Below are positions 1 to 64,000 of a DNA stretch of 64,000 bases, piece by piece (position 1 is the first letter of the stretch; each line of letters opens with the position of its first letter). Position numbers and translations under genes: made by a program. This DNA is from a virus (taxonomy: Duplodnaviria; Caudoviricetes), in IMG/VR virus record IMGVR_UViG_3300021255_002539, positions 320,001 to 384,000 of that record. The stretch is one strand, 5' to 3'. Below the pieces are notes generated by a model. That model did no database searches, was not told the DNA's origin, and worked only from the letters and a program-made list of their open reading frames with translations.

Positions 1-194
1 GAATTATCCCACAGAATCTTGCTGACCTTGATGTGGAACGAAGTGAAGTCCCACTTTTCCTGGAGGATGTGCAAAACCTTGTCCTTGGTGAACCACGGCA
101 TCGTCTCGTGGTTATATGAGTGAAGCCGTCCATGGAGAAGCTCTGACTTCTCGCCTGCCCAAAGGTTGGATTTCCCGTATTTGTGCATCGTCAT
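1..194 (-). CDS. Hypothetical protein, runs off the window edge
   Basis: ATG overlaps the TGA of the 191..586 gene; open frame to the edge. Confidence 0.55.
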   Translation of the reverse strand, partial: MTMHKYGKSNLWAGEKSELLHGRLHSYNHETMPWFTKDKVLHILQEKWDFTSFHIKVSKILWDN

Positions 195-586
195 TCCATC
201 CTCGCTGTGGGGATTGGCTTGAACCACTTGAGCATTCTGTTCAGAACCTTGTCGTCTATGTTCAACTCATTGGTGTCCATGGTGCTTCTGATCCAGATGA
301 TGCCATTCCCAATCTTGACTATGCAGTGGAGGTCGGCCAGCATCCCCATCTCCGCAACGAAGTCGTCAGAGTCCACATCGAAGAAGAACCGCCGGGCCAT
401 TGCCTTTGTCCTTAGACATTCGTCCTCCTTGCCACACAATGTAGCCACCACGACAGACGAGGACTGCATGTCGAAGTCCCGAATGGCTTTCTTCACCTGA
501 GACAGGGACATTGCTTTTTTCAGGTAGATTTCCTTGTAGTATTTGGAATACAGCAAGTCAAAGTGCTTGATGCCTTTGTAGTTCAT
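191..586 (-). CDS. Hypothetical protein, divergent member of the FDLSL/TNID paralogue family
   Basis: ATGA coupling; C-terminal ..NELNIDDKVL. Confidence 0.7.
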   Translation of the reverse strand: MNYKGIKHFDLLYSKYYKEIYLKKAMSLSQVKKAIRDFDMQSSSVVVATLCGKEDECLRTKAMARRFFFDVDSDDFVAEMGMLADLHCIVKIGNGIIWIRSTMDTNELNIDDKVLNRMLKWFKPIPTARME

Positions 587-996
587 ATGTTATCCTGCGC
601 CTCCACCATCCTCTTGAATGCCTCCATCACTTCACCATCTATGTTGGTCTGGCCATCATTGGATTCCTCGAAGTACACGCGAATCGCCCAGGACGAATCT
701 GTCCAGCCAATCCCCACTATTCTATGGGAAAGCGAGATGTCGAACAAGTCAACCAACAGTTGTTCGCCACCACCAAACTCCAATCCATACAGACGGCCCC
801 TCTTTTTGTTCCATCGCCCTTCCTTGAATACCTCGTACACCAGCATTCCTCGCCACTTGCCAGTCTTTGTGGAGTCATCCAGTTTCTGGACAATATCCTG
901 GGATGTCAAATTGCACTGCTTCTTCAATGTGCTTTTGTCAAGGGAGGATTGGGCACATGTGACACAATTTGACTTGTCGAACATTTTTCCTGCCAT
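583..996 (-). CDS. Hypothetical protein, FDLSL/TNID paralogue family
   Basis: LFDISL...EESNDGQTNIDGEVMEA. Confidence 0.8.
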   Translation of the reverse strand: MAGKMFDKSNCVTCAQSSLDKSTLKKQCNLTSQDIVQKLDDSTKTGKWRGMLVYEVFKEGRWNKKRGRLYGLEFGGGEQLLVDLFDISLSHRIVGIGWTDSSWAIRVYFEESNDGQTNIDGEVMEAFKRMVEAQDNI

Positions 997-997
997 G

Positions 998-1504
998 TCA
1001 AGTACCCTCCTCGTATTTGGCGTACTTCGCTTCGTCGCCAGGCTTCTCGTTGTCCTCCCAAGTACCCCATTTCAGAATACAACCAGCCAGGCCGACATCC
1101 CCCCACTGAGGATACGACCAATAGGCATAGGCGTTCTGAATCGACTCTGCACACAAGTCGAAGTGAAACCTTGCCTCCTTGCCCTCTGTACCATCCTTGT
1201 CAATGTCCTTGGCATAGTCAGCCATCAGCTTGACGTTCCTGACCGCATTCTCCCTCGCAGTGAGGGGCTTGAACCCAGCGTCGAAGATGTTGAAGTTGAA
1301 GTTGAGGAAAGTGGTGTCTGCTGCGAAATACTCGTTGACCCAACAAAGGTATTGATATGCCTCAGGGTTGTTGAGCGGCAGACGAATGTCGTACAAGTCC
1401 TTGTCCTTCATGTACTCAATGAACTTAATCCCAAAGCCAAGATTCCTTATGTCGTTGTACTCTGGGTCGTCCTTTTCCCGCGCCTTGATTTCAGGAATTT
1501 CCAT
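998..1504 (-). CDS. Hypothetical protein
   Basis: GGAGAGG SD before ATG 1504; first gene after a sigma70-type promoter. Confidence 0.75.
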   Translation of the reverse strand: MEIPEIKAREKDDPEYNDIRNLGFGIKFIEYMKDKDLYDIRLPLNNPEAYQYLCWVNEYFAADTTFLNFNFNIFDAGFKPLTARENAVRNVKLMADYAKDIDKDGTEGKEARFHFDLCAESIQNAYAYWSYPQWGDVGLAGCILKWGTWEDNEKPGDEAKYAKYEEGT

Positions 1505-1537
1505 TGTTTGCCTCTCCTTGATTTCCCTACGCCACAT

Positions 1538-1574
1538 ATTATATCATATTTGATGCTGTGCTGTCAATACCCCC
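1538..1574 (-). promoter_or_regulatory. Sigma70-type (early) promoter
   Basis: GGGGTA-TTGACA-N18-TATAAT with TG extended -10; same design at 4164, 20332, 34524, 35523, 63253. Confidence 0.75.
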
Positions 1575-1955
1575 TATGGGGGACATTATGTTCAACAGAA
1601 GCTCCATTACGTCTGTGGTTATGTTTGTCTTTCCATTCTTGGATCTCGCCAGATAGATTATGGCGTTGTCTGGATTGAACTCAACTATGTTGTGCGTGAG
1701 GGAGTACTTGAACAAGTCGGACATGAACCTGTCTTTGTCCAATGGAACATTGTACGCATATGATCGCAGGATCAGAATCTCGTCTGGCGGTATACCAAAG
1801 TCCATCTCAAACACATCTATTATCACAATCCCCGAACAAAACCGACCAAGCTTGGACTTCAGTTCTGATTTCCCAATTACGTGCTTGTAGTACTCCTTCT
1901 CAATCAAATTGGGCATCTTCCAGTGTCCGTTGAGTACCATCCCATCGCCTATCAT
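1539..1955 (-). CDS. Hypothetical protein, FDLSL/TNID paralogue family
   Basis: DLFKYSL...RSKNGKTNITTDVME. Confidence 0.8.
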   Translation of the reverse strand: MIGDGMVLNGHWKMPNLIEKEYYKHVIGKSELKSKLGRFCSGIVIIDVFEMDFGIPPDEILILRSYAYNVPLDKDRFMSDLFKYSLTHNIVEFNPDNAIIYLARSKNGKTNITTDVMELLLNIMSPIGGIDSTASNMI

Positions 1956-2317
1956 CGGACGACCTCCTTCCCATCCACCTTGGAATTGTCGATGGTTCCG
2001 CCATTGTTCAAGACAATTGCCTCCACCAATTCTGCGTCAATGTCGTATCCCTTCTTGCCAGCGCACTCGTCCTTGCACACCTGAAGTACTGAACACCATG
2101 AAGTCGTAAAGCCGCCTTCACCCCTTTTTGGTAGTGAGATGCATCCATACGACATCGCCTTGTGAGTCTTGGATATGTCGAACAACCTGCACATGAGGTC
2201 GTCCTGGCCGTCGGGCATGTTGAACTTCTCAAACCGCCCAGCCTCGTCTGTGTACACGATGCCAACCGAATCTGACACCCATGTGTGCCTCCATATTTCC
2301 TTGGCTAGTCTGTTCAT
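1952..2317 (-). CDS. Hypothetical protein, FDLSL/TNID paralogue family (divergent)
   Basis: LFDISKTH...YDIDAELVEA; ATGA overlaps. Confidence 0.75.
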   Translation of the reverse strand: MNRLAKEIWRHTWVSDSVGIVYTDEAGRFEKFNMPDGQDDLMCRLFDISKTHKAMSYGCISLPKRGEGGFTTSWCSVLQVCKDECAGKKGYDIDAELVEAIVLNNGGTIDNSKVDGKEVVR

Positions 2318-2724
2318 GCATTCACCTTCCTTGCGTATCTTCTGTTCATCGTGTCAATCAGCTCTGGGGTGATGTTGGTCTCCCCATTCTTGGATTCAAC
2401 CACAGTAATCACATCAGACAAGAAGCTCATCTGGGAATTGTAGTCATACAGGGTTTTGCCACATTGGTAGTCTATGACATTGAATCCCAAGGACAGGTCG
2501 AACATGTGGCAGGCGAGGTCTTCAGTCCTCTCTGGAACCGGAAAAGACCATACAGTCCCAATCTTCGTCCGAGACAGCCCGCGCACCACCACCTTCTCTA
2601 TGAACAGAACCGTGTTGTGGCGTATGAAGTCCTCCAGACTCTTGTGGTCGAGCGGGAACATCCTCTCAACCATTGAATTCTGATAGTCCTGCTGCTCAAA
2701 CGATTCGCCTGCCATCATGGTCAA
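2314..2724 (-). CDS. Hypothetical protein, FDLSL/TNID paralogue family
   Basis: MFDLSL...VESKNGETNITPELID. Confidence 0.8.
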   Translation of the reverse strand: MTMMAGESFEQQDYQNSMVERMFPLDHKSLEDFIRHNTVLFIEKVVVRGLSRTKIGTVWSFPVPERTEDLACHMFDLSLGFNVIDYQCGKTLYDYNSQMSFLSDVITVVESKNGETNITPELIDTMNRRYARKVNA

Positions 2725-2727
2725 ATC

Positions 2728-3168
2728 TCAACTCCCCCTTCTTTTGTTGAATTGCTTGGCAACCTTCTTCTGTATTTCCATCATGGCCTCCATCACTTCG
2801 TCGTCTATGTTGGTGCTTCCATCCTTGGACTCCTCCACAACTATCTCCAGGTATTCTGCATCCAGTGCAACCAACTTGTATGTGAGGGACAAGTCGAACA
2901 AGTCTGCGCATAGATCATCAAAGTCCTTGGGCAAATAGTATTTCCCAATCATGCGAGCCTCCATGTATTCGAATGGTTTGGCCGTGTAGATGTAGTCTTC
3001 GGTATTTCGGACTTCGTAGATGTTAGTACACAAATGGAACTCAGTCACCAATTTCTTGTTCTTCGTGTCGTTGTATGACTTCCTCCAAGTGAGTCTTCGC
3101 CCCTCATGCACCAATTCTTCCAACGACTTGGACACCATCGACCAATCCCGAGTTTTGTCTATTGCCAT
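2728..3168 (-). CDS. Hypothetical protein, FDLSL/TNID paralogue family
   Basis: LFDLSL...EESKDGSTNIDDEVMEA; GGAGGTG SD. Confidence 0.8.
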   Translation of the reverse strand: MAIDKTRDWSMVSKSLEELVHEGRRLTWRKSYNDTKNKKLVTEFHLCTNIYEVRNTEDYIYTAKPFEYMEARMIGKYYLPKDFDDLCADLFDLSLTYKLVALDAEYLEIVVEESKDGSTNIDDEVMEAMMEIQKKVAKQFNKRRGS

Positions 3169-3171
3169 TTC

Positions 3172-4137
3172 TCACCTCCCAACATGGTTCAGTTTGTCGA
3201 GTTTGCTCCATTGGAAGGGCAAGTTGAAGAACTCAAGCAGGTCTGGGTACTCCAGCATCCCCTTCACCCTCCTGGGGCAGTGGTCGTAGATGTAGAGGAA
3301 CAGGTCAAGCACATCGAACTGGGTCTCCACCATGTTCATGTCGAACACAGTCTCCTCGAAGGACATCTCCTTTCCGGGTCCGGTCGCTGCCAGGTTCTTG
3401 GGACATCTGCCGTACATGTCTTCCCACAGGGCGTAGTTGAACTCGTTGCAGGGATATTCAACATCAAGCACATTGAACACCCAGTTGAAGATGTCCACCT
3501 CGTTCGCAATCAACAACTGCTTGAGCAATTCGTTCGTGGCGTGGACGAGGGGCTTGGTGTAGTTCAGGCTATTGGCGAGTGCCTTGAGAACTATGAACTG
3601 CGCCTTTGTGGAGAACCTGAGGAAGTTGTTCGCCATCAGCATCGACCGACCCAGGTACGAGTGGTTGAGGATATACCTGATATCGCGTTCGTCTTTCGTC
3701 ATGACCTCCACCAACTTGAAGAAGTCAACATCCCCAGATGCGACATTTGCGTCGTCCAGAAGCCCACCCTTGTATCCAGAACTGCGGAACTTGTAGAACT
3801 CCGGGTCTGACCTAATCACCTGCTTGAGGAAGTTCCTGATGTCGGGTCGGTAGTCCTCCTGAATCAACAGCCCCATGAGCATGTTCGTGGCGAAGCACTT
3901 GTCCACCGGCTGCAAGTTCACGATGTGCTTCACCAGGAAGTCGTTGATTCGGTATGGGTGCGCAGCGAGGTCGTAGAGGTCGTACACATAGGCACTGTGC
4001 TGGTATATCTCCCCAATCTGCTTCTCATGACCCTCCAGGAAGGACACGACAACCTCAAGGTCTGTTCCATCCAGAACCATCTCGTCCAGAACCTTGGACA
4101 AGGACACCTCGGTGGATATTGACTGGTCGTAGTTCAT
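3172..4137 (-). CDS. Hypothetical protein
   Basis: Long ORF with GAGAGG SD, directly after a sigma70-type promoter. Confidence 0.8.
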   Translation of the reverse strand: MNYDQSISTEVSLSKVLDEMVLDGTDLEVVVSFLEGHEKQIGEIYQHSAYVYDLYDLAAHPYRINDFLVKHIVNLQPVDKCFATNMLMGLLIQEDYRPDIRNFLKQVIRSDPEFYKFRSSGYKGGLLDDANVASGDVDFFKLVEVMTKDERDIRYILNHSYLGRSMLMANNFLRFSTKAQFIVLKALANSLNYTKPLVHATNELLKQLLIANEVDIFNWVFNVLDVEYPCNEFNYALWEDMYGRCPKNLAATGPGKEMSFEETVFDMNMVETQFDVLDLFLYIYDHCPRRVKGMLEYPDLLEFFNLPFQWSKLDKLNHVGR

Positions 4138-4163
4138 TGTGGCATTACCTCTCAACGCCACAT

Positions 4164-4199
4164 ATTATATCATATTCGAGCTGGAATTGTCAATACCCC
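4164..4199 (-). promoter_or_regulatory. Sigma70-type (early) promoter
   Basis: GGGGTA-TTGACA-N18-TATAAT. Confidence 0.75.
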
Positions 4200-4207
4200 T
4201 AAATATA

Positions 4208-5428
4208 TCATTCTCGTGGTGGTTTTTTACACGTAAATCCTAATATACTTTGATTCAAATCATTTTTCGTATCATTTATTCCCTTTTCCAGACCTTTGCT
4301 TGCATCTGAACCAAAGTTGTTCAAACCATTGACAAATGAGTCTCGTATATTATCTTTATCTTCCTGTGTGGCGTCTTCAGGCAAAGGCTTTGGTAATTCT
4401 GTGGATATGTTACCATGTTCCTGGCTATATTCTTCTATATCATTAATGATTTTGTTTATGCTATCTTCAGTAATGTCGCCACTAGCCAATAGATCAGCAA
4501 TATCTTTTGCAATTTCCTCAAGACCCTATAACGCTTCGTTCATTTTCTATAAGGTTTCCGATAAACCATTTATGTAGTCGATTATTGGATCATCGGGCTC
4601 AAAATATGGACACCAATCGTCAAATGAATTGAATGCCTCAAAACTAGATTCCGCACAATCCAATGTTCCATTTACAGCACCCTTCTCCAAACCAGCAACC
4701 AATCCAGTCAAAAGAGTGGTCAAACATGCGCCAATTTTAGTTGGGTCTTTGTCATATGCTATTTCGTCTGCATATTCCTTGCCAAATGAAATGAATATTT
4801 GATTTACGGTCTTTAATGTATCAACTATTTTCCCCTATTCAATAATCCACTAAAGCATTTTTAGTTTGCATTCACACTCATATGGGGTGTCTGTCGTCAC
4901 ACGATATACCAAGACACCAGTTTCTATAGTCAAGTCAACTGGAAGTATCACTGTTTGTGTGCAAATTCCAGTAACTTCCCCCAAAATGTTGGATATATCC
5001 TTCAACGCATCGTATGGGTGTAGTGTTGCGGTGTCTTTTGCGAAATCCCATATATTGCCCAATGCTCGTCCAAGCCCATTAGCCACATCGCAAAAATAAT
5101 TACCCAAACCCCTTGAACTCAAGTTTCTTGAACTCAGGTTTCTTGTATTTGATTCGTCTGGATATCGTTCATTCACCAAGTCAATCAATTCTTGGGTATC
5201 GTGTTCAACTGGTTCACACCCATCCCATATATGTGGGTTTTGGTCGTATTTTTGTTGGCACATATCCAATACAGAACCGCCTATGTCATAGATATCCTTG
5301 ATTAGATTATGGGTTGTTGGCTGCCAATTTTGTTGCGCATCATTTAACTGTTGCCTAACCAATTTAAGTTGGTATTCGGGCGACAATACCGATAATTTGG
5401 TAGACTTGAATCGTTTTATGTATACCAT
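4208..5428 (-). CDS. Hypothetical protein, ~406 aa, with 4 in-frame TAG (recoded)
   Basis: ORF pieces 4850..5494 and 4208..4489 are in one frame, interrupted only by TAG; ends TGA; AT-rich; GTAAATA upstream. Confidence 0.7.
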
Positions 5429-5502
5429 GACATTAATGTGTTGATGATTTAGATATATATATTTACAAAAAATTTTGATTATCGTATAATTCAATAGATA
5501 TC

Positions 5503-6069
5503 ATGGACATAGAACTAAAGCTGATAGAAGACGAACAGGGAAGGGATCTCGCCAAGAACATTGTCGAGAAACACCATTCCTATGTTCCGACATATAAATC
5601 TGTCGGTCGCAGGGTGGATTGGCTCGTCTACATAGATGGCGAACTGTGTGGCATGATTGGCATTGGCAGTTCCACATATCCGCCCTGCAAGGACATTCTT
5701 CGGCACTTGGGCATGACCAAGGACGACTACAAGGAGCAGTTTAACTCGTTCGCCAACAACTGGAGGTTCTGCATGATGAAGTCGGTGAAGAATGCTGGAA
5801 CCCAAATACTCAAGCAATTGAGAAACAAGGCGAAGGTGGAGTGGAAGCGGAAGTATGGCGACGACTTGAAGTACCTCATCACATTTGTCGGGGCTGGGCA
5901 CAATGGGGCAGTATACCGAGCCGACAATTGGAGCTGCATTGGCAAGACCAGCGGACTTCCCTCACACAAGTCGGTCTCCATGAAATGGGACAACGGAGAG
6001 CAAATCAAGGAGAAGTTCGTCAAGCCCACTGGCGAGAACGCAAAGCTGATATTCTTGAAGAAACTCTAA
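5503..6069 (+). CDS. DUF4338/DruA-like (Mom/GNAT-like) protein
   Basis: HHSY..GR..WLV...GMIGIGS...NNWRF...W..KYG..L.TFV...GAVYRADNW..IG.T.G pattern. Confidence 0.65.
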   Translation: MDIELKLIEDEQGRDLAKNIVEKHHSYVPTYKSVGRRVDWLVYIDGELCGMIGIGSSTYPPCKDILRHLGMTKDDYKEQFNSFANNWRFCMMKSVKNAGTQILKQLRNKAKVEWKRKYGDDLKYLITFVGAGHNGAVYRADNWSCIGKTSGLPSHKSVSMKWDNGEQIKEKFVKPTGENAKLIFLKKL

Positions 6070-6085
6070 AGGAGAGAAACAGACG

Positions 6086-7123
6086 ATGATAGACTTTGAG
6101 GAAGACATATTGGAGAACACTGGAACGGGGGATTTCGCCCCAACAAGGGAAGCTGGTCTCTGGGTGACGAAGTACAGACCACGCACATTGGAGCATTTCT
6201 GCCTTGACGAAAAGCTCAAGACGATGTTCCAGAGGCAAATTGACGAGAACGATGTACAGAATGTATGTTTGGTTGGTGGTCCAGGGATTGGAAAGACGAC
6301 ATTGGCCCTGATTCTGGCCAATTCAAGCAAGGATTCTGACATATTGTTCGTTTCCTGCGCATCTGGCGAGGGCAAGGTGGAGTCGATTCAGTCGAAGATT
6401 ATTCCATTCTGCCAAAGCGCATCCAAGGGCAGGAAATTCGTGATACTTGACGAATTGGACTCCGCTTCCTCCACGCAGGCAAACTCATTCCAAAAGGCGT
6501 TGAGGAATGTGGTCGAGGCATATCCAGATTGCAGGTTCATAGCGACCGCAAACTATCAATCCAACATCATTGGGCCGCTTTGCCCATCAAGGCTTCCACC
6601 TGTGTCCTTGAGCTTCTCTGTTTCAGAAATGATTTCCAACCTGCTCTATATTCTAAGCGAGGAGAACATAGAGATTGTGAGCGAAGCCAGCAAGACAAAG
6701 CAGTTTCTCGGGAGCCTCATCAAGTCCTACTACCCAGACATGAGAAGCGTTGTTGGTCAACTTCAAGCGGCTTGCGTCGGTGGGAAGTTGGATGTGGAAA
6801 GCATCGCCATCAACAACAAGGAGGCAATCAAGAACGCAATATCGGAGTTTCTGGCTCTGGTTAAGTCCTCTGGGACTCCACTTGAGATGCGCAAGGCGTA
6901 CAACAACCAGATCCTGGCGTTTGGCAACAATGGCAACTTGTCGAAACTGTGCAGTCCATTGGGGTTGGCAGAGGAGATTCTGAACTACATAATCGAGAAC
7001 CACAACGCCAGCATGGAGGACTTGATGGCATTGGTGGAGTACATCTACAAGATTGAAAGAAGTGTTGACGGTGAAACACAATTCTTCGGCTTCTTGCTCA
7101 AAGTGAAATCAATGGCATTATGA
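6086..7123 (+). CDS. Clamp loader AAA+ subunit (T4 gp44 / RFC-like)
   Basis: WVTKYRP, Walker A GGPGIGKT, Walker B ILDELD, SR arginine finger, YPDMR. Confidence 0.9.
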   Translation: MIDFEEDILENTGTGDFAPTREAGLWVTKYRPRTLEHFCLDEKLKTMFQRQIDENDVQNVCLVGGPGIGKTTLALILANSSKDSDILFVSCASGEGKVESIQSKIIPFCQSASKGRKFVILDELDSASSTQANSFQKALRNVVEAYPDCRFIATANYQSNIIGPLCPSRLPPVSLSFSVSEMISNLLYILSEENIEIVSEASKTKQFLGSLIKSYYPDMRSVVGQLQAACVGGKLDVESIAINNKEAIKNAISEFLALVKSSGTPLEMRKAYNNQILAFGNNGNLSKLCSPLGLAEEILNYIIENHNASMEDLMALVEYIYKIERSVDGETQFFGFLLKVKSMAL

Positions 7124-7707
7124 AGTTCAACATCAGATTGGAGCAATGCAAGCGCACAGATCCCCGATACAAGGAGATTCGGGATCGTCACTACATCCCA
7201 AACCACGGGTGCATAGGTCAGCAAATACACTACCTCGTGTTCCTTGAAGACGAAGTTGTGGGCATCATATCGGGCGCGTCTGCCGTGTATGCTGTAAAGG
7301 CAAGGGACGACTACTTTGGGCTGAACAAGGACAACAAACGCCCTGGGCTGAACTCAATCATCAACAATGTGGTGTTCCGCCTTGAGAAGAACATCAAGAA
7401 CCTTGGTTCTCAGATTCTGGCGTTGTGGAGAAGGACGATAGCAAGGGACTGGGAGGCGAAGTATGGGGTCAAGGTACATGGCTTCGAGACCTTCATCATA
7501 GGCAACGAGGTCAGGTTTGGGGCGTTGTACAAGGCGGACAACTGGACATTCGTTGGCATGACAGCGGGAAGCACCAAGACGCACAAGGGCATCAACAACA
7601 AGGGTGGCAGGCAGGACACATGCCAGAAGATGATATTCTGCAAGAAGATCCCAAAGACGAAACTTTGCTCCGAATACACCTCGACTTGGCGTGGAGATTC
7701 TGTATAA
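7120..7707 (+). CDS. DUF4338/DruA-like (Mom/GNAT-like) protein, second paralogue
   Basis: RHY...G..IHYLV...RDDYFG...INNVVFRL...DWEAKYG...ETF...GALYKADNW..VG.TAG. Confidence 0.7.
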   Translation: MKFNIRLEQCKRTDPRYKEIRDRHYIPNHGCIGQQIHYLVFLEDEVVGIISGASAVYAVKARDDYFGLNKDNKRPGLNSIINNVVFRLEKNIKNLGSQILALWRRTIARDWEAKYGVKVHGFETFIIGNEVRFGALYKADNWTFVGMTAGSTKTHKGINNKGGRQDTCQKMIFCKKIPKTKLCSEYTSTWRGDSV

Positions 7708-7733
7708 TTGAAGTAACCTAAAAAGTGAATAGC

Positions 7734-7772
7734 AAAGAACCGTGACTGCTGGGTGGCAACCACGGTTTCTTG
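7734..7772. terminator. Hairpin between convergent genes
   Basis: aagaaccgtg...cacggtttctt. Confidence 0.55.
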
Positions 7773-7790
7773 TTTGGTCTGGACTGTCAA

Positions 7791-8441
7791 TCAGCCATTT
7801 AGGTAGCAACCACAGGCATACTCCCTCTGGAACTTCTCCCAAATGTCGTCGTCCCAGTCTCTTGGGTCTCCCAGCGCCTCCACATCAGGCTCATCTTCAG
7901 CCATTTCGTGCGCCTGTTCGTAGATGTCACCACAGAACAGCCAAAGTAGAATTTGGGCGAGTTCGTTGTCTGTCTTGGATTCAAGTTCCTCCTTGTCCCA
8001 GGCACCGTACTGCTAAAGATGTTCAATTGCAGCCTCCCTTGGCAGACCAACATCGAACTTGAGATCGTCCACCCACATGGCAATCTCATCGTCCTTTGAG
8101 CCTGGTCCTGAGCAGTCAACCACGCAATAGCCAGGAATTGGCTTCGTGAGTTCATAGGAGTTTCCGCCAATCTTGTGAAACCACTCAGACTTCTGTTCAT
8201 CAACCGACTCCTCGAATTCCTCTGGTCCGTCGTATGCGGTGTAATCCATCTGACCAGCCAATTCCTTGATCTCGTAGAAAGCATCGTCTGCCTGGTGCTT
8301 CCAATAGGTCTTCTCCTTTATGTCGTCGTCTGCCGTGGCAATTCCCATGCCCTCGCAGGCCTTGCCATATTCTATTACAAGCTGAATGAGCTTCTTCGAC
8401 TGCTCGTTGTTGAATGTCGTCTTTTCGTTGAACTTCCTCAT
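7791..8441 (-). CDS. Hypothetical protein, 1 in-frame TAG (8013)
   Basis: Readthrough gives AIEHL[Q]QYGAWDKEEL...LLWLFCGDI and ends at TGA 7791. Confidence 0.7.
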
Positions 8442-8467
8442 TGTAGTTTCCTCTCGTGTAATGTTAT

Positions 8468-9217
8468 TTACCATGTTTGTCCATATCTGTCTATGAAGTC
8501 CTGTCTTGCCTGCCTTTGCATTTCGAGTCTTTGCTTGTCCTCCTCGGATTCCACCGCTGGCGCATTCATCTGCTGCTCCAACCCGCTCTTGTCCAATATG
8601 ACGAAGTGGGTATATGCGCATGTGAACGAGTGTTGTATCTCGTCAGTTTCAGAATACGACAATTGCAAATCAGAGAACGCCTTGATCCAGCAGTTCTTGA
8701 ACCTGAACGCCACTATGGGCTTCTTGTAGGGCGATAGCAAGGTAACATCAATGTCGCACACATGTGTCAAACCATTGGCATCCACATTGCCAGTGTCCAG
8801 CGCATTCGCACCCTTGTTCACAGGGGCGTTGTTCATGCACCAGTTGTACAAGGCCCTGTAATCCGTCCAATCCGAGCGGATGAAGTAGTTGAAGGTGATT
8901 TCCTTGCTTCCAGGTGACATTGTATATGTTGGTCTCTCTATTTCGATTCCACGATAGGACACCTTGTCAGTTCCCATCTCTATTGATGGGATTGTGAAGG
9001 TCGAAAGACGGAGGTTCACATTCTAATAATCGGGGCCTAAAACAAGATATAACGGAACATCTGCTATCCACTTGTTTTTAGCGGCGAACGTGTTCTAATC
9101 CGATACTCCATCAGAGGCTGGAACATTTACACCCGGATATACCAACTACTAGTTCCTGTTGAGGTTCCTAGTCTAGTTTGGGTGTTGGAAGTGATTTACA
9201 TTACTTGGTACTGCCAT
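8468..9217 (-). CDS. Tail completion / tube terminator-like protein (T4 gp3-like fold), 5 in-frame TAG
   Basis: GGAGGTG SD before ATG 9217; core TIPSIEMG...YRALYNW...VAFRFKNCW..FSDLQLSY...FTCAYTHF. Confidence 0.6.
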
Positions 9218-9392
9218 CGTCTTTCACCTCCTGCTTGTTCTCTTCGATGAAGAATATCCCATTCTCGAAATCCCTTCTGGCCTGCTCCAACTGGTTCAAA
9301 TCCTCTATGCCATCCGCATCACGCTCCATTTGCTTGCGCAGCTTATCGAATTCCTCTGGCGTCATGGTATAGAATCTGACTGGGTTTCCCAT
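9201..9392 (-). CDS. Small hypothetical protein
   Basis: GGAGG SD; GTAAATA upstream. Confidence 0.6.
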   Translation of the reverse strand: MGNPVRFYTMTPEEFDKLRKQMERDADGIEDLNQLEQARRDFENGIFFIEENKQEVKDDGSTK

Positions 9393-9477
9393 GGTGGTAG
9401 TGTCCTCCTTGTTTGGTACTATTTACCATCAGTGCGACGAAATGGTAAATGTATTGAACAACACAAAGCAAAGGAAT

Positions 9478-9654
9478 ATGGGTACACTTTCAACGGTTAA
9501 TCCACGCAAGGATTGGGTATTTTTGAAGCTTGGTGAGCTTTCTGAAGCAGTGAAGATGGACAGTTTCAACCTCACCAGGGACGAACAAGACATCATAGAC
9601 ATCAAGATACAGGAGTTGAGGCAATTTCTTGACCAGAAGTACGCGGGCAAGTGA
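9478..9654 (+). CDS. Small hypothetical protein
   Basis: AAGGA SD; divergent GTAAAT motif upstream; terminator downstream. Confidence 0.55.
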   Translation: MGTLSTVNPRKDWVFLKLGELSEAVKMDSFNLTRDEQDIIDIKIQELRQFLDQKYAGK

Positions 9655-9677
9655 TCCAGTACTGCAGCAATTAAACC

Positions 9678-9712
9678 AAAGGTTGGTGGCTTTTTGAGAA
9701 CCATCAACCTTT
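9678..9712. terminator. Bidirectional hairpin terminator
   Basis: aaggttggtgg...ccatcaacctt between convergent genes. Confidence 0.65.
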
Positions 9713-9740
9713 CAGTTTCGTGTGATTTGAGTTGGATTCG

Positions 9741-11417
9741 TCAATCTTCCGCAACGCAGATATCGTAGTATTCCTTGAACGCCGATTCGCACTTCCTCAT
9801 GCAGTTCTGGAAGAACTCCATTCTGTTCACCCTGTCCTGGCGCGTGTACTCCCACAACCTCTGGCGGAACTCGTCGAATGCTGCTCCAACCTCAGCCCAT
9901 TCGTCGTCGTATGATTCGTTGACCAGTTCATCCTAGTCGATGTAGTCGTATTTGTCCTTGATTCTGGTAAGACCCTTGCTTACTATTCTGTCGTGGGATA
10001 TGCCATCAGGGGACAGTTCCAACTCAGAAGGGACGACCTCGTTGCCCTTTCTGTCCTTTGTCGCAAGAACGTCGCACATTTCGTCTGATGTTGAATAGGA
10101 CATCCTTTCGCCCTCGAAAGAGCCAACTCCACCATCAGAACCGATGAAGAACACATATCCATCTGGCGCGATTACGGTATACCTTTCGTAGAAGTCGAAG
10201 TCTGGACCAAAGTCGAAGACATGCCATTGACCATCTCCAACAGAATCATCTTCCTCGTTGTTGTCTTCAATGGACTCGTCATATTCCTCGTTTTCGTCGT
10301 CAAGGTTTTCTTCTTCTTCCTTCTCGGCGCGGTCGTAGATGCTCTGGTGTCCGCCATTTACTGCGTCAGCCAGGTCAGGCGCATTGAGTTCAAGCTTCTC
10401 TATGTCACCATAGAACTCCCTGCCTTCAACACCAACATGGTCAGACTCGATTGGCTTGTCCGTGGGCAAGTCGGCATGTACCCATCCCCAACCATAGTCA
10501 AAGGCAATGTCCATTTCCTGATTCTCAAGTTCATCGTGGAGTTCATCGTCGGCTTCGTCTTCGTCGTAGCTGTTGCAGGAATATGCAATGGTGGCGACAC
10601 CGCCATCAATCTTGGCATATGCCTTGTCTCCAATTTCATGCTCTTGCCAGAAGAAGTCGTTGTAGTAGTCCTCGGCTTCAACTTCGTATTCGCCAGGGAG
10701 GATTTCAACCTTGCATTCGTGGTAGCTCTCGTACTTCTTCTTCTGCTCAATGTACTTCTTGTCCAGAATCTTGCCGAACTTCAAGCCCTTGATGCGAACA
10801 GTATAGCCAGCACCAGCACCTTCCTTCACGAGCTTCTTTGATTCAAGCCCCAATTTCCTCTTTGTGTATTCATCAGCGTTCTCGGCGATGTCCTCCGCCT
10901 CAATCATCGTTCTGCACTGCCCTATGTTCAAGCCATTCTTGTTCGTAACAATGAAGCAATCTCCCATATCATGGATATTGCATCCATTTGCTGCTGGAAT
11001 GACCTTTCTGCCCGCTTCCTTGGCAAGTTTCTTGGATTCTGCCATTCCCGCCTTCCTCTTGTTCCACCAATCCTTCAGTTCCTTGTTGGGGTCGTCCAAA
11101 TGTACTGTCTCGCCAACATCCAATTCCTTCAACTGCTTGGTTGGAATATCCTTGTGACCATAGGTGTGGAGGAATGAGTGAATGTGGGTAAGGGTCGTTC
11201 CGGAGAGGTAGTCGTCGAGAAGCGAGAAGTCCTGTCCGTTTCCGTCTTCACACCTTTCAATCCTGGCAACTGGAGTGCCGTAGGAAATGAGAGTGAAACC
11301 ATCTCCATCGTCCTCTACATACGCCTTGCGTCCAAATGAGGCGCGTCCATTTGTGGGTTCAAGCTCCTTTCTGACATTCTCAGTCACGGGCTTTTTCGTT
11401 TCGTCTATGTGTTTCAT
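9741..11417 (-). CDS. Acidic hypothetical protein, possibly a head-internal protein, 1 in-frame TAG (9933)
   Basis: ATG overlaps the upstream TGA; readthrough continues 63 codons to TGA just before the terminator; repeated ESKKL.KE motifs. Confidence 0.7.
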
Positions 11418-12019
11418 CTTTTTGCTTCCTCGTTTTTCCAAATTGCTATTACAGGGGCTTCTTCTTCCTCCACATCGTCGTCAAGGACAATCTCGAATTG
11501 TCCATGCATGTTGTTCTTGTCGATGTATTCGTCAGATATCCTGGGGTCTTCGTACTTGAATATCTAGCCGAATTTGTCCACCAAGAAACCCACAACCTCG
11601 TCGTAGAACAAAATTGCAGAATCGCACTTCTCATCGTAGTCTGGGTCATACTTGTCGAAGTCGAACCAACATATGATTTGGTCGTCATGCAAGGTGATGT
11701 TGGTCTTGATGAAGTTGTCGCTGAACAACTGGCCATTGTATTCCCTTGCCACTGCGTGGTATATTTCGTCCAATGTGGGTTCTTTTGATGTGATGTACGA
11801 ATCAAGCATCTTCTTTACAACATCTGGGTTGAATTGGCACCAATCCTCGAAGTCCCTCAATTTCTTGTCCTGTGGGTATTTGCTGAGGTATGTCGCCTCC
11901 AGGTCGTCGAAGAACGCATCTGGGTCTATTGTCTACCCTTTGTACACCAGAAGTTCCCTGGAATCGTCGAATGTGACTCCTGGGATGCCATAGAAGCCGT
12001 CTTGTTGTAGTTTGTCCAT
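11414..12019 (-). CDS. Hypothetical protein, 2 in-frame TAG (11933, 11564)
   Basis: Readthrough ends in an ATGA overlap with the next gene; GTAAATA upstream. Confidence 0.75.
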
Positions 12020-12045
12020 GATAACATTATTTACAAAAAACGCTA

Positions 12046-13050
12046 TCAAAACATGGCAGTTAGCTTCAATCCAATAACGGTGACATAGATTTCGGACTTC
12101 GCGGCGCTGGACAACACATTGAGGTTGAGGTGGATGAGGTTGGGCTTGGAGATGACGATTTCGATGTCCTTTGCCTTTGAGTTCGCCACGAAGCTTCTGC
12201 ATGTGGAGGACAGGGTGTCGAGTATGGCCTTGTTGCAGAGGAACACGAAGTTCTGGGTGGTGGATGTGTAGCAGCAGATGTCCTTGTAGTTGGGTGCTGC
12301 GTATGTCATCCTTCCGAACTCCACGCTCACCTTGTTGCCGATGTTGGACTTCACGAGCTTCTGGTTGTCAGAGACAGTTGCGTATAGGGTGTTCTGGGTT
12401 GTGTTGGACACGACATCGCTCTCAATCGCGGCCTGCTCGGGGGTCTGAATCTTGATTGAGCTTTCCTCTGACTCTGACAATGTGGACAACAGTTCGTTCA
12501 CCTCACTGAACTTGTTGGCTGGGATGTTGGCGGTGAGGAGGAAGTTTGGTTGCAGATCATCTGGGTTTGGCGTCTTGTGGACGACCTCGCCATACTTGGA
12601 GGGGACCAGAACCTTCTCTATCGAGCCCAGTTGGGTGCTGACTGCTGCAGAAGTGGACAACTGGAACTTGATGTTGTACTTCGGGGACGATATCTTGATG
12701 CTTGCCTTGGAGCAAACAGAAACCTTCACCTTGCCAGAACTGAACAGAGTTGCGTCCTTGGTGTCGTAGTACTTCCCGATGTTCTTCAGCACCACTATGA
12801 ACTTCTTGACATTTGGCAGGAACAGCGTGATGTCATCCACTTCACAAGAGTCGTCCAGGTGGATTGCCGTGGTAAACAGGTCTGACTTGCCAGTGGCCCA
12901 TTTGTTGAACATCGTGGTCTCGGTCTTGTTGATGGTGACTTGGCAGCATGATGCAGCAAGCGTAGTGTCGAATGTGGTGATGGATCCCAGCAACTGCTCA
13001 AAGTCCTCCACCTTCAACATCAATTCTTCGTTTTTGTTGTTGTTATCCAT
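12046..13050 (-). CDS. Hypothetical protein, possibly a sliding clamp (weak)
   Basis: 334-aa ORF near helicase and clamp loader; function from context only. Confidence 0.6.
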   Translation of the reverse strand: MDNNNKNEELMLKVEDFEQLLGSITTFDTTLAASCCQVTINKTETTMFNKWATGKSDLFTTAIHLDDSCEVDDITLFLPNVKKFIVVLKNIGKYYDTKDATLFSSGKVKVSVCSKASIKISSPKYNIKFQLSTSAAVSTQLGSIEKVLVPSKYGEVVHKTPNPDDLQPNFLLTANIPANKFSEVNELLSTLSESEESSIKIQTPEQAAIESDVVSNTTQNTLYATVSDNQKLVKSNIGNKVSVEFGRMTYAAPNYKDICCYTSTTQNFVFLCNKAILDTLSSTCRSFVANSKAKDIEIVISKPNLIHLNLNVLSSAAKSEIYVTVIGLKLTAMF

Positions 13051-13072
13051 TGTGTATTCTGTTCTCCCTTCA

Positions 13073-13765
13073 TCAATATGACGAAATCATCCAAAACCTG
13101 TCGCTTGGACTGGACTGGTCCATCGCCTTGCCAGTCTGGACAAGCTTCTCCATGTAGTGTTCCATGTCGTGGATGTCCACATACGAGTCGTTCACGCACA
13201 GTTCCAATTGGCAATCCTGGAGAATCCTGCTTCCCACATTTGGGAAGAAGTACCCAATCCACTGCGCAATCTTCAGCTTTGTCCTTTTCCCAACCCAAAG
13301 CTTGACCAATTTCAGTACCTTCTCCTGGTCCAGCTCGACAACATAGTCTCCATCGGGGCCGAAGTTGTCCTTGGCCCTGCACCCCAATAGAATTCGGTGG
13401 AGGTTTCTGGAACAGGAGAACCACAAGTCCTTCGCTGGGAACTTGCCGTAGTCGAAGTTGAGGTGCGTGTTCCCATCTTCGTGGGGGGATATGGAATCAA
13501 CGAGCATCCCCAAGTATACCTTGAACTGAACTTCGTCCAATGATCGCATGAACTCTGTTAGTCTGACTTCCTCTGGTGGCAACTTGTCCAGAACCTGATT
13601 CTTCGTGAGCGTCATGCATTTGTTCTTCAGCTCAATCCACCTCTCGGCCCGTTTGCTTCTGTCGTCACCAAGGTACCAGTCCATCTCGCGCACAGCATCG
13701 TGGACAGCATACAATTCCTCCAAGTTGACCCCGGTCGTCTTCGCAACTGTTATCTCAAGACCCAT
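13073..13765 (-). CDS. Hypothetical protein
   Basis: GAGGTG SD; TATAAT at ~13802. Confidence 0.7.
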   Translation of the reverse strand: MGLEITVAKTTGVNLEELYAVHDAVREMDWYLGDDRSKRAERWIELKNKCMTLTKNQVLDKLPPEEVRLTEFMRSLDEVQFKVYLGMLVDSISPHEDGNTHLNFDYGKFPAKDLWFSCSRNLHRILLGCRAKDNFGPDGDYVVELDQEKVLKLVKLWVGKRTKLKIAQWIGYFFPNVGSRILQDCQLELCVNDSYVDIHDMEHYMEKLVQTGKAMDQSSPSDRFWMISSY

Positions 13766-13882
13766 TCGTTCACCTCTTTCGCATTTCTTCTCAACCATTG
13801 AATTATACGCCAGAAATGTGACATTGTAAAGTTTACGGCAAATCGTCGTTGGTGTATAATTGAACAAGGAATTTGACATACG

Positions 13883-15400
13883 ATGGCTATTACGACGACA
13901 ACAGACAACAAATCTACATTCTTCAAGGAGGAGCTGTCAGACAAGACCCTGGAGTTGATGCTGTTCCGGGAGATGGTGCTCAATTCTGACTTCATGGACA
14001 AGATCTCCAATGTAGTCGACTTCAGGTGGTTCAGAACACCATGCATCCAGTTCATGGCGAAGTTCGCAGTAGGCTACTTCAAGAAGAATGGCATATTGGT
14101 GACCCGGGACATAATGGAGTCCGTAATCCAGAGGGTCAACGAGAACCAAGCGATTGCTGCGAACAAGATTGACCTGAACGCCGCCATGTTCGACTTCAAC
14201 AAGGCAACAACGCTGAACCTGGGAGAGATGTCCGACAAGGACAGAATGGCGAAGATCCAGGAGTATGTGAAGCAGGAGGCGATGAGGAACGCCCTTCTGG
14301 ATTCCGCAACCGACCTGGAGCGCAAGAACACAGATGGATTGGTGGAGAACACGCTGAAGAAGTTCGACGACATCCAGAAGTTGGTTTTCGAGGAACTGGA
14401 CTTTGGAGTTGAGATGTCATCGGATGAAGTTGACAATTCCCTTGAAGACCACATCGACTTCCTCACGAATCCATCTGCGAGGATTCCGACTCTTTGGAAT
14501 TGCCTGGACGACGTGACGCATGGTGGCTTCTTCAAGGATGGCAAGTTCCTGGGTGTGTTCATGGCTCAGGCTGGACTGGGCAAGTCGAACATCTTGGCGA
14601 ACCTAGGGTACAACTTCCTCAAGCAGAACCTCAAGGTTGTGGTGATCTCGATGGAAATGAGCCAGAATGTGTATCTGCGCCGATTCGACTCCCTCATCTC
14701 CAAGATCGACATCGACGATTTGGGGTTGTCCAGCATGGTTGGTCAGTTGAAGGACAAGGTAGAGAGGTTCTACAAGCAAGACTACCCAGGGGCGAGGCTC
14801 AACATCAAGGAATTTCCACCAAACAGCAAGTCAGCGAAGAGCTTGGGGCAGTATGTGGAGAAATTGGTGGTCGCGAAGGGTTGGAAGCCGGATGTCCTCA
14901 TAGTGGACTACCTCAACCTGCTCAAGCCGAATGCTGGTTCCTCCCATGGCGATTCCACGATGTACGAAGATGGCAAGGCGGTGTCCGAGGAACTGCGCAA
15001 GTTGTCGTATGACTTGTCCATTCCCATAATAACTGCGGTCCAGTGCAACTCCAGTGGCTTCAACACCGCCGACATTGGAATGCAGAACATAGCAGAATCC
15101 AGGGGAATCGCCCACACCGCCGACTTCATAGCTGGACTCTACCAAACCGAGGACGAGCAGGAGCAAGGGGTGTTCCACATGAAGATATTGAAGTCCAGAC
15201 TGGGCGAGAGCAAGAACCTCAAGTTCGAGTTCAACAAGCGCACGATGGAGTTCACCGACATCAACGATGTTGACGATGGGATGGAAGCTGTGAAGGAAAG
15301 CGTTGATCAGGGCAAGAAACCGACAACCAATTCACTGACCCCTGTCAGATGCGAAGTCGACGACAAGGATCTGTTCATGGGAGACTTGGGGATGCCGTAA
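13883..15400 (+). CDS. Replicative DnaB-family helicase (T4 gp41-like)
   Basis: AQAGLGKS, ISMEM, IVDYLNL, TAVQCN, IAESRGIAHTADF, KSRLG. Confidence 0.9.
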   Translation: MAITTTTDNKSTFFKEELSDKTLELMLFREMVLNSDFMDKISNVVDFRWFRTPCIQFMAKFAVGYFKKNGILVTRDIMESVIQRVNENQAIAANKIDLNAAMFDFNKATTLNLGEMSDKDRMAKIQEYVKQEAMRNALLDSATDLERKNTDGLVENTLKKFDDIQKLVFEELDFGVEMSSDEVDNSLEDHIDFLTNPSARIPTLWNCLDDVTHGGFFKDGKFLGVFMAQAGLGKSNILANLGYNFLKQNLKVVVISMEMSQNVYLRRFDSLISKIDIDDLGLSSMVGQLKDKVERFYKQDYPGARLNIKEFPPNSKSAKSLGQYVEKLVVAKGWKPDVLIVDYLNLLKPNAGSSHGDSTMYEDGKAVSEELRKLSYDLSIPIITAVQCNSSGFNTADIGMQNIAESRGIAHTADFIAGLYQTEDEQEQGVFHMKILKSRLGESKNLKFEFNKRTMEFTDINDVDDGMEAVKESVDQGKKPTTNSLTPVRCEVDDKDLFMGDLGMP

Positions 15401-17225
15401 CTGGCATGGATGCCGTAAGCAATTCCTGCTCATCTTCGGTTATTTCCTTGCACTCCCAGATGTACACCTCTATGTGTGGTGGTATGTTGTCGTGTGGAAT
15501 CGTGACCGTGTGCGTATTCGACGATTCTGGGTACTCCAATGGGGACATCTGGTAGTTTACCTTCACATTCTTCACAGTGTTGGTTTCTGAGTACTCGTTC
15601 AGGGTTCCAATTGGGGTGGTCTTCACATTGACTACTGCGGCCTGTTTCCCACTGATGCCCCCTTGCAGCCAATCTTGACCTTGTGTAGTGGACTTTTCCT
15701 CCAACGTCTCGTCGTGTGTGTGGATTGGAACATTGGATTCGCGCAGACACACATATTCCTCCCCGAATCTCCTGCCCAACTTCGCGGCCTCGTCCACTCC
15801 CCGGAGGAAGTTCTCTATTCTTCTCCACCGCTTGCCACCATAGTGGTTGATTACCTTTTGCTCTATGTCGTCTGTGGTGGATATGACGACCCTCCCAACA
15901 TATGTCAATGGCCTCACAGACACGAGCAACTACCGAACCAAATCGATCTTCCCACCAATAACCTTGATTTGCTCCATCATCTTGTGGCAGCGGACATTGA
16001 ATTCCTGTCTTGATTCGAGCAGTACATCCAGGAATGGGGTCAGAATCTCGGAAATGGATCTTCCATCCTCCCCCTTGAGTTCCCTACCAGCAACATCTGT
16101 GAATATGTCCAAAAGCTGACCAACCCCCTGCCGCATCATCTTGATGTCATCCTCAATCGAATCTTCCTCAATCTGCAACCGAAGCAGACAATCGGATGGT
16201 GTAAGGTTCTCCACTTGGTATTTCACCAGTCCATTTACGGTGCTCGACTGGTATTGGGCCTCCACCATCGAATCCTTCTTGACCTTCAGTGGTTGCCCAA
16301 CAACATCCCTGCTTGATGAGGATTCCTGTTTGATGGTGGTATATGGGAATGTCACTGCCTGTCGTCCGATGGATGTATTGTTGCTGCTTTCCATGTACTT
16401 GACATATACATTCAGGCAGGGAGGTACATTGTTGTGCCTCTTGTTGGGGGTTCTCCAGTCCAGGATGTTCTGACCATAGAGTGGGAACGTGAGTTGGTCA
16501 GTTGTGGAAGAATTGCATTTGATTGGGTGAACCCGAACCCCCTTTGGAGAACCCCTGTTGTCGTCTTGGGAGACCAATTGGTAGTTCCCCTATGCGAATA
16601 TGCCCAGAACATCGCCACCCAGTTTGTTTCTGGAAATTGGCACGGTAAGGGTTTCTGCCTTCGTATTTGGGTGGTCATGACTGGGAACCTGCCCGACAAT
16701 GGATTCCTCAAAGTCGCTCTGGGGTAGTTCTGCTCCAAATGTCTGACACCATATCTGACCAAGTGCCTTTTTGAAGTTTTCGTATTTCACCAAATCAGGA
16801 ATGGCCGATTCCTTGATGGATTGGATTTCGGTGGCACCAGAGTAGTTCAAGACACCCTTCCTTCTCAATTTCAGAATGTCGTTGTCCAGTCGTTCCTCCA
16901 ATTGGTCGAGTCTAGTCTATAGGTCCGAAATGAAATCCTCTGCAACCGATCTTCTAGCATATTGGGTGAATTGCCCAGCAAGATCCTTTGGCTTCACTCC
17001 TGTTGGATCCAAGTAGGGATGTCCCTGCTAGTCGAACTTCACCAGTTGTCCGAATATGGTCTGGTAGAACTCGTTGAACATCTGCCATTGGGTGACTGCG
17101 ATGTATCCACGAGGCTCTTCCTGCATGGGGAAGAACAAGAAGCAATCGTTGTCGTTGCTGGACAGCGAAAGGTCCAGTACGGAAATCGGATTTACTCTGA
17201 GGTATTCTCTTACATCTATGTTCAT
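15375..17225 (-). CDS. Baseplate/tail-associated protein with gp10-C-like modules, ~616 aa, 4 in-frame TAG
   Basis: Four ORF fragments share one frame, separated only by TAG (17028, 16917, 16590, 15930); YVGRVVIST..GGKRW...HDNIPPHIEVYIW and an internal HNNVPPCLNVYV repeat. Confidence 0.7.
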
Positions 17226-17236
17226 TGTAGATGTAT

Positions 17237-17581
17237 TTACAATCGAGTGCGTCGTTTTCCCTTCATCTTCTTGATCGGAATGGATTTCTTGAACGATGAG
17301 TTCTTCAGGTTGTACAGAACTGAATAGACCTCATCGAGTGCGGGGTTCATCAGAACATTGAAGTCGGCCAGCAGGTTCATCAGGTTCTGGTCGCAACCAC
17401 CTTGGGTTTCTGGGTTGTTCAATCCGGCCTCAAGAATCGCCTCCTTGGTCTTGGTTGCCTCCTTCGACAGCTTCTGCAACTTGCTGCGCATATCCTTGAA
17501 CCTCCAATAGAAGTCCACCACAGACTTCTTGAACTTGGAGAACCTGTCCTTTACGCGCTTAGCGTCTGGCTCCCGTTTCAT
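17237..17581 (-). CDS. Hypothetical protein
   Basis: ATGA coupling. Confidence 0.65.
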   Translation of the reverse strand: MKREPDAKRVKDRFSKFKKSVVDFYWRFKDMRSKLQKLSKEATKTKEAILEAGLNNPETQGGCDQNLMNLLADFNVLMNPALDEVYSVLYNLKNSSFKKSIPIKKMKGKRRTRL

Positions 17582-17883
17582 GCGTTATTCTTCTTTCCCT
17601 TGTTATATACGTCTCTTCCAAACTCAAATGGATGGAACATTGGGCATTTCGACAACCACCCAACTGCCCCACCAATCACTTTCTCCAGATGCCCATTGCT
17701 CAACAAGGTTTCCAGTGGAATGTACATCCAGAAAACCAACAGAGCGACCATCACAAACGGCCAAACGAAGAACACGCTTGGCTTGGACGAACATTCCTCC
17801 AATATCCCAGCATATCCACATAAGAACATCGTGATCCACCAACCGGCGAACCACCCAACCACAATAGTCAAGGCAACTTCCAT
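17578..17883 (-). CDS. Small membrane protein
   Basis: Two hydrophobic segments; GGAG SD. Confidence 0.6.
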   Translation of the reverse strand: MEVALTIVVGWFAGWWITMFLCGYAGILEECSSKPSVFFVWPFVMVALLVFWMYIPLETLLSNGHLEKVIGGAVGWLSKCPMFHPFEFGRDVYNKGKKNNA

Positions 17884-17913
17884 GTCATATTCTCCAGTTT
17901 TAATTGTACCACT

Positions 17914-18285
17914 TCACCATTTCATTGTAAACACGATTCCCATCTTCTCGCGCCGTTTTCTCCATATGGTGACTACATCCACGATTTGTTCTATGATGTC
18001 CCAGGTTATGTTGGTGTTGCCATCCTTGCTTTCAGTGAGTGAGAACAGAACGCTTCTTGTCCAGGAGTTCTCCACCTCCACATAATCCATGGTATATGCC
18101 AAAGACCACTTGGCGAGGGTTTCTATGAGTTGATCCTTGTTGATTTGCTTGACATCCAGTGTATCGCCAAATTGACCATTTGACAAGTATATGGAGTGGA
18201 CATCCTCTGTCTGGACGAGCAGGAGGACTTGTCCAATCGCCTCCACCAGCTCGTAGTCGTCGTGTATCCAAATTGCCCGTTCCAT
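17914..18285 (-). CDS. Hypothetical protein, FDLSL/TNID paralogue family
   Basis: LAKWSL...TESKDGNTNITWDIIE. Confidence 0.75.
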   Translation of the reverse strand: MERAIWIHDDYELVEAIGQVLLLVQTEDVHSIYLSNGQFGDTLDVKQINKDQLIETLAKWSLAYTMDYVEVENSWTRSVLFSLTESKDGNTNITWDIIEQIVDVVTIWRKRREKMGIVFTMKW

Positions 18286-18496
18286 TGTGGTTGGTTTCTC
18301 TGCTTTAGATGTTCAACGCCATGGACAATATGGAGAAGGTAGCCATCGCCAGAAAGAACACCCCAGACGCGCACAACATCCAATTTGCAGTCCTGACGAG
18401 CCCAAACCAAGCAACCACGATGGACAGAACCAATGTGATGGTGCCAGCGAAGTACATGGGAATAGCAATCAAGTTGAACATGTCTCGGTCTCCTGT

Positions 18497-18877
18497 TTAG
18501 AATTCTGAATCAAACTTGTCATCAACAACCTGTCTTTCCCTTAGACGCTTCTGCTCTATTGCTTGTGCCACCCCAACCAATGCGTCAATCACATCTGCGT
18601 CTATGTTGGTGGAGAAGTCGGTCGAGGGTGTAATTCCAATTTCCAGACATGTGGAGTTTGGGATGCACAAAGACGTTATGGCGCACTTGAGGGAGAGGTC
18701 TGGCAGAATGTCAATCAGTTTTGATGGGGTTGGGTTCTGGTGCATCTTCCAACAATGGTCGTACACATACATGTCGAGATCGAAGTCGAGCATTGGGTTC
18801 GCCAATATGTTCTGCCCAAATGCCGCAATCTTCTGCAACATGTATTGCTTGCCAATCTCGCCAGACAGGTTGGTCAT
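18497..18877 (-). CDS. Hypothetical protein, FDLSL/TNID paralogue family
   Basis: LPDLSL...PSTDFSTNIDADVIDA. Confidence 0.75.
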   Translation of the reverse strand: MTNLSGEIGKQYMLQKIAAFGQNILANPMLDFDLDMYVYDHCWKMHQNPTPSKLIDILPDLSLKCAITSLCIPNSTCLEIGITPSTDFSTNIDADVIDALVGVAQAIEQKRLRERQVVDDKFDSEF

Positions 18878-18880
18878 AGG

Positions 18881-20260
18881 TCAAATGTGCCTGTAGTCGG
18901 GCTTGTAGACCATCTTCTCGCCCCACTCCACGAAGTCCTTGGGTGCGTCAGGAGTGAGGACGAAGAGGGTCGGATAGGGCGGCGGATAGGTGGGCATGTC
19001 AATGTACCCATCCGTGAAGGTGATGCAACAGTTGAAGTCGTCGCCAAGCTCGCGCAGCTTCTTGAAGGCCGGCCGGAAGTCGGACCCACCACCACCCTTC
19101 GCGCTGAACTTGTCGAACTCCATCGGCGTCTCGGGGTCGTAGGTCTTGACATCCTGCACATCGGCATCACACTGAATCATCGTGATTTCGTACTTGCCAA
19201 AGGACTCGACCAGGGACTTGAACTCCGCAAGGAACTTGGGGAGGTCGCCCAGGTAGGAACCCGAGGTGTCGAGGATGAGCGCGGCCTTGATCTTCATGTC
19301 GGTCTTTCCAGGGAGGTACATTCCCCTGCCAAGCGCGTGGCGGGAGCAACGGGACCAGGAGTGATCGCCACCCAGGGTCTTCGTCACGAATTGACTGAGA
19401 GATTCTTTCCAATTGATCTCGGGCTTGAGCATTTCCTTCACCAGATTGTCGATGCCAGCAGGAAGATGCCCCTGCTTGCGCTCAATGCTCTGCGCCACGG
19501 CCGTGACCATTTCCTTGATCCTGTTCTCAGTATCGCGGGCGTCTCCCATCTTGGGGTTGAAGTCGGGGTCGTCTCCCCTCTTGCCAAACTTGCCCTCCTG
19601 CTCCTGGGCGTCACCATTTCCATCGCCCTCGTAGATGTGCTTGTCGAACTGGTTGCCATACTGCCCCTGGTTGTTGCCATTGTTCTGGTTGCCACCACCG
19701 GACGAAGAACCACCACCCTGGGAGTCGCCATCCTGGTCTCCAGAACCACCATCCTGACCCTGGCCGTTGCCCTGACCATTTCCCTGACCACCCTTGCCAT
19801 TTTTCTTCTGCTGCTTCTGCATCTGCTTCATCAAATAGGCGTAGATGTCCTCGGCGTTCTTGCCAGCCACGATGGGATCCGGGAAGCAACCACTCTTGGG
19901 GACTTCAAGACCCTCGTTCTGGAGCATGTGGTTGATCTCCATGTCGGTCGCAATATTCCAAATCTCCTTGTCTCGGGCCTGACGACGGGTGAAGTGGAGG
20001 AAGATGTTGTGCCAAACCTCGTGGGCCAGGACGAATTCGCGTTGTCCAGGGGTGAGATTGGAGTAGAATTCGCAATCGAAGAAGATCCTGTTGCCATCGG
20101 TTGCGGCCGTCAGGCAATTGCGGTCATAGGTGGGGGTGATGGAGAAGCGCAGAAGCATCTCCCCAATGAAGGGATGCTTCTCAAGCAACTTCCAACGGGC
20201 AACCTCCAGCCCCTTGCCAACCTTTTCCTTGACTTCCTTGATGTCAACCTTCTCTGCCAT
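18881..20260 (-). CDS. DUF2201-type metallopeptidase-like + vWA protein (usual MoxR partner)
   Basis: TAATDG, HEVWH, G/Q/N linker, DTSGS MIDAS, GGGGSDF, FTDG. Confidence 0.85.
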   Translation of the reverse strand: MAEKVDIKEVKEKVGKGLEVARWKLLEKHPFIGEMLLRFSITPTYDRNCLTAATDGNRIFFDCEFYSNLTPGQREFVLAHEVWHNIFLHFTRRQARDKEIWNIATDMEINHMLQNEGLEVPKSGCFPDPIVAGKNAEDIYAYLMKQMQKQQKKNGKGGQGNGQGNGQGQDGGSGDQDGDSQGGGSSSGGGNQNNGNNQGQYGNQFDKHIYEGDGNGDAQEQEGKFGKRGDDPDFNPKMGDARDTENRIKEMVTAVAQSIERKQGHLPAGIDNLVKEMLKPEINWKESLSQFVTKTLGGDHSWSRCSRHALGRGMYLPGKTDMKIKAALILDTSGSYLGDLPKFLAEFKSLVESFGKYEITMIQCDADVQDVKTYDPETPMEFDKFSAKGGGGSDFRPAFKKLRELGDDFNCCITFTDGYIDMPTYPPPYPTLFVLTPDAPKDFVEWGEKMVYKPDYRHI

Positions 20261-20331
20261 GTTTCCTTCAACCTTCCTGGGTGGCTCTCGGGTGCCACGC
20301 CAAACCCTATTCTCTCCCTCACAACACACAT

Positions 20332-20367
20332 ATTATACCATATTCGGCGGTAAAAAGTCAATACCCC
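20332..20367 (-). promoter_or_regulatory. Sigma70-type (early) promoter
   Basis: GGGGTA-TTGACT-N18-TATAAT. Confidence 0.7.
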
Positions 20368-20419
20368 TTATGTTGGAAAAAGGTAAATAATATATCCAAC
20401 AAATGGAGGATACATAGAC

Positions 20420-21244
20420 ATGATTACGATTAACAAATTGGTGACAACTAGATTTGACATGACAACTGGAGGGGGGGAATTAAATAACCCACTGTGCTTT
20501 ACGGCGGTAGATGCTGGTGCTACGATAGCATTCAACAAAGTCGGCAGTCCAGATGCGGCAAGCATCGTGACTTCTACAGATGGACAGAATTGGATAGATT
20601 ATACATTTAATGATGTTATCACTCTTGTCAATGTAGGCGACAAGGTGTATTTCAGAGCAACTGACGAGAACGACATCTCGTTCTACAAAGATGGCAGCAA
20701 CTACTACAGATTTGCTACGACAGATGGAAAGAAGATAGCGGCAAGTGGAAATATCTAGACATTGATGAAGGCAGATGGTTCAAGATTGGACATATCTGGA
20801 AAGGACAGTTGCTATTTCAACATGTTCTACAAATGCACATCCTTGACATCCGCTCCAAGTTTGCAGGCAACAACACTTGCTAATCATTGCTACTAGAGCA
20901 TGTTCTATGGTTGCACATCCTTGATGACGACTCCTGCCCTGCCAGCAACGACTCTTACTGAATACTGTTACGGCAGCATGTTCTAGGGCTGCACATCTTT
21001 GACAACAGCTCCAAGCTTGCCAGCAACGACCCTCGCCAGCGGCTGCTACTTAAATATGTTCCGAGATTGTAGCAATCTCGCTACAATAGATGTCAGCTTT
21101 ACTGCATGGAACCCGACAAACGCAACATCGAGCTGGGTGTATCGCGTTGCAGCATCTGGCACATTCACTTGCCCAGCAGATTTGCCAACGGAGACGACTG
21201 GAAGGAACAACATCCCATCTGGTTGGACTATAGTAGAGAAATGA
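20420..21244 (+). CDS. BspA/LRR-like repeat protein (CY..MF..CTSL..AP.LPATTL repeats), 3 in-frame TAG
   Basis: SGNI[*]TL, CY[*]SMF and MF[*]GCTSL fall inside uninterrupted repeats; ends TGA. Confidence 0.85.
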
Positions 21245-21358
21245 CAATAGGATATCGCAAGCAACTCTGATTCCCAATTCAGAATCAGAATATGGCCGAG
21301 ATGGGTTGTTCTCCATCTCGGCTTTACATTTCCCCACATTTCGCGTATAATATGACAT

Positions 21359-22345
21359 ATGAAGATACGTATATTCTCAGACATCCATGTTGACATCAAC
21401 GAGCATTTCCCCTTTTCCTTCAAGGGAGAAGACAAGGACATCTTTACCTTGATCCCAGGGGATGTATCTGGCAATGTCAAGTTGACAGCAAATTGGATTG
21501 AGCAGAACATCCACAATGGCATGTTCATAGCAGGCAACCATGACCCCGCCTACAACGATCTTGGATGGACAATCAAGAGGCAGAAGCAATATCTCGCAGA
21601 CAGGTTCCCCCTTGATGGCAATGTGACATTCCTGGACGAACAGGTTGGGGTGATGTCAAAGCCAATACCCAATACCAACATCCTCGTTGTTGGCTCCACG
21701 CTCTATACCGACTACCAGTATGCGTCTGAATGGACAGTCAAGGCAATCGAGGACGCCAACAACAGAAGGAAGGAATATGACGAGCCGCAACTCACACTGG
21801 ACGAGGTAAACACATCTGCCGCATTCAGGGGACTCAATGACTTTCGGTGGGGTCATGTTGAGGACGAAATTGAGATTGGCAAGCAAAGGTATGTCCGTCC
21901 CCACGACTACAAGAAGTGGTTTGACATCACCTTCAAGAAGATCCAGGAGATTGTGGAGTCCAACCCTGACCAGGACATAATCGTGATGACCCACCATTGT
22001 CCGACGCCAAAGTGCATCTCAGAGCGGTATGTGCAGAACAACATGAACGCATCCTATGTCTCTGACCTGGAGGACTTCATCTTCAAGCATCCGAACATCA
22101 AGGTGTGGTGCTGTGGGCATGTCCATTCGCAGTTCATGTCCCAAATTGGCGACAACAAGCAGTGGATAGTCTGCAACCCCAGAGGATACGAGAGGGAGAT
22201 GGAGAGTCAGACATGGAACCCCAACACCCTCATAGACACCGACACTTGGGAATTGACCACTGCTCCATACGAGAACAAAAAGCTCGACGATGCGAGAAAG
22301 AAGTTCCACGACGACTTCATGAAATACGCACCGTTGTTCTTCTGA
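21359..22345 (+). CDS. Calcineurin-like metallophosphoesterase
   Basis: SDIH, GD, GNHD, THH, GHVH, NPRGY. Confidence 0.9.
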   Translation: MKIRIFSDIHVDINEHFPFSFKGEDKDIFTLIPGDVSGNVKLTANWIEQNIHNGMFIAGNHDPAYNDLGWTIKRQKQYLADRFPLDGNVTFLDEQVGVMSKPIPNTNILVVGSTLYTDYQYASEWTVKAIEDANNRRKEYDEPQLTLDEVNTSAAFRGLNDFRWGHVEDEIEIGKQRYVRPHDYKKWFDITFKKIQEIVESNPDQDIIVMTHHCPTPKCISERYVQNNMNASYVSDLEDFIFKHPNIKVWCCGHVHSQFMSQIGDNKQWIVCNPRGYEREMESQTWNPNTLIDTDTWELTTAPYENKKLDDARKKFHDDFMKYAPLFF

Positions 22346-22346
22346 T

Positions 22347-22718
22347 ATGCGGAACATCCCTAGACTCTCCAGCAATTCCCTCCCAATCATCGTGAAGAGG
22401 TTGGGGAAGAAGGCTGCACAATCGAAGTCCAAGTACAGAATCTCGGCAATGGGCTTCGACAAGCGGGGAGAATTCATGGCGCAGGCATTCAATGGGCTTC
22501 CACAGGATGGCGTCATTGGTCCAGGGTCAGGAAGACACGCCGAAGCCCTGTTGATGGCGAAATATGGTGACTTGCTCAAAACCATAGTCATATCCAGAAT
22601 TGGACATGGTGGGGAATGGAGACCAATTGAACCATGCCACAACTGCAGGAAGATGGCCGACAAACTGGGCGTGAAGTTGATAACGATTGACCAGTGCAAG
22701 GGAGAATCAGATGGTTAA
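22347..22718 (+). CDS. Zn-dependent cytidine-deaminase-like protein
   Basis: HAE...PCHNC. Confidence 0.7.
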   Translation: MRNIPRLSSNSLPIIVKRLGKKAAQSKSKYRISAMGFDKRGEFMAQAFNGLPQDGVIGPGSGRHAEALLMAKYGDLLKTIVISRIGHGGEWRPIEPCHNCRKMADKLGVKLITIDQCKGESDG

Positions 22719-23019
22719 GCGGAGTTGTGTACACTACAGATGGAATGGAGACTATTCTCAGGACTTGTGCATGAGGGGTGGTGAACACGCAATCACCGAC
22801 TTCAATTGCAAGAATTGTCAGGACTTCATCACGCACAACAGGGGACTAAAACCATGTCCATTCTGTGGTGGTAAGGCGTACTTGGACAGAACCTACGACT
22901 TGAAGGACGAATGGGAGGTCTTCTGCCAGAAGTGCTTGGTCTCGATGAAGAAGCGTGGAGACATCAAGCGGGTTGTTGATGCTTGGAATTGCCGCAAGAG
23001 CGGCAACAAGCTTCCTTGA
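22711..23019 (+). CDS. Lar-family (restriction alleviation-like) Zn-finger protein
   Basis: LKPCPFCGG...C..C...AWN. Confidence 0.7.
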   Translation: MVKRSCVHYRWNGDYSQDLCMRGGEHAITDFNCKNCQDFITHNRGLKPCPFCGGKAYLDRTYDLKDEWEVFCQKCLVSMKKRGDIKRVVDAWNCRKSGNKLP

Positions 23020-23650
23020 CAATCTCCTGGCATGACTTGAAGGGATTTGCGAATGGCGAGAACTCCCCATAGTGGATTCCAGCCTTGAACCTCCACCACT
23101 GATACCCTTCCTCATATGTGTCGAATGTCTCGTTGACGAAGCAGGTTCTGTTTTTGCTCATGTACTGAAACTCACCTGACCTCAAACCTTCCTCAGCATC
23201 TGCCATTGTTGGATATGACTTGCTAAAGGTGAATCTCCATTTGCCATTCTTGAGTTGATGCCCGTGGTGCTTTTCGCAATTCCAGCCATTCTGAATTGGG
23301 GAGCAAGGACGCAAGTTCTGGATTCTGTTGTCCAGTCTGTTCCGATTTTTGTGGTCAATAACCTCTCCCCAAGCCGGTATCATGTCGTTCAAGTAGGCTA
23401 CAACCTGATGCAGAGGGACTCCAAAGCAGAAGACATAGCCATTCTTGTTGACCTTCCACCCAGACCAAGGCAACTGTAGCCAAGTCTTGTCGTCCAATAT
23501 GAATTCGTTGTATTCCCCATTTGAATTACATTGGTAGTTCAACGGTTTTACTACAGCAATGCCATTGACAATGTGGAATTGGTTCTCAATCCCAGGTTCC
23601 TTGATTTGTTGATAATGGTTGCCAAACCTACGGACGAAGTTGTATGTCAT
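22964..23650 (-). CDS. HNH homing endonuclease, possibly with AP2-like C-terminus
   Basis: LHQVV...IDHKNRNRLDNRIQNLR...N. Confidence 0.8.
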   Translation of the reverse strand: MTYNFVRRFGNHYQQIKEPGIENQFHIVNGIAVVKPLNYQCNSNGEYNEFILDDKTWLQLPWSGWKVNKNGYVFCFGVPLHQVVAYLNDMIPAWGEVIDHKNRNRLDNRIQNLRPCSPIQNGWNCEKHHGHQLKNGKWRFTFSKSYPTMADAEEGLRSGEFQYMSKNRTCFVNETFDTYEEGYQWWRFKAGIHYGEFSPFANPFKSCQEIVKEACCRSCGNSKHQQPA

Positions 23651-23670
23651 CTGTATCTCCTTGATGTCGT

Positions 23671-24855
23671 TTACCGATATCGCCCAATTACCTGCAATCT
23701 GAATTGGTTCTTGCACGGCACTCCTACATTGTACTTCTTGAGGGAGTTGAAGTGGGTGTGGATGGGCAGGACTATTGTGAAGCCAGACGCGCTTTTGTTC
23801 ATGAGCATTGGCATCGACACAATGGCGTCGTAGGTTGGCTCCACCTTGTTCTCCAGATCTGTCTTGTCGTACCCAAACACGAACTGCCCTGGCTCGTATG
23901 TGTCGAAGAACACCATGTACTCGTCGTTGGCGAAGTCCTCGTCGAACACAATCTGCTTGAAGAAGATGTTGGTGCCATACCTCAAGTTGTTGAACTGCTG
24001 CACTGGTGGGTCCTCCCAATCGTCAACCTCCCACACATCCCTCATCAAGTCCTCGTTCAGAAGGACTGGGAACAGATTCTGGTTCTCGATGTACTTCTGA
24101 GAGAATATGGTCTGGTCTGACTCGTCCCACACCGGCGACTTCATCCTGAAGTACCTTCTGTCGGCAATCTTGACCTGTTGGTTCGCCTTTTCGTCGAATC
24201 CATACTTGATGCTCATCTCCATTATGCCATTGGTGGACTTCCTGATCTCGCCATATGCCGTTTCCTTGACCTCGTTCACCAATGTGTGCTTCTTGCTCTC
24301 AATCCTCCATGGGGTCTGCAGGTTCGAGTAGTCCTTCCTCAGCAAGTTGCTCTCAATCTCGTTCGCCCCAATCAAGCCATGATCCTCAGCAACATGCTCG
24401 TCCAGAAGCCCCTTGAACACATCCACCACGACATCCCTGAGCCCATTCAAGTCCTGAAGCAAGTACGACATCGGATTCAGAAGAACCCAATTCGTCTTGC
24501 TGAAGTCTGGTATGCCATCCACCATGTCGTATCCTGGCATCGCGTTGTTCAGTTGCTCGGATGTGGACATCAACAGGAACACGAACTCCCTCTTGCCTTG
24601 CTCCACAGTGTTCTGGTTGTCTTGCTTGAAGTACAGAACCACATCCCCCTTGTTGTACGATACAGTGGAATCCCACATCGTTATCGCCTTCCCAATCGAA
24701 TCTACCCCAATCCTCTTCTTCACATCATCGGTGAGGCACTGCATCTATTTCAAAACCCTGTGTATCCCCTGTATGGTCAAGGGTTCGTTGGGGGAGAGGA
24801 ACTACACATCTTGTATCCTCTGCTTGAACCAGCTATAGTCAATCTTCGTTGCCAT
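23671..24855 (-). CDS. Hypothetical, probably virion protein, 2 in-frame TAG near N-terminus
   Basis: ATG 24855 overlaps the end of the upstream gene; in frame with ORF 23671..24744; WDSTVSYNKGDVVLY motif. Confidence 0.7.
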
Positions 24856-25264
24856 GTCTCTTGCTCAAATCGTAGTCAATTATGTCCTTAAGCTCGTCCT
24901 CGTACTCCGACTGGAAGGAGCCAAACCCCAGAACCTTGTTGTTATATATGCAATAGAAGCACTGTCCATAGTCGTCCAGGAAAACAGGAACAGAAACCCC
25001 TTTGTAGGTTATGGTCTCCACATAATCCTCCAACTCAATCTTGAAGGTGTCAATCCCAACGAAGAAGTCCTGAAACTCCGACAGCGACTTGAACAAACCA
25101 CAACACTCCCAATTGTCCCTGTCCACAGAGTATTCGCATGGTCTGTCCATATCGACCACCCCACTCAAGTTGTATGTGTACCTGTAGTAGCCAGGCTGCA
25201 AGTGGCGGCCGTCCTTGTCAATCTCAGAATCCAGTTTGTGTATTATGTAGAATGTCGTGTTCAT
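24839..25264 (-). CDS. Hypothetical protein
   Basis: 141-aa ORF after GGTAAATA. Confidence 0.7.
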   Translation of the reverse strand: MNTTFYIIHKLDSEIDKDGRHLQPGYYRYTYNLSGVVDMDRPCEYSVDRDNWECCGLFKSLSEFQDFFVGIDTFKIELEDYVETITYKGVSVPVFLDDYGQCFYCIYNNKVLGFGSFQSEYEDELKDIIDYDLSKRHGNED

Positions 25265-25334
25265 ATCTTAATTATATGTATTTACCATTTCCATCCAATG
25301 TTGTATAATATAATGGCAAGGAAAGGCTAAAAAC

Positions 25335-26429
25335 ATGAGGATAATCGAGGAAACGCAGTTGGACTTCAGCGACTTGTTGATTTCGCCGAAGAGAAGCACA
25401 TTGAACTCACGAAGCGAGGTAAGTCTGCTCAGGACATTCAATTGGACAGGTCTGGATGGAAAGACCACCAACACATTGGAGTGCATTCCGATAATGGCGT
25501 CGAACATGGCGACTACTGGTACGCCAGAGATGGCGAGGATATTGACAAAGCGGGGCTTCATGTGTTGCCTGGAGAAGCACATCCCAATTCAGGAGATTTG
25601 CGACTTGTATGTTGAACTTGAAAGAGCGGGGGTGCAGAGCTGGAAGTCAAATCCAATTGAATACACCCAGAGACTGGTACCATCAATTGGCATCAAGGAA
25701 AGTCTGGATGGGTTCAAGCGGTTGGCGGAGGAACACAAGGTCACTTGCGTGTGCGTGGATGTCCCAAATGGCTACATCCCCAACTTCATGACGCGGGTGA
25801 AGGATGTCGTGAATCTGTTTCCAAATGCTCTGGTGTTCGCAGGGAATGTGGTGACTGGGGACATTTGCCAGGATCTCATATTCAATCACGCCACGGTGCC
25901 GAAATGTGGCTTAGGTAACGGAAGCGTCTGTGTTACTCGAGCAAAGACAGGCGTTGGTCGTCCACAGGCATCCACCTTGATTGAATGTGCAGACGAATGC
26001 CATCAGGTTGGGGGCTTCTGCTTGTGCGATGGTGGATGCACGACCCCAGGAGACATCGTAAAGGCGTTTGGCTGCGGGGCAGACTTCGTGATGCTTGGTG
26101 GCATGTTCGCTGGCGTAGAGGAAGCTGCTGGCGAGATCGTGGAGATTGACGGCAAGCGGTTCAAGCAATTCTATGGCATGTCGTCCAACCTGGCCCAGGA
26201 GAAGCACTTTGGGGGAGTCCGCTCGTATTCAACCACAGAGGGTCGGGAGGTTCTGATTCCAGTCACAGGGACGCTTGACGAAGCACTGGACGACATAGAG
26301 GGTGGCATCAAGTCAGCGATGTGCTACATTGGTGCCAGGCAGTTGAAGAACATCCCAAAGAACTGCACGTTCTACAAGGTACACAACCAGTTGAACACCA
26401 GGTTCGCAAACTGCCAGCACATACGCTAA
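25335..26429 (+). CDS. guaC: GMP reductase
   Basis: LDFSDLLI.PKRSTL.SRS, GLGNGSVCVTR, DGGC..PGD, MLGGMFAG, FYGMSS. Confidence 0.9.
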   Translation: MRIIEETQLDFSDLLISPKRSTLNSRSEVSLLRTFNWTGLDGKTTNTLECIPIMASNMATTGTPEMARILTKRGFMCCLEKHIPIQEICDLYVELERAGVQSWKSNPIEYTQRLVPSIGIKESLDGFKRLAEEHKVTCVCVDVPNGYIPNFMTRVKDVVNLFPNALVFAGNVVTGDICQDLIFNHATVPKCGLGNGSVCVTRAKTGVGRPQASTLIECADECHQVGGFCLCDGGCTTPGDIVKAFGCGADFVMLGGMFAGVEEAAGEIVEIDGKRFKQFYGMSSNLAQEKHFGGVRSYSTTEGREVLIPVTGTLDEALDDIEGGIKSAMCYIGARQLKNIPKNCTFYKVHNQLNTRFANCQHIR

Positions 26430-26430
26430 A

Positions 26431-27567
26431 TCAATAAGGCGTATAGTCGTCTGTCCCTTCTGGGTTCTCGGCTTGCAGTTCTTCCTCGGTTGGTGCTATG
26501 TTCTCGTCAACATCCACCCAAGGCCTGGTTTCGATTGGCTAATAAGGTAGACCCCATTGATTCATGTAGTTTTGGGATTGTATCAACTGCGTCATGTGAT
26601 CTGGCGTAATCTCAACTTCTTGGTCATACAACCTATGCCTTGGACTCACCCATGTCAATCCGTCTCCGGCCTCTGGCTTGTATCCAAATGGCTTGTTTAT
26701 CCAATCTGGGGCCTCTAGTTCCCCTGTGTCTGGGTTCTTCTGGTAGTCTATGATCCAATCCAACATCTCGTATTCTGGATATGGAATCTGCCCATTGTCG
26801 AGCTTGTCCATGTAGTTCTCTATGGACATCTGATGCTGCTCAATCTCTGATGGCTGGTCGATTCTCCCCGTGTTGTTCTTTGGCACATTGTCCTGGTCTG
26901 GCTCCAGATATGGAACAGCGTGGATTTCCGCCGATACCTTCGTGATTGGCGCGATGAATGGATTGGTGAGACCGAGTTCACCTTGCTCAGTTCCCCCGAA
27001 TATGTGCGTCTTGTAGGTGAAGTTCAAGGTTGCTGTGTGTATCTCGTCAGTGTCCTTGGATATGTCTGGCGAGGACTCTATGTTTATGTCAGGGGACATC
27101 ACGACCTGGGATGTGTACTTGACGTTTCGGTACTTCGGGTGTCTGCTCGACACATAGACATCAGTGTTGAAGAATGGCATAATCTGCCCCAGCATCATGT
27201 CTATGTCCGACAACCATCGAGAGGCCAATACCACCGTGTACTGGATGTCTATTGGGCATGGCGTGTAGAGGTTGTAGTTTACGCGGCCTTCCTGTTCCTG
27301 GTTCTTGATTTCGTTGTGGAGGTTGGTTATCCTGGCAGTCGCTATGGACAACCCAGTCCTCTGGACAGTAATCAATGGAAGCGTCAACCCCTCCTTCTCC
27401 AAGTTCTTGAATATGCGGTTTCTGTCGGCCAGAACTACTGGAACATCTATTGTAACACGGGTCTTGTTCTCGTCGTCCTATGACCTCGTTATCCTGAAGT
27501 TCCTGAACAACCCCGAGAACAGGATGTTCGCCAATTTCAATTCGTTGTTGAAGTTTCTTATCTACAT
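26431..27567 (-). CDS. Tail sheath stabiliser/terminator (T4 gp15-like), 3 in-frame TAG including codon 2
   Basis: M[*]IRNFNNELK...F...DVPVVLA...LPLI...PCPIDIQY...QIMPFFN; readthrough ends at TGA abutting guaC. Confidence 0.8.
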
Positions 27568-27588
27568 GGAATATACCTCAATTGGTAT

Positions 27589-27885
27589 TTACCATGTTCC
27601 ATCGTAGAAATATCTGTCATAGTCCCAAACTGGGCAAGGTGGCGACCCCACAATGGTGTAGTCCTTGTAGTTTGCACATATGTCGAGTCCCCTTTGCCTC
27701 ATTGCGTCAAGTAGGATGCCGAAATCAGCATCTTCCTCCAAATAGGCATAGTCACCGTCCATAAATGAGAACTCGCTTATCTTATCGGCTATTCCCAAGG
27801 CAACCAAATCCTTTTTTGGAACTCTCATCCATCCATGGCTTGGATCTTCGTAGAAGCAATAGTCTTCGGATTGTTTGAACTTCAT
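27589..27885 (-). CDS. Hypothetical protein (DPSHGW...YLEED family)
   Basis: Common phage motif. Confidence 0.7.
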   Translation of the reverse strand: MKFKQSEDYCFYEDPSHGWMRVPKKDLVALGIADKISEFSFMDGDYAYLEEDADFGILLDAMRQRGLDICANYKDYTIVGSPPCPVWDYDRYFYDGTW

Positions 27886-27912
27886 TGTATACTATTCCTT
27901 TCTTCAACCACA

Positions 27913-29451
27913 TTATACGCCAATTCCAAATGTCTGTAAAGTCAAGTTCTTGATGTCTTTGCCCCGAAGGATTATGACATTGTTCGCCAACATACACTGG
28001 TGCTTGGCTTCCATGACTTTGCATTTCCATTCGTATTCCTCGTCAGACAAGTCTCCCTTCCAAGTCAAGTACATTTCTTCTTTTCCAGTTGATTCGTTGA
28101 TTCTGAAGAAGTTATCGCCCTTGACTTCCACTATTCTGTCACCAACAAGAAAGTCTGGATGATATGTATGATGCGTTCCTTCACAATCAAATGGAATTCC
28201 TATTGATGGTTGGTACTCGAAGGGAATGTGGTTCTCAGTCAGGAAGTCATAGACCTTGAATTCCCACGAATTCCAAAATGTCATGTCTGGGTACTTGGGG
28301 TTCGTATACCGCTTGTGTGCCTTGGATGCGAATTCATTGGATTGCGAATAATGTGAAACGCCATATTTGCGCTCACATGTTTCACATATCTTCTCCTTCA
28401 CCTCCTCTGCCTGAAACGAATACTCAACTCCAAAACGTTCCTTGCATGTCTCCCGACTTTGTTGCTTCGATGATTCCAATTGGGAAGTGAATTCAACTCC
28501 ATGCTTCTCCAAGTTGTCCCTCTTCATCTTCTCAAATATCTCTTTGGATTGAAGTGGATGCTCAACACCATGATTCGCAAGGCAAGTCGCCTTTGACTTT
28601 TCCAGCAACTCGGTGTTTTGCAGAGGATGCTCGACATTAAAGTGCAGTTTTGTCGTCTGCTTGGCCTTCTCCATGAAAACCTTGCTTTCCAACGCATGCT
28701 TGACGCCGTGGCGTTCAAGCATCGTCTCCTCAATTCTTCTTCTGATGGTTGGAGACTGCAATCCAGTTCCGCCATGCCTCTCCATGTTCGTCCTGCGTAT
28801 CTTCTCCTTCGTTTTCTCCAACCTGCATGTCGCCTGTGCCTTTTCGCGTATCTCTTTTATCTGATATGGATTCGTGACGCCGTGCCTCCTGACCATCGTC
28901 TGCCTCATCTTCTCCTGAACCTCCTTGTTTTGGCATGGATTTTTGCACCCATATCTTAGTTCGCAAGTCTTCTCAATCCTCTCACGAATCTCCTTTGATT
29001 GAAATACGGACGAAACTCCATATCTGCTCTCGCAGGTTCGTTTCAACTTGTTTTTGGTCTCATCCAACTGCATCATGTTCTTGACACCATGGAGTCTGAT
29101 GCATGTTTCCTCTCTACGCTTCACGACATCCTCATCCTTGCCCATGCATGCATAGCAGCAATGTTCCCTGAATGCCTTTTTGCGCTTGTTCCATCTAGTT
29201 GGGTTCTTCCCACATGTTTTGCAGATGGGGGCAGATTTCAACCCATGCTCAAGGCAGTACAGACGCGCCTCGAACATAATGTCTCGTTCTGCCAAGAAGT
29301 CAGTTCTGCGCTTGACCTCTCCTATTATGTTCGCGCATGCTTTTCTGAACTTATTCGGCGAATATCCAAGAGACTTGACTTGCAAAAGGAGCTCTTCGTC
29401 AGATAGTTGCTTTAGTTCGTCAGAAGTATAGTGTATAATTGACTTAGCCAT
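27913..29451 (-). CDS. Putative homing endonuclease with (K/R)(Y/H)GV helical repeats and C-terminal PD-(D/E)xK domain
   Basis: About 12 T...HGV/YGV repeats; YHPDFLV..IVEVKG. Confidence 0.75.
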   Translation of the reverse strand: MAKSIIHYTSDELKQLSDEELLLQVKSLGYSPNKFRKACANIIGEVKRRTDFLAERDIMFEARLYCLEHGLKSAPICKTCGKNPTRWNKRKKAFREHCCYACMGKDEDVVKRREETCIRLHGVKNMMQLDETKNKLKRTCESRYGVSSVFQSKEIRERIEKTCELRYGCKNPCQNKEVQEKMRQTMVRRHGVTNPYQIKEIREKAQATCRLEKTKEKIRRTNMERHGGTGLQSPTIRRRIEETMLERHGVKHALESKVFMEKAKQTTKLHFNVEHPLQNTELLEKSKATCLANHGVEHPLQSKEIFEKMKRDNLEKHGVEFTSQLESSKQQSRETCKERFGVEYSFQAEEVKEKICETCERKYGVSHYSQSNEFASKAHKRYTNPKYPDMTFWNSWEFKVYDFLTENHIPFEYQPSIGIPFDCEGTHHTYHPDFLVGDRIVEVKGDNFFRINESTGKEEMYLTWKGDLSDEEYEWKCKVMEAKHQCMLANNVIILRGKDIKNLTLQTFGIGV

Positions 29452-29587
29452 GTTCAATACCCTTTTATTGGATGTGGTCAGAGGTTGGTTGGAGAACGGT
29501 CAATTCCAATCGACCTCGTTTGTTTTCATCTATAATTATACAGTTTTTTTGTAAATATACAATGTACCAAACAAAGGTGATTAAACT

Positions 29588-30325
29588 ATGAACAAGAAAC
29601 TTAGAGTAAAGCATCTCATAACAGAATCCGATATACATGATTATGACTTGGTGAAGGAATCCACAAAGGATGGTTCCACTATATTGAAGTTGGCTGGTCC
29701 ATTCGCGGTATGCGAGACCTTGAACAACAACAACCGTATGTATCACTTGGAGGAGATGGTTGAGGAATGCAAGAAGTTCCAGGAGGTAATAGACAACCAC
29801 CGCGCACTTGCTGAACTTGAGCATCCAGACGACATCAACATCAATCCAGACAGAGTTTGCGCCAGAATCACGAAGTTCTATCAGGATCCCCATGACGAAA
29901 AGACCTTCTTGGGCGAGGCTATCATAATGGGTGGTGATCCTGCACACGGCATTCCTGGAACGCCTTGTGGTCAAATCGTCTCGTCGCTGCTCCAGTATGG
30001 AACCAGGATGGGATTCTCCACCCGTGGTCTTGGAAATCCAGAGGAGGACATGGATGGCAACACATATGTTGGCGATTTCCAGCTGATCACGGCGGACCTC
30101 GTCTGCGACCCGTCAATTGGCAGATTCTGCGACGCCAAGTAGGAATCGAAGGCTGTTCATGGCATTCTGGAGTCGGTTGAATATCTAGTGGACTCCAATA
30201 GGCTGGTAGTTGAATCCAGGGTTGTTGACCAACTCAAGAAGGACTTGAAGGTTCTGCCAAACGATTCTGCCGAGAGGTACATGAAGATGAAGGGCGCAGT
30301 AGACAGGTTCTTGCGTGGGATTTAA
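29588..30325 (+). CDS. Prohead core protease (T4 gp21-like), 1 in-frame TAG (30140)
   Basis: NNNNRMY, AELEHP, GFSTRGLG, DLVCDPS; the conserved V.GILES.EY motif lies after the TAG. Confidence 0.9.
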
Positions 30326-30362
30326 TGCTGCATAGATGACAAGCAAACGAGGTAAAAGCGAC

Positions 30363-30962
30363 ATGATTACGATTCACAAATTGGTGGCGAACAGCATAAC
30401 GATAACTACTGGACCAATTGTAAAGGCTGAGACGCACATCAAGTTCGTCGATGGAACAGAAGACAACTACTTGATAGAAGGAGCTATGGACTGCCAAGCA
30501 TTGATTGACGCAGGATTGATGCCACCTGGAAGTGGAATAGAAGAGCCACCATCTTGGATAACATATCCAGCTGAAGTCGAAATTGGAAGCGCGGTGACGA
30601 GCATTGGGGATAATGCGTTCTGGGAGTGCAGAAGTCTTACGAGTGTGACGATACCAGACAGCGTGACGAGCGTTGGGAAGTTTGCGTTCTTGAGCTGTAG
30701 CGGGCTGACGAGTGTGACGATCCCCGACGGTGTTACGAGCATTGGATCTTCTGCTTTTCAAGGTTGCAGCGGTCTTACGAGCGTGACGATTCCTGATTCG
30801 GTGACGAATATCGGGGATAATGCGTTTGACGGCAACATGAGGTTGATGAGCGCGACCTTCTCTGGAAAGACCAAGGCAACTGTCCGAACCATGGCACACT
30901 ACTATTGGGGGTTTCCTCCCGGCTGCACTATCCATTGCACAGATGATGATATTACAGTGTAA
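30363..30962 (+). CDS. BspA-type leucine-rich repeat (LRR_5) protein
   Basis: VTSIG..AF..C.GLTSVTIPD repeats. Confidence 0.85.
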   Translation: MITIHKLVANSITITTGPIVKAETHIKFVDGTEDNYLIEGAMDCQALIDAGLMPPGSGIEEPPSWITYPAEVEIGSAVTSIGDNAFWECRSLTSVTIPDSVTSVGKFAFLSCSGLTSVTIPDGVTSIGSSAFQGCSGLTSVTIPDSVTNIGDNAFDGNMRLMSATFSGKTKATVRTMAHYYWGFPPGCTIHCTDDDITV

Positions 30963-30996
30963 TATGAGCATTACAATGTAATGAGAACATCACATA

Positions 30997-31030
30997 GAAA
31001 GAGACCACCATCAACTTGGTGGTCTCTTTC
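30997..31030. terminator. Bidirectional hairpin terminator
   Basis: gaaagagaccacca...tggtggtctctttc. Confidence 0.75.
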
Positions 31031-31144
31031 TTCATTTAATCATCGTGACGATGACAACGCCAATGAAAACCAACCAAGCAATCAATGTTCCCCAAATGAT
31101 TGTGGCGAACACCAATGCGAGAAAGACATTCTTCAATCGGTCAA

Positions 31145-32356
31145 TCATAATGTAATCAAGTCCTTGTTCTTGAGATACGGAGTTGGATCAAGCAGCCTCT
31201 TGTCCCTATCACCCTCAAGTTTCCAACCATCAAGGTGACAAGTCTCTGTGCGCAGTTCAAGGTGGAGCATCGCAACCGAGTGGTTCCTGATGTCGGGTCG
31301 ATACTTCTCTGGCCTGAGGACGGGTGTGACACGTCCTACAATAGTAACTCCCCTAATCACGCCTTCCCCAACCTTAATGGTTGGCTTCTTAAGCTCGCCA
31401 TATGTGACCACGCCGGATTTGCCTTCGACCTTTACGCACCAAGTTGGGTTCCACCATGGGCAATCAGCCTTCTGGCCAGTGAACTCGTATACTGCCGTGA
31501 CAATTCCATCTTCAACAGCATATACAGGGGCATCTGCATGGGTGTAGATGTCCACTCCCTCGTGGATGTCGAACTTGCGTATTGCGCCAAATGCACCTGG
31601 CTCGTAGAACCTCGGAATGTAGTCCCTGAACTTCTCCCTGCACTTTCCACGGACGAACTCGTTGCTGTTTGCGTCATACACGAATTTGCCGAACATGCCC
31701 TTGTCGTTCTCGGATTGTCCATTGTATACGGGCTTTCCAAGCAAGTCCTCCTGCTTGATGGGTTGATACCAGACATGTCCCTCAACGATGTTCTTGATTG
31801 TGGTGATGTCAGCGAGACCACCGATTCCAATTCCACCACATGCCAGGTTCTTGACAGTAGGCTCTATGAACCTGACGAAATCGAGTGAGTCGAGATATGT
31901 CCTGTTCTTCTGGTAAATCGGCCCTTGGTACATCATCGAGTTCATCGCCTCGCAAATGTAGAGCTTCTTTCCACAACCCATCCATGCAGCAAGGATACTG
32001 GACACGAAATCGTCGGCTACACCATTTGCCATCTTGCCAATGATGTTGTAGTCTGCTGGACAGACAACGCAAACGTCGGCCCAACGAACAAGGTCTATGT
32101 GCTTGACTGGGTGGGATGGCTTGTCGTGCCAATCAAGTGCCTCCCGTTCAATTGAGATGTAGTTGGAGTAGTGGTTGGTGTAGAATGTCTGGCTTTCGTC
32201 GTCCTTTGAGTTGCTTCCCTTGCTCAACGCCATCATCTGACCTGCTGCCTTGGTCATGTAGTGCTTGACCTCGTGCCCATCTTCCTTGAGTTGATGCGCC
32301 AGCTTATGGGAGAGGTAGGCCGAGACAGAACCAGTGGATAGTAGAAGGATGTTCAT
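31145..32356 (-). CDS. coaC: CoaC-like flavoprotein (PPC decarboxylase) fused to an M23-peptidase-like domain
   Basis: TGSVSAY, HIDL..WAD, PADYN.IGKMANG.AD, AMNS.M, LACG..G.G; C-terminal HEGVD...VYAVEDG...LHLE...DP. Confidence 0.8.
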   Translation of the reverse strand: MNILLLSTGSVSAYLSHKLAHQLKEDGHEVKHYMTKAAGQMMALSKGSNSKDDESQTFYTNHYSNYISIEREALDWHDKPSHPVKHIDLVRWADVCVVCPADYNIIGKMANGVADDFVSSILAAWMGCGKKLYICEAMNSMMYQGPIYQKNRTYLDSLDFVRFIEPTVKNLACGGIGIGGLADITTIKNIVEGHVWYQPIKQEDLLGKPVYNGQSENDKGMFGKFVYDANSNEFVRGKCREKFRDYIPRFYEPGAFGAIRKFDIHEGVDIYTHADAPVYAVEDGIVTAVYEFTGQKADCPWWNPTWCVKVEGKSGVVTYGELKKPTIKVGEGVIRGVTIVGRVTPVLRPEKYRPDIRNHSVAMLHLELRTETCHLDGWKLEGDRDKRLLDPTPYLKNKDLITL

Positions 32357-33102
32357 GCGTTGTGTTCCTTGAAGCACTCGTCCACGACATTCTTCGCAAG
32401 TGGATATACTGCACAATACTTTCGTTCTTCAGGTGGCGGAAGTGTATACAGTCTGGGGTCAAGATTGTGCTTGGACATGACGAGAAGCTGATGGTCGTCG
32501 TTCTTGATATCCCGAAGGTCGTTGCCTATAACGAGGTCAACATTGGACTCCTTGATTTGCTTCCTCATTGCGTCAAGCAATTCGTCCTTCGTTGAATCGA
32601 CAAGCAACTTGAAACCGCAGATTGTGGCATTTGGGGCAAGTTCCCTCATAATGGGCAGAATCTTTGGGAGCTTGACGAGCTTGATGCACATGTCGTCTTC
32701 CCTGGAGCGGTACTTGCCATTGTAGTAGTTGGCAACGCCATAGTCAGACACCGCGGCGGCCGCTACGATGATGTCGTATGTCTCCTTCTTAAGCAACTCC
32801 TCAATGCCAGACTTGTAGTCGTCGAAGGTGGAGTACTCGACATATTCAATCGGCCTGTATCCATCTTCGTAGGTCTCGTTGGTCAAGGATTGGAGCGTTG
32901 GCTTCCTGCTGCCCTTCGCCATGAAGAAGGTGATCTTCTCTATTGGTGTTCCATGCTCGTTTCCTGCGGCGAATGCCCCAAGTCCCTTAGCGAAGAATGC
33001 ATCTGCTATCCGTGAGCCAAATGTCCCTCGGCTCATGTTCGTTATCGACCTCACTCGGTCAATTGGTACCTTTGTCCCACCAGATGTTATGAGTATCTTC
33101 AT
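32353..33102 (-). CDS. coaB: Phosphopantothenate-cysteine ligase (CoaB-like)
   Basis: ITSGGT.VPID.VR.ITNMS.GTFG, AAAVSDY, GFKLL, GND. Confidence 0.85.
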   Translation of the reverse strand: MKILITSGGTKVPIDRVRSITNMSRGTFGSRIADAFFAKGLGAFAAGNEHGTPIEKITFFMAKGSRKPTLQSLTNETYEDGYRPIEYVEYSTFDDYKSGIEELLKKETYDIIVAAAAVSDYGVANYYNGKYRSREDDMCIKLVKLPKILPIMRELAPNATICGFKLLVDSTKDELLDAMRKQIKESNVDLVIGNDLRDIKNDDHQLLVMSKHNLDPRLYTLPPPEERKYCAVYPLAKNVVDECFKEHNA

Positions 33103-33516
33103 TTACTTGGTGATGTTGCGGGTGGATTCAAGTATGGGCAAGCCACCTTCGGTCGGGATGTAGATGATGGTCTTGTTGTTGAGATCGTTCTGCTGGCGCA
33201 CCCAAAGATACCTAATGTAGGTCTCAGTGAGCTTGCCATTCTCAATCTCAATCGCTGCGGCAGCACCCTTTGCCCGCTCAACCTCAGCCTGGGCATTTAG
33301 CTTCTCGGCCTCCAGGTTCGCCTTTGCTTCCTCAATCTTGATCTGGCGATTCTGCTCGGCTCGGACGAACTCAGCGCGTCCCTCTAGCTCAGAAGACCAC
33401 ACCTTGTACTTGGGTATGACGAACATGAGGGTTGCGATGACCAATATGGCAACTGCAATCACTCCAAACAGAATTCCAAGTTCACCCTCTCCACGGCGCA
33501 TGTGCTTTGTGTTCAT
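33103..33516 (-). CDS. Membrane-anchored SPFH-like coiled-coil protein
   Basis: N-terminal TM helix, AE-rich helix, IYIPTE.GLPI. Confidence 0.65.
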   Translation of the reverse strand: MNTKHMRRGEGELGILFGVIAVAILVIATLMFVIPKYKVWSSELEGRAEFVRAEQNRQIKIEEAKANLEAEKLNAQAEVERAKGAAAAIEIENGKLTETYIRYLWVRQQNDLNNKTIIYIPTEGGLPILESTRNITK

Positions 33517-33544
33517 AGTTTGTCTCCTTTTGTCATATTATACC

Positions 33545-33763
33545 TCACTTCATCGCATCTGTAAACTGCGCCATCATCACATTGAAGCAATCTCCGCATA
33601 GGTGATGCATTGTCGGACCTATGTTGAAGATGTGCGTCGCGTCATAGTGGTGGCAGACTTCGCATAGACCATTTCCACCATTGCAGTCAATGTCCAGATG
33701 GATGCCCTTTAGACACCTTGATTCAACCTTTGGCTGCTCCATCGGAAAGTCCCATATCTTCAT
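33545..33763 (-). CDS. Small Zn-finger hypothetical protein
   Basis: CxxC...CxxC; ATGA coupling. Confidence 0.55.
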   Translation of the reverse strand: MKIWDFPMEQPKVESRCLKGIHLDIDCNGGNGLCEVCHHYDATHIFNIGPTMHHLCGDCFNVMMAQFTDAMK

Positions 33764-34044
33764 GGTGTTGTCCTCCTTTCTATGGTTCCGTCAGGATTCC
33801 AGACGACATTGGAAACAAGAGTGCTTGATGTCACCTCTAGCCTTACCTGATACACCTCAATGTCTCCCGACTGGTTCTCTGGCTCCTGCAGATACTTGGT
33901 TATGGCCGCCTCTGCCTCTGCTTGGGTCTTGTGACCGCCAAGGAAGTCCAGGCACCACCACCCCTCCGTATTTGGCTTTGGATCATAGGCGTAGATTCTG
34001 TAAACGGACTCACAGTGAGTCGGGCTACCATCAATGTACTTCAT
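33760..34044 (-). CDS. Hypothetical protein
   Basis: AAGGAG SD. Confidence 0.65.
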   Translation of the reverse strand: MKYIDGSPTHCESVYRIYAYDPKPNTEGWWCLDFLGGHKTQAEAEAAITKYLQEPENQSGDIEVYQVRLEVTSSTLVSNVVWNPDGTIERRTTP

Positions 34045-34100
34045 GGGCTTGTTCTCCTTTGTTGTCGGGCGTATTTCAGCAGATATGCGTATTTCAGCAG

Positions 34101-34478
34101 TTATGCATATTCCAACTTCGATACCTTGATCTTGTTGCAGTCGACGATGTACCAGAAGTAGTGGTCAGAAAGGAAAGTGGCCTTCGCCAGGTCAAGGGTT
34201 CTGGCCCTCACCGTGAAGTGCCTGACCTCACCACCCCTGATGTTCTTGGCGTTCGCGTCGTTGTCGAGGGTCGCCCCAACAATCTCCACCGCAAACACGT
34301 CCCAAGTACAAAGTGGCATCCCAACCTTGTCATAGAGCTTGCCAATCTTCTTGAACACCTTCGCCCGATACTCAGGAGAGATACGGGTCGACCGAATCTC
34401 CTCAATCACCTTGTTCACCACTAGGCAAACAACGACTATGGAGACGAATCCCAATATTGATAGTCCTACATATACCAT
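34101..34478 (-). CDS. Membrane-anchored hypothetical protein
   Basis: CAGGAG SD; N-terminal TM; promoter 34524-34555. Confidence 0.6.
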   Translation of the reverse strand: MVYVGLSILGFVSIVVVCLVVNKVIEEIRSTRISPEYRAKVFKKIGKLYDKVGMPLCTWDVFAVEIVGATLDNDANAKNIRGGEVRHFTVRARTLDLAKATFLSDHYFWYIVDCNKIKVSKLEYA

Positions 34479-34585
34479 TGCGAATCTCCTGTTTCTGTTT
34501 GGGGTGGTTTTCCACCACGCCAATATTATATCATATTCGAGATCAATGTGTCAATATACCCTATACCAAGCATGTTGTGTCTCTT

Positions 34586-35491
34586 TCAGTTCACGAGACT
34601 GGCCTTGCTGTCCCACTGCGAGTAGAGGTGGCAATTGGGGCGCAGGATGAGGTACTTCAGAACATCAGTCTCGGGGTTCTTGCCCATGCAGTCGTCGTCG
34701 AACATCACTGACATGCCATCCACATCGTGGCAAGTCGCGCCATATGGAGTCTTGCCGAGGATTGGCTGATTTGCCAGAAATTCCTTGATTCTCTCAATGG
34801 TTTCTGCACTGACCATGTGTTCCTCAATCCACTTACCCTGTGGGGTCTCCTTGTCAGAAACGTAGAGTTTTCTAAAGGTAATCTGGTTGGCATGCCACGC
34901 CTTTGCCCAATCAAACAGCTCCCAAGTGGTGTACTTGTCGAACTCGCTTGTCAAGTTGAAGCAAATTCGGATGTTGAAGTCGTAGTCCTTGAGGTTGTCG
35001 CAAAGCTGTCCAATGCGGAACTTGGGGATGACCTTGCCAGTTACAGGATGTTCGGTGCAAGGATGTCCCAGAATCTCGCAATTCGTGGCCGAGATGGGGG
35101 AGTTGATGGAGAGCGCGATTGTGTTCACTCCCACGAAGTTGCGCAGGAATCGGAGATAGTCCCTGTCCTTGTCCAATCCAAACCCTGTGGTCTGCATTTC
35201 TATGTTGGTGAATGGGGAACCGATGGTCTGGTGGAGCAGGGCGAAGGTGGCGAGGAACTGCTTGTTCTGCTGAGGTTCTGATGTGCCAGTGAGCATGATG
35301 GTCTGGCAACCATTGTCAGCAACGAACCTGAGTCTCTTCAGGTATTCCCTCACATTGATGTCGTAGTGTGGGTGGTTGATGTCCATCCGGTTCTCGTAGA
35401 CATTGGAGTTCACCATGCGCGACACGCAGAACGGACACTTGTTGATGCACCCCTTGTTGGGAACCACGATTGACAGAGACTGAATCTTCAT
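34586..35491 (-). CDS. Radical SAM protein
   Basis: CINKCPFC; LTGTSEP. Confidence 0.85.
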   Translation of the reverse strand: MKIQSLSIVVPNKGCINKCPFCVSRMVNSNVYENRMDINHPHYDINVREYLKRLRFVADNGCQTIMLTGTSEPQQNKQFLATFALLHQTIGSPFTNIEMQTTGFGLDKDRDYLRFLRNFVGVNTIALSINSPISATNCEILGHPCTEHPVTGKVIPKFRIGQLCDNLKDYDFNIRICFNLTSEFDKYTTWELFDWAKAWHANQITFRKLYVSDKETPQGKWIEEHMVSAETIERIKEFLANQPILGKTPYGATCHDVDGMSVMFDDDCMGKNPETDVLKYLILRPNCHLYSQWDSKASLVN

Positions 35492-35606
35492 TTGCTATTC
35501 TCCTTCCTTCACAGAACACCTATATTATAGCATATTCTAATATGGAGAGTCAATACCCCCTTGGCGGTATTCTTATCAACTTTGTTGATACTCAATACCC
35601 CCTAGA

Positions 35607-36005
35607 TCACTTTTTTGAGGTTCCAGACACCCTGCCCATGGCGTCCCGATAGGTGGTTTTCCCATTCTTGTCGGTGGTAGATGTTCCTTGGATTCTCCCC
35701 ATTGAATCCCTGTATGTGGTCTTGCCATTCTTGTCAGTAGTCGCTGTTCCTTGTGTCCTACCCATTGCGTCCCTGTAGGTAGTCTTGTTGCCTTGGGTGG
35801 TTGCAGTGCCCTGAATCCTGCCCATGGCATCCCTGTATGTCGTCTTGCTCCCATTTGTGGTTCCAGTACCCTGGATGCGCCCCATCGAGTCCCGATAGGT
35901 TGTCTTGTTGCCTTGCGTGGTGGAGGAACCGGACACCCTTCCCATAGAATCACGGTAGGTTGCTGCCAGAACAGCAATCAGCAATATGTTCAATATGGAC
36001 TTCAT
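35607..36005 (-). CDS. Secreted/membrane repeat protein with 6 x TYRD(S/A)MGR
   Basis: Hydrophobic N-terminus followed by 20-21-aa tandem repeats. Confidence 0.7.
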   Translation of the reverse strand: MKSILNILLIAVLAATYRDSMGRVSGSSTTQGNKTTYRDSMGRIQGTGTTNGSKTTYRDAMGRIQGTATTQGNKTTYRDAMGRTQGTATTDKNGKTTYRDSMGRIQGTSTTDKNGKTTYRDAMGRVSGTSKK

Positions 36006-36012
36006 GGTTCAA

Positions 36013-36516
36013 TTATACGCCTTTCCTCTGCTTCTTCAGCCCGAGTTCCTTCAAGGCAATCTTGGCATTCTCGTAGTCCTCCCAATGGCACACGACATAC
36101 TATACCCTCCCCATTTGGGTCTACGACAGGTCAATCACCTTACCCTGGAAAGTCGCACATACATGACCAGACGAACTGGTTGCCAGAGGGTGGATCAATT
36201 CAGAAGTAGCCAAAGCCACCCTCCACCTGGTCACTGGCTTCTTGAAGTATATCCGACGCCAACCCCTTCTCCTCAGCATCGTGTCCCAGAATTCTGCGCC
36301 ATTCCACAACTCGTTGGCGGACTACGCCCACAGAATCTACTCGTTCTTGACTTGAAGATACTCCATCCCCAGGCAATACGAGATGCATCTGGTGGAGCAA
36401 TCGCCCTTCAACGTCTTCACTCCCTTTGGTCTGACATTCACATACTTGAAGACAGAACTATGTGTCCGCTTATCGTCGCTCTAAACCTTGGCAGCAAATG
36501 TCAATCTCCTTTTCAT
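36013..36516 (-). CDS. Hypothetical GDCxxR-motif (papain/C39-like?) protein, 5 in-frame TAG; largely missed by the ORF track
   Basis: One frame ATG 36516 to TAA 36013 with TAG at 36481, 36337, 36322, 36121, 36100; GDCSTRCIS...GHVCA...G.VID. Confidence 0.7.
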
Positions 36517-36569
36517 GGCGGGTAGTCGTCACATAATGCGCCTCAACCGCAATTTGGGGGTTCTTGACA

Positions 36570-36854
36570 TTATTTACCATTTGTTGGCTTCGACATCAGC
36601 CAATTGCAGAACTCCCTGTAGTAGCCATCGTCTGATATGTCAAGACTGGGATGTTCCCTTTGGAATGCCTCGTCTGCCTCCACAATGTCCTTGTACAGTT
36701 CTGCGTTCTTGGTTGAGGATCCAGAAATGGCAACCCTCGCCCGATCAACCATGTCAGCCAAGTCGAATGTGTCGTACACAATACCCTCGGCCCCATCGTT
36801 CCATGCCTGCAGAACGACATCCTCAATCGAATCAACCACCACGGTGCTGTCCAT
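36570..36854 (-). CDS. Hypothetical protein
   Basis: GGAGGTG SD; TGATG coupling. Confidence 0.6.
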   Translation of the reverse strand: MDSTVVVDSIEDVVLQAWNDGAEGIVYDTFDLADMVDRARVAISGSSTKNAELYKDIVEADEAFQREHPSLDISDDGYYREFCNWLMSKPTNGK

Positions 36855-37107
36855 CAATATCCACCTCCACATACCCGGATCTTCTGCCTTGACGACGAGA
36901 CATCCTCCAGCGTGTTGTCTTCGTTTGTGGAGGTTGTTGTCTTTCTTGACTTGTCGAATCGCATTGGACAAGGAATTACGCCCCAAGCCCCAAACAGGCG
37001 GTTGCACTTCTCGCACTTGCCGCAGAACTCCTTCACAGAATAGCCATCCTTGCTGAACTTCAACTTCAACCAACAAAGGACATCCCTCCAATGCCACCTA
37101 CGCAACC

Positions 37108-37470
37108 TCATAGTTCAATTGTCTCCTGATTTACAATGGTCTTGGACTCTCCAACCACATCCACATATTCAATTCTGCGAACTTCTCTGCTCACCAATCC
37201 AACGTAGTAGTGGTTTCCCTTTGAGTCCTTTACGATATACGCAAACACACCAGAATCGGTACTGCAAGCAGCAACAATCTCCGTATTCTTTGGTATGGAA
37301 TGCCTTGATGTATTGTCCACAAGATGTCCAACTATGCCATTGTCGGTCGTGGTATTCTTTGGATGGAAATTGATAATGATGTCAATGGCTATTCCAATGC
37401 CAATGGCAATGACTACCAACACCATCAATACGGCCTTAACGCAATTCCACAGTTCCCTTCCTTCTATCAT
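37108..37470 (-). CDS. Membrane-anchored hypothetical protein
   Basis: AAGGAG SD; N-terminal TM helix. Confidence 0.65.
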   Translation of the reverse strand: MIEGRELWNCVKAVLMVLVVIAIGIGIAIDIIINFHPKNTTTDNGIVGHLVDNTSRHSIPKNTEIVAACSTDSGVFAYIVKDSKGNHYYVGLVSREVRRIEYVDVVGESKTIVNQETIEL

Positions 37471-38053
37471 GCTCGTTTCTCCTTTCGCTTCAGAAGTTCC
37501 CGAGCAGAGGCAAGCCAATTCTCGACATCCTTCGTGAACTGGTCGTTTGGATCATGCTTCTTCATCAGCTCAAGAAGCAGCGCCATCATCGGCTGCGCCT
37601 TGAACACCAACTCAATTGCCTTGACATGCTTCGCCATGATTCTTTTCCTTTCGCACAGTTATCTGCAACCCATCGTAGTCGTCAAGTCCAGTTCCATGGT
37701 TGTCCCACCATTCACTGACCTGCTTGAGGACTTCCTTCTTCGTGAACTCGCCCTCTATGTGGCTTGCCACAGACGCCTCGCCACCTTTCTTGAAGGCAGT
37801 GACAGCAACCCGCTTTTTCCTCTTTTCTCCCATTCCAAACATCATTTCTCATCCTTTCCGTTTTCAGTGTGGGACGCAACATAATTGTACATTTCGCCCA
37901 TTACTGCTTGAATGTTCATTTCGGCGTCCGACAACTTGCGCTTTGCCTCTGGCGAAAGCAAGTCATATGCCCCAACTCGATATATGTACTGTATGCCATC
38001 AGCAACGTTTATTAGATTGGCATATCCAATGCACATCACCCTGTCGCCATATG

Positions 38054-38443
38054 TCATGCCATGGTCCCTTTCAAGTCCACGGCACCAACCATCTTGGACT
38101 CAATCACTGAAATCCACTTCTTCATCAAGTCGTTGTATGCCTTTTCTGCCTCTTCCTTGGTCTCGAAGAACCCAGTCCAATGCCTACTGCAGGTTATCTT
38201 GTCTATGTAGCCATACGATTCCAAACTGTTGTCGAATGGATTTGGATCTGAAGACCACACGAATATGCCACCCCTATCCGCTTCAGCCTTTACAATCTTC
38301 ACCTTCTTGAAGACGACCTTGTGCTGCTCTGGATCCCAAGGATTGAACTTGAACGTACACATCCACATTTCATCGAGAACAGGTGTGTATAGTTCCTTGA
38401 TCGTCAGCTTCTTCTGCTTCTTGAATATGTCGAACAGTTTCAT
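38054..38443 (-). CDS. Hypothetical protein
   Basis: ATGA coupling in a run of small genes. Confidence 0.65.
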   Translation of the reverse strand: MKLFDIFKKQKKLTIKELYTPVLDEMWMCTFKFNPWDPEQHKVVFKKVKIVKAEADRGGIFVWSSDPNPFDNSLESYGYIDKITCSRHWTGFFETKEEAEKAYNDLMKKWISVIESKMVGAVDLKGTMA

Positions 38444-38820
38444 TTGCCTTCAGTCCTCCATTCCTTGTACTTTCCCTTGTTTCGGTTCCAATGCTGTCTG
38501 CAATTGGATGCAAACATGGCATTTCTCGCCATCTGAAGTGGCTTGTTCATCCCCATCCACGCCTTGTCGAACAACTCTGCATTCTTCTCGGTCTTTCTCT
38601 TCATGAACTTGAAGAAAGCCTTGTTAAAGTCGTCCATGACAATAGACATCGCAGACCTTGCAGCATTCCAATCATGGACAGTTCCAGTTGCTGGCGTTTT
38701 CCTGTTGAGGATGTCGTATGTATAGACAACTGACTCCCGAAACTCCATCGCGTCCTTGTAGAACGCATCCAACGGGTCACTGTGCTTTATATTCGCCCTG
38801 TAGTATTCCCACATGGTCAT
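38440..38820 (-). CDS. Hypothetical protein
   Basis: AAGGAG SD. Confidence 0.65.
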   Translation of the reverse strand: MTMWEYYRANIKHSDPLDAFYKDAMEFRESVVYTYDILNRKTPATGTVHDWNAARSAMSIVMDDFNKAFFKFMKRKTEKNAELFDKAWMGMNKPLQMARNAMFASNCRQHWNRNKGKYKEWRTEGK

Positions 38821-38849
38821 TGGTTGTTCTCCTTGTTTGGTATATCATA

Positions 38850-39992
38850 TTATACAACTTCTGGAGATTCAAGTTTAGCCTGTTCAAGACGGTTTTCGGC
38901 AATCTTGAAGTACTCCGACTCCTTCTCAATGCCCAAGAACCTTCGTCCAATCTCAATGGCAGCAACACCAGTAGTCCCACTCCCCATGAAGGGGTCAAGA
39001 ACCAATGCTCCCTTTGGAGTGACCAACTTGACAAGGTACTTCATCAACTCAATCGGCTTGACTGTTGGATGTACATTATCCTTGCCCTTCTCCTTCTTGC
39101 TTGCCTTGGGGCAGTAGAAGAACCTTGCCGAATCGTTGGGGAACACTTCAAGAACTTCATCTGACCCGTCGTGGATGATGTTGGCCGGGAAGCGTCCCTT
39201 CAAGTTTGCATGACCCACTTTCCCCTCTTCTCCTGTAATTCTCCAACTCGCACCTTTGTCTGCACCGTGGTTGTTCTTGCATCCACGCAGCTCCCTAATC
39301 AACGGGTTTGTCGCAGCCGTTCCACCTTCCTCATAGGGAACGCGGCACTCGTCTATGTTCAATCCACCAACACAGTTCTTCATCACGTTCTCGACAACCG
39401 TTCCCTCCACTGGTTTCCGTGCAAGAACAATAGGCTCAAATGCTGGCTTGAGGCAAGTTCCCCAACCACTCCACTTCTTGGCTTCGTCCGTAATCGGAAC
39501 CAAGTCGTCCCTGGGGCATGTACAAGGATTGGCCGAGAAGAATGGCTTTCCACACTTCGGACACCTGTTCTTCACTCCAAAGCCAATAATTCCTCCCTTG
39601 TCTCCAACTGCTTCCCTCACTGCCCTTTGCGCACCCAACTTCTTGTCTATTGCCTTTGAGATGTCCATTGACTTCGGCATTCCTGAGCTGTAAATCCAAC
39701 CCAAACAATCCCTGACCTCCCAACCAGCATCCTCTATGGCGCAAGCCAGCCGATGGTATGTGCGTGTTCCACCAAACGCCAGAAGATGCGCACCAGGCTT
39801 CGCAACCCTCAACGCACCCTTCCAGAACTCAATCCCAGGAACACCATGATCCCAGTTCTTCCCCATGAAGTCCAATCCATATGGGGGGTCAGTGACAATG
39901 GCATCAATGGAATTGTCCGACATGCGCTTCATCGCGTCCAGACAATCAGCATTCACCACGCCATACGGCTTTCCACTATTGTTTTCACTCAT
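38850..39992 (-). CDS. Orphan DNA N6A/N4C methyltransferase (beta class)
   Basis: TDPPY...HPTVKP...LDPFMGSGTT. Confidence 0.9.
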   Translation of the reverse strand: MSENNSGKPYGVVNADCLDAMKRMSDNSIDAIVTDPPYGLDFMGKNWDHGVPGIEFWKGALRVAKPGAHLLAFGGTRTYHRLACAIEDAGWEVRDCLGWIYSSGMPKSMDISKAIDKKLGAQRAVREAVGDKGGIIGFGVKNRCPKCGKPFFSANPCTCPRDDLVPITDEAKKWSGWGTCLKPAFEPIVLARKPVEGTVVENVMKNCVGGLNIDECRVPYEEGGTAATNPLIRELRGCKNNHGADKGASWRITGEEGKVGHANLKGRFPANIIHDGSDEVLEVFPNDSARFFYCPKASKKEKGKDNVHPTVKPIELMKYLVKLVTPKGALVLDPFMGSGTTGVAAIEIGRRFLGIEKESEYFKIAENRLEQAKLESPEVV

Positions 39993-40161
39993 TGGAATAA
40001 TCCTTGTCTTTCTTGATCATCAACCACAGCGCAACCACTCCAATCAATATGCTGGCAACTGAGCATCCTGCGCCAATAGCCAACCAAAACACATTCTCAG
40101 TCATTTCTGCTTCTCTCCTTTCTCCTTTAACCGAATCAGAATCTGCCGAAGCAACTCGCCC

Positions 40162-40632
40162 TTAACCATCAGAGGATTTCCTTTTCTTTTTCTTTTCATA
40201 TTCCTCCTCCTTTCGGGACTCGTATGTCTTCTCCTTCAGGACATTTACGCAATAGTCGTTCATCGTCAATATGGCAGAGACCTTCTTGGAGAGACTTTGG
40301 ACCTCATCTTCACTCTTCGCAAACGCCCGAATGTCAGGAATCGCATCTTCCGGCCACTTGCCCTCTGTCCAAGGATAGTCGGGGTCGTCTTCGTCCTTGG
40401 TTTGCTCCTTCGTGGGCTTCGGCAACTTCTTGAACAGGGCGTTGCGCTTCTTCAAGTCAACCTGAAGGTAAATAGCCAACTTGACCCAATCGTGGTCAGT
40501 GCTCTTTGCTGGCCTCTCAGACATAATCCTGTCCAAGAGCCACTTGTACCACTTCGTGTTCCATTTCCACATGTCATATTGGGAACCATATGGGATGAAT
40601 GGATATGTCTTCCTCAATTCGTCTATTGTCAT
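40162..40632 (-). CDS. Hypothetical protein
   Basis: 156-aa ORF, ATGA coupling. Confidence 0.65.
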   Translation of the reverse strand: MTIDELRKTYPFIPYGSQYDMWKWNTKWYKWLLDRIMSERPAKSTDHDWVKLAIYLQVDLKKRNALFKKLPKPTKEQTKDEDDPDYPWTEGKWPEDAIPDIRAFAKSEDEVQSLSKKVSAILTMNDYCVNVLKEKTYESRKEEEYEKKKKRKSSDG

Positions 40633-40838
40633 GACAACTTCCTTCCAATCTTTTTGGTTTTCTTGAGAATATCCTCGGTCTTAGTGACAGTGGAAAACAC
40701 ATTGAGCAGAAGCATAGTCGCGCCAAGAACACAATATAGAGCAACACCGCCGTGTACACTTCCATTGGCATCCCCTTCGATGAAGCAGAAGATGCCAAAT
40801 GCCATAATGTACACAAACTTGAGGAATCCCTTCATCAT
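40629..40838 (-). CDS. Small two-TM membrane protein
   Basis: Two hydrophobic segments and a basic tail. Confidence 0.5.
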   Translation of the reverse strand: MMKGFLKFVYIMAFGIFCFIEGDANGSVHGGVALYCVLGATMLLLNVFSTVTKTEDILKKTKKIGRKLS

Positions 40839-41055
40839 CAATCTTCTGACAACGCGAATTGAGCAAAGCATTGCAGTATATTTCCACACTTCCAACTATC
40901 CCAATCCAACAAGTCGGTTATCTCGCCCCTTCTCCGAATACATCCCATTGGACATCTTTGTTCGCAATAGTTGCAATGTTCCACAAACGCCTTGACCAAT
41001 TCCTGTGAGGCGTTGACAACATCGCATTTCCGTTTTGGTTTACTTGCCATGGTTC

Positions 41056-41382
41056 TCATTCTTCCTTATCGTGGTCAATCACCCGCCTGGTGTGTTTTCC
41101 AAGTATTCTCTGATAGTCTGCAATCTCCTTGTCCAAATGCCTGCTATATCTCCCGTACAAATCATAATACATGTTCTTCCAAGACTCCTTCTCGCGCCAC
41201 AATTTGCAGACAACCCCAATAATCTTCTGCATGTCGTTGTCAATTGGCTTGTTGTCCCTCTCCATCTTGTCCACAATTCCCAGAAGAAATCGCTCCAACT
41301 TGTCATGGTCGATCTGCTTGGATTCTGGATTCAGCGTGTTCGCAATCAAACTCTCCAGAATGTTGTCGTCGTCTTCAAGCAT
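41056..41382 (-). CDS. Hypothetical protein
   Basis: GAGGAAGG SD. Confidence 0.6.
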   Translation of the reverse strand: MLEDDDNILESLIANTLNPESKQIDHDKLERFLLGIVDKMERDNKPIDNDMQKIIGVVCKLWREKESWKNMYYDLYGRYSRHLDKEIADYQRILGKHTRRVIDHDKEE

Positions 41383-41680
41383 TGTTGTCCTTCCTCCTCT
41401 CGTGTTCAATCTTGCATTTCCAATACTCCGTAGCAGAATCCAGAAGCTCCCCACGTCACCTCTGGCACAAATCCACCAATGCACCAATAGTATTTCCATC
41501 GGACACATCAAGCTTTCCAGCAACCTCTGCCATTACATGAATGGCTTCCTCGGCTTTCTTGATTAGGACTTCATCTTTGTTCTTCATATCATGATTTTCC
41601 TCTAAGAAATTATACCACTTTTGGCTGAATTGGTAAAGTTTCAATCAGAATTCAGAATGGACTACTGTAGAAGACGACAA

Positions 41681-41710
41681 CAAAAAAGACGACATCCGAA
41701 GATGCCGTCT
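41681..41710 (-). terminator. Intrinsic terminator closing the RNA array
   Basis: AGACGGCATC-TTCG-GATGTCGTCT-TTTTT on minus strand. Confidence 0.8.
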
Positions 41711-41963
41711 ATCAAAAAGATTCGAGGGTTTTCTCGCCCAAGGCAAGTCCCATATCGCATATCAATGGGAAGCCCTTTCAGGCGAAGGACACTATGCTGT
41801 GCGTGTATCGTCCATGCCAACCCTATACCCAACATAGACACGACCCACCGCCTGCCAATCCATTACAAAAGATGTTCCGGAAACACCCATTGGTGGATAT
41901 GGCTGCGCATTGGGAAGATGTTTAGGACAGATTTAACAAGCCAATCGGGATATAGAAGGAAAC

Positions 41964-42052
41964 TGGAGCCACAGGTCCGATTTGAACGGACGCGACCATA
42001 AAGGTGCGGGTTTACAAAACCCGTGCAATCGACCTGGCTATGCGACTGTGGC
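41964..42052 (-). tRNA. tRNA-Thr(UGU) with long variable arm
   Basis: CGGGT-TTTGTAA-ACCCG; CCA encoded. Confidence 0.75.
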
Positions 42053-42060
42053 CTCGAAAC

Positions 42061-42135
42061 TGGTGGACCGCCGGGGAGTTCAACCCCGCTATCTGCCGTG
42101 CAAAGGCAGTGTAATAAGCGATATACGAGCAGCCC
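42061..42135 (-). tRNA. tRNA-Ala(UGC)
   Basis: CTGCC-TTTGCAC-GGCAG; G3:U70; CCA. Confidence 0.85.
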
Positions 42136-42168
42136 ATTGTAAATCTTGTTATGTTCAATTATACGAAA

Positions 42169-42924
42169 TCATTTAAGTAGAAGTGAATCATTCAGAACTA
42201 TCTTGCCATCTACAAAGTCCTTATACTGTTTCTCACCAATAAAGTAGATTCTTATTCCTGGATTGTTTTCCAAGACAAGACGCATCTTTTCCTTGTCTTT
42301 GTCTGAATAATAACCCTTTACTTCAACATACTCGTTTGTATCTGGTAAGTAGAAATCTGGATTATAGGTTTTGCGTATACCATCTTTAATGTATTTCAAT
42401 GTTTTGTTCCTAATCCAATTTATACCATTTGCTGTCAATTTGTTGGCAACATTCTCCTCCCAATGACCCCTTACAGTATATTCAACACCATCTAAATTCT
42501 TCACTTTGTACCAACCAACATCTTTGAATCCCACTTTACACGAATCAAGATATTTAGAACGAATTTCAGAAAGTTTCTCCCGCGTTTCTTTGGTATGATG
42601 GAAAGTTCTTCCTTTCTGCGAGATTTTGTTTTTCTCTGCTATTTGTCTTACTTTTGTTGATGTTTCACTGGTCAATCCCTTGTTCCATGCCATTCCCTTC
42701 TTGAATCCATGTTTCTCTTTTCTGTGGATTTGCATTTCGTTTCTTGTATGAAAAAGACCTCCACAAATTGTACACTTCCAAGTGTGTTGTTGCCTATTCA
42801 CATTAAAATTGCACACATGGTGCTTTACTTGCTTCGCAATATACGAACATCTACAATGCTTGGAGCAGAACCTTCCGCTTCCATACGAGCCATCATGCTC
42901 GTTTCCACATACTTCACATATCAT
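42169..42924 (-). CDS. Free-standing homing endonuclease (Zn fingers, NUMOD3-like, PD-(D/E)xK)
   Basis: AWNKG, HTKETREKLS, YNPDFYLP...VEVKGY; AT-rich insert. Confidence 0.8.
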   Translation of the reverse strand: MICEVCGNEHDGSYGSGRFCSKHCRCSYIAKQVKHHVCNFNVNRQQHTWKCTICGGLFHTRNEMQIHRKEKHGFKKGMAWNKGLTSETSTKVRQIAEKNKISQKGRTFHHTKETREKLSEIRSKYLDSCKVGFKDVGWYKVKNLDGVEYTVRGHWEENVANKLTANGINWIRNKTLKYIKDGIRKTYNPDFYLPDTNEYVEVKGYYSDKDKEKMRLVLENNPGIRIYFIGEKQYKDFVDGKIVLNDSLLLK

Positions 42925-43045
42925 AATCTTTTTACCTTTAGTTTAATGTCGTTGTTCTAGCAACGACATATCTATTTATAATTATACGAAAAGTTGCCTC
43001 CCAACTTGTGTTGGCTAGAACCATGACGGTTGGGAAGCGCAATGT

Positions 43046-43121
43046 TGGTAGGAGGGGTGGTAGTTGCAACCACGACCCATTGCTTATAAGACAATCGCTC
43101 TTACTGCTGAGCTACCCTCCC
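43046..43121 (-). tRNA. tRNA-Ile(UAU)
   Basis: ATTGT-CTTATAA-GCAAT; CCA. Confidence 0.8.
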
Positions 43122-43235
43122 GTTGAAATGAAAAAGTTGAAGCCCAGGAAATGGGTCAAAGACACCGGTTTTCTTCCGGAGTGAAATTCCCATCTTCGCC
43201 GTTTGGACATTTCTGCTTTACACCTCCTGGACTTC

Positions 43236-43398
43236 TGGGAGTTGCATCCAGTGCGTTCAATCACTCCGCCACTATGCTGCGGGCTGCAACAAGGAGGGAT
43301 TCAAACCCCCGGTCGAGTATCCTATATAGGAGCATGGGTGGCAGAAAGCAACCGGTGCGCGATTGCCACCACTCGACTCTGAATGCTGTTATCTCCCA
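43236..43398 (-). ncRNA. Circularly permuted tRNA-like RNA (YrlA-like topology)
   Basis: T arm precedes a loop-closed acceptor stem and then the D arm; all closed by terminal helices. Confidence 0.6.
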
Positions 43399-43414
43399 TT
43401 TAACTTGAAAAACT

Positions 43415-43489
43415 TGGAGCGAACGATGGGTGCTGCCCCCACTTGATCCAACCTGGCAGATTGGTGTACTGCTGATGTACCACGTTCGC
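43415..43489 (-). tRNA. tRNA-Gly(GCC)
   Basis: CCAAT-CTGCCAG-GTTGG; atypical T-loop GGCAGCA. Confidence 0.8.
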
Positions 43490-43747
43490 ATTGAAATGGT
43501 GTGAGATTCGAGGACTCTTACCCCCATTACCATCAACTTGGAATGCGGACTTGACGTCCTAATCCACATTCTGCTTGATGACCAAGCGGACTCACCGGCC
43601 GAATGGCATTCTACCAAGGAGCGACCTTGGCATTGAAACTTGGAGCCCCGATACAAGTACGACTTGATCCAATCCTCCATTACTGGGTGGGATTGACATT
43701 CCCCGTTATGGAATTACCGAAGCATGTTGAAATCGTCTATATGAAAT

Positions 43748-43821
43748 TGGTTGTCCCGCCTGGGTTCGGACCAGGTCTAAGGGTATCAAAAACCCCTGTG
43801 CAGCCGATACACCACGGGACA
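43748..43821 (-). tRNA. tRNA-Gln(UUG)
   Basis: Loop TTTTGAT; U1:A72. Confidence 0.8.
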
Positions 43822-44276
43822 TTTTGAAATTGGCGGTGGCGTTGGGTTCGCACCAACAGTCTCGTGGGGCTTTGGGGAATTTTTAGTACGCACGAATGCA
43901 AGGCGAGAGCCTATAGTCAACTGAGGCAGAACTTGACATTCCAACCCCAATCCAAACTCGCCAACCCCAGGGTCACCTGGCTCCCTGCATGGAAGTTGTC
44001 AAGACCTCCACGCAACTTCTGTGACACTACTTGCTCCTCGTTCCCTTGGAACATGCCCTTTGTTCTTTTGTGTTTGAACTATCCACCATTGAAAGGGTCT
44101 GCAGACTGTCTTTACATTGGAATCTCTGCAGGGAAACCAACAACCAGACCTGACTAGCAGGGTTTCGTTTCTCGTCTGGTATGCCATCTAGCATAGCGAT
44201 ACACGCAGTGGGCTACGCTGCTCCCTGGGTCTGCTTTCCTCCCAGCTCAGCCCAACACGTTCTTGGGACTTGCATA

Positions 44277-44397
44277 TGGCGTCTGTGATATCCCACAATT
44301 GACTTCAATCAGCACATCGGGATTCGGACCACGGTTTCACTCTTCGTGTATTCTACCTTTTTGAACTATTTGTGCCTAATCTTCATGTGACAGACGC
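44277..44397 (-). ncRNA. tRNA-like RNA with extended acceptor helix and rudimentary anticodon arm
   Basis: GCGTCTGT/ACAGACGC terminal stem; D arm GTTC..GGTA-GAAT; T loop TCCGAAT. Confidence 0.5.
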
Positions 44398-44688
44398 ACA
44401 TTGAAATGCTTGAAGCGGAGATTGCTTATGTTTGACCGGTGCACCGGCAAGTTCATCGTGTTTACGGACCAGGAAAGAACCAGCTGACCCCTGAATCCTA
44501 TTTGTTAAGTGTCATGACACTTAACAACCCACTGGACGCTTGTTATGTCCTCTCCGCAGAATCTATCCAGGGGAAATCCACTTGTGGCATGCGATATATT
44601 TGGCGCAGGTGCCGTCGGCGCATATACTTTGTTTGCCGCACATATTCCCATATGAACCAATTGATCCACATGTGCCATAAGGGGAAAG

Positions 44689-44778
44689 TGGTGTGGAACG
44701 CCGGATTCGGACCGGCAATGTCCCGTTGGGGACGCAGGATTAGGAATCCTGTCGAGTGTCCAATTGTCGCAGTCCCAC
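44689..44778 (-). tRNA. tRNA-Arg(CCU) with long variable arm
   Basis: CAGGA-TTCCTAA-TCCTG; V arm GTCCC-CAAC-GGGAC. Confidence 0.75.
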
Positions 44779-44915
44779 ATGTTGAAATTGGTGGCTGTCT
44801 TGCGGGTATCAACCCCGCTGTCTCCCCAACGGGCGATGCATCAACCCATCTTGTCAGGGAACCCGTTTTACGCACAGGCCAGGACCAAATACCTGAGTAT
44901 CAAGCCATTGAAATC

Positions 44916-44990
44916 TGGCGGGGTAACGGGTAGTCGAAACCCGATAGTCTGCTCGACAGGCAGATGAACTAGCCGTTGTTCTATTACCCC
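44916..44990 (-). tRNA. tRNA-Asp(GUC)
   Basis: TCTGC-CTGTCGA-GCAGA. Confidence 0.85.
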
Positions 44991-45155
44991 GAAATGGTGT
45001 GGTCTACCGAGATTGATTTCTCAATCTCGGCTTCATGCTTCATCGTCCCAACCGTGCTTGGTTTTCGCTAATCTATTATTGGTCGGAACTCCACATGCAT
45101 GTCGTTCGCAACGCGAACGATCCCTGCGACCCACAGGTACTGAAACCAAATCGTC

Positions 45156-45242
45156 CAATTGTCAAAGAACAACCTTTGTCTAATGCGCAAGCATTATTCA
45201 AAGAGCATATCCAATTATACAACACATCCAGTCAAATGTAAA
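45156..45242 (-). promoter_or_regulatory. Internal array promoter plus boxA-like element
   Basis: TTTACA-N17-TATAAT, then GTTCTTTGACAATTG. Confidence 0.65.
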
Positions 45243-45291
45243 GTGGTTTCCGATGTTGGATTTGAACCAACGACTCCAATCGGAATCAAAC

Positions 45292-45367
45292 TGGTAGATG
45301 TGGAGAGAATCGAACTCCCGACGCATACCATGTGAAGGTATCGCTCTAGCCACTGAGCTACACATCC
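45292..45367 (-). tRNA. tRNA-Val(CAC)
   Basis: ATACC-TTCACAT-GGTAT. Confidence 0.9.
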
Positions 45368-45376
45368 ATTTGAAAC

Positions 45377-45455
45377 TGGGTCGCCGTGCAGAATTCGAAT
45401 CTGCGATTTCCTCGTTCACAGCGAGGCGTCTTAACCAGGCTCGACTAACGGCAAC
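45377..45455 (-). tRNA. tRNA-His(GUG)
   Basis: CCTCG-CTGTGAA-CGAGG; G-1:C73. Confidence 0.9.
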
Positions 45456-45462
45456 ATCTAAA

Positions 45463-45555
45463 TGGCGGATGAGGCGCGTCCCGGCCGCGCATGCCCGATT
45501 TCTCGGAGCCATTCGCTTTCCAAGCGAAGCTGTTTGCCAATTCCAGCACTCATCC
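45463..45555 (-). tRNA. tRNA-Ser(GGA)
   Basis: TTCGC-TTGGAAA-GCGAA; long V arm. Confidence 0.8.
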
Positions 45556-45563
45556 ATAAACTG

Positions 45564-45655
45564 CGGAGCAAGCAGGCTCTGCCCCTGCGGGGGACATTTC
45601 TGCCCCACGACGGATTAGCAATCCGCGCCCTTATGACTGACTTGGGTATTGCTCC
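45564..45655 (-). tRNA. tRNA-Ser(GCU), CCA not encoded
   Basis: GCGGA-TTGCTAA-TCCGT. Confidence 0.8.
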
Positions 45656-45666
45656 ATGTTGAAATC

Positions 45667-45750
45667 CGGATGCGGAGCGACTCGAACGCCCAATCCCGTG
45701 AAGGACACCTGAGTTCAAATCAGGCCGACTACCAATTATCACACGCATCC
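45667..45750 (-). tRNA. tRNA-Ser(UGA), CCA not encoded
   Basis: CCTGA-TTTGAAC-TCAGG. Confidence 0.8.
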
Positions 45751-45765
45751 ATAAATTGAAATCTG

Positions 45766-45851
45766 CAGATGGAGCTGGAATTGCACCAACATGTGACTTT
45801 CGCCACCCCGACTTTCGAGGTCGGACCTTTACTGTTTAGGAGAATCCATCC
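45766..45851 (-). tRNA. tRNA-Ser(CGA), CCA not encoded
   Basis: CCGAC-CTCGAAA-GTCGG. Confidence 0.75.
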
Positions 45852-46496
45852 ATCTTGTGAAATTGAAAAGGATATGGCGTTCCTGTTTCGCAAGATTATG
45901 AACCTTGGACGACATGGACTCAAAGAACTACTCCTGGTGGCTGGCAACATCTTCCGGAAGTTTTATGTGCTTGGCTGTTTCAGCACCTCCAGTTGGCAGA
46001 TATTTCGTTCTTAAGGCAAGCCATCTTGCCTTGGTATTTTTCTTTCCTCACGAAAGAAAAACAACCAACAAAAAGAAATCATCTATTAAATCAAAAGAAC
46101 CATCCGATTGGGAGTTGCTTCACCTTGCGGTTCATCAACCATCGCAGGACTTCCCACGACTTTTCAATATATCCCATTTATCTGCATCCAAATGCCAGCA
46201 ATTGCCATCTTGTTGAGAGTTATCACCTTCGTATGTTCTAGTTTATCAGAACACACCTCTCGGTGGTTGCCGTGGTGAACATTGCATTTGGGTAGCCTTT
46301 CTTTCGGGTATGCACTCAATGGAAGGACTTGAACACTTCATGGTAATGGGCTTTTGCTCATCTACATTAAGATGAACATCGCCAGCCAACCTACCATCAT
46401 GGCGAATGACCGAACGAGTTGCCACTACTCTCGTCACTGAGCTGCCGTTGAAGCATTAAGCATACTGGGTTTAACTCCCCATCTGGTTCATTTAAA

Positions 46497-46574
46497 TGGC
46501 ACCTCTGGTCGGACTTGCACCGGCAAATATCCTGGATGAAAACCAGGTGACTCTACTAATTTGTCTACAGAGGC
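46497..46574 (-). tRNA. tRNA-Glu(UUC)
   Basis: CCTGG-TTTTCAT-CCAGG. Confidence 0.85.
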
Positions 46575-46581
46575 ATTGAAA

Positions 46582-46657
46582 TGGCAGTCTTAATGTGATT
46601 TGAACACATGTTTCGGGAGTGAGGTTCCCGCGTCCTAACCAACTAGACGATAAGACC
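46582..46657 (-). tRNA. tRNA-Glu(CUC), C33
   Basis: CGGGA-ACCTCAC-TCCCG. Confidence 0.8.
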
Positions 46658-46781
46658 ATTCATTTGGCAATATTCAACCAATGTTCCAAGGGGGAATCGG
46701 ACCCGTTGTTGCCTATCGTCATACTTCTCACCAGAGTAGGAACATCGGTCATGGAATTGCCCAACCATCTTGCAAGTCATT

Positions 46782-46858
46782 TGGAGAGCAAGGTGGGAAT
46801 CGAACCCACATTTGCGGATTTGCAGTCCGCCGCCAAGACCACTATTGGCAACTCGCCC
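46782..46858 (-). tRNA. tRNA-Cys(GCA)
   Basis: GCGGA-CTGCAAA-TCCGC; U73. Confidence 0.9.
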
Positions 46859-46939
46859 ATAAAAATGTGGAAGGTGGGTCTGGTTACCCACAACTTGTTC
46901 CTGGACAGGATTGTTTTTGCTGAAGACTACTTCCACAAA

Positions 46940-47013
46940 TGGCAAGGGCGATGCGAATCGAACACATGTCTTCAGTTTTGGAGACTGAGATACTACCACT
47001 GTATGACGCCCTT
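46940..47013 (-). tRNA. tRNA-Trp(CCA)
   Basis: TCAGT-CTCCAAA-ACTGA; A1:U72, G73. Confidence 0.9.
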
Positions 47014-47021
47014 ATTGAAAC

Positions 47022-47101
47022 TGGTAGGACTGGCGAGACTCGAACTCGCAAATCTCTTCGTTCGTAGCGAAGTGCAGTAGATCCGATTTTGCTACAGTCC
47101 C
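47022..47101 (-). tRNA. tRNA-Arg(ACG)
   Basis: CTTCG-CTACGAA-CGAAG. Confidence 0.9.
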
Positions 47102-47109
47102 ATTGAAAT

Positions 47110-47183
47110 TGGTTGGGGATGATGGTATTGCGCCACCTCTAAGAGGTTCAGAGCCTCCTGTACCACTTTTATACGAATCCCCA
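47110..47183 (-). tRNA. tRNA-Gln(CUG)
   Basis: GGAGG-CTCTGAA-CCTCT; U1:A72. Confidence 0.85.
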
Positions 47184-47193
47184 ATTGAAATCC

Positions 47194-47379
47194 TCAAACT
47201 TCCTCGCAGAAGTGCTTGCTTATCCTGAAACCCACTCCCTTGAGTTGATACACAGGCTTGCCATCGTTTCCAGTGCATTCGCCAATCACCTTGAAAGTCT
47301 CCCCTTGGTGTTCCCTAATCCACCTCTTGAAGTCCTCTGATTGCCAGGACGCGCTTGATTCAACTACCTTTACGAACAT
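47194..47379 (-). CDS. Small hypothetical protein inside the RNA array
   Basis: AAGGAGG SD; 61 aa. Confidence 0.65.
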   Translation of the reverse strand: MFVKVVESSASWQSEDFKRWIREHQGETFKVIGECTGNDGKPVYQLKGVGFRISKHFCEEV

Positions 47380-47605
47380 GTCTTTCCTCCTTGTTCTTCT
47401 TGATGAAATGGTGGCAACATCCGATTCTCACGGAACCTGCGACCACCAATGTCGCTGCGCTCATATGACCACCCTATCTAGAGTCAGATGGTCAAGTCCC
47501 TGTTTCTGGTGGAAGGCGAATTCAATTCCCTTCATACCCTTTGGGATTATACTATATTGCCTAAATTGGTGGACTAGTGCCGCACAAGGCGACATTGACC
47601 ATAAA

Positions 47606-47680
47606 TGGTGGACCGGCGGGGTAACGCTCCCCGACTCTTTCGTTGCGAACGAAAAGTGCTGCTTCTATCACTATCGGCCC
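47606..47680 (-). tRNA. tRNA-Ala(CGC)
   Basis: TTTCG-TTCGCAA-CGAAA; G3:U70. Confidence 0.8.
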
Positions 47681-48036
47681 ATTGAAAGGGAATGTTCAAG
47701 TTATCGGGCCCAGCCCTCTGGCTTCTGCAAGGTTGGAACTTGCGAGAACTTTGCTGCGTGGGGAAACCCCCTTGGCAACCGTAGCCAGTTTGTCATTTGT
47801 TAACTATGGTGGAAAGTTCCGACTTGAATGAACTTGAACAAAAGCGCACACCTACCACATGGCTGGACTCGAACCAACACCTCCGCCCTATGACGGGCGG
47901 TGTGCCACCATTACACTACACATGATTTCGACCACTGCAAGATGGTCTTGCCCGGTGTCTGGCAAAATGTTCTCAATTATACGAAATAATCACCCTCAAA
48001 TCTGTTGGCTGCAACCATGAGTTTGGGGGTTGAAAT

Positions 48037-48369
48037 TGGTGGAGCGGAGGGGAATCGAACCCCTGTCCGAAACAGTCCTGTTGGACGCTTTCTACAACAG
48101 TTTCCTATGTCATTTAACCTCTCATCATAATAGGAATCAGATGACAGGCGAGAATCCCCATTGTAATGTTCCATCGGGTGGGGAAACCAGACCCAATGGA
48201 CATGCCAGACAATGAATTCCCTACTCAAGCCCCATCTGGCGTCAGGCTTTTTTGGTAGGCTTAAGCAGCCATTCTGTAATCGTTGCCGTTTACTTGTTTT
48301 GGAATTTACGCCTCCCGGCATGGTGCTGCGTCTTTGGGATATTGCTCCGTCGAATACCTGAACCGCCCC
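48037..48369 (-). ncRNA. ssrA: tmRNA, tag (A)GNDYRMAA*
   Basis: 5' GGGGCGG..TTCGAC; 3' GGGGTTCGATTCCCCTCCGCTCCACCA with G3:U70; tag ORF 48287-48261. Confidence 0.9.
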
Positions 48370-48379
48370 ATTGTCAAAT

Positions 48380-48455
48380 TGGTGGGAGGATGTGGGATCG
48401 AACCACAACCTTCGGATTTTCAGTCCGTAGTACACACCAAGTATACGATCCTCCC
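48380..48455 (-). tRNA. tRNA-Phe(GAA)
   Basis: Loop CTGAAAA. Confidence 0.9.
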
Positions 48456-48462
48456 GATGAAA

Positions 48463-48642
48463 TGGATGAGCGGGGTGGATTTGGACCACCAATGCCAAGG
48501 ACGAACAGTCGCACATTGAAAAGGAGCTACCTTTCTGGCAACTAGCGAAAACCCATGGGCATTGTGTTTTTTAACTCGCTTGTTATCGTCAATGGCTACC
48601 AGATTACGAATCCGGCGCGTTTGCCAATTCTGCTACCGCTCA
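48463..48642 (-). tRNA. tRNA-Thr(CGU)-like with ~105-nt variable-arm insertion
   Basis: Acceptor TGAGCGG/CCGCTCA-TCCA; CCGGA-TTCGTAA-TCTGG; T arm GGTGG-TCCAAAT-CCACC. Confidence 0.7.
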
Positions 48643-48645
48643 AAT

Positions 48646-48731
48646 TGGTTGCCAGTCAGGGTAACGCTCCCCGTGGGCTTTGAAACAAGTGATTTACAGT
48701 CACTCCTCGCTCTTTACGAGACTACCTGGCA
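48646..48731 (-). tRNA. tRNA-Tyr(GUA)
   Basis: AGTGA-CTGTAAA-TCACT. Confidence 0.8.
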
Positions 48732-48737
48732 ATAAAT

Positions 48738-48815
48738 TGGTTGGGCGAGTGGGTCACGATCCCACGACCTTCTGTGTATCAGACAGACTATCTAAACCAA
48801 CTGATATACCGCCCA
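48738..48815 (-). tRNA. tRNA-Ile(GAU)
   Basis: TCTGT-CTGATAC-ACAGA. Confidence 0.85.
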
Positions 48816-48828
48816 ATTGAAATCTTAA

Positions 48829-48902
48829 TGGTAGCGAGTGAGGTAGTCGAAACCCCATTGAAGGATTATGATTCCCCTGTTCTGCCGTTGAACTAACTCG
48901 CC
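48829..48902 (-). tRNA. tRNA-Met/Ile2(CAU)
   Basis: Loop ATCATAA. Confidence 0.8.
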
Positions 48903-48905
48903 ATT

Positions 48906-48983
48906 TGGAGCTGGAAGAGGGTGACGATCCCACCACCTGCGGTTTACGAAACCGCCGCTCTACCAAGCATGAGCTATTCCAGC
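48906..48983 (-). tRNA. tRNA-Thr(CGU), canonical size
   Basis: GCGGT-TTCGTAA-ACCGC. Confidence 0.85.
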
Positions 48984-48994
48984 ATTGAAATCGT

Positions 48995-49073
48995 TGGTAG
49001 GGATGATGGGATTCGAACCCATACTACGATGACCCTGAATCATCCGCCGACTGCCAAATTGGTCTAGTCTCCC
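48995..49073 (-). tRNA. tRNA-Leu(CAG) with short variable loop
   Basis: GATGA-TTCAGGG-TCATC. Confidence 0.7.
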
Positions 49074-49079
49074 ATTATC

Positions 49080-49153
49080 TCCCGATGGAGGGAGTCGAAC
49101 CCACAACCAGGGAGTTTTAAATTCCCCTGCTCTGCCAATTGGCATACATCGGG
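49080..49153 (-). tRNA. tRNA-Leu(UAA) with short variable loop, CCA not encoded
   Basis: GGGAA-TTTAAAA-CTCCC (31:39 mismatch). Confidence 0.65.
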
Positions 49154-49199
49154 TCTAACACAGACAAGGAACAATGAACAACGAACCACAACAACAAAT

Positions 49200-49283
49200 T
49201 GGTGTGCGATAAAGGACTTGAACCTTCACATCTTTCGACACAGCCACCTCAAGGCTGCGTGTCTGCCGTTCCACCAATCGCAC
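49200..49283 (-). tRNA. tRNA-Leu(GAG)
   Basis: CAGCC-TTGAGGT-GGCTG. Confidence 0.9.
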
Positions 49284-49516
49284 AATAAAGGCCGCACCTA
49301 CCTCCAAAGTGGGAGTCGAACCCACGGGCAACACGTCTGCGCCCATGCCGATATTTGGAAGTTTTGTCCCTTATGAGACGCGCCTGATGCAAGGCGCAAC
49401 ATTGAAAGCCATCTTCTGACCTTTACATACGCAGTTGGAGTTGAACCAACCTCTCCTCCCCATGAGGGGAGCAACTATCCGAGAATACGAAAGGTGTGGA
49501 CAATCAATGCTTGAAA

Positions 49517-49591
49517 TGGTAGAAGCGACAGGTGCTGCCCCTGCATATCACATCTTAAGAGGATGTTGCCTAGCTGCTCGGCCACGCTTCC
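49517..49591 (-). tRNA. tRNA-Lys(CUU)
   Basis: ACATC-CTCTTAA-GATGT; T loop GGCAGCA. Confidence 0.85.
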
Positions 49592-49646
49592 AAAAATTGC
49601 TCCCCAACCTATGTTGGCACGAACCATGAGTTCGGGAACATTGAAA

Positions 49647-49737
49647 TGGCTCGGGTGAGAGGGTTCAAACCTCCAGGGGCGCAGTTTGCGTCTCGGCTTA
49701 ACAGGCCGTGCCGTTATCAGTTACGGTTTACACCCGA
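49647..49737 (-). tRNA. tRNA-Asn(GUU) with long variable arm
   Basis: CGGC-CTGTTAA-GCCG; G73. Confidence 0.75.
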
Positions 49738-49745
49738 ATAAATCT

Positions 49746-49820
49746 TGGAGCATCGTACCAGTGCTGCCCTGGTCTACTTCAGCTTGGAGGGCTGACGGAC
49801 GGCTGATGTCCCAACGATGC
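49746..49820 (-). tRNA. tRNA-Gly(UCC), C33
   Basis: TCAGC-CCTCCAA-GCTGA. Confidence 0.8.
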
Positions 49821-49828
49821 ATTTGAAA

Positions 49829-49916
49829 TGGTCCCGAGAGTGAGACTCGAACTCACACGTCTTTATGGGACAGCGGATTTTGAGTCCGCCAAGTCTACCA
49901 GTTCCATCATCTCGGG
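49829..49916 (-). tRNA. tRNA-Leu(CAA)
   Basis: GCGGA-CTCAAAA-TCCGC. Confidence 0.9.
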
Positions 49917-49923
49917 TTGAAAT

Positions 49924-49997
49924 TGGTCGGGGTGAGTGGAGTCGAACCACCGCCGTATGAACCCAAATCATAAGTGCTACCGTTATACCACACCCCG
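49924..49997 (-). tRNA. tRNA-Pro(UGG)
   Basis: TATGA-TTTGGGT-TCATA. Confidence 0.9.
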
Positions 49998-50521
49998 TTT
50001 GAAATTGAAAAGGTCGTTCTCAAAGGCAATCTATCGTGTTCTGGACAACACGGGTCAATTACTCCCTAGTTGCTTTCTCCCAGATACATGAATGTGTCTT
50101 ACTAATTTACGCGCAGGCACAATGTTGCTCTAGACCAATCGCAGGCCACTTGTGGGTTTTCTGCCCAATCCGTGCTTCTTACACCATGGAGCAATTCGAC
50201 TTGCCTTTGATTCATCGCATGAAAAACCAACTTTTACCTTGTTGGACTCGAACCAACCTCTCCTCCCCTGCCGGGAGGCGTACTGACCACTAATACGAAA
50301 GGTGTGGATTTCCATGCTAAATTGAAGTGGCTGTATCTCGCAGTCATGCCACATTGAAATTGAACAAGGCACTATTTGGATGACAAGTATCCAAAAGATT
50401 CCCAGCTCCGAACCGGGCGTTTCAATAACTAAGGCATAGACTGTCCATCTTGTCATAATGGTCATCTACACCCATAGCGGAGGCGTTTATCTCCTCAATC
50501 TTGTCGTGCCATGAAATCTAC

Positions 50522-50604
50522 TGGTAGCGGGTGACCGAGTTGCACGGTTGCTTTCGCACCAGGGTATGAACCTGGCAAGGGCGCTGCTCCCTAACACACC
50601 CGCA
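50522..50604 (-). tRNA. tRNA-Met(CAU), initiator-like 1:72 mismatch, with small V arm
   Basis: CCAGG-TTCATAC-CCTGG. Confidence 0.7.
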
Positions 50605-50730
50605 CTCTTGAAATAGCAAAACCATTCGCTTTAGACCCAAGGTTCTCATCTGAGTTTCCTCCAAGGGCTGACTCGCGCATGAGTATTCCCACATGGGGAA
50701 CAGTCTTTCCATCTTTCTTTTCCTCTATGT

Positions 50731-50850
50731 CAATTATCAAAGATCGCTTGTGATTGCCTTGCGTGGTTCAAGCAAACCTTGCTTTGCTTTAGCAAACCTT
50801 GCTTTGCTTTCACATCACATATTATACCACATTTGACTGGTATTTGTAAA
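50731..50850 (-). promoter_or_regulatory. Array promoter P2 plus boxA-like element
   Basis: CCCCC-TTTACA-N18-TATAAT, then GATCTTTGATAATTG. Confidence 0.7.
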
Positions 50851-50875
50851 GGGGGTTTGAAAAGTTTTTTGAAGT

Positions 50876-50952
50876 TGGTTGGGGTGACGGGGCTCGAACC
50901 CGCATCCCACGGTTTAAAGGACCGTTGCAGAATCCACTTTTGCTACACCCCA
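50876..50952 (-). tRNA. tRNA-Lys(UUU), C33
   Basis: ACGGT-CCTTTAA-ACCGT. Confidence 0.8.
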
Positions 50953-51102
50953 TCTGTTGAAATCCACTAAAAGCGCAAGCTCTAGACCTGGGGCTAATGA
51001 CTTCCTCCCAGGAAGACTCGCAATGCTCTACGCTCAGTCTTTACTTCTATATCCCACGAAGTTTGCTGGTTCTCGTGAACCCTCAAACATCTGTCCTAAA
51101 TT

Positions 51103-51228
51103 CAATTGTCAAAGATCAATGTCCTTGTCCCTGGACACTTGGGGTCTCAACTTGATTGATTCACTTGTGAATCCTCTCGTCTCAACGCTGCATATTATAT
51201 CATATTCTCTTCATGCTTGTAAAGGGGG
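51103..51228 (-). promoter_or_regulatory. Array promoter P1 plus boxA-like element
   Basis: CCCCC-TTTACA...TGATATATAAT, then GATCTTTGACAATTG. Confidence 0.65.
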
Positions 51229-51244
51229 TTTCCTAAAAAACTTT

Positions 51245-51274
51245 TGGGATGACCTTTTTCTTTTTAGGTCATCC
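51245..51274. terminator. Hairpin insulating the array from upstream genes
   Basis: tgggatgacct...aggtcatccca. Confidence 0.6.
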
Positions 51275-51636
51275 CATCTTCCTCGTTTTCCTTGAAGGAT
51301 ACTCTCTTTACTCGCTCGTCCTTTTCTCCTTCTTTTACTATCCTCGGTTGATGTTCAGACCCACATGTTCTGATGCTTTCTTCGCCTCGTTATCTACCAA
51401 ATTGCGCTTCGTGCTGCCACAATACTGAAGTCGGGACTCGGCAAACGGCAACATGCCATTGGCTATCTGAGACATAAATCTCAGATTACCATGGTTCAAT
51501 GCGCCAAATTGCTGTGTCGTCATCGTCATGTTTTGTCTATCTATCTTTCTTTCCACCTTCTTCGGTGTTCGTATATTATTTACACGGAATCACTCGAAAA
51601 CCATGCTTCAATTATACGAAAAGTTCAGGAAAATTT

Positions 51637-54630
51637 TCAGGAGTTGTTTTTTGTTGTGTTCCTTAGTTCCTCCAAGTCGGCATCGCTTGACAAGAACGCA
51701 TCTTCTTCCTTGTCTGGGTTGCGCATGAACTCTGCGTCTGGCTGGGCGAATTTACCACTTACGAAACATCTTGGATCACTTACCAATGTACTCAAGACTG
51801 TGTTAGAAGAGTTCTTCTCAATGTTGTTTTTTAATTCCCATATATTATTGTTTAATGTGTCCCATTTATTATTTTCATTATCTATTATTTCACATACCTC
51901 ATCAAATATTTCTTCGGCATAGATATCCATATCGTCGTTATCAAATTTATCCCAATCAATGTTATCGGCCATCCAAATCAACCTTTTCCTTGGATCTGTA
52001 TTTGGTTCATAATCTTCGTCGTCAGTTGAAGGTTTAACATAATCCATTACATTCAGTGAGTAATTGGCGAATATATTTGTAATTTTCTCAGTTATGTGTT
52101 TTTTCAATGTTAAAAAATTGGGCCAAGAGTTATATCTGACAAAATTACAAAGAATCCCATCTATGTTATGCAATATGTATCCAATGAAACTGTTGTGTAT
52201 TCTATATCTTTTTCCAAATACATCCGGGGCGATGAAGTTGTCTATATAGGAATTCGCCGGTGGATATATATATTGCCCACTGTCGTTTTTCCTATAGTTT
52301 CCATTTGAATCTTTATATGGTTCTTGTTCATCCCTCGAAAAATAAGTATTTCCATTGTCTCGTATGTCAGCCAGAATATATGGCTATAAGGTCTTCCAAT
52401 TTTCAACGAACCTGTCGCTTGGGAGAAAATGACACATTAGTTCAAAATTGTTTATGTAAAATTCCTCTATCAGCTTAAATGCTTTTGTCCTGTACGCAAT
52501 CATGAAATTGTTGAAATTCTATGCTATATCGGAGCAATGTTTTGATTGTTTAATGATCTTGCGTAATACTGGCCAAGCTGCATATTCGCAGTTCTAATAA
52601 TATGGTTTTCCATTTACAAGAACTCTCTCGATATTTCCAATACCTGTGTGTGTGGCATTTGCGTCAAAAAACGCCATTGTATCTGTATATCCACAAAATT
52701 GGTTTAAGTTTGTGAATATATGACTATTTGGACTTCTTCTACTGTAATTATCTCGTGTAATACCCTATCCAAAACAACAATGATCAAATATCAAGAATTT
52801 CGTTATACTAGAAAGATTGGTGCAGAGAAAGTGGAGTTCATCAAGAGACTCGCCAGTCCACCACTTGTTGGGGTTATCAGATGAGCAAATATATGAACAA
52901 TCTTTCTTGGAATCTATGTCGTTATATTCTATTCTGGAACCATGACACTTTAGAAATTCCACCCTAAAAGGCGAGTCTGTTTTACAATATTGAACTATTG
53001 CGTTTTTATCTACTCCATCCTAAAGATTGGCCGAAGCATAGATTCTGGTATAGTAGTGTTTACGATTCCAATCATCATCTACAGCCCCATAATTCTTATC
53101 TAACTTTCTATGCAAGTACTTATATCCTATATTGTCTGGAAATCCAGTTGAGTCTTTTGATCCAAATGAACCACCACCCTTTGATGAATCACAATGCAAA
53201 ACAAATTCCACAGCTGCCCAGGGTTTGACTATCGGTATTACAATTTTATTATATAATTTGTCTTCGGGAATAAAATCCTCATTGTGGCAAATTCTAACTT
53301 CATTTGAATCCCATGCTACACTGTCGTCCTCGCCAACTTCCCTTACATACCAATAGTCTGTGAATCTGTGAAATAGTGAATTGCATTTCGCAATTTGTTC
53401 CAAAGACAATTGTTTTTTACCTTTGGTTACTTGTCTAACTATGTTGTAGTATCCAGATATGGGATAATTGTAATTTAGGTTAAATAGACAAACCCATCTA
53501 TGCTTATATGGGATATTTTGGACATCTTCCCCATTTTCTATATATCTGTTCAATCTGTCGTCGTCCGGGCGGGTATTTCTATCAATATCCTTGTTCCGAA
53601 TATAATCATAATATGAGTTGTACAAGAACTTTTGCGTATTGCGCTTTTCCAATACTGTACTCTCATCTCCAAATAAAGTCTTGGGGAGAGTTGAATAGGA
53701 AACTTTTAGAAGTGATTTTCCACATTTATACCTTGTTTCATCAACAAGATTATATTCATCGCTTTCGCCATATGGAAACGAAGCTTGAAAAATCGCCAAA
53801 AATGCATCTATATACATCAATATTGTTTTTATGTTTTTGCAATCTATTCGTAGTCCAAAGGAATTGTTTATTGTACAACTATACCCCTATATAAAATTGC
53901 TTTTTTCCTCCCCAAAATGCCCAATATATGAATCTTTTGGAACATCGGGATTCCTGGTCCCAATGTCAAATTGATGCACTTTTTCCCTTACAAGTTGATT
54001 GTCTTCATTTGTTGGGGACGAATAGTCTCCTTCCGTGTTATACAACCAATCAAAACCCAAAATATTTGTATATGTGTGTGTATTTCCAGTGTGTTGTCTA
54101 TGTATAACTATTTTTGGATCCGCCCCTTCTTCCCAGGTGAATTTGTAAAACAAGCACTCGTCGCACTAATCATTGCCAATAATTTTCAATTGCATATCTG
54201 TTTGTTCGGCAATGATTTTAATATGACTAATCATATTACGTGAATTTAAGGGCTCCGCGTCCACTTTCTTAACAAACTCCCAGTCATCATCAATATGTAT
54301 GCAACTTGATAGATATTCTTTTCCATTGGAGGTATACTCTCCCCTGTCTCCCAATAAATTCATGCTTCGGGTTTCCCATTGAGGTTCATAGTCAGGCTAA
54401 TCCAACGATGATGTATCTTTGACCAAACATTTGAGTACATGAACTCCGGGATTTGGCTTGAACAAAACAAACCATTTGGTGTTTGTCACTACACTTTCTC
54501 CTGAGTTGTTATACATTTTTCCTCCAGGAATGCGAATTATGCTTCCGAATTCACTTCCTTCCTCAAGTATCACTTGATTGGTTTCAAAATATGTATATTC
54601 AGCCATGGATGTGTACCTCGTATATTGCAT
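51637..54630 (-). CDS. Large hypothetical protein, ~997 aa, with 8 in-frame TAG
   Basis: Six ORF fragments plus the gap 52174-52764 read in one frame with only TAG interruptions; TAATG coupling at start; ends TGA. Confidence 0.75.
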
Positions 54631-55967
54631 TATTGGTCTAGTTCTTCGTTAAATGGTACTTCATATAGATATGGTAGCGATTTATCATCTGGGGTTTCTT
54701 CGTTGATAATCACAACTTTATTTGGTATTCTTGCGTCCGCCGGGGCAGCTGCTGTTGGTATATCTATATCACTTATGAGATCCGTCCATAGTTGAGTTGT
54801 CATTGTGGATTCGTCATTCCCTGAATATTTTATATTGTATCCCAATTGATTCACCACTATGGTTTCCCATTCAGAATCCAGATAGCCAGTTGAATTGGAT
54901 GGTACTGTAAGGGTCTTGTTGTCGACCAATATTCCCATCTGATACTCCGGTGATGATTCGCCAAAGGCACTCTGCCCCAGACGGGGTGCGGCAACTGCCT
55001 TGGATATGATGTTCTTCAGGTTCAAGCATCCAAATAAAGCCCCCCTGTATATCATAACAAGATTTTTGGGCAATGTGATGCTGGTTATGTTCTTGCAGTC
55101 CTTGAAGCAGAACGATATGATTTCTACCACCTTGTCACCAAGCTTCACATCCCCAACAATCATGTTCGCGTTTGTATTTGTTTCTGGGTCAAATCCAACC
55201 GTTGAAATTCCGAACCGGGACACATTGTCGTCTATCCTTACATTGTATGTTCCAACTTCCCCATATGTGTGCGTAATCTCAGAAAAAACGCTTTGTGCAT
55301 AGGTATTGGTGGTGCCATCTCCCCAATCTATGGTGGCTTGTTCAGAACCCTCCGAAAGTGTTATTCCATTGTGTATGTAAAATGTCTTGTTAGACTCATC
55401 TGTTATCTGGACGGTAAATTGTGTTCCAGTGTATTCAGATTCACTTGGCTCGTCTGGCTCGTTTGGATCGTCTGGATCGAATTGGGGTATTGGATATTGT
55501 TCGTCCAACTCCTAATCCCATCCACTGGGCAGTTCATAAACATGCTTTGAGATCGTGATGTCAGAATTGACGGCAATCGTATCTCCCTCTTTATATGTCG
55601 TCTATCCTATGTCTATTCCACTCATTACGCATTCCTTTATCGTGTATGTCCCCTTCTCAACTACAATGTCCTTTTCCCCACCATATATCCCAGGCAAGGT
55701 TATGTCAGTACTGGACGCTCCCCTAGAATTTGGGCAGATTACTATGTCGAATCCAACTTGATTGTGTATTGTTGCAGGGTTTTGTATTTCAATTGGCTCA
55801 TCTGGTTCATCTGGTTCAATTGGATTGGATGGATCAATTGGTTCGTCCGGATCAATTGGATTGGATGGTTCATCGTCGCTCCATTGTTGGTATGTTCCAA
55901 GGTATATTGCAGAAACCTTTCGATTTCCAATATACAATCCAGATAATCCATTCAAGTTGTTCGCCAT
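54630..55967 (-). CDS. Adhesin-like protein (Pro/Asp/Glu linkers, PKD-like IDWGDG, BspA LRR), 2 in-frame TAG
   Basis: Fragments 55602..55967 and 54630..55508 joined via TAG 55602 and 55512. Confidence 0.75.
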
Positions 55968-56145
55968 AAAAACAAATCTCCATTGTTGTAGAAGTATTTA
56001 CCATAATTGGGTAAATTAACTATCATTATTCCAAAAATGTGGAATGACTGCAGGGGTCCGCAAGCGAATGGGATTGAGGTGGTTGGGTTCAGAGATTTCC
56101 AAAAACCAGGTGAAGTGGGCGGAGGACAGACTCGCAGATACAGTA

Positions 56146-56529
56146 TCAGTTGTCAATGACTGTGTTGGTGTTGGTTGTGGACGACAAGACGCCAGCATCA
56201 ATCTCCCTGAACAAAGTGGCAATCTTGAGCAGGTCGTCAAGCTTGATTGATATTGAGTTGGTTGGTGTTGACGAGTGGAGACCGCCCAGGTTGAAGTTCA
56301 CTGTCTTGTTGCTTGTGATCTCGGCAGACATTGAGTCTATCTATGTGCTGAACCCCCATTTCGTGTATTTCACTTGGTAGCCCTGGTCAACTATGACATA
56401 TTCCACTGGATTGGTCTGGCTGGATTCGGAGTATATTGGGAATGCCAGATTTGGCCGCTTGTCTACAATCACCTTGGCGAAGCATCCTGACAGAACCAGG
56501 GATATAAGCAATATCAGGATCTTGTTCAT
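56146..56529 (-). CDS. Lipoprotein (lipobox LSGC), candidate lysis accessory, 1 in-frame TAG
   Basis: MNKILILLISLVLSG-C; in frame with 56146..56331 across TAG 56341. Confidence 0.7.
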
Positions 56530-57089
56530 CGTTCAAGCTTGCTTGGTTCGGACGCCACCATCTTGATTTCCTGTGTCCCGAATATCTCCGCAACGAAGTC
56601 CTCGAACCTCTCCTTGACATCGTGGTTTCCACCAATGGAGCTGTAGTACTCGAATTCGTCCTTGATTCGCCGATACTGCTTTTGCGTTATCTTCTTCGTG
56701 GCTTCGTGGAAGTCGATTGTCTTGATGATGTCGTCCCTCAAGAGCCAGATGGTACCCTCCTTCGCCTTGTTCATCATCTCCTGGTGGGTTACAGCATTCT
56801 TCTTCTCGAAGTTGTCGAACTTGTCACCAATCTTGTCGCCAATCTTTGACTACATCCAGTGGAAACCAATTATGATGCTGATGACTATAATGGCATCACA
56901 AATGAGGGAGAACCTTCGCGCACTTCTATTGGAGATGTCTGTCTTCTAATTGCCGCAGTTCTGGTTGTATACTGCCCCATCTCCAAAGGTGATGTTCGTG
57001 CCAGTCTGCTTGAAGGAGTCGTCCACATTGGAATGATCGTCCATGCTCAGGTCTGCCGACACATGTGGATTTGTGATTGGAATGTCCAT
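56526..57089 (-). CDS. Holin-like single-TM protein, 2 in-frame TAG
   Basis: TM AIIVISIIIGFHW flanked by TAG 56946 and 56850; LLRDDI...YY.SIGGN..V motif seen in phage holin-annotated proteins; GAGGTG SD. Confidence 0.55.
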
Positions 57090-57191
57090 TTGTATTGTTG
57101 CACCTCGAAGATTGGTTGTTGATGTTTACATTTTTGCGCCTATTATGTAGGTTCTATTATATTTACATTTTTTGCGTGAAAAGAAAACAAC

Positions 57192-57215
57192 AAACCCACC
57201 TGGTTCAGATGGGTT
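57192..57215 (-). terminator. Intrinsic terminator
   Basis: AACCCATCTG...CAGGTGGGTT followed by T-rich tract. Confidence 0.6.
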
Positions 57216-57281
57216 GCTGCAATAGGTTTAATTACAACTCTTAAAGTGGAATTCCACCCACAAGGGGTTTAATTCCACCTA

Positions 57282-57614
57282 TTATGGATTGAGTGCCGCC
57301 CGAATCTTCATGTTGGCGAGGTCGTTGTTGCCATTCACGATTTCCTGCACGACACTGAAGAGGACGCATGTGGAGGAATTGTCTTTCATGAAGCCATTTA
57401 CTATGCAGTACATCCTCAGGGAGAACAGGAACGACTTTGGGTATTCGCAGTCGCACAGACCAACATAGTACTTGGCTCTGGTGAGATATTCTGACTTCTT
57501 CTCCATCTGCCACTTCGTCAGCCACTTGATTACAGACGCCAGGCAGAAATCCACCTTGAAGGCCCGTATCAGGTCAATTGGCTGAATCACCAGTTTTGCA
57601 TACGACTCTCCCAT
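57282..57614 (-). CDS. DUF3310 (T7 gp1.7 nucleotide-kinase-like) family protein
   Basis: Y....IQPID.I.....F....VIK.......YL.RA.YY. Confidence 0.55.
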   Translation of the reverse strand: MGESYAKLVIQPIDLIRAFKVDFCLASVIKWLTKWQMEKKSEYLTRAKYYVGLCDCEYPKSFLFSLRMYCIVNGFMKDNSSTCVLFSVVQEIVNGNNDLANMKIRAALNP

Positions 57615-57617
57615 GTG

Positions 57618-57911
57618 TCATCCAACCTTGAAATTCCAAATCTTGGACTTGGCTCGGGGCGTTGTCTTGAACTCCACATCAACGACGATTGGATTGGTCT
57701 TCTCGTTTGGCGCAGAAACCTTTGTCTTGTATTCGACAAGCATTCCCTCCAGTCGAGCGCGTTCAAACATGCGACTTATTGACAGTTCGATTTCATCAAT
57801 GTTCTTCTTGGTTCTGTCCTCGTATCCCCAACGCATAAGATATCCGGAAATTGCACATCTCATGCCCAGTTTAATGTCGTTCCATGTTGTTTTCTTTGTT
57901 GCTTTCTTCAT
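57618..57911 (-). CDS. Hypothetical protein
   Basis: 97-aa ORF in operon. Confidence 0.6.
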   Translation of the reverse strand: MKKATKKTTWNDIKLGMRCAISGYLMRWGYEDRTKKNIDEIELSISRMFERARLEGMLVEYKTKVSAPNEKTNPIVVDVEFKTTPRAKSKIWNFKVG

Positions 57912-57932
57912 TGTTGTTTCCCTTTCGTCAAG

Positions 57933-58874
57933 TCAGTCCATGTCCTCACCAACGAGCTTGTCGAGGTTCTTGGCAGGCTTCTGTTCCTCGACTTCCCGCT
58001 CTTCATGCTCTTCTTCTGGTTCTGCGTCTTCTGGTGCCTCGTCAAGTGGAGCAGGCTCGTTGTTTGGCGTCAGAATCAGCTCGGTGACGATTGCCAACAT
58101 CTCCTGGTTCTTGGAGTTCTCGTGGTGCTTGTCGCACTGCTTCTCCACGATGTCAGTGGCCTTCTCGGCATCTCCATTCATGGAGAGTTCGTCGGTCTTC
58201 GCCTGGAGATCTGCCAATGCTGAGAACTGGGCTTTCTTGATGCCCTTGGGGTTGCTCTCCGAGTACTTCATGTTGTCAGGGATGTTCTCGAATATGACAT
58301 CCTCAATCTCTGCGTTCTTCTCGAACATGTCGTTCTTGACGTCGGCGGCCCGTGTAATGTAGTCCGTGATTGTCTTCTTGTCATCCTCGTTGTTCGCCAA
58401 GTCGAGGTTCGTGATTGGCTTGGTGAACCGAATCTCGATGCCAGCGTCAAACAACGCCCGCTTCACCTCTGGGATGAGCCTGGCCGCATAGAGGTTGGTG
58501 ATGATGTCCAGGGCGTAGGTGTCTGCCTTTGGCGGCGTGTTCTCCTTTGGCTTTCCACCCTTCTTGAGGTACTCGAAGTCAGCAGATTTGCCGAACATCT
58601 TCCCAAAGAAGGACTTGAGCGCACCCTCAATCTTCTTCTCGCGCTTCTTCTTGTCCTCGACATCGGCGAAGCCGTTGAACAAGCCAAGCCTCTCTGCGAT
58701 CATCTTGAACTCGTCTGCCACATTGTCGTACATGAACTCAGAGAATTCCCGCTTCATGTTCTTGAGCGATTCCTTGCAGGTGGAGTTGATGTCTGTCTTG
58801 ACCCTGGCGGCGTCGTTGATTACGGTCTTGAGGTTGTCGTACTGATTGTTGATTTCGTTCTGTTCTTCTGACAT
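57933..58874 (-). CDS. Hypothetical helical protein with acidic tail
   Basis: AAAGGA SD; 313 aa. Confidence 0.75.
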   Translation of the reverse strand: MSEEQNEINNQYDNLKTVINDAARVKTDINSTCKESLKNMKREFSEFMYDNVADEFKMIAERLGLFNGFADVEDKKKREKKIEGALKSFFGKMFGKSADFEYLKKGGKPKENTPPKADTYALDIITNLYAARLIPEVKRALFDAGIEIRFTKPITNLDLANNEDDKKTITDYITRAADVKNDMFEKNAEIEDVIFENIPDNMKYSESNPKGIKKAQFSALADLQAKTDELSMNGDAEKATDIVEKQCDKHHENSKNQEMLAIVTELILTPNNEPAPLDEAPEDAEPEEEHEEREVEEQKPAKNLDKLVGEDMD

Positions 58875-59130
58875 TTGGTGTTTTCCTTTCAATTAGAAAT
58901 CTGTGTATATTGGCTTCACTATGTATATCCCCTTTGCCTCTGACTTTATGCTTTGGCTTTTGTTCCTGTCCTCGGCGAATTCGTTTGCGATTCCTTCGTC
59001 CCGAAACACCCCAATTACCTCATGGTTTCCACTGATGTGGTTGATGAATTGCACCGAATACAATTTGTTGATGTTGTCCATTATCCAAGATGCCTTTCGT
59101 TTGAAAGATGCCTTTCGTTTGATGGTTCAA

Positions 59131-59583
59131 TTATACGCCATCCAGTTTGACGAATCTGAGGCACACGCCAGCTTCCTTGAACATTTGGCTGGTGAGTTCT
59201 GTGCTTTCCTTCCACCGCTCCGGTATCTCGGCATCTGGGACATACACGAACTTAATTCCACTTTGGATAATCAAGGCGGCGCAATGGGCGCAAGGTGGCA
59301 TCTTGGTGACATAGATGGAGCAGCCATTCAGATTCTGCTTTGCGAACATTATGGCGTTTTCCTCAGCATGCAGAATCATCTTGTACTTGGTTGCCCTGTC
59401 TCCCAGTCGGTCGTTGGTATCCTGCACCCCAACAGGCAGCCCATTGAACCCCGTGGAGATGACCCTGTTCTGGGAATCCACTATCACAGCCCCAATTTGG
59501 GAAGACGGGTCCTTGCTCCAAGACGCAACCAAGTACGCCATGTCAAAGAACCGCTTCTGCCATTTCGTAGCCAGTTCAGCCAT
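59131..59583 (-). CDS. dCMP deaminase
   Basis: SKDPS.QIGA, TGFNG, HAEENAI, PCAHCA. Confidence 0.9.
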   Translation of the reverse strand: MAELATKWQKRFFDMAYLVASWSKDPSSQIGAVIVDSQNRVISTGFNGLPVGVQDTNDRLGDRATKYKMILHAEENAIMFAKQNLNGCSIYVTKMPPCAHCAALIIQSGIKFVYVPDAEIPERWKESTELTSQMFKEAGVCLRFVKLDGV

Positions 59584-59848
59584 TGTCCAATCCCCCAATC
59601 TTGAGCAGATCTGAAAGCGAGGAATTGGTCTCCTTCATCAAGTTGGACAAGTCCGACACGGCAGAATACAATGCCATCTCCTGCTCCACAGTGAACTTCT
59701 TGGTCTCGCCATCGACGCAATCGTAGATGCGGTCGTCGTCGAACACGCCTGCCCTTTCTGCCTCATCGCGATCCCTTGCCATCTCGGCCAGTTCATCCTC
59801 GGGCAAGTCCTTCAATATGCCCTCTATGTCGTCTACTTGATATGCCAT
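59576..59848 (-). CDS. Hypothetical protein
   Basis: AAGGAG SD; promoter TTTACC-N17-TATAAT. Confidence 0.7.
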   Translation of the reverse strand: MAYQVDDIEGILKDLPEDELAEMARDRDEAERAGVFDDDRIYDCVDGETKKFTVEQEMALYSAVSDLSNLMKETNSSLSDLLKIGGLDNG

Positions 59849-59933
59849 TGGTTTTCTCCTTTTGCTATATTATACCACTTCGCGGTCAAATGGTAAATAT
59901 ATCCAAACATCAACATTCATCTTCATCATCACC

Positions 59934-60173
59934 ATGGTATACGACGCACAGACATACAAGGTTTTCCACCAACTCACTGAGAATGGGCAGTTCCACTATT
60001 TCGCAATGCTTGAACACAAGGCAGACGAACTCTTGTTCAAGAAAAAGCACTTTTTCCTGTATTGGTGGTAGAGGTTCCGCAATTGGGTGAGGACTGGGGA
60101 TTCAGAATGGATTGGACCAGAATACCCAGACGAGAAGCAGTACCAAGATGGCTTTTCCTACTCAGAATCCTGA
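59934..60173 (+). CDS. Small hypothetical protein, 1 in-frame TAG
   Basis: GGTAAATA upstream; readthrough of TAG 60069 fills the gap up to the convergent gene. Confidence 0.55.
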
Positions 60174-60452
60174 TTTGTGGTTACAACTACGCAAGTGATC
60201 CACTACCTTTTGCAGGTTGTCGGCGTCCTCTTTGCGCAGAATCACCTCGTCGAACGCGCCATATCGGCTCTTGTGGCCGAATACATACTTCACGGCATGC
60301 CAAAGCCTCTTCCAAAAGCCCATGTAGTTGGCGAGATGCACCGACACATACACCTCGTTGTCCTCGTCGTCCCATCGTACAATCAACTGGTGCTCTACTG
60401 ACGAGCAATCGCAAAGCAACAGAATCTCGTTGTCGTTCTTCATGTCTGTCAT
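60162..60452 (-). CDS. Hypothetical protein
   Basis: C.C...EH, FWKRL..A.KYVFG motif. Confidence 0.7.
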   Translation of the reverse strand: MTDMKNDNEILLLCDCSSVEHQLIVRWDDEDNEVYVSVHLANYMGFWKRLWHAVKYVFGHKSRYGAFDEVILRKEDADNLQKVVDHLRSCNHKSGF

Positions 60453-61381
60453 CCTTCGTGCATGTTCCAGGTCATCGTTGCTTCCTTCAAGTCCCTCCAT
60501 GTGATTCTTTTGCCATTCAGGAAGTCGTATATCTCGCCGCGCATCTTGTCCTTCTCGGAAAGATACTTGTCGTCAATCTTCATGAACTCCAGGAACTTGG
60601 GGTCGTTGGGGTTGACCTTGCCCAGATTCACCAGATTGCGCAGAAGAACCTCGCACAACCTGTCGAATGTCCAGGACTCGGTGTCGAACTCCTCGGTTTG
60701 ATCTATTGAATCGCCATAGGGCATCTGATTGTCGTCAGCATGGACGAAGAACCTGGCCACCTTGGACTTAATCACATCCAGGTTGGTCATGATGCCTGCC
60801 TCGGTCCTCAAGTCTCTGAGGAACTTCCCAACATAGTCTGGCATAGGCTCGTAGTGTCCAAACTCCCCGGTCTTTGGATCCCGCTTGTTCGACCGGATGA
60901 ACCTATCCACCTTGCACTTCGCAGACTTTGACGATTCGCGCAACTCCCACCTGGAGACATCCAGTATGTCCGAGACGCCATCTATTATGTTGTTGAACTT
61001 GGATATGGCGTTGGTGCCGAACAGCACTTCTTCCTTTTTCTTGCCATTGCAGACATAGTGGCAGTTGTTGGCGTCCCACTCCCCCAGAAGCCTACCCCAA
61101 CGCTCAATGGCCTCCTTCTTGTCATCCTTGTCCCACAGGTCGTATACCCAAATGGGCCCGAACGAGCCGAACTTGATCTCGTCCTCGTGCCACTCAGGTT
61201 GCTTTGCTACGGACCTCGCGACAGATTTGACCTCCTCGTTGTAGGACTTCCTGCCATATGCCTCGATGATGGCGTCCATTATGTCGGCCTTCGTGATGTT
61301 GAAGAACTCGAACAGCTCGTTCTGAGCAAGAACGAAGCTCGATGAACTTGAATTCGAAACATAGTCTGTGCGTATCTTCAT
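60449..61381 (-). CDS. Hypothetical protein, MKIRxD(F/Y)VSNSSSSSF family
   Basis: N-terminal signature. Confidence 0.8.
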   Translation of the reverse strand: MKIRTDYVSNSSSSSFVLAQNELFEFFNITKADIMDAIIEAYGRKSYNEEVKSVARSVAKQPEWHEDEIKFGSFGPIWVYDLWDKDDKKEAIERWGRLLGEWDANNCHYVCNGKKKEEVLFGTNAISKFNNIIDGVSDILDVSRWELRESSKSAKCKVDRFIRSNKRDPKTGEFGHYEPMPDYVGKFLRDLRTEAGIMTNLDVIKSKVARFFVHADDNQMPYGDSIDQTEEFDTESWTFDRLCEVLLRNLVNLGKVNPNDPKFLEFMKIDDKYLSEKDKMRGEIYDFLNGKRITWRDLKEATMTWNMHEG

Positions 61382-61848
61382 TTGTGAATCCTTTCCAGCC
61401 AGTTGATGATGTCCTTTGGACGACTTGGCGAATGGTCGTCTACAATCCAGCAGGAGATGCGTTCACCCCGCTTCTTGGGAATGTCCTCCAACTCCATCTT
61501 CTCTCCCTTTGAACAACCACCCCAATCAGATGCGTCGTAGACGAACTCAGTGGCCCAATCGTCGCTCCTCCACTTGCGAACTTTCCATATGGTCACATTG
61601 TCAGAATATGTGTCAATCACAATGGGGGTTGGGCGCATGTCGAAGTCCATCATCAACTCTGGCGTCAACTTGAACACATAGTCTCCATCGCAAATGTTGG
61701 GGAACACGACGAAGAACGCCTCGCCATCCTCCAGGTTGTCGAAGTCCTCTATAGTCAATCTATAGCCATCCCTGGGCGTATACTTCGACCCAAGCACCAT
61801 GAAAGAGCTTGAACTGGAGTTTGAAACGAAGTCAGAGCGAATCTTCAT
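61378..61848 (-). CDS. Hypothetical protein, MKIRxD(F/Y)VSNSSSSSF family
   Basis: N-terminal signature; ATGA coupling. Confidence 0.8.
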   Translation of the reverse strand: MKIRSDFVSNSSSSSFMVLGSKYTPRDGYRLTIEDFDNLEDGEAFFVVFPNICDGDYVFKLTPELMMDFDMRPTPIVIDTYSDNVTIWKVRKWRSDDWATEFVYDASDWGGCSKGEKMELEDIPKKRGERISCWIVDDHSPSRPKDIINWLERIHK

Positions 61849-62162
61849 CGGAAGCAAATCCCCATTTGGTCAGTATAATCCCCCAGGAGCTTCAACGAAC
61901 CATCAGGCTCCAGAACCATGATGTCGTTGAACTTGTCCGAGTCAGTTATCGTCTCATTTCCAACACCCGTGTAGATGGACACTTGAGCATGGCCGGAAAG
62001 ACCCGGAGTGTTCTCTGCCTTGACTGCCACGACTTGCGTTGCTGTGCAAGCATCCTCGTATCTATCCCGAAACAGAATTGTTTTCCCCACCAGGAAACTC
62101 AGCTTCGCTGCAACACCCCTTGTGTCAATGCCAATCTTCTCAATACCCATATCAATACTCAT
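61845..62162 (-). CDS. Hypothetical protein
   Basis: GGAGG SD. Confidence 0.65.
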   Translation of the reverse strand: MSIDMGIEKIGIDTRGVAAKLSFLVGKTILFRDRYEDACTATQVVAVKAENTPGLSGHAQVSIYTGVGNETITDSDKFNDIMVLEPDGSLKLLGDYTDQMGICFR

Positions 62163-62661
62163 AGTCAACCTCCACTTCCTTCAACAGATCCTTCAAGTCG
62201 TCAGTCATGTCGTCCCACTTCACGATGCGTTCCAACTCCCAACTAGTGGGTGGCGCATATGTATCGCGCATTCTCTTCACAGCATCCTCGGGAACACCAT
62301 GTATGTTCTGAAACTGGGTCTTCATGTGGATGAACACCACATTGTAGCCATGTTCATCTGCCAGGTGGAAGTAGACCTTCCTGTCTGCCCTCTTGACATT
62401 CGTGTTGGACACAATCAAGTTCTGCCCCTTGTTCATGACCATCGTGGCTTGATCACAACACCACTTGTGCGCCTTCCAAAGCAACTTGGGGTCGAATGCA
62501 TACTGCCCATTGCCCCGAATGTACCAGAACTCGTCGGCCTCGCAAATCTCGGCGATTGGGGAGATGTACATCGGCGCAACCTCCTGAATCCTCTGCGCCA
62601 AGGTGGACTTGCCAGAGCCAGCTGCCCCAGTTATGATGAAGATGTACTTTGAGTTATCCAT
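62152..62661 (-). CDS. P-loop kinase (AAA_33 / N4BP2-like polynucleotide kinase)
   Basis: GAAGSGKST, AHKWC, VSNTN, NIHGVP. Confidence 0.8.
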   Translation of the reverse strand: MDNSKYIFIITGAAGSGKSTLAQRIQEVAPMYISPIAEICEADEFWYIRGNGQYAFDPKLLWKAHKWCCDQATMVMNKGQNLIVSNTNVKRADRKVYFHLADEHGYNVVFIHMKTQFQNIHGVPEDAVKRMRDTYAPPTSWELERIVKWDDMTDDLKDLLKEVEVDYEY

Positions 62662-63019
62662 TGTCAATAATCCCACTTGAAATATGTGTCCCTGCCAGTC
62701 TGACGGCCATCTTGCCACGCATCTTCTATAATGTCGGAAATGTCGTCCTTAAGTGCTTCTCTGTTTTCAACAATGCCATACTTGTCCAGAATAGCATCAA
62801 GTTTCTTCATCCACTCATCCATTGCCAGACTTCCTTTCAATCTTCAATGCCTGTTTTACCAGCTCTTCCATGTCCTTCTCGAACTTGTATATTTCCACCT
62901 TGGACAACCAACCTTCGGAAATCCCATCCATGCAGTCGCGATAACAGCACTCTAAACGCAAGGAACCGAATTCCTTGACTCGCTTCTTCATGGCAAGGAG
63001 TGTTTTGTGCAATTCCTTG

Positions 63020-63217
63020 TTATCCATTATACGCCTTTCTGAGATTGTCTCCAACCTCGTCAGCAAGGGCTTTCATCTTCTTGTAGATGTCATCGCACAT
63101 GGTATGGTTGCTCTCCATGGTGACTTGCTGAAGTTCCTCCATGAAGGAATTCCAAGCCTTGCAAGCCCTCTGAGCCCGCATCTTCACCCTAGCCTGGTCA
63201 ATCCTGTGGTATGTCAT
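63020..63217 (-). CDS. Small hypothetical protein
   Basis: First gene after the promoter at 63253-63283. Confidence 0.55.
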   Translation of the reverse strand: MTYHRIDQARVKMRAQRACKAWNSFMEELQQVTMESNHTMCDDIYKKMKALADEVGDNLRKAYNG

Positions 63218-63290
63218 AATCAATCGCCTTCTTTGATACTTACAACACCTATATTATACCATATTGAAGGATGGTCTGTCAATAGACCAC

Positions 63291-63953
63291 TCACAACGAA
63301 TTCGTCTTGCCATTCAACCGCTTTTCCAGTGCGTCGAACACAATGAGCAAGGCGTTCAGGTCATCTTTCAATGGCTCGATGTAGGGCAGGAGGTTGGGGA
63401 GATTCACCCAGCGCTTCTCCTTGGGATTGAAGAACAACAGACCCTTGTCGTCATCCCCAGCATACTTCATGTTGAGGGAATCGCCAATGTAGATGTTGAT
63501 GTCTGTCCCGAAGATGTAGATCAACTTGGCGACATTGGAGAACTGAAATTCTGTGAAGTAGTGGAGCTTCGGAAGCCAGACCTTCGTGATCCAGGCATTC
63601 ACCTTCTTCTCGTCCACACCCATCTTGATGAACTTGTCGTGCAGCTTGCGCATCAGGCGAATCGAGAACTGCCCGCAACCGGCACAAGCATCACAAGTCG
63701 TGGATGTCAAGGTCAGATTCGGAATCTCCGGCTCAAGCATCTCGTCAACCAACCAAAGGGGCGTACATACCCAGCCAAAATCCTTGAATTGCTGTTTGGT
63801 CGTCTTTTGTTGTTGATCATCCCCACGCTCGAAGTGTGGCGTGGACAAGTCAAGGTGAGTCAAGCCAGTGACTTCCTTAAAGCGAGATTCTGTGGTTGCG
63901 ATGTCCATTTGCTTGTAAATAGGCAATTCATTCAATGCGAATGAATTGCCCAT
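63291..63953 (-). CDS. N6-adenine MTase-like SAM-binding protein lacking NPPY
   Basis: FGWVCTP..LVDEML...DACAGCGQF...IYIGDSL. Confidence 0.6.
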   Translation of the reverse strand: MGNSFALNELPIYKQMDIATTESRFKEVTGLTHLDLSTPHFERGDDQQQKTTKQQFKDFGWVCTPLWLVDEMLEPEIPNLTLTSTTCDACAGCGQFSIRLMRKLHDKFIKMGVDEKKVNAWITKVWLPKLHYFTEFQFSNVAKLIYIFGTDINIYIGDSLNMKYAGDDDKGLLFFNPKEKRWVNLPNLLPYIEPLKDDLNALLIVFDALEKRLNGKTNSL

Positions 63954-64000
63954 TCTAAGTATGGTTTAGTTCAACGAACCACCCTTCGTTCGGTTGCACT

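Follow-up and report, generated by a model that had tools for sequence, protein, structure and literature searches.

What kind of RNA is encoded by a tRNA-shaped gene in which 108 nt separate the anticodon arm from the T arm, where a class I tRNA has 4–5 nt? This question is raised by a 180-nt gene that can be read directly from the sequence at 48642-48463, on the minus strand, of a 64,000-nt stretch of viral DNA (hereafter the window), which covers bases 320001-384000 of a 414,060-bp IMG/VR record with direct terminal repeats (G000). The original prediction had described this locus as a tRNA-Thr(CGU) with a structured cargo in its variable arm and had proposed that the tRNA serves as a scaffold for a functional RNA. 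Below, we examine the anatomy, the conservation and the genomic surroundings of the gene, and we weigh the readings that these features allow. As the best explanation we favor an unspliced chimeric RNA, in which a tRNA frame would carry a ~105-nt functional domain at the variable-arm position and in which this domain would be the selected part; we give this reading an even chance of being correct.

Anatomy of a tRNA frame with an enlarged variable arm

The sequence and the fold bore out the arms that had been listed for this gene, i.e., an intact acceptor stem with CCA together with D, anticodon and T arms (the D stem being weak), as well as a variable region of ~105 nt closed by GCCA/UGGC and GACGA/UCGUC, which measures 108 nt between the arms (table 1). 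In the acceptor stem (UGAGCGG/CCGCUCA), all seven pairs are Watson–Crick, and pair 5:68 covaries among the seven variants described below, occurring as C-G, A-U and U-G. The inner two pairs of the D stem are mismatched in six variants and Watson–Crick in L033 (GCAU/AUGC), giving two Watson–Crick pairs in the window copy versus four in L033 and a stem that is weak in most copies. The T loop starts with UCC in the window copy and reads UUCGAAU in the related phage G003, and a T loop with UCC is also found in the canonical Arg(CCU) tRNA of the window's array. The tertiary-core positions readable in the 180-nt gene include U8, A14, A15/U48, G18 G19 and U54/A58. Both the 26/44 pair and the Levitt pair position (A15/U48) are retained, and since these two are kept, the variable arm should point away from the surfaces contacted by the ribosome. 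An encoded CCA is restricted to the window copy, its place being taken by GCA, UCA or GCU in the relatives. Such a lack hardly argues for loss of function, given that 3–11 of the 27–34 canonical tRNAs per array are likewise without an encoded CCA. Additionally, the proposed layout was recovered in the unconstrained minimum-free-energy fold; at -58.6 kcal/mol (z = -2.85), this fold was more stable than each of 200 dinucleotide shuffles.

Table 1. Coordinates, in the window, of the 180-nt gene, its parts and two neighboring features of the RNA operon
Feature	Position	Strand	Basis or remark
Whole tRNA-framed RNA gene: tRNA-Thr(CGU)-like body plus variable-arm domain	48463..48642	-	Sequence, fold, covariance model
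Acceptor stem 5' strand UGAGCGG, U1-A72, G2-C71	48636..48642	-	7 pairs with 48467-48473
D arm GCAG-AAUUGGCAA-ACGC with G18 G19	48617..48633	-	G10-C25 and C11-G24 invariant
Anticodon arm CCGGA-UUCGUAA-UCUGG	48599..48615	-	Anticodon CGU at 48608-48606; 3/5 stem pairs compensatory
Variable-arm domain	48491..48598	-	Consensus fold and pair counts
Invariant 21-nt block CCCAUGGGUUUUCGCUAGUUG	48539..48559	-	Identical in 7/7 variants
Invariant 13-nt block AAGGUAGCUCCUU	48521..48533	-	P4 tip hairpin, loop UAGCU; identical in 7/7 variants
T arm GGUGG-UCCAAAU-CCACC	48474..48490	-	5 pairs, 100% paired across variants
Acceptor stem 3' strand CCGCUCA, discriminator U73, encoded CCA	48463..48473	-	Sequence
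Nearest upstream sigma-70-like promoter of the RNA operon	50821..50850	-	11/12 consensus
Canonical tRNA-Thr(CGU)	48906..48983	-	ARAGORN; Rfam tRNA 45.3 bits; G1-C72 and C2-G71 present

Within the variable arm, P1 (GCCA/UGGC) leads through a 2x2 internal loop into P2 (GACGA/UCGUC), which opens into a three-way junction with the predicted helix P3 and with P4. The extra arm is placed between positions 45 and 48, with UA before P1 and AUU after it. The longer of the two invariant blocks, CCCAUGGGUUUUCGCUAGUUG, covers the P3 loop with the palindrome CCCAUGGG, the 3' strand of P3 and the start of P4, and it is unique in the window even at three mismatches. In the P4 tip, the stem-closing pair (alignment columns 111:125) changes from A-U to G-C in the related phage G002. 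The two invariant loops of the domain are both palindromic (CCCAUGGG, and AGCU within the loop UAGCU), a property that, judged from the letters, would allow loop–loop dimerisation.

Two other candidate features of the insert were rejected. An intrinsic terminator flagged by a scan at 48543-48525 is contradicted by a C-to-G change in column 106 that disagrees with its stem and is compensated in the competing P4. A micro-ORF was also discarded, the sole conserved frame being MGFR-stop with no ribosome-binding site, and the upstream ATG not being conserved. Elsewhere in the array, a unit at 43497-43634 (minus strand), bounded by TTTCAA-type spacers and ending in ACCA, has a hairpin, CCAAGG-UCGCU-CCUUGG, similar to the tip of the domain (AAGG-UAGCU-CCUU), although one-mismatch matches of this kind arise by chance ~0.8 times per window.

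Distribution, covariation and operon context

A search with the DnaB helicase provided three related phages, i.e., G001 (201 kb, 48% complete), G002 (434 kb) and G003 (418 kb), and the gene is present in G003 and G002. With the fragments recovered from IMG/VR and JGI metagenomes by pattern scanning, the total came to seven distinct sequences (alignment A2). All seven variants fall in a single clade of ~400-kb phages and their metagenome fragments, and the gene is single-copy in the 414-kb G000 and in each relative. At the syntenic site of G001, the flanking Phe and Tyr genes are present and the 180-nt gene is absent; the gene is therefore dispensable for at least one relative, itself a 48%-complete genome. 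No homologues were detected in the GenBank phage collection or, by pattern scan, in 185,579 prokaryote genomes. Three differently anchored pattern scans of IMG/VR returned the same contigs only, a junction-pattern scan gave no match, a 16-mer scan added two chance hits that were both rejected by the covariance model described below, and the DnaB helicase profile search yielded no further large relatives. The family is confined to one phage clade.

The gene escapes the usual detection tools. In the window, ARAGORN reported 27 tRNAs and a tmRNA, and neither this program nor the Rfam tRNA model at its gathering score produced a call on the 180-nt gene, for which the best partial match to Rfam tRNA (RF00005) reached 13.5 bits versus a cut-off of 29. 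When the domain was deleted in silico, ARAGORN called a tRNA-Thr(cgt) in six of the seven variants, the window copy included. The families of Rfam 15 gave no match to the gene, whether in the window at gathering scores, in the array at E up to 10, or in an isolated 221-nt stretch, and no self-cleaving ribozyme family matched this same stretch at E up to 10. The covariance model R1, derived from alignment A2, scored 215.9 bits on the window gene and 174–215 bits on the six other variants, the next-best matches being ordinary tRNAs at 44 bits or less. Standard tRNA finders, as this case indicates, miss a class of conserved genes within phage tRNA arrays.

Compared with the G000 copy, the gene is 89% identical in G003 and about 79–80% identical in G002. 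For syntenic tRNAs between these phages, the corresponding values are 54–74% for Tyr, Ile, Met and Leu(CAG), and 100% versus G003 and 68% versus G002 for Phe. Across the seven variants, the mean pairwise identity of the insert (84%) is close to that of the tRNA body (87%), and 91.8% of cells are paired in the proposed structure. Seven pairs are changed on both sides: the anticodon stem accounts for three, P4 for two, and the acceptor stem and P1 for one each. Those of the domain correspond to alignment columns 48:152, 106:135 and 111:125. None of 500 column shuffles reached the observed paired fraction, double-change counts or covariation score, and sliding the pairing partners by 1–3 columns lowered the paired fraction to 37–53%. 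The small number of covariation events stems from a small and shallow family (seven variants, 80–93% identity), in which much of the domain is simply invariant. Homologue covariation had been proposed as a check on this locus, with the idea that an insert absent or unconserved in relatives would speak against a function; the analysis instead revealed seven compensatory pairs and an insert kept in all seven variants, conserved to the point of the 21-nt and 13-nt invariant blocks.

In G000, the gene is part of a ~9.5-kb minus-strand tRNA/tmRNA operon, with promoter-like sites at 51223, 50850 and 45242 (11/12 consensus match) and a strong terminator at 41710-41687. Short TTTCAA-type spacers part the units of this operon, and they supply the sole recurrent word in a comparison that found no handle common to the 180-nt RNA and the other array units. 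A gap of 3 nt separates the start of the gene from the terminal ACCA of a Tyr-like unit, tRNA-Phe follows 7 nt beyond its end, and a true tmRNA (85 bits, Rfam) lies at 48037-48369, 94 nt downstream in the operon. The ordinary tRNA-Thr(CGU) that had been placed ~260 nt away was recovered by ARAGORN at a distance of 264 nt. No CCA-adding enzyme, class IIa synthetase or SmpB is encoded in the phage genome.

The unit directly upstream of the gene, at 48646-48732 (minus strand), resembles tRNA-Tyr(GUA) and ends in ACCA; it is missed by ARAGORN and Rfam, has a non-canonical T loop and a D loop without GG, and is only 54% identical to the ARAGORN-called tRNA-Tyr at the equivalent site of G003. A ~125-nt unit ending in CCACCA and bounded by TTTCAA spacers (L011:1368-1503, L012:1368-1505 and L013:1577-1712, all on the minus strand) is 93% identical across G001, G002 and G003, where it sits between tRNA-Phe and the variable-arm tRNA (tRNA-Tyr in G001), and it is absent from G000, where Phe directly follows the 180-nt gene. 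An ORF of ~60 codons with an AGGAGG ribosome-binding site was observed inside the RNA operon, between tRNA-like units, at 47195-47378 (minus strand). Proteins of the Endonuclease-I/DUF7487, homing-endonuclease type are encoded at 42169-42924 and 27913-29457 (both minus strand), one of them inserted between tRNA genes of the array. Other tRNA-like genes have 6-nt anticodon loops, for which ARAGORN reports 2-base "anticodons"; one lies at 47853-47926 (minus strand) of the window and another in G002 (L037:10585-10681), the latter with 97 nt and a long variable arm. Hairpin variable arms were likewise seen in class I tRNAs, i.e., Thr(UGU) of 89 nt and Arg(CCU) of 90 nt in the window (41964-42052 and 44689-44778, minus strand) and the 91-nt Thr(CGU) and Thr(UGU) of G002 (L037:4711-4801 and 4808-4898). 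These long arms on Thr and Arg class I tRNAs make enlarged variable arms a habit of this phage clade.

Decoding, splicing and neutral drift as alternatives

The 180-nt gene might first of all be a working tRNA-Thr(CGU) that reads ACG, with the giant arm as an accessory, e.g., a handle for a phage factor or a shape that escapes host tRNA-attacking enzymes. We consider this possible, though on balance doubtful. The complete cloverleaf, accepted as Thr(cgt) in six of the seven variants after arm removal, is consistent with such a role, as is the U73 common to the gene and to the canonical Thr tRNAs of these phages. The loop UUCGUAA is the same as in the canonical Thr(CGU) tRNAs of the window and of G002, and it stays unchanged in six of the seven variants though the stem beneath it covaries, a pattern compatible with a ThrRS or decoding role that these lineages have retained. 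Long variable arms, moreover, also occur in other class I tRNAs of these phages, and an engineered 183-nt V-loop fusion tRNA has been found to be charged and active in translation (PMC5397188). On the other side, a canonical tRNA-Thr(CGU) is already present in every complete genome of the clade, and the 180-nt copy is therefore redundant for decoding, as had been suspected from the window. The G002 lineage, furthermore, has no 7-nt Thr loop and has kept the arm; its anticodon arm reads CCACC-GCUGAU-GGUGG, a compensated 5-bp stem with a 6-nt loop, and both domain and frame are maintained. Since G002 lost the Thr loop and kept the domain, the function of the family as a whole cannot be ACG decoding. 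The acceptor end may also speak against this role. In E. coli and Thermus, ThrRS identity comprises the anticodon G35 U36 along with G1-C72 and C2-G71. The Thr anticodon (G35 U36) occurs in six of the seven variants. The acceptor pairs are U1-A72 and G2-C71, in contrast to the G1-C72 and C2-G71 used by bacterial ThrRS, and the seven canonical Thr tRNA sequences of these phages all start with G1 and C2. In general terms, it is acceptor pairs together with the anticodon that make up the identity set (PMC9976931). The tRNA body is at most 71% identical to any isoacceptor in the four arrays, and it is the sequence of the arm, not its mere presence, that is invariant over stretches of 21 and 13 nt. 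Some tRNA activity may be retained in most lineages.

An ordinary second tRNA-Thr(CGU) would also result if the insert were spliced out of the transcript as an intron of some unknown kind, and in favor of this the removal of the insert leaves an ARAGORN-accepted tRNA with a 4–5-nt variable loop. Precedent exists in archaea and in some algae, which have tRNA introns outside the anticodon loop. We nonetheless judge an intron very unlikely. With 105 nt, the insert is too short for group I or II, as had been stated from the outset, and it lies between the anticodon and T arms rather than in the anticodon loop; it falls short of a group I core of ~200 nt or more, and neither Intron_gpI nor any other family matched it at E up to 10. 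No bulge–helix–bulge is found at the boundaries in all variants, a permissive scan giving 3–11 chance hits per sequence, and the phage genome is without the splicing endonuclease (PF01974) and without the RtcB ligase. The spliced product would duplicate a tRNA that the phage already has, and in G002, where the insert is nonetheless conserved, splicing would leave no usable tRNA. A further reading is that of a pseudogene, a neutrally drifting tRNA gene disrupted by a mobile or chance insertion, which would go along with the failure of tRNA finders to call the gene, the weak D stem, the encoded CCA that is not conserved and the absence of the gene from G001. We find it scarcely credible, given that conservation exceeds that of most neighboring functional tRNAs, that compensatory changes affect both frame and insert, that the gene is single-copy in the genome and its relatives with no target-site duplication, and that canonical tRNAs of the same arrays can also be without the encoded CCA. 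A miniature mobile element was rejected too, there being one copy in G000 and one per relative, with flanks (UA/AUU) that display no duplication.

The 180-nt RNA as a candidate scaffold

Under the reading that we favor, a tRNA frame carrying a selected domain, the gene would be transcribed as part of the ~9.5-kb tRNA/tmRNA operon of the phage, and its RNA would be released like its neighbors, by an RNase P cut before U1 and by 3' trimming. Host CCA addition would then be needed for most variants. The 180-nt RNA would fold into the L-shape of a tRNA, and the three-way-junction domain would project sideways from this L, at the place taken by the long arm in class II tRNAs. Selection would act on the domain and on the frame that presents and stabilises it, and not on ACG decoding. 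The tRNA frame would contribute processing signals and stability, the RNA would persist unspliced as a ~180-nt species, and the domain would most likely dock a protein or another RNA. The part of the scaffold proposal that stood is that the insert behaves as a selected structured domain (seven variants, compensatory pairs) with a complete tRNA body around it. The specific roles once suggested for it fared less well: in target prediction for an antisense or sponge RNA, other matches in the 414-kb genome were only 14–17 nt long, at chance level, and no known RNA family in Rfam matched the insert that would point to an aptamer.

One special case of the scaffold reading, which we rate as unlikely, is a Y-RNA-like partner of the phage Ro60 (TROVE) protein, in which Ro60 would dock at the helix that closes the domain, the tRNA body being the counterpart of the tRNA-like module of YrlA. 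The phage encodes a 552-aa TROVE protein (PF05731, 73.5 bits), as do G002 and G003, which carry the RNA. In the 414-kb genome no YrlA-type RNA was found (best 21.5 bits versus a cut-off of 69), so that the expected RNA partner of Ro60 is missing. The YrlA model (RF02553) gave no match covering the 180-nt gene, and no Rfam Y RNA was detected near the TROVE gene in the 30 kb from 8.7 kb upstream to the record end. Bacterial Y RNAs are tRNA mimics, one of which is cut by RNase P and receives CCA and one of which is co-transcribed with a tRNA (PMC4201824). Their Ro-binding motif has been described as GNCGAAN0-1G or GGUCCGA on the 5' strand of a stem (PMC4201824), and the 5' strand of P2 contains GACGAU, close to GNCGAA and invariant in the seven variants. 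This match, however, covers five of six positions, one of them N, and is about at chance level, with ~1 chance occurrence expected in this length. Distance argues in the same direction. In published cases, the Y RNA is encoded no more than 4 kb from the Ro60 gene and on the same strand, whereas the distance between the 180-nt gene and TROVE is ~24 kb in G000, 22 kb in G002, and 62 kb, with opposite strands, in G003. A handle common to other array RNAs is lacking. A candidate handle motif, ACAGCAA, was not enriched (13 matches versus 10.5 expected), and none of its matches falls in the 180-nt RNA. Co-occurrence, although 3/3, concerns one clade, in which G001 gives no information, its contig stopping short of the syntenic TROVE position. 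The TROVE gene itself is located at 392701-394359 of G000 (L054:8701-10359, minus strand), outside the window and beside a Cpn60-family chaperonin gene; the TROVE and Cpn60 genes are each preceded by TGTATAAT and by a similar leader (TAGRATGTWGCSAGTGGTGA) able to form a long-range stem.

By analogy with engineered fusions, the 180-nt RNA could even be charged and accepted by EF-Tu and the ribosome with its domain docking a phage protein, for which the orphan Ro60 homologue would be the obvious candidate, a combination that we hold to be decidedly unlikely. If true, a tRNA fusion of natural origin would be tethering a partner to the translation machinery, and a third tRNA-derived design of Y RNA would have evolved independently. 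Should the RNA accumulate unspliced, no other natural variable arm on a tRNA frame would come near it in size, and the tRNA-scaffold and V-loop fusion designs of RNA engineering would have a counterpart in nature. The RNA also offers a short candidate for the role of non-tRNA units in the tRNA operons of giant phages, as well as a candidate partner for a phage Ro60 protein without a recognisable Y RNA.

Among known systems, the 180-nt RNA falls outside standard tRNA models, class II tRNAs with their single-hairpin arm, intron-bearing tRNAs, YrlA and tmRNA. Like tmRNA, it has a tRNA-like frame of acceptor and T arm in which a large insertion parts the D region from the T arm. In contrast, tmRNA has no anticodon arm and possesses the G3-U70 alanine identity, pseudoknots and a tag reading frame, whereas the 180-nt RNA has A3-U70, a full anticodon arm, no credible reading frame and no RF00023 match. 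The structured phage RNAs GOLLD and ROOL (Kretsch et al. 2025, PMC12286853) are similar in being of unknown function and near tRNA clusters, and GOLLD sometimes has tRNAs embedded in a linker (PMC12286853). These RNAs, however, measure 500–800 nt or more and hold a tRNA inside a big RNA, while here a small domain sits inside a tRNA, and neither the GOLLD nor the ROOL family of Rfam gave a match. The YrlA/Yrn1 Y RNAs (PMC4201824; RF02553) resemble our RNA in pairing a tRNA shape with helix-based modules, with a Ro60 gene in the genome, and links to tRNA operons and to enzymes of tRNA processing exist in both cases. In YrlA the tRNA is permuted, with the RNA termini in the Ro-binding stem, at the position of the anticodon stem, and with a closed acceptor stem; unlike it, the 180-nt RNA has an open acceptor end, bears its extra module in the variable arm and is not encoded beside the Ro60 gene.

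The closest likenesses are found in class II tRNAs and in designed molecules. In the class II tRNAs (bacterial Leu, Ser and Tyr; Sec), as in the 180-nt RNA, the core gives off an additional helix between positions 45 and 48. Their natural arms are single hairpins of ~10–25 nt, whereas here 105–108 nt form a three-way junction with invariant blocks, and the anticodon is that of Thr, a class I tRNA. Our literature search found no natural tRNA with a variable arm of comparable size. The engineered V-Spinach, in which a ~100-nt aptamer was placed in the V loop of tRNA-Tyr, is a 183-nt molecule that is stable, charged and able to translate (Masuda et al. 2017, PMC5397188). Only insertion into the V loop gave an RNA that was stable in cells, D- and T-loop insertions not being tolerated, and according to its authors the fusion exceeds any naturally existing tRNA in length and is of a kind that ribosomes had never met (PMC5397188). 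The two RNAs share a folded RNA of ~100 nt in the V loop and nearly the same length (183 versus 180 nt). They differ in that V-Spinach is man-made, whereas the 180-nt RNA occurs naturally and is conserved, with a domain that does not correspond to an aptamer of known ligand. A folded domain of ~105 nt in the variable loop of a tRNA is so far known only from engineered tRNA fusions, and by analogy the 180-nt RNA may be likened both to a class II tRNA taken to the extreme and to those engineered V-loop fusions.
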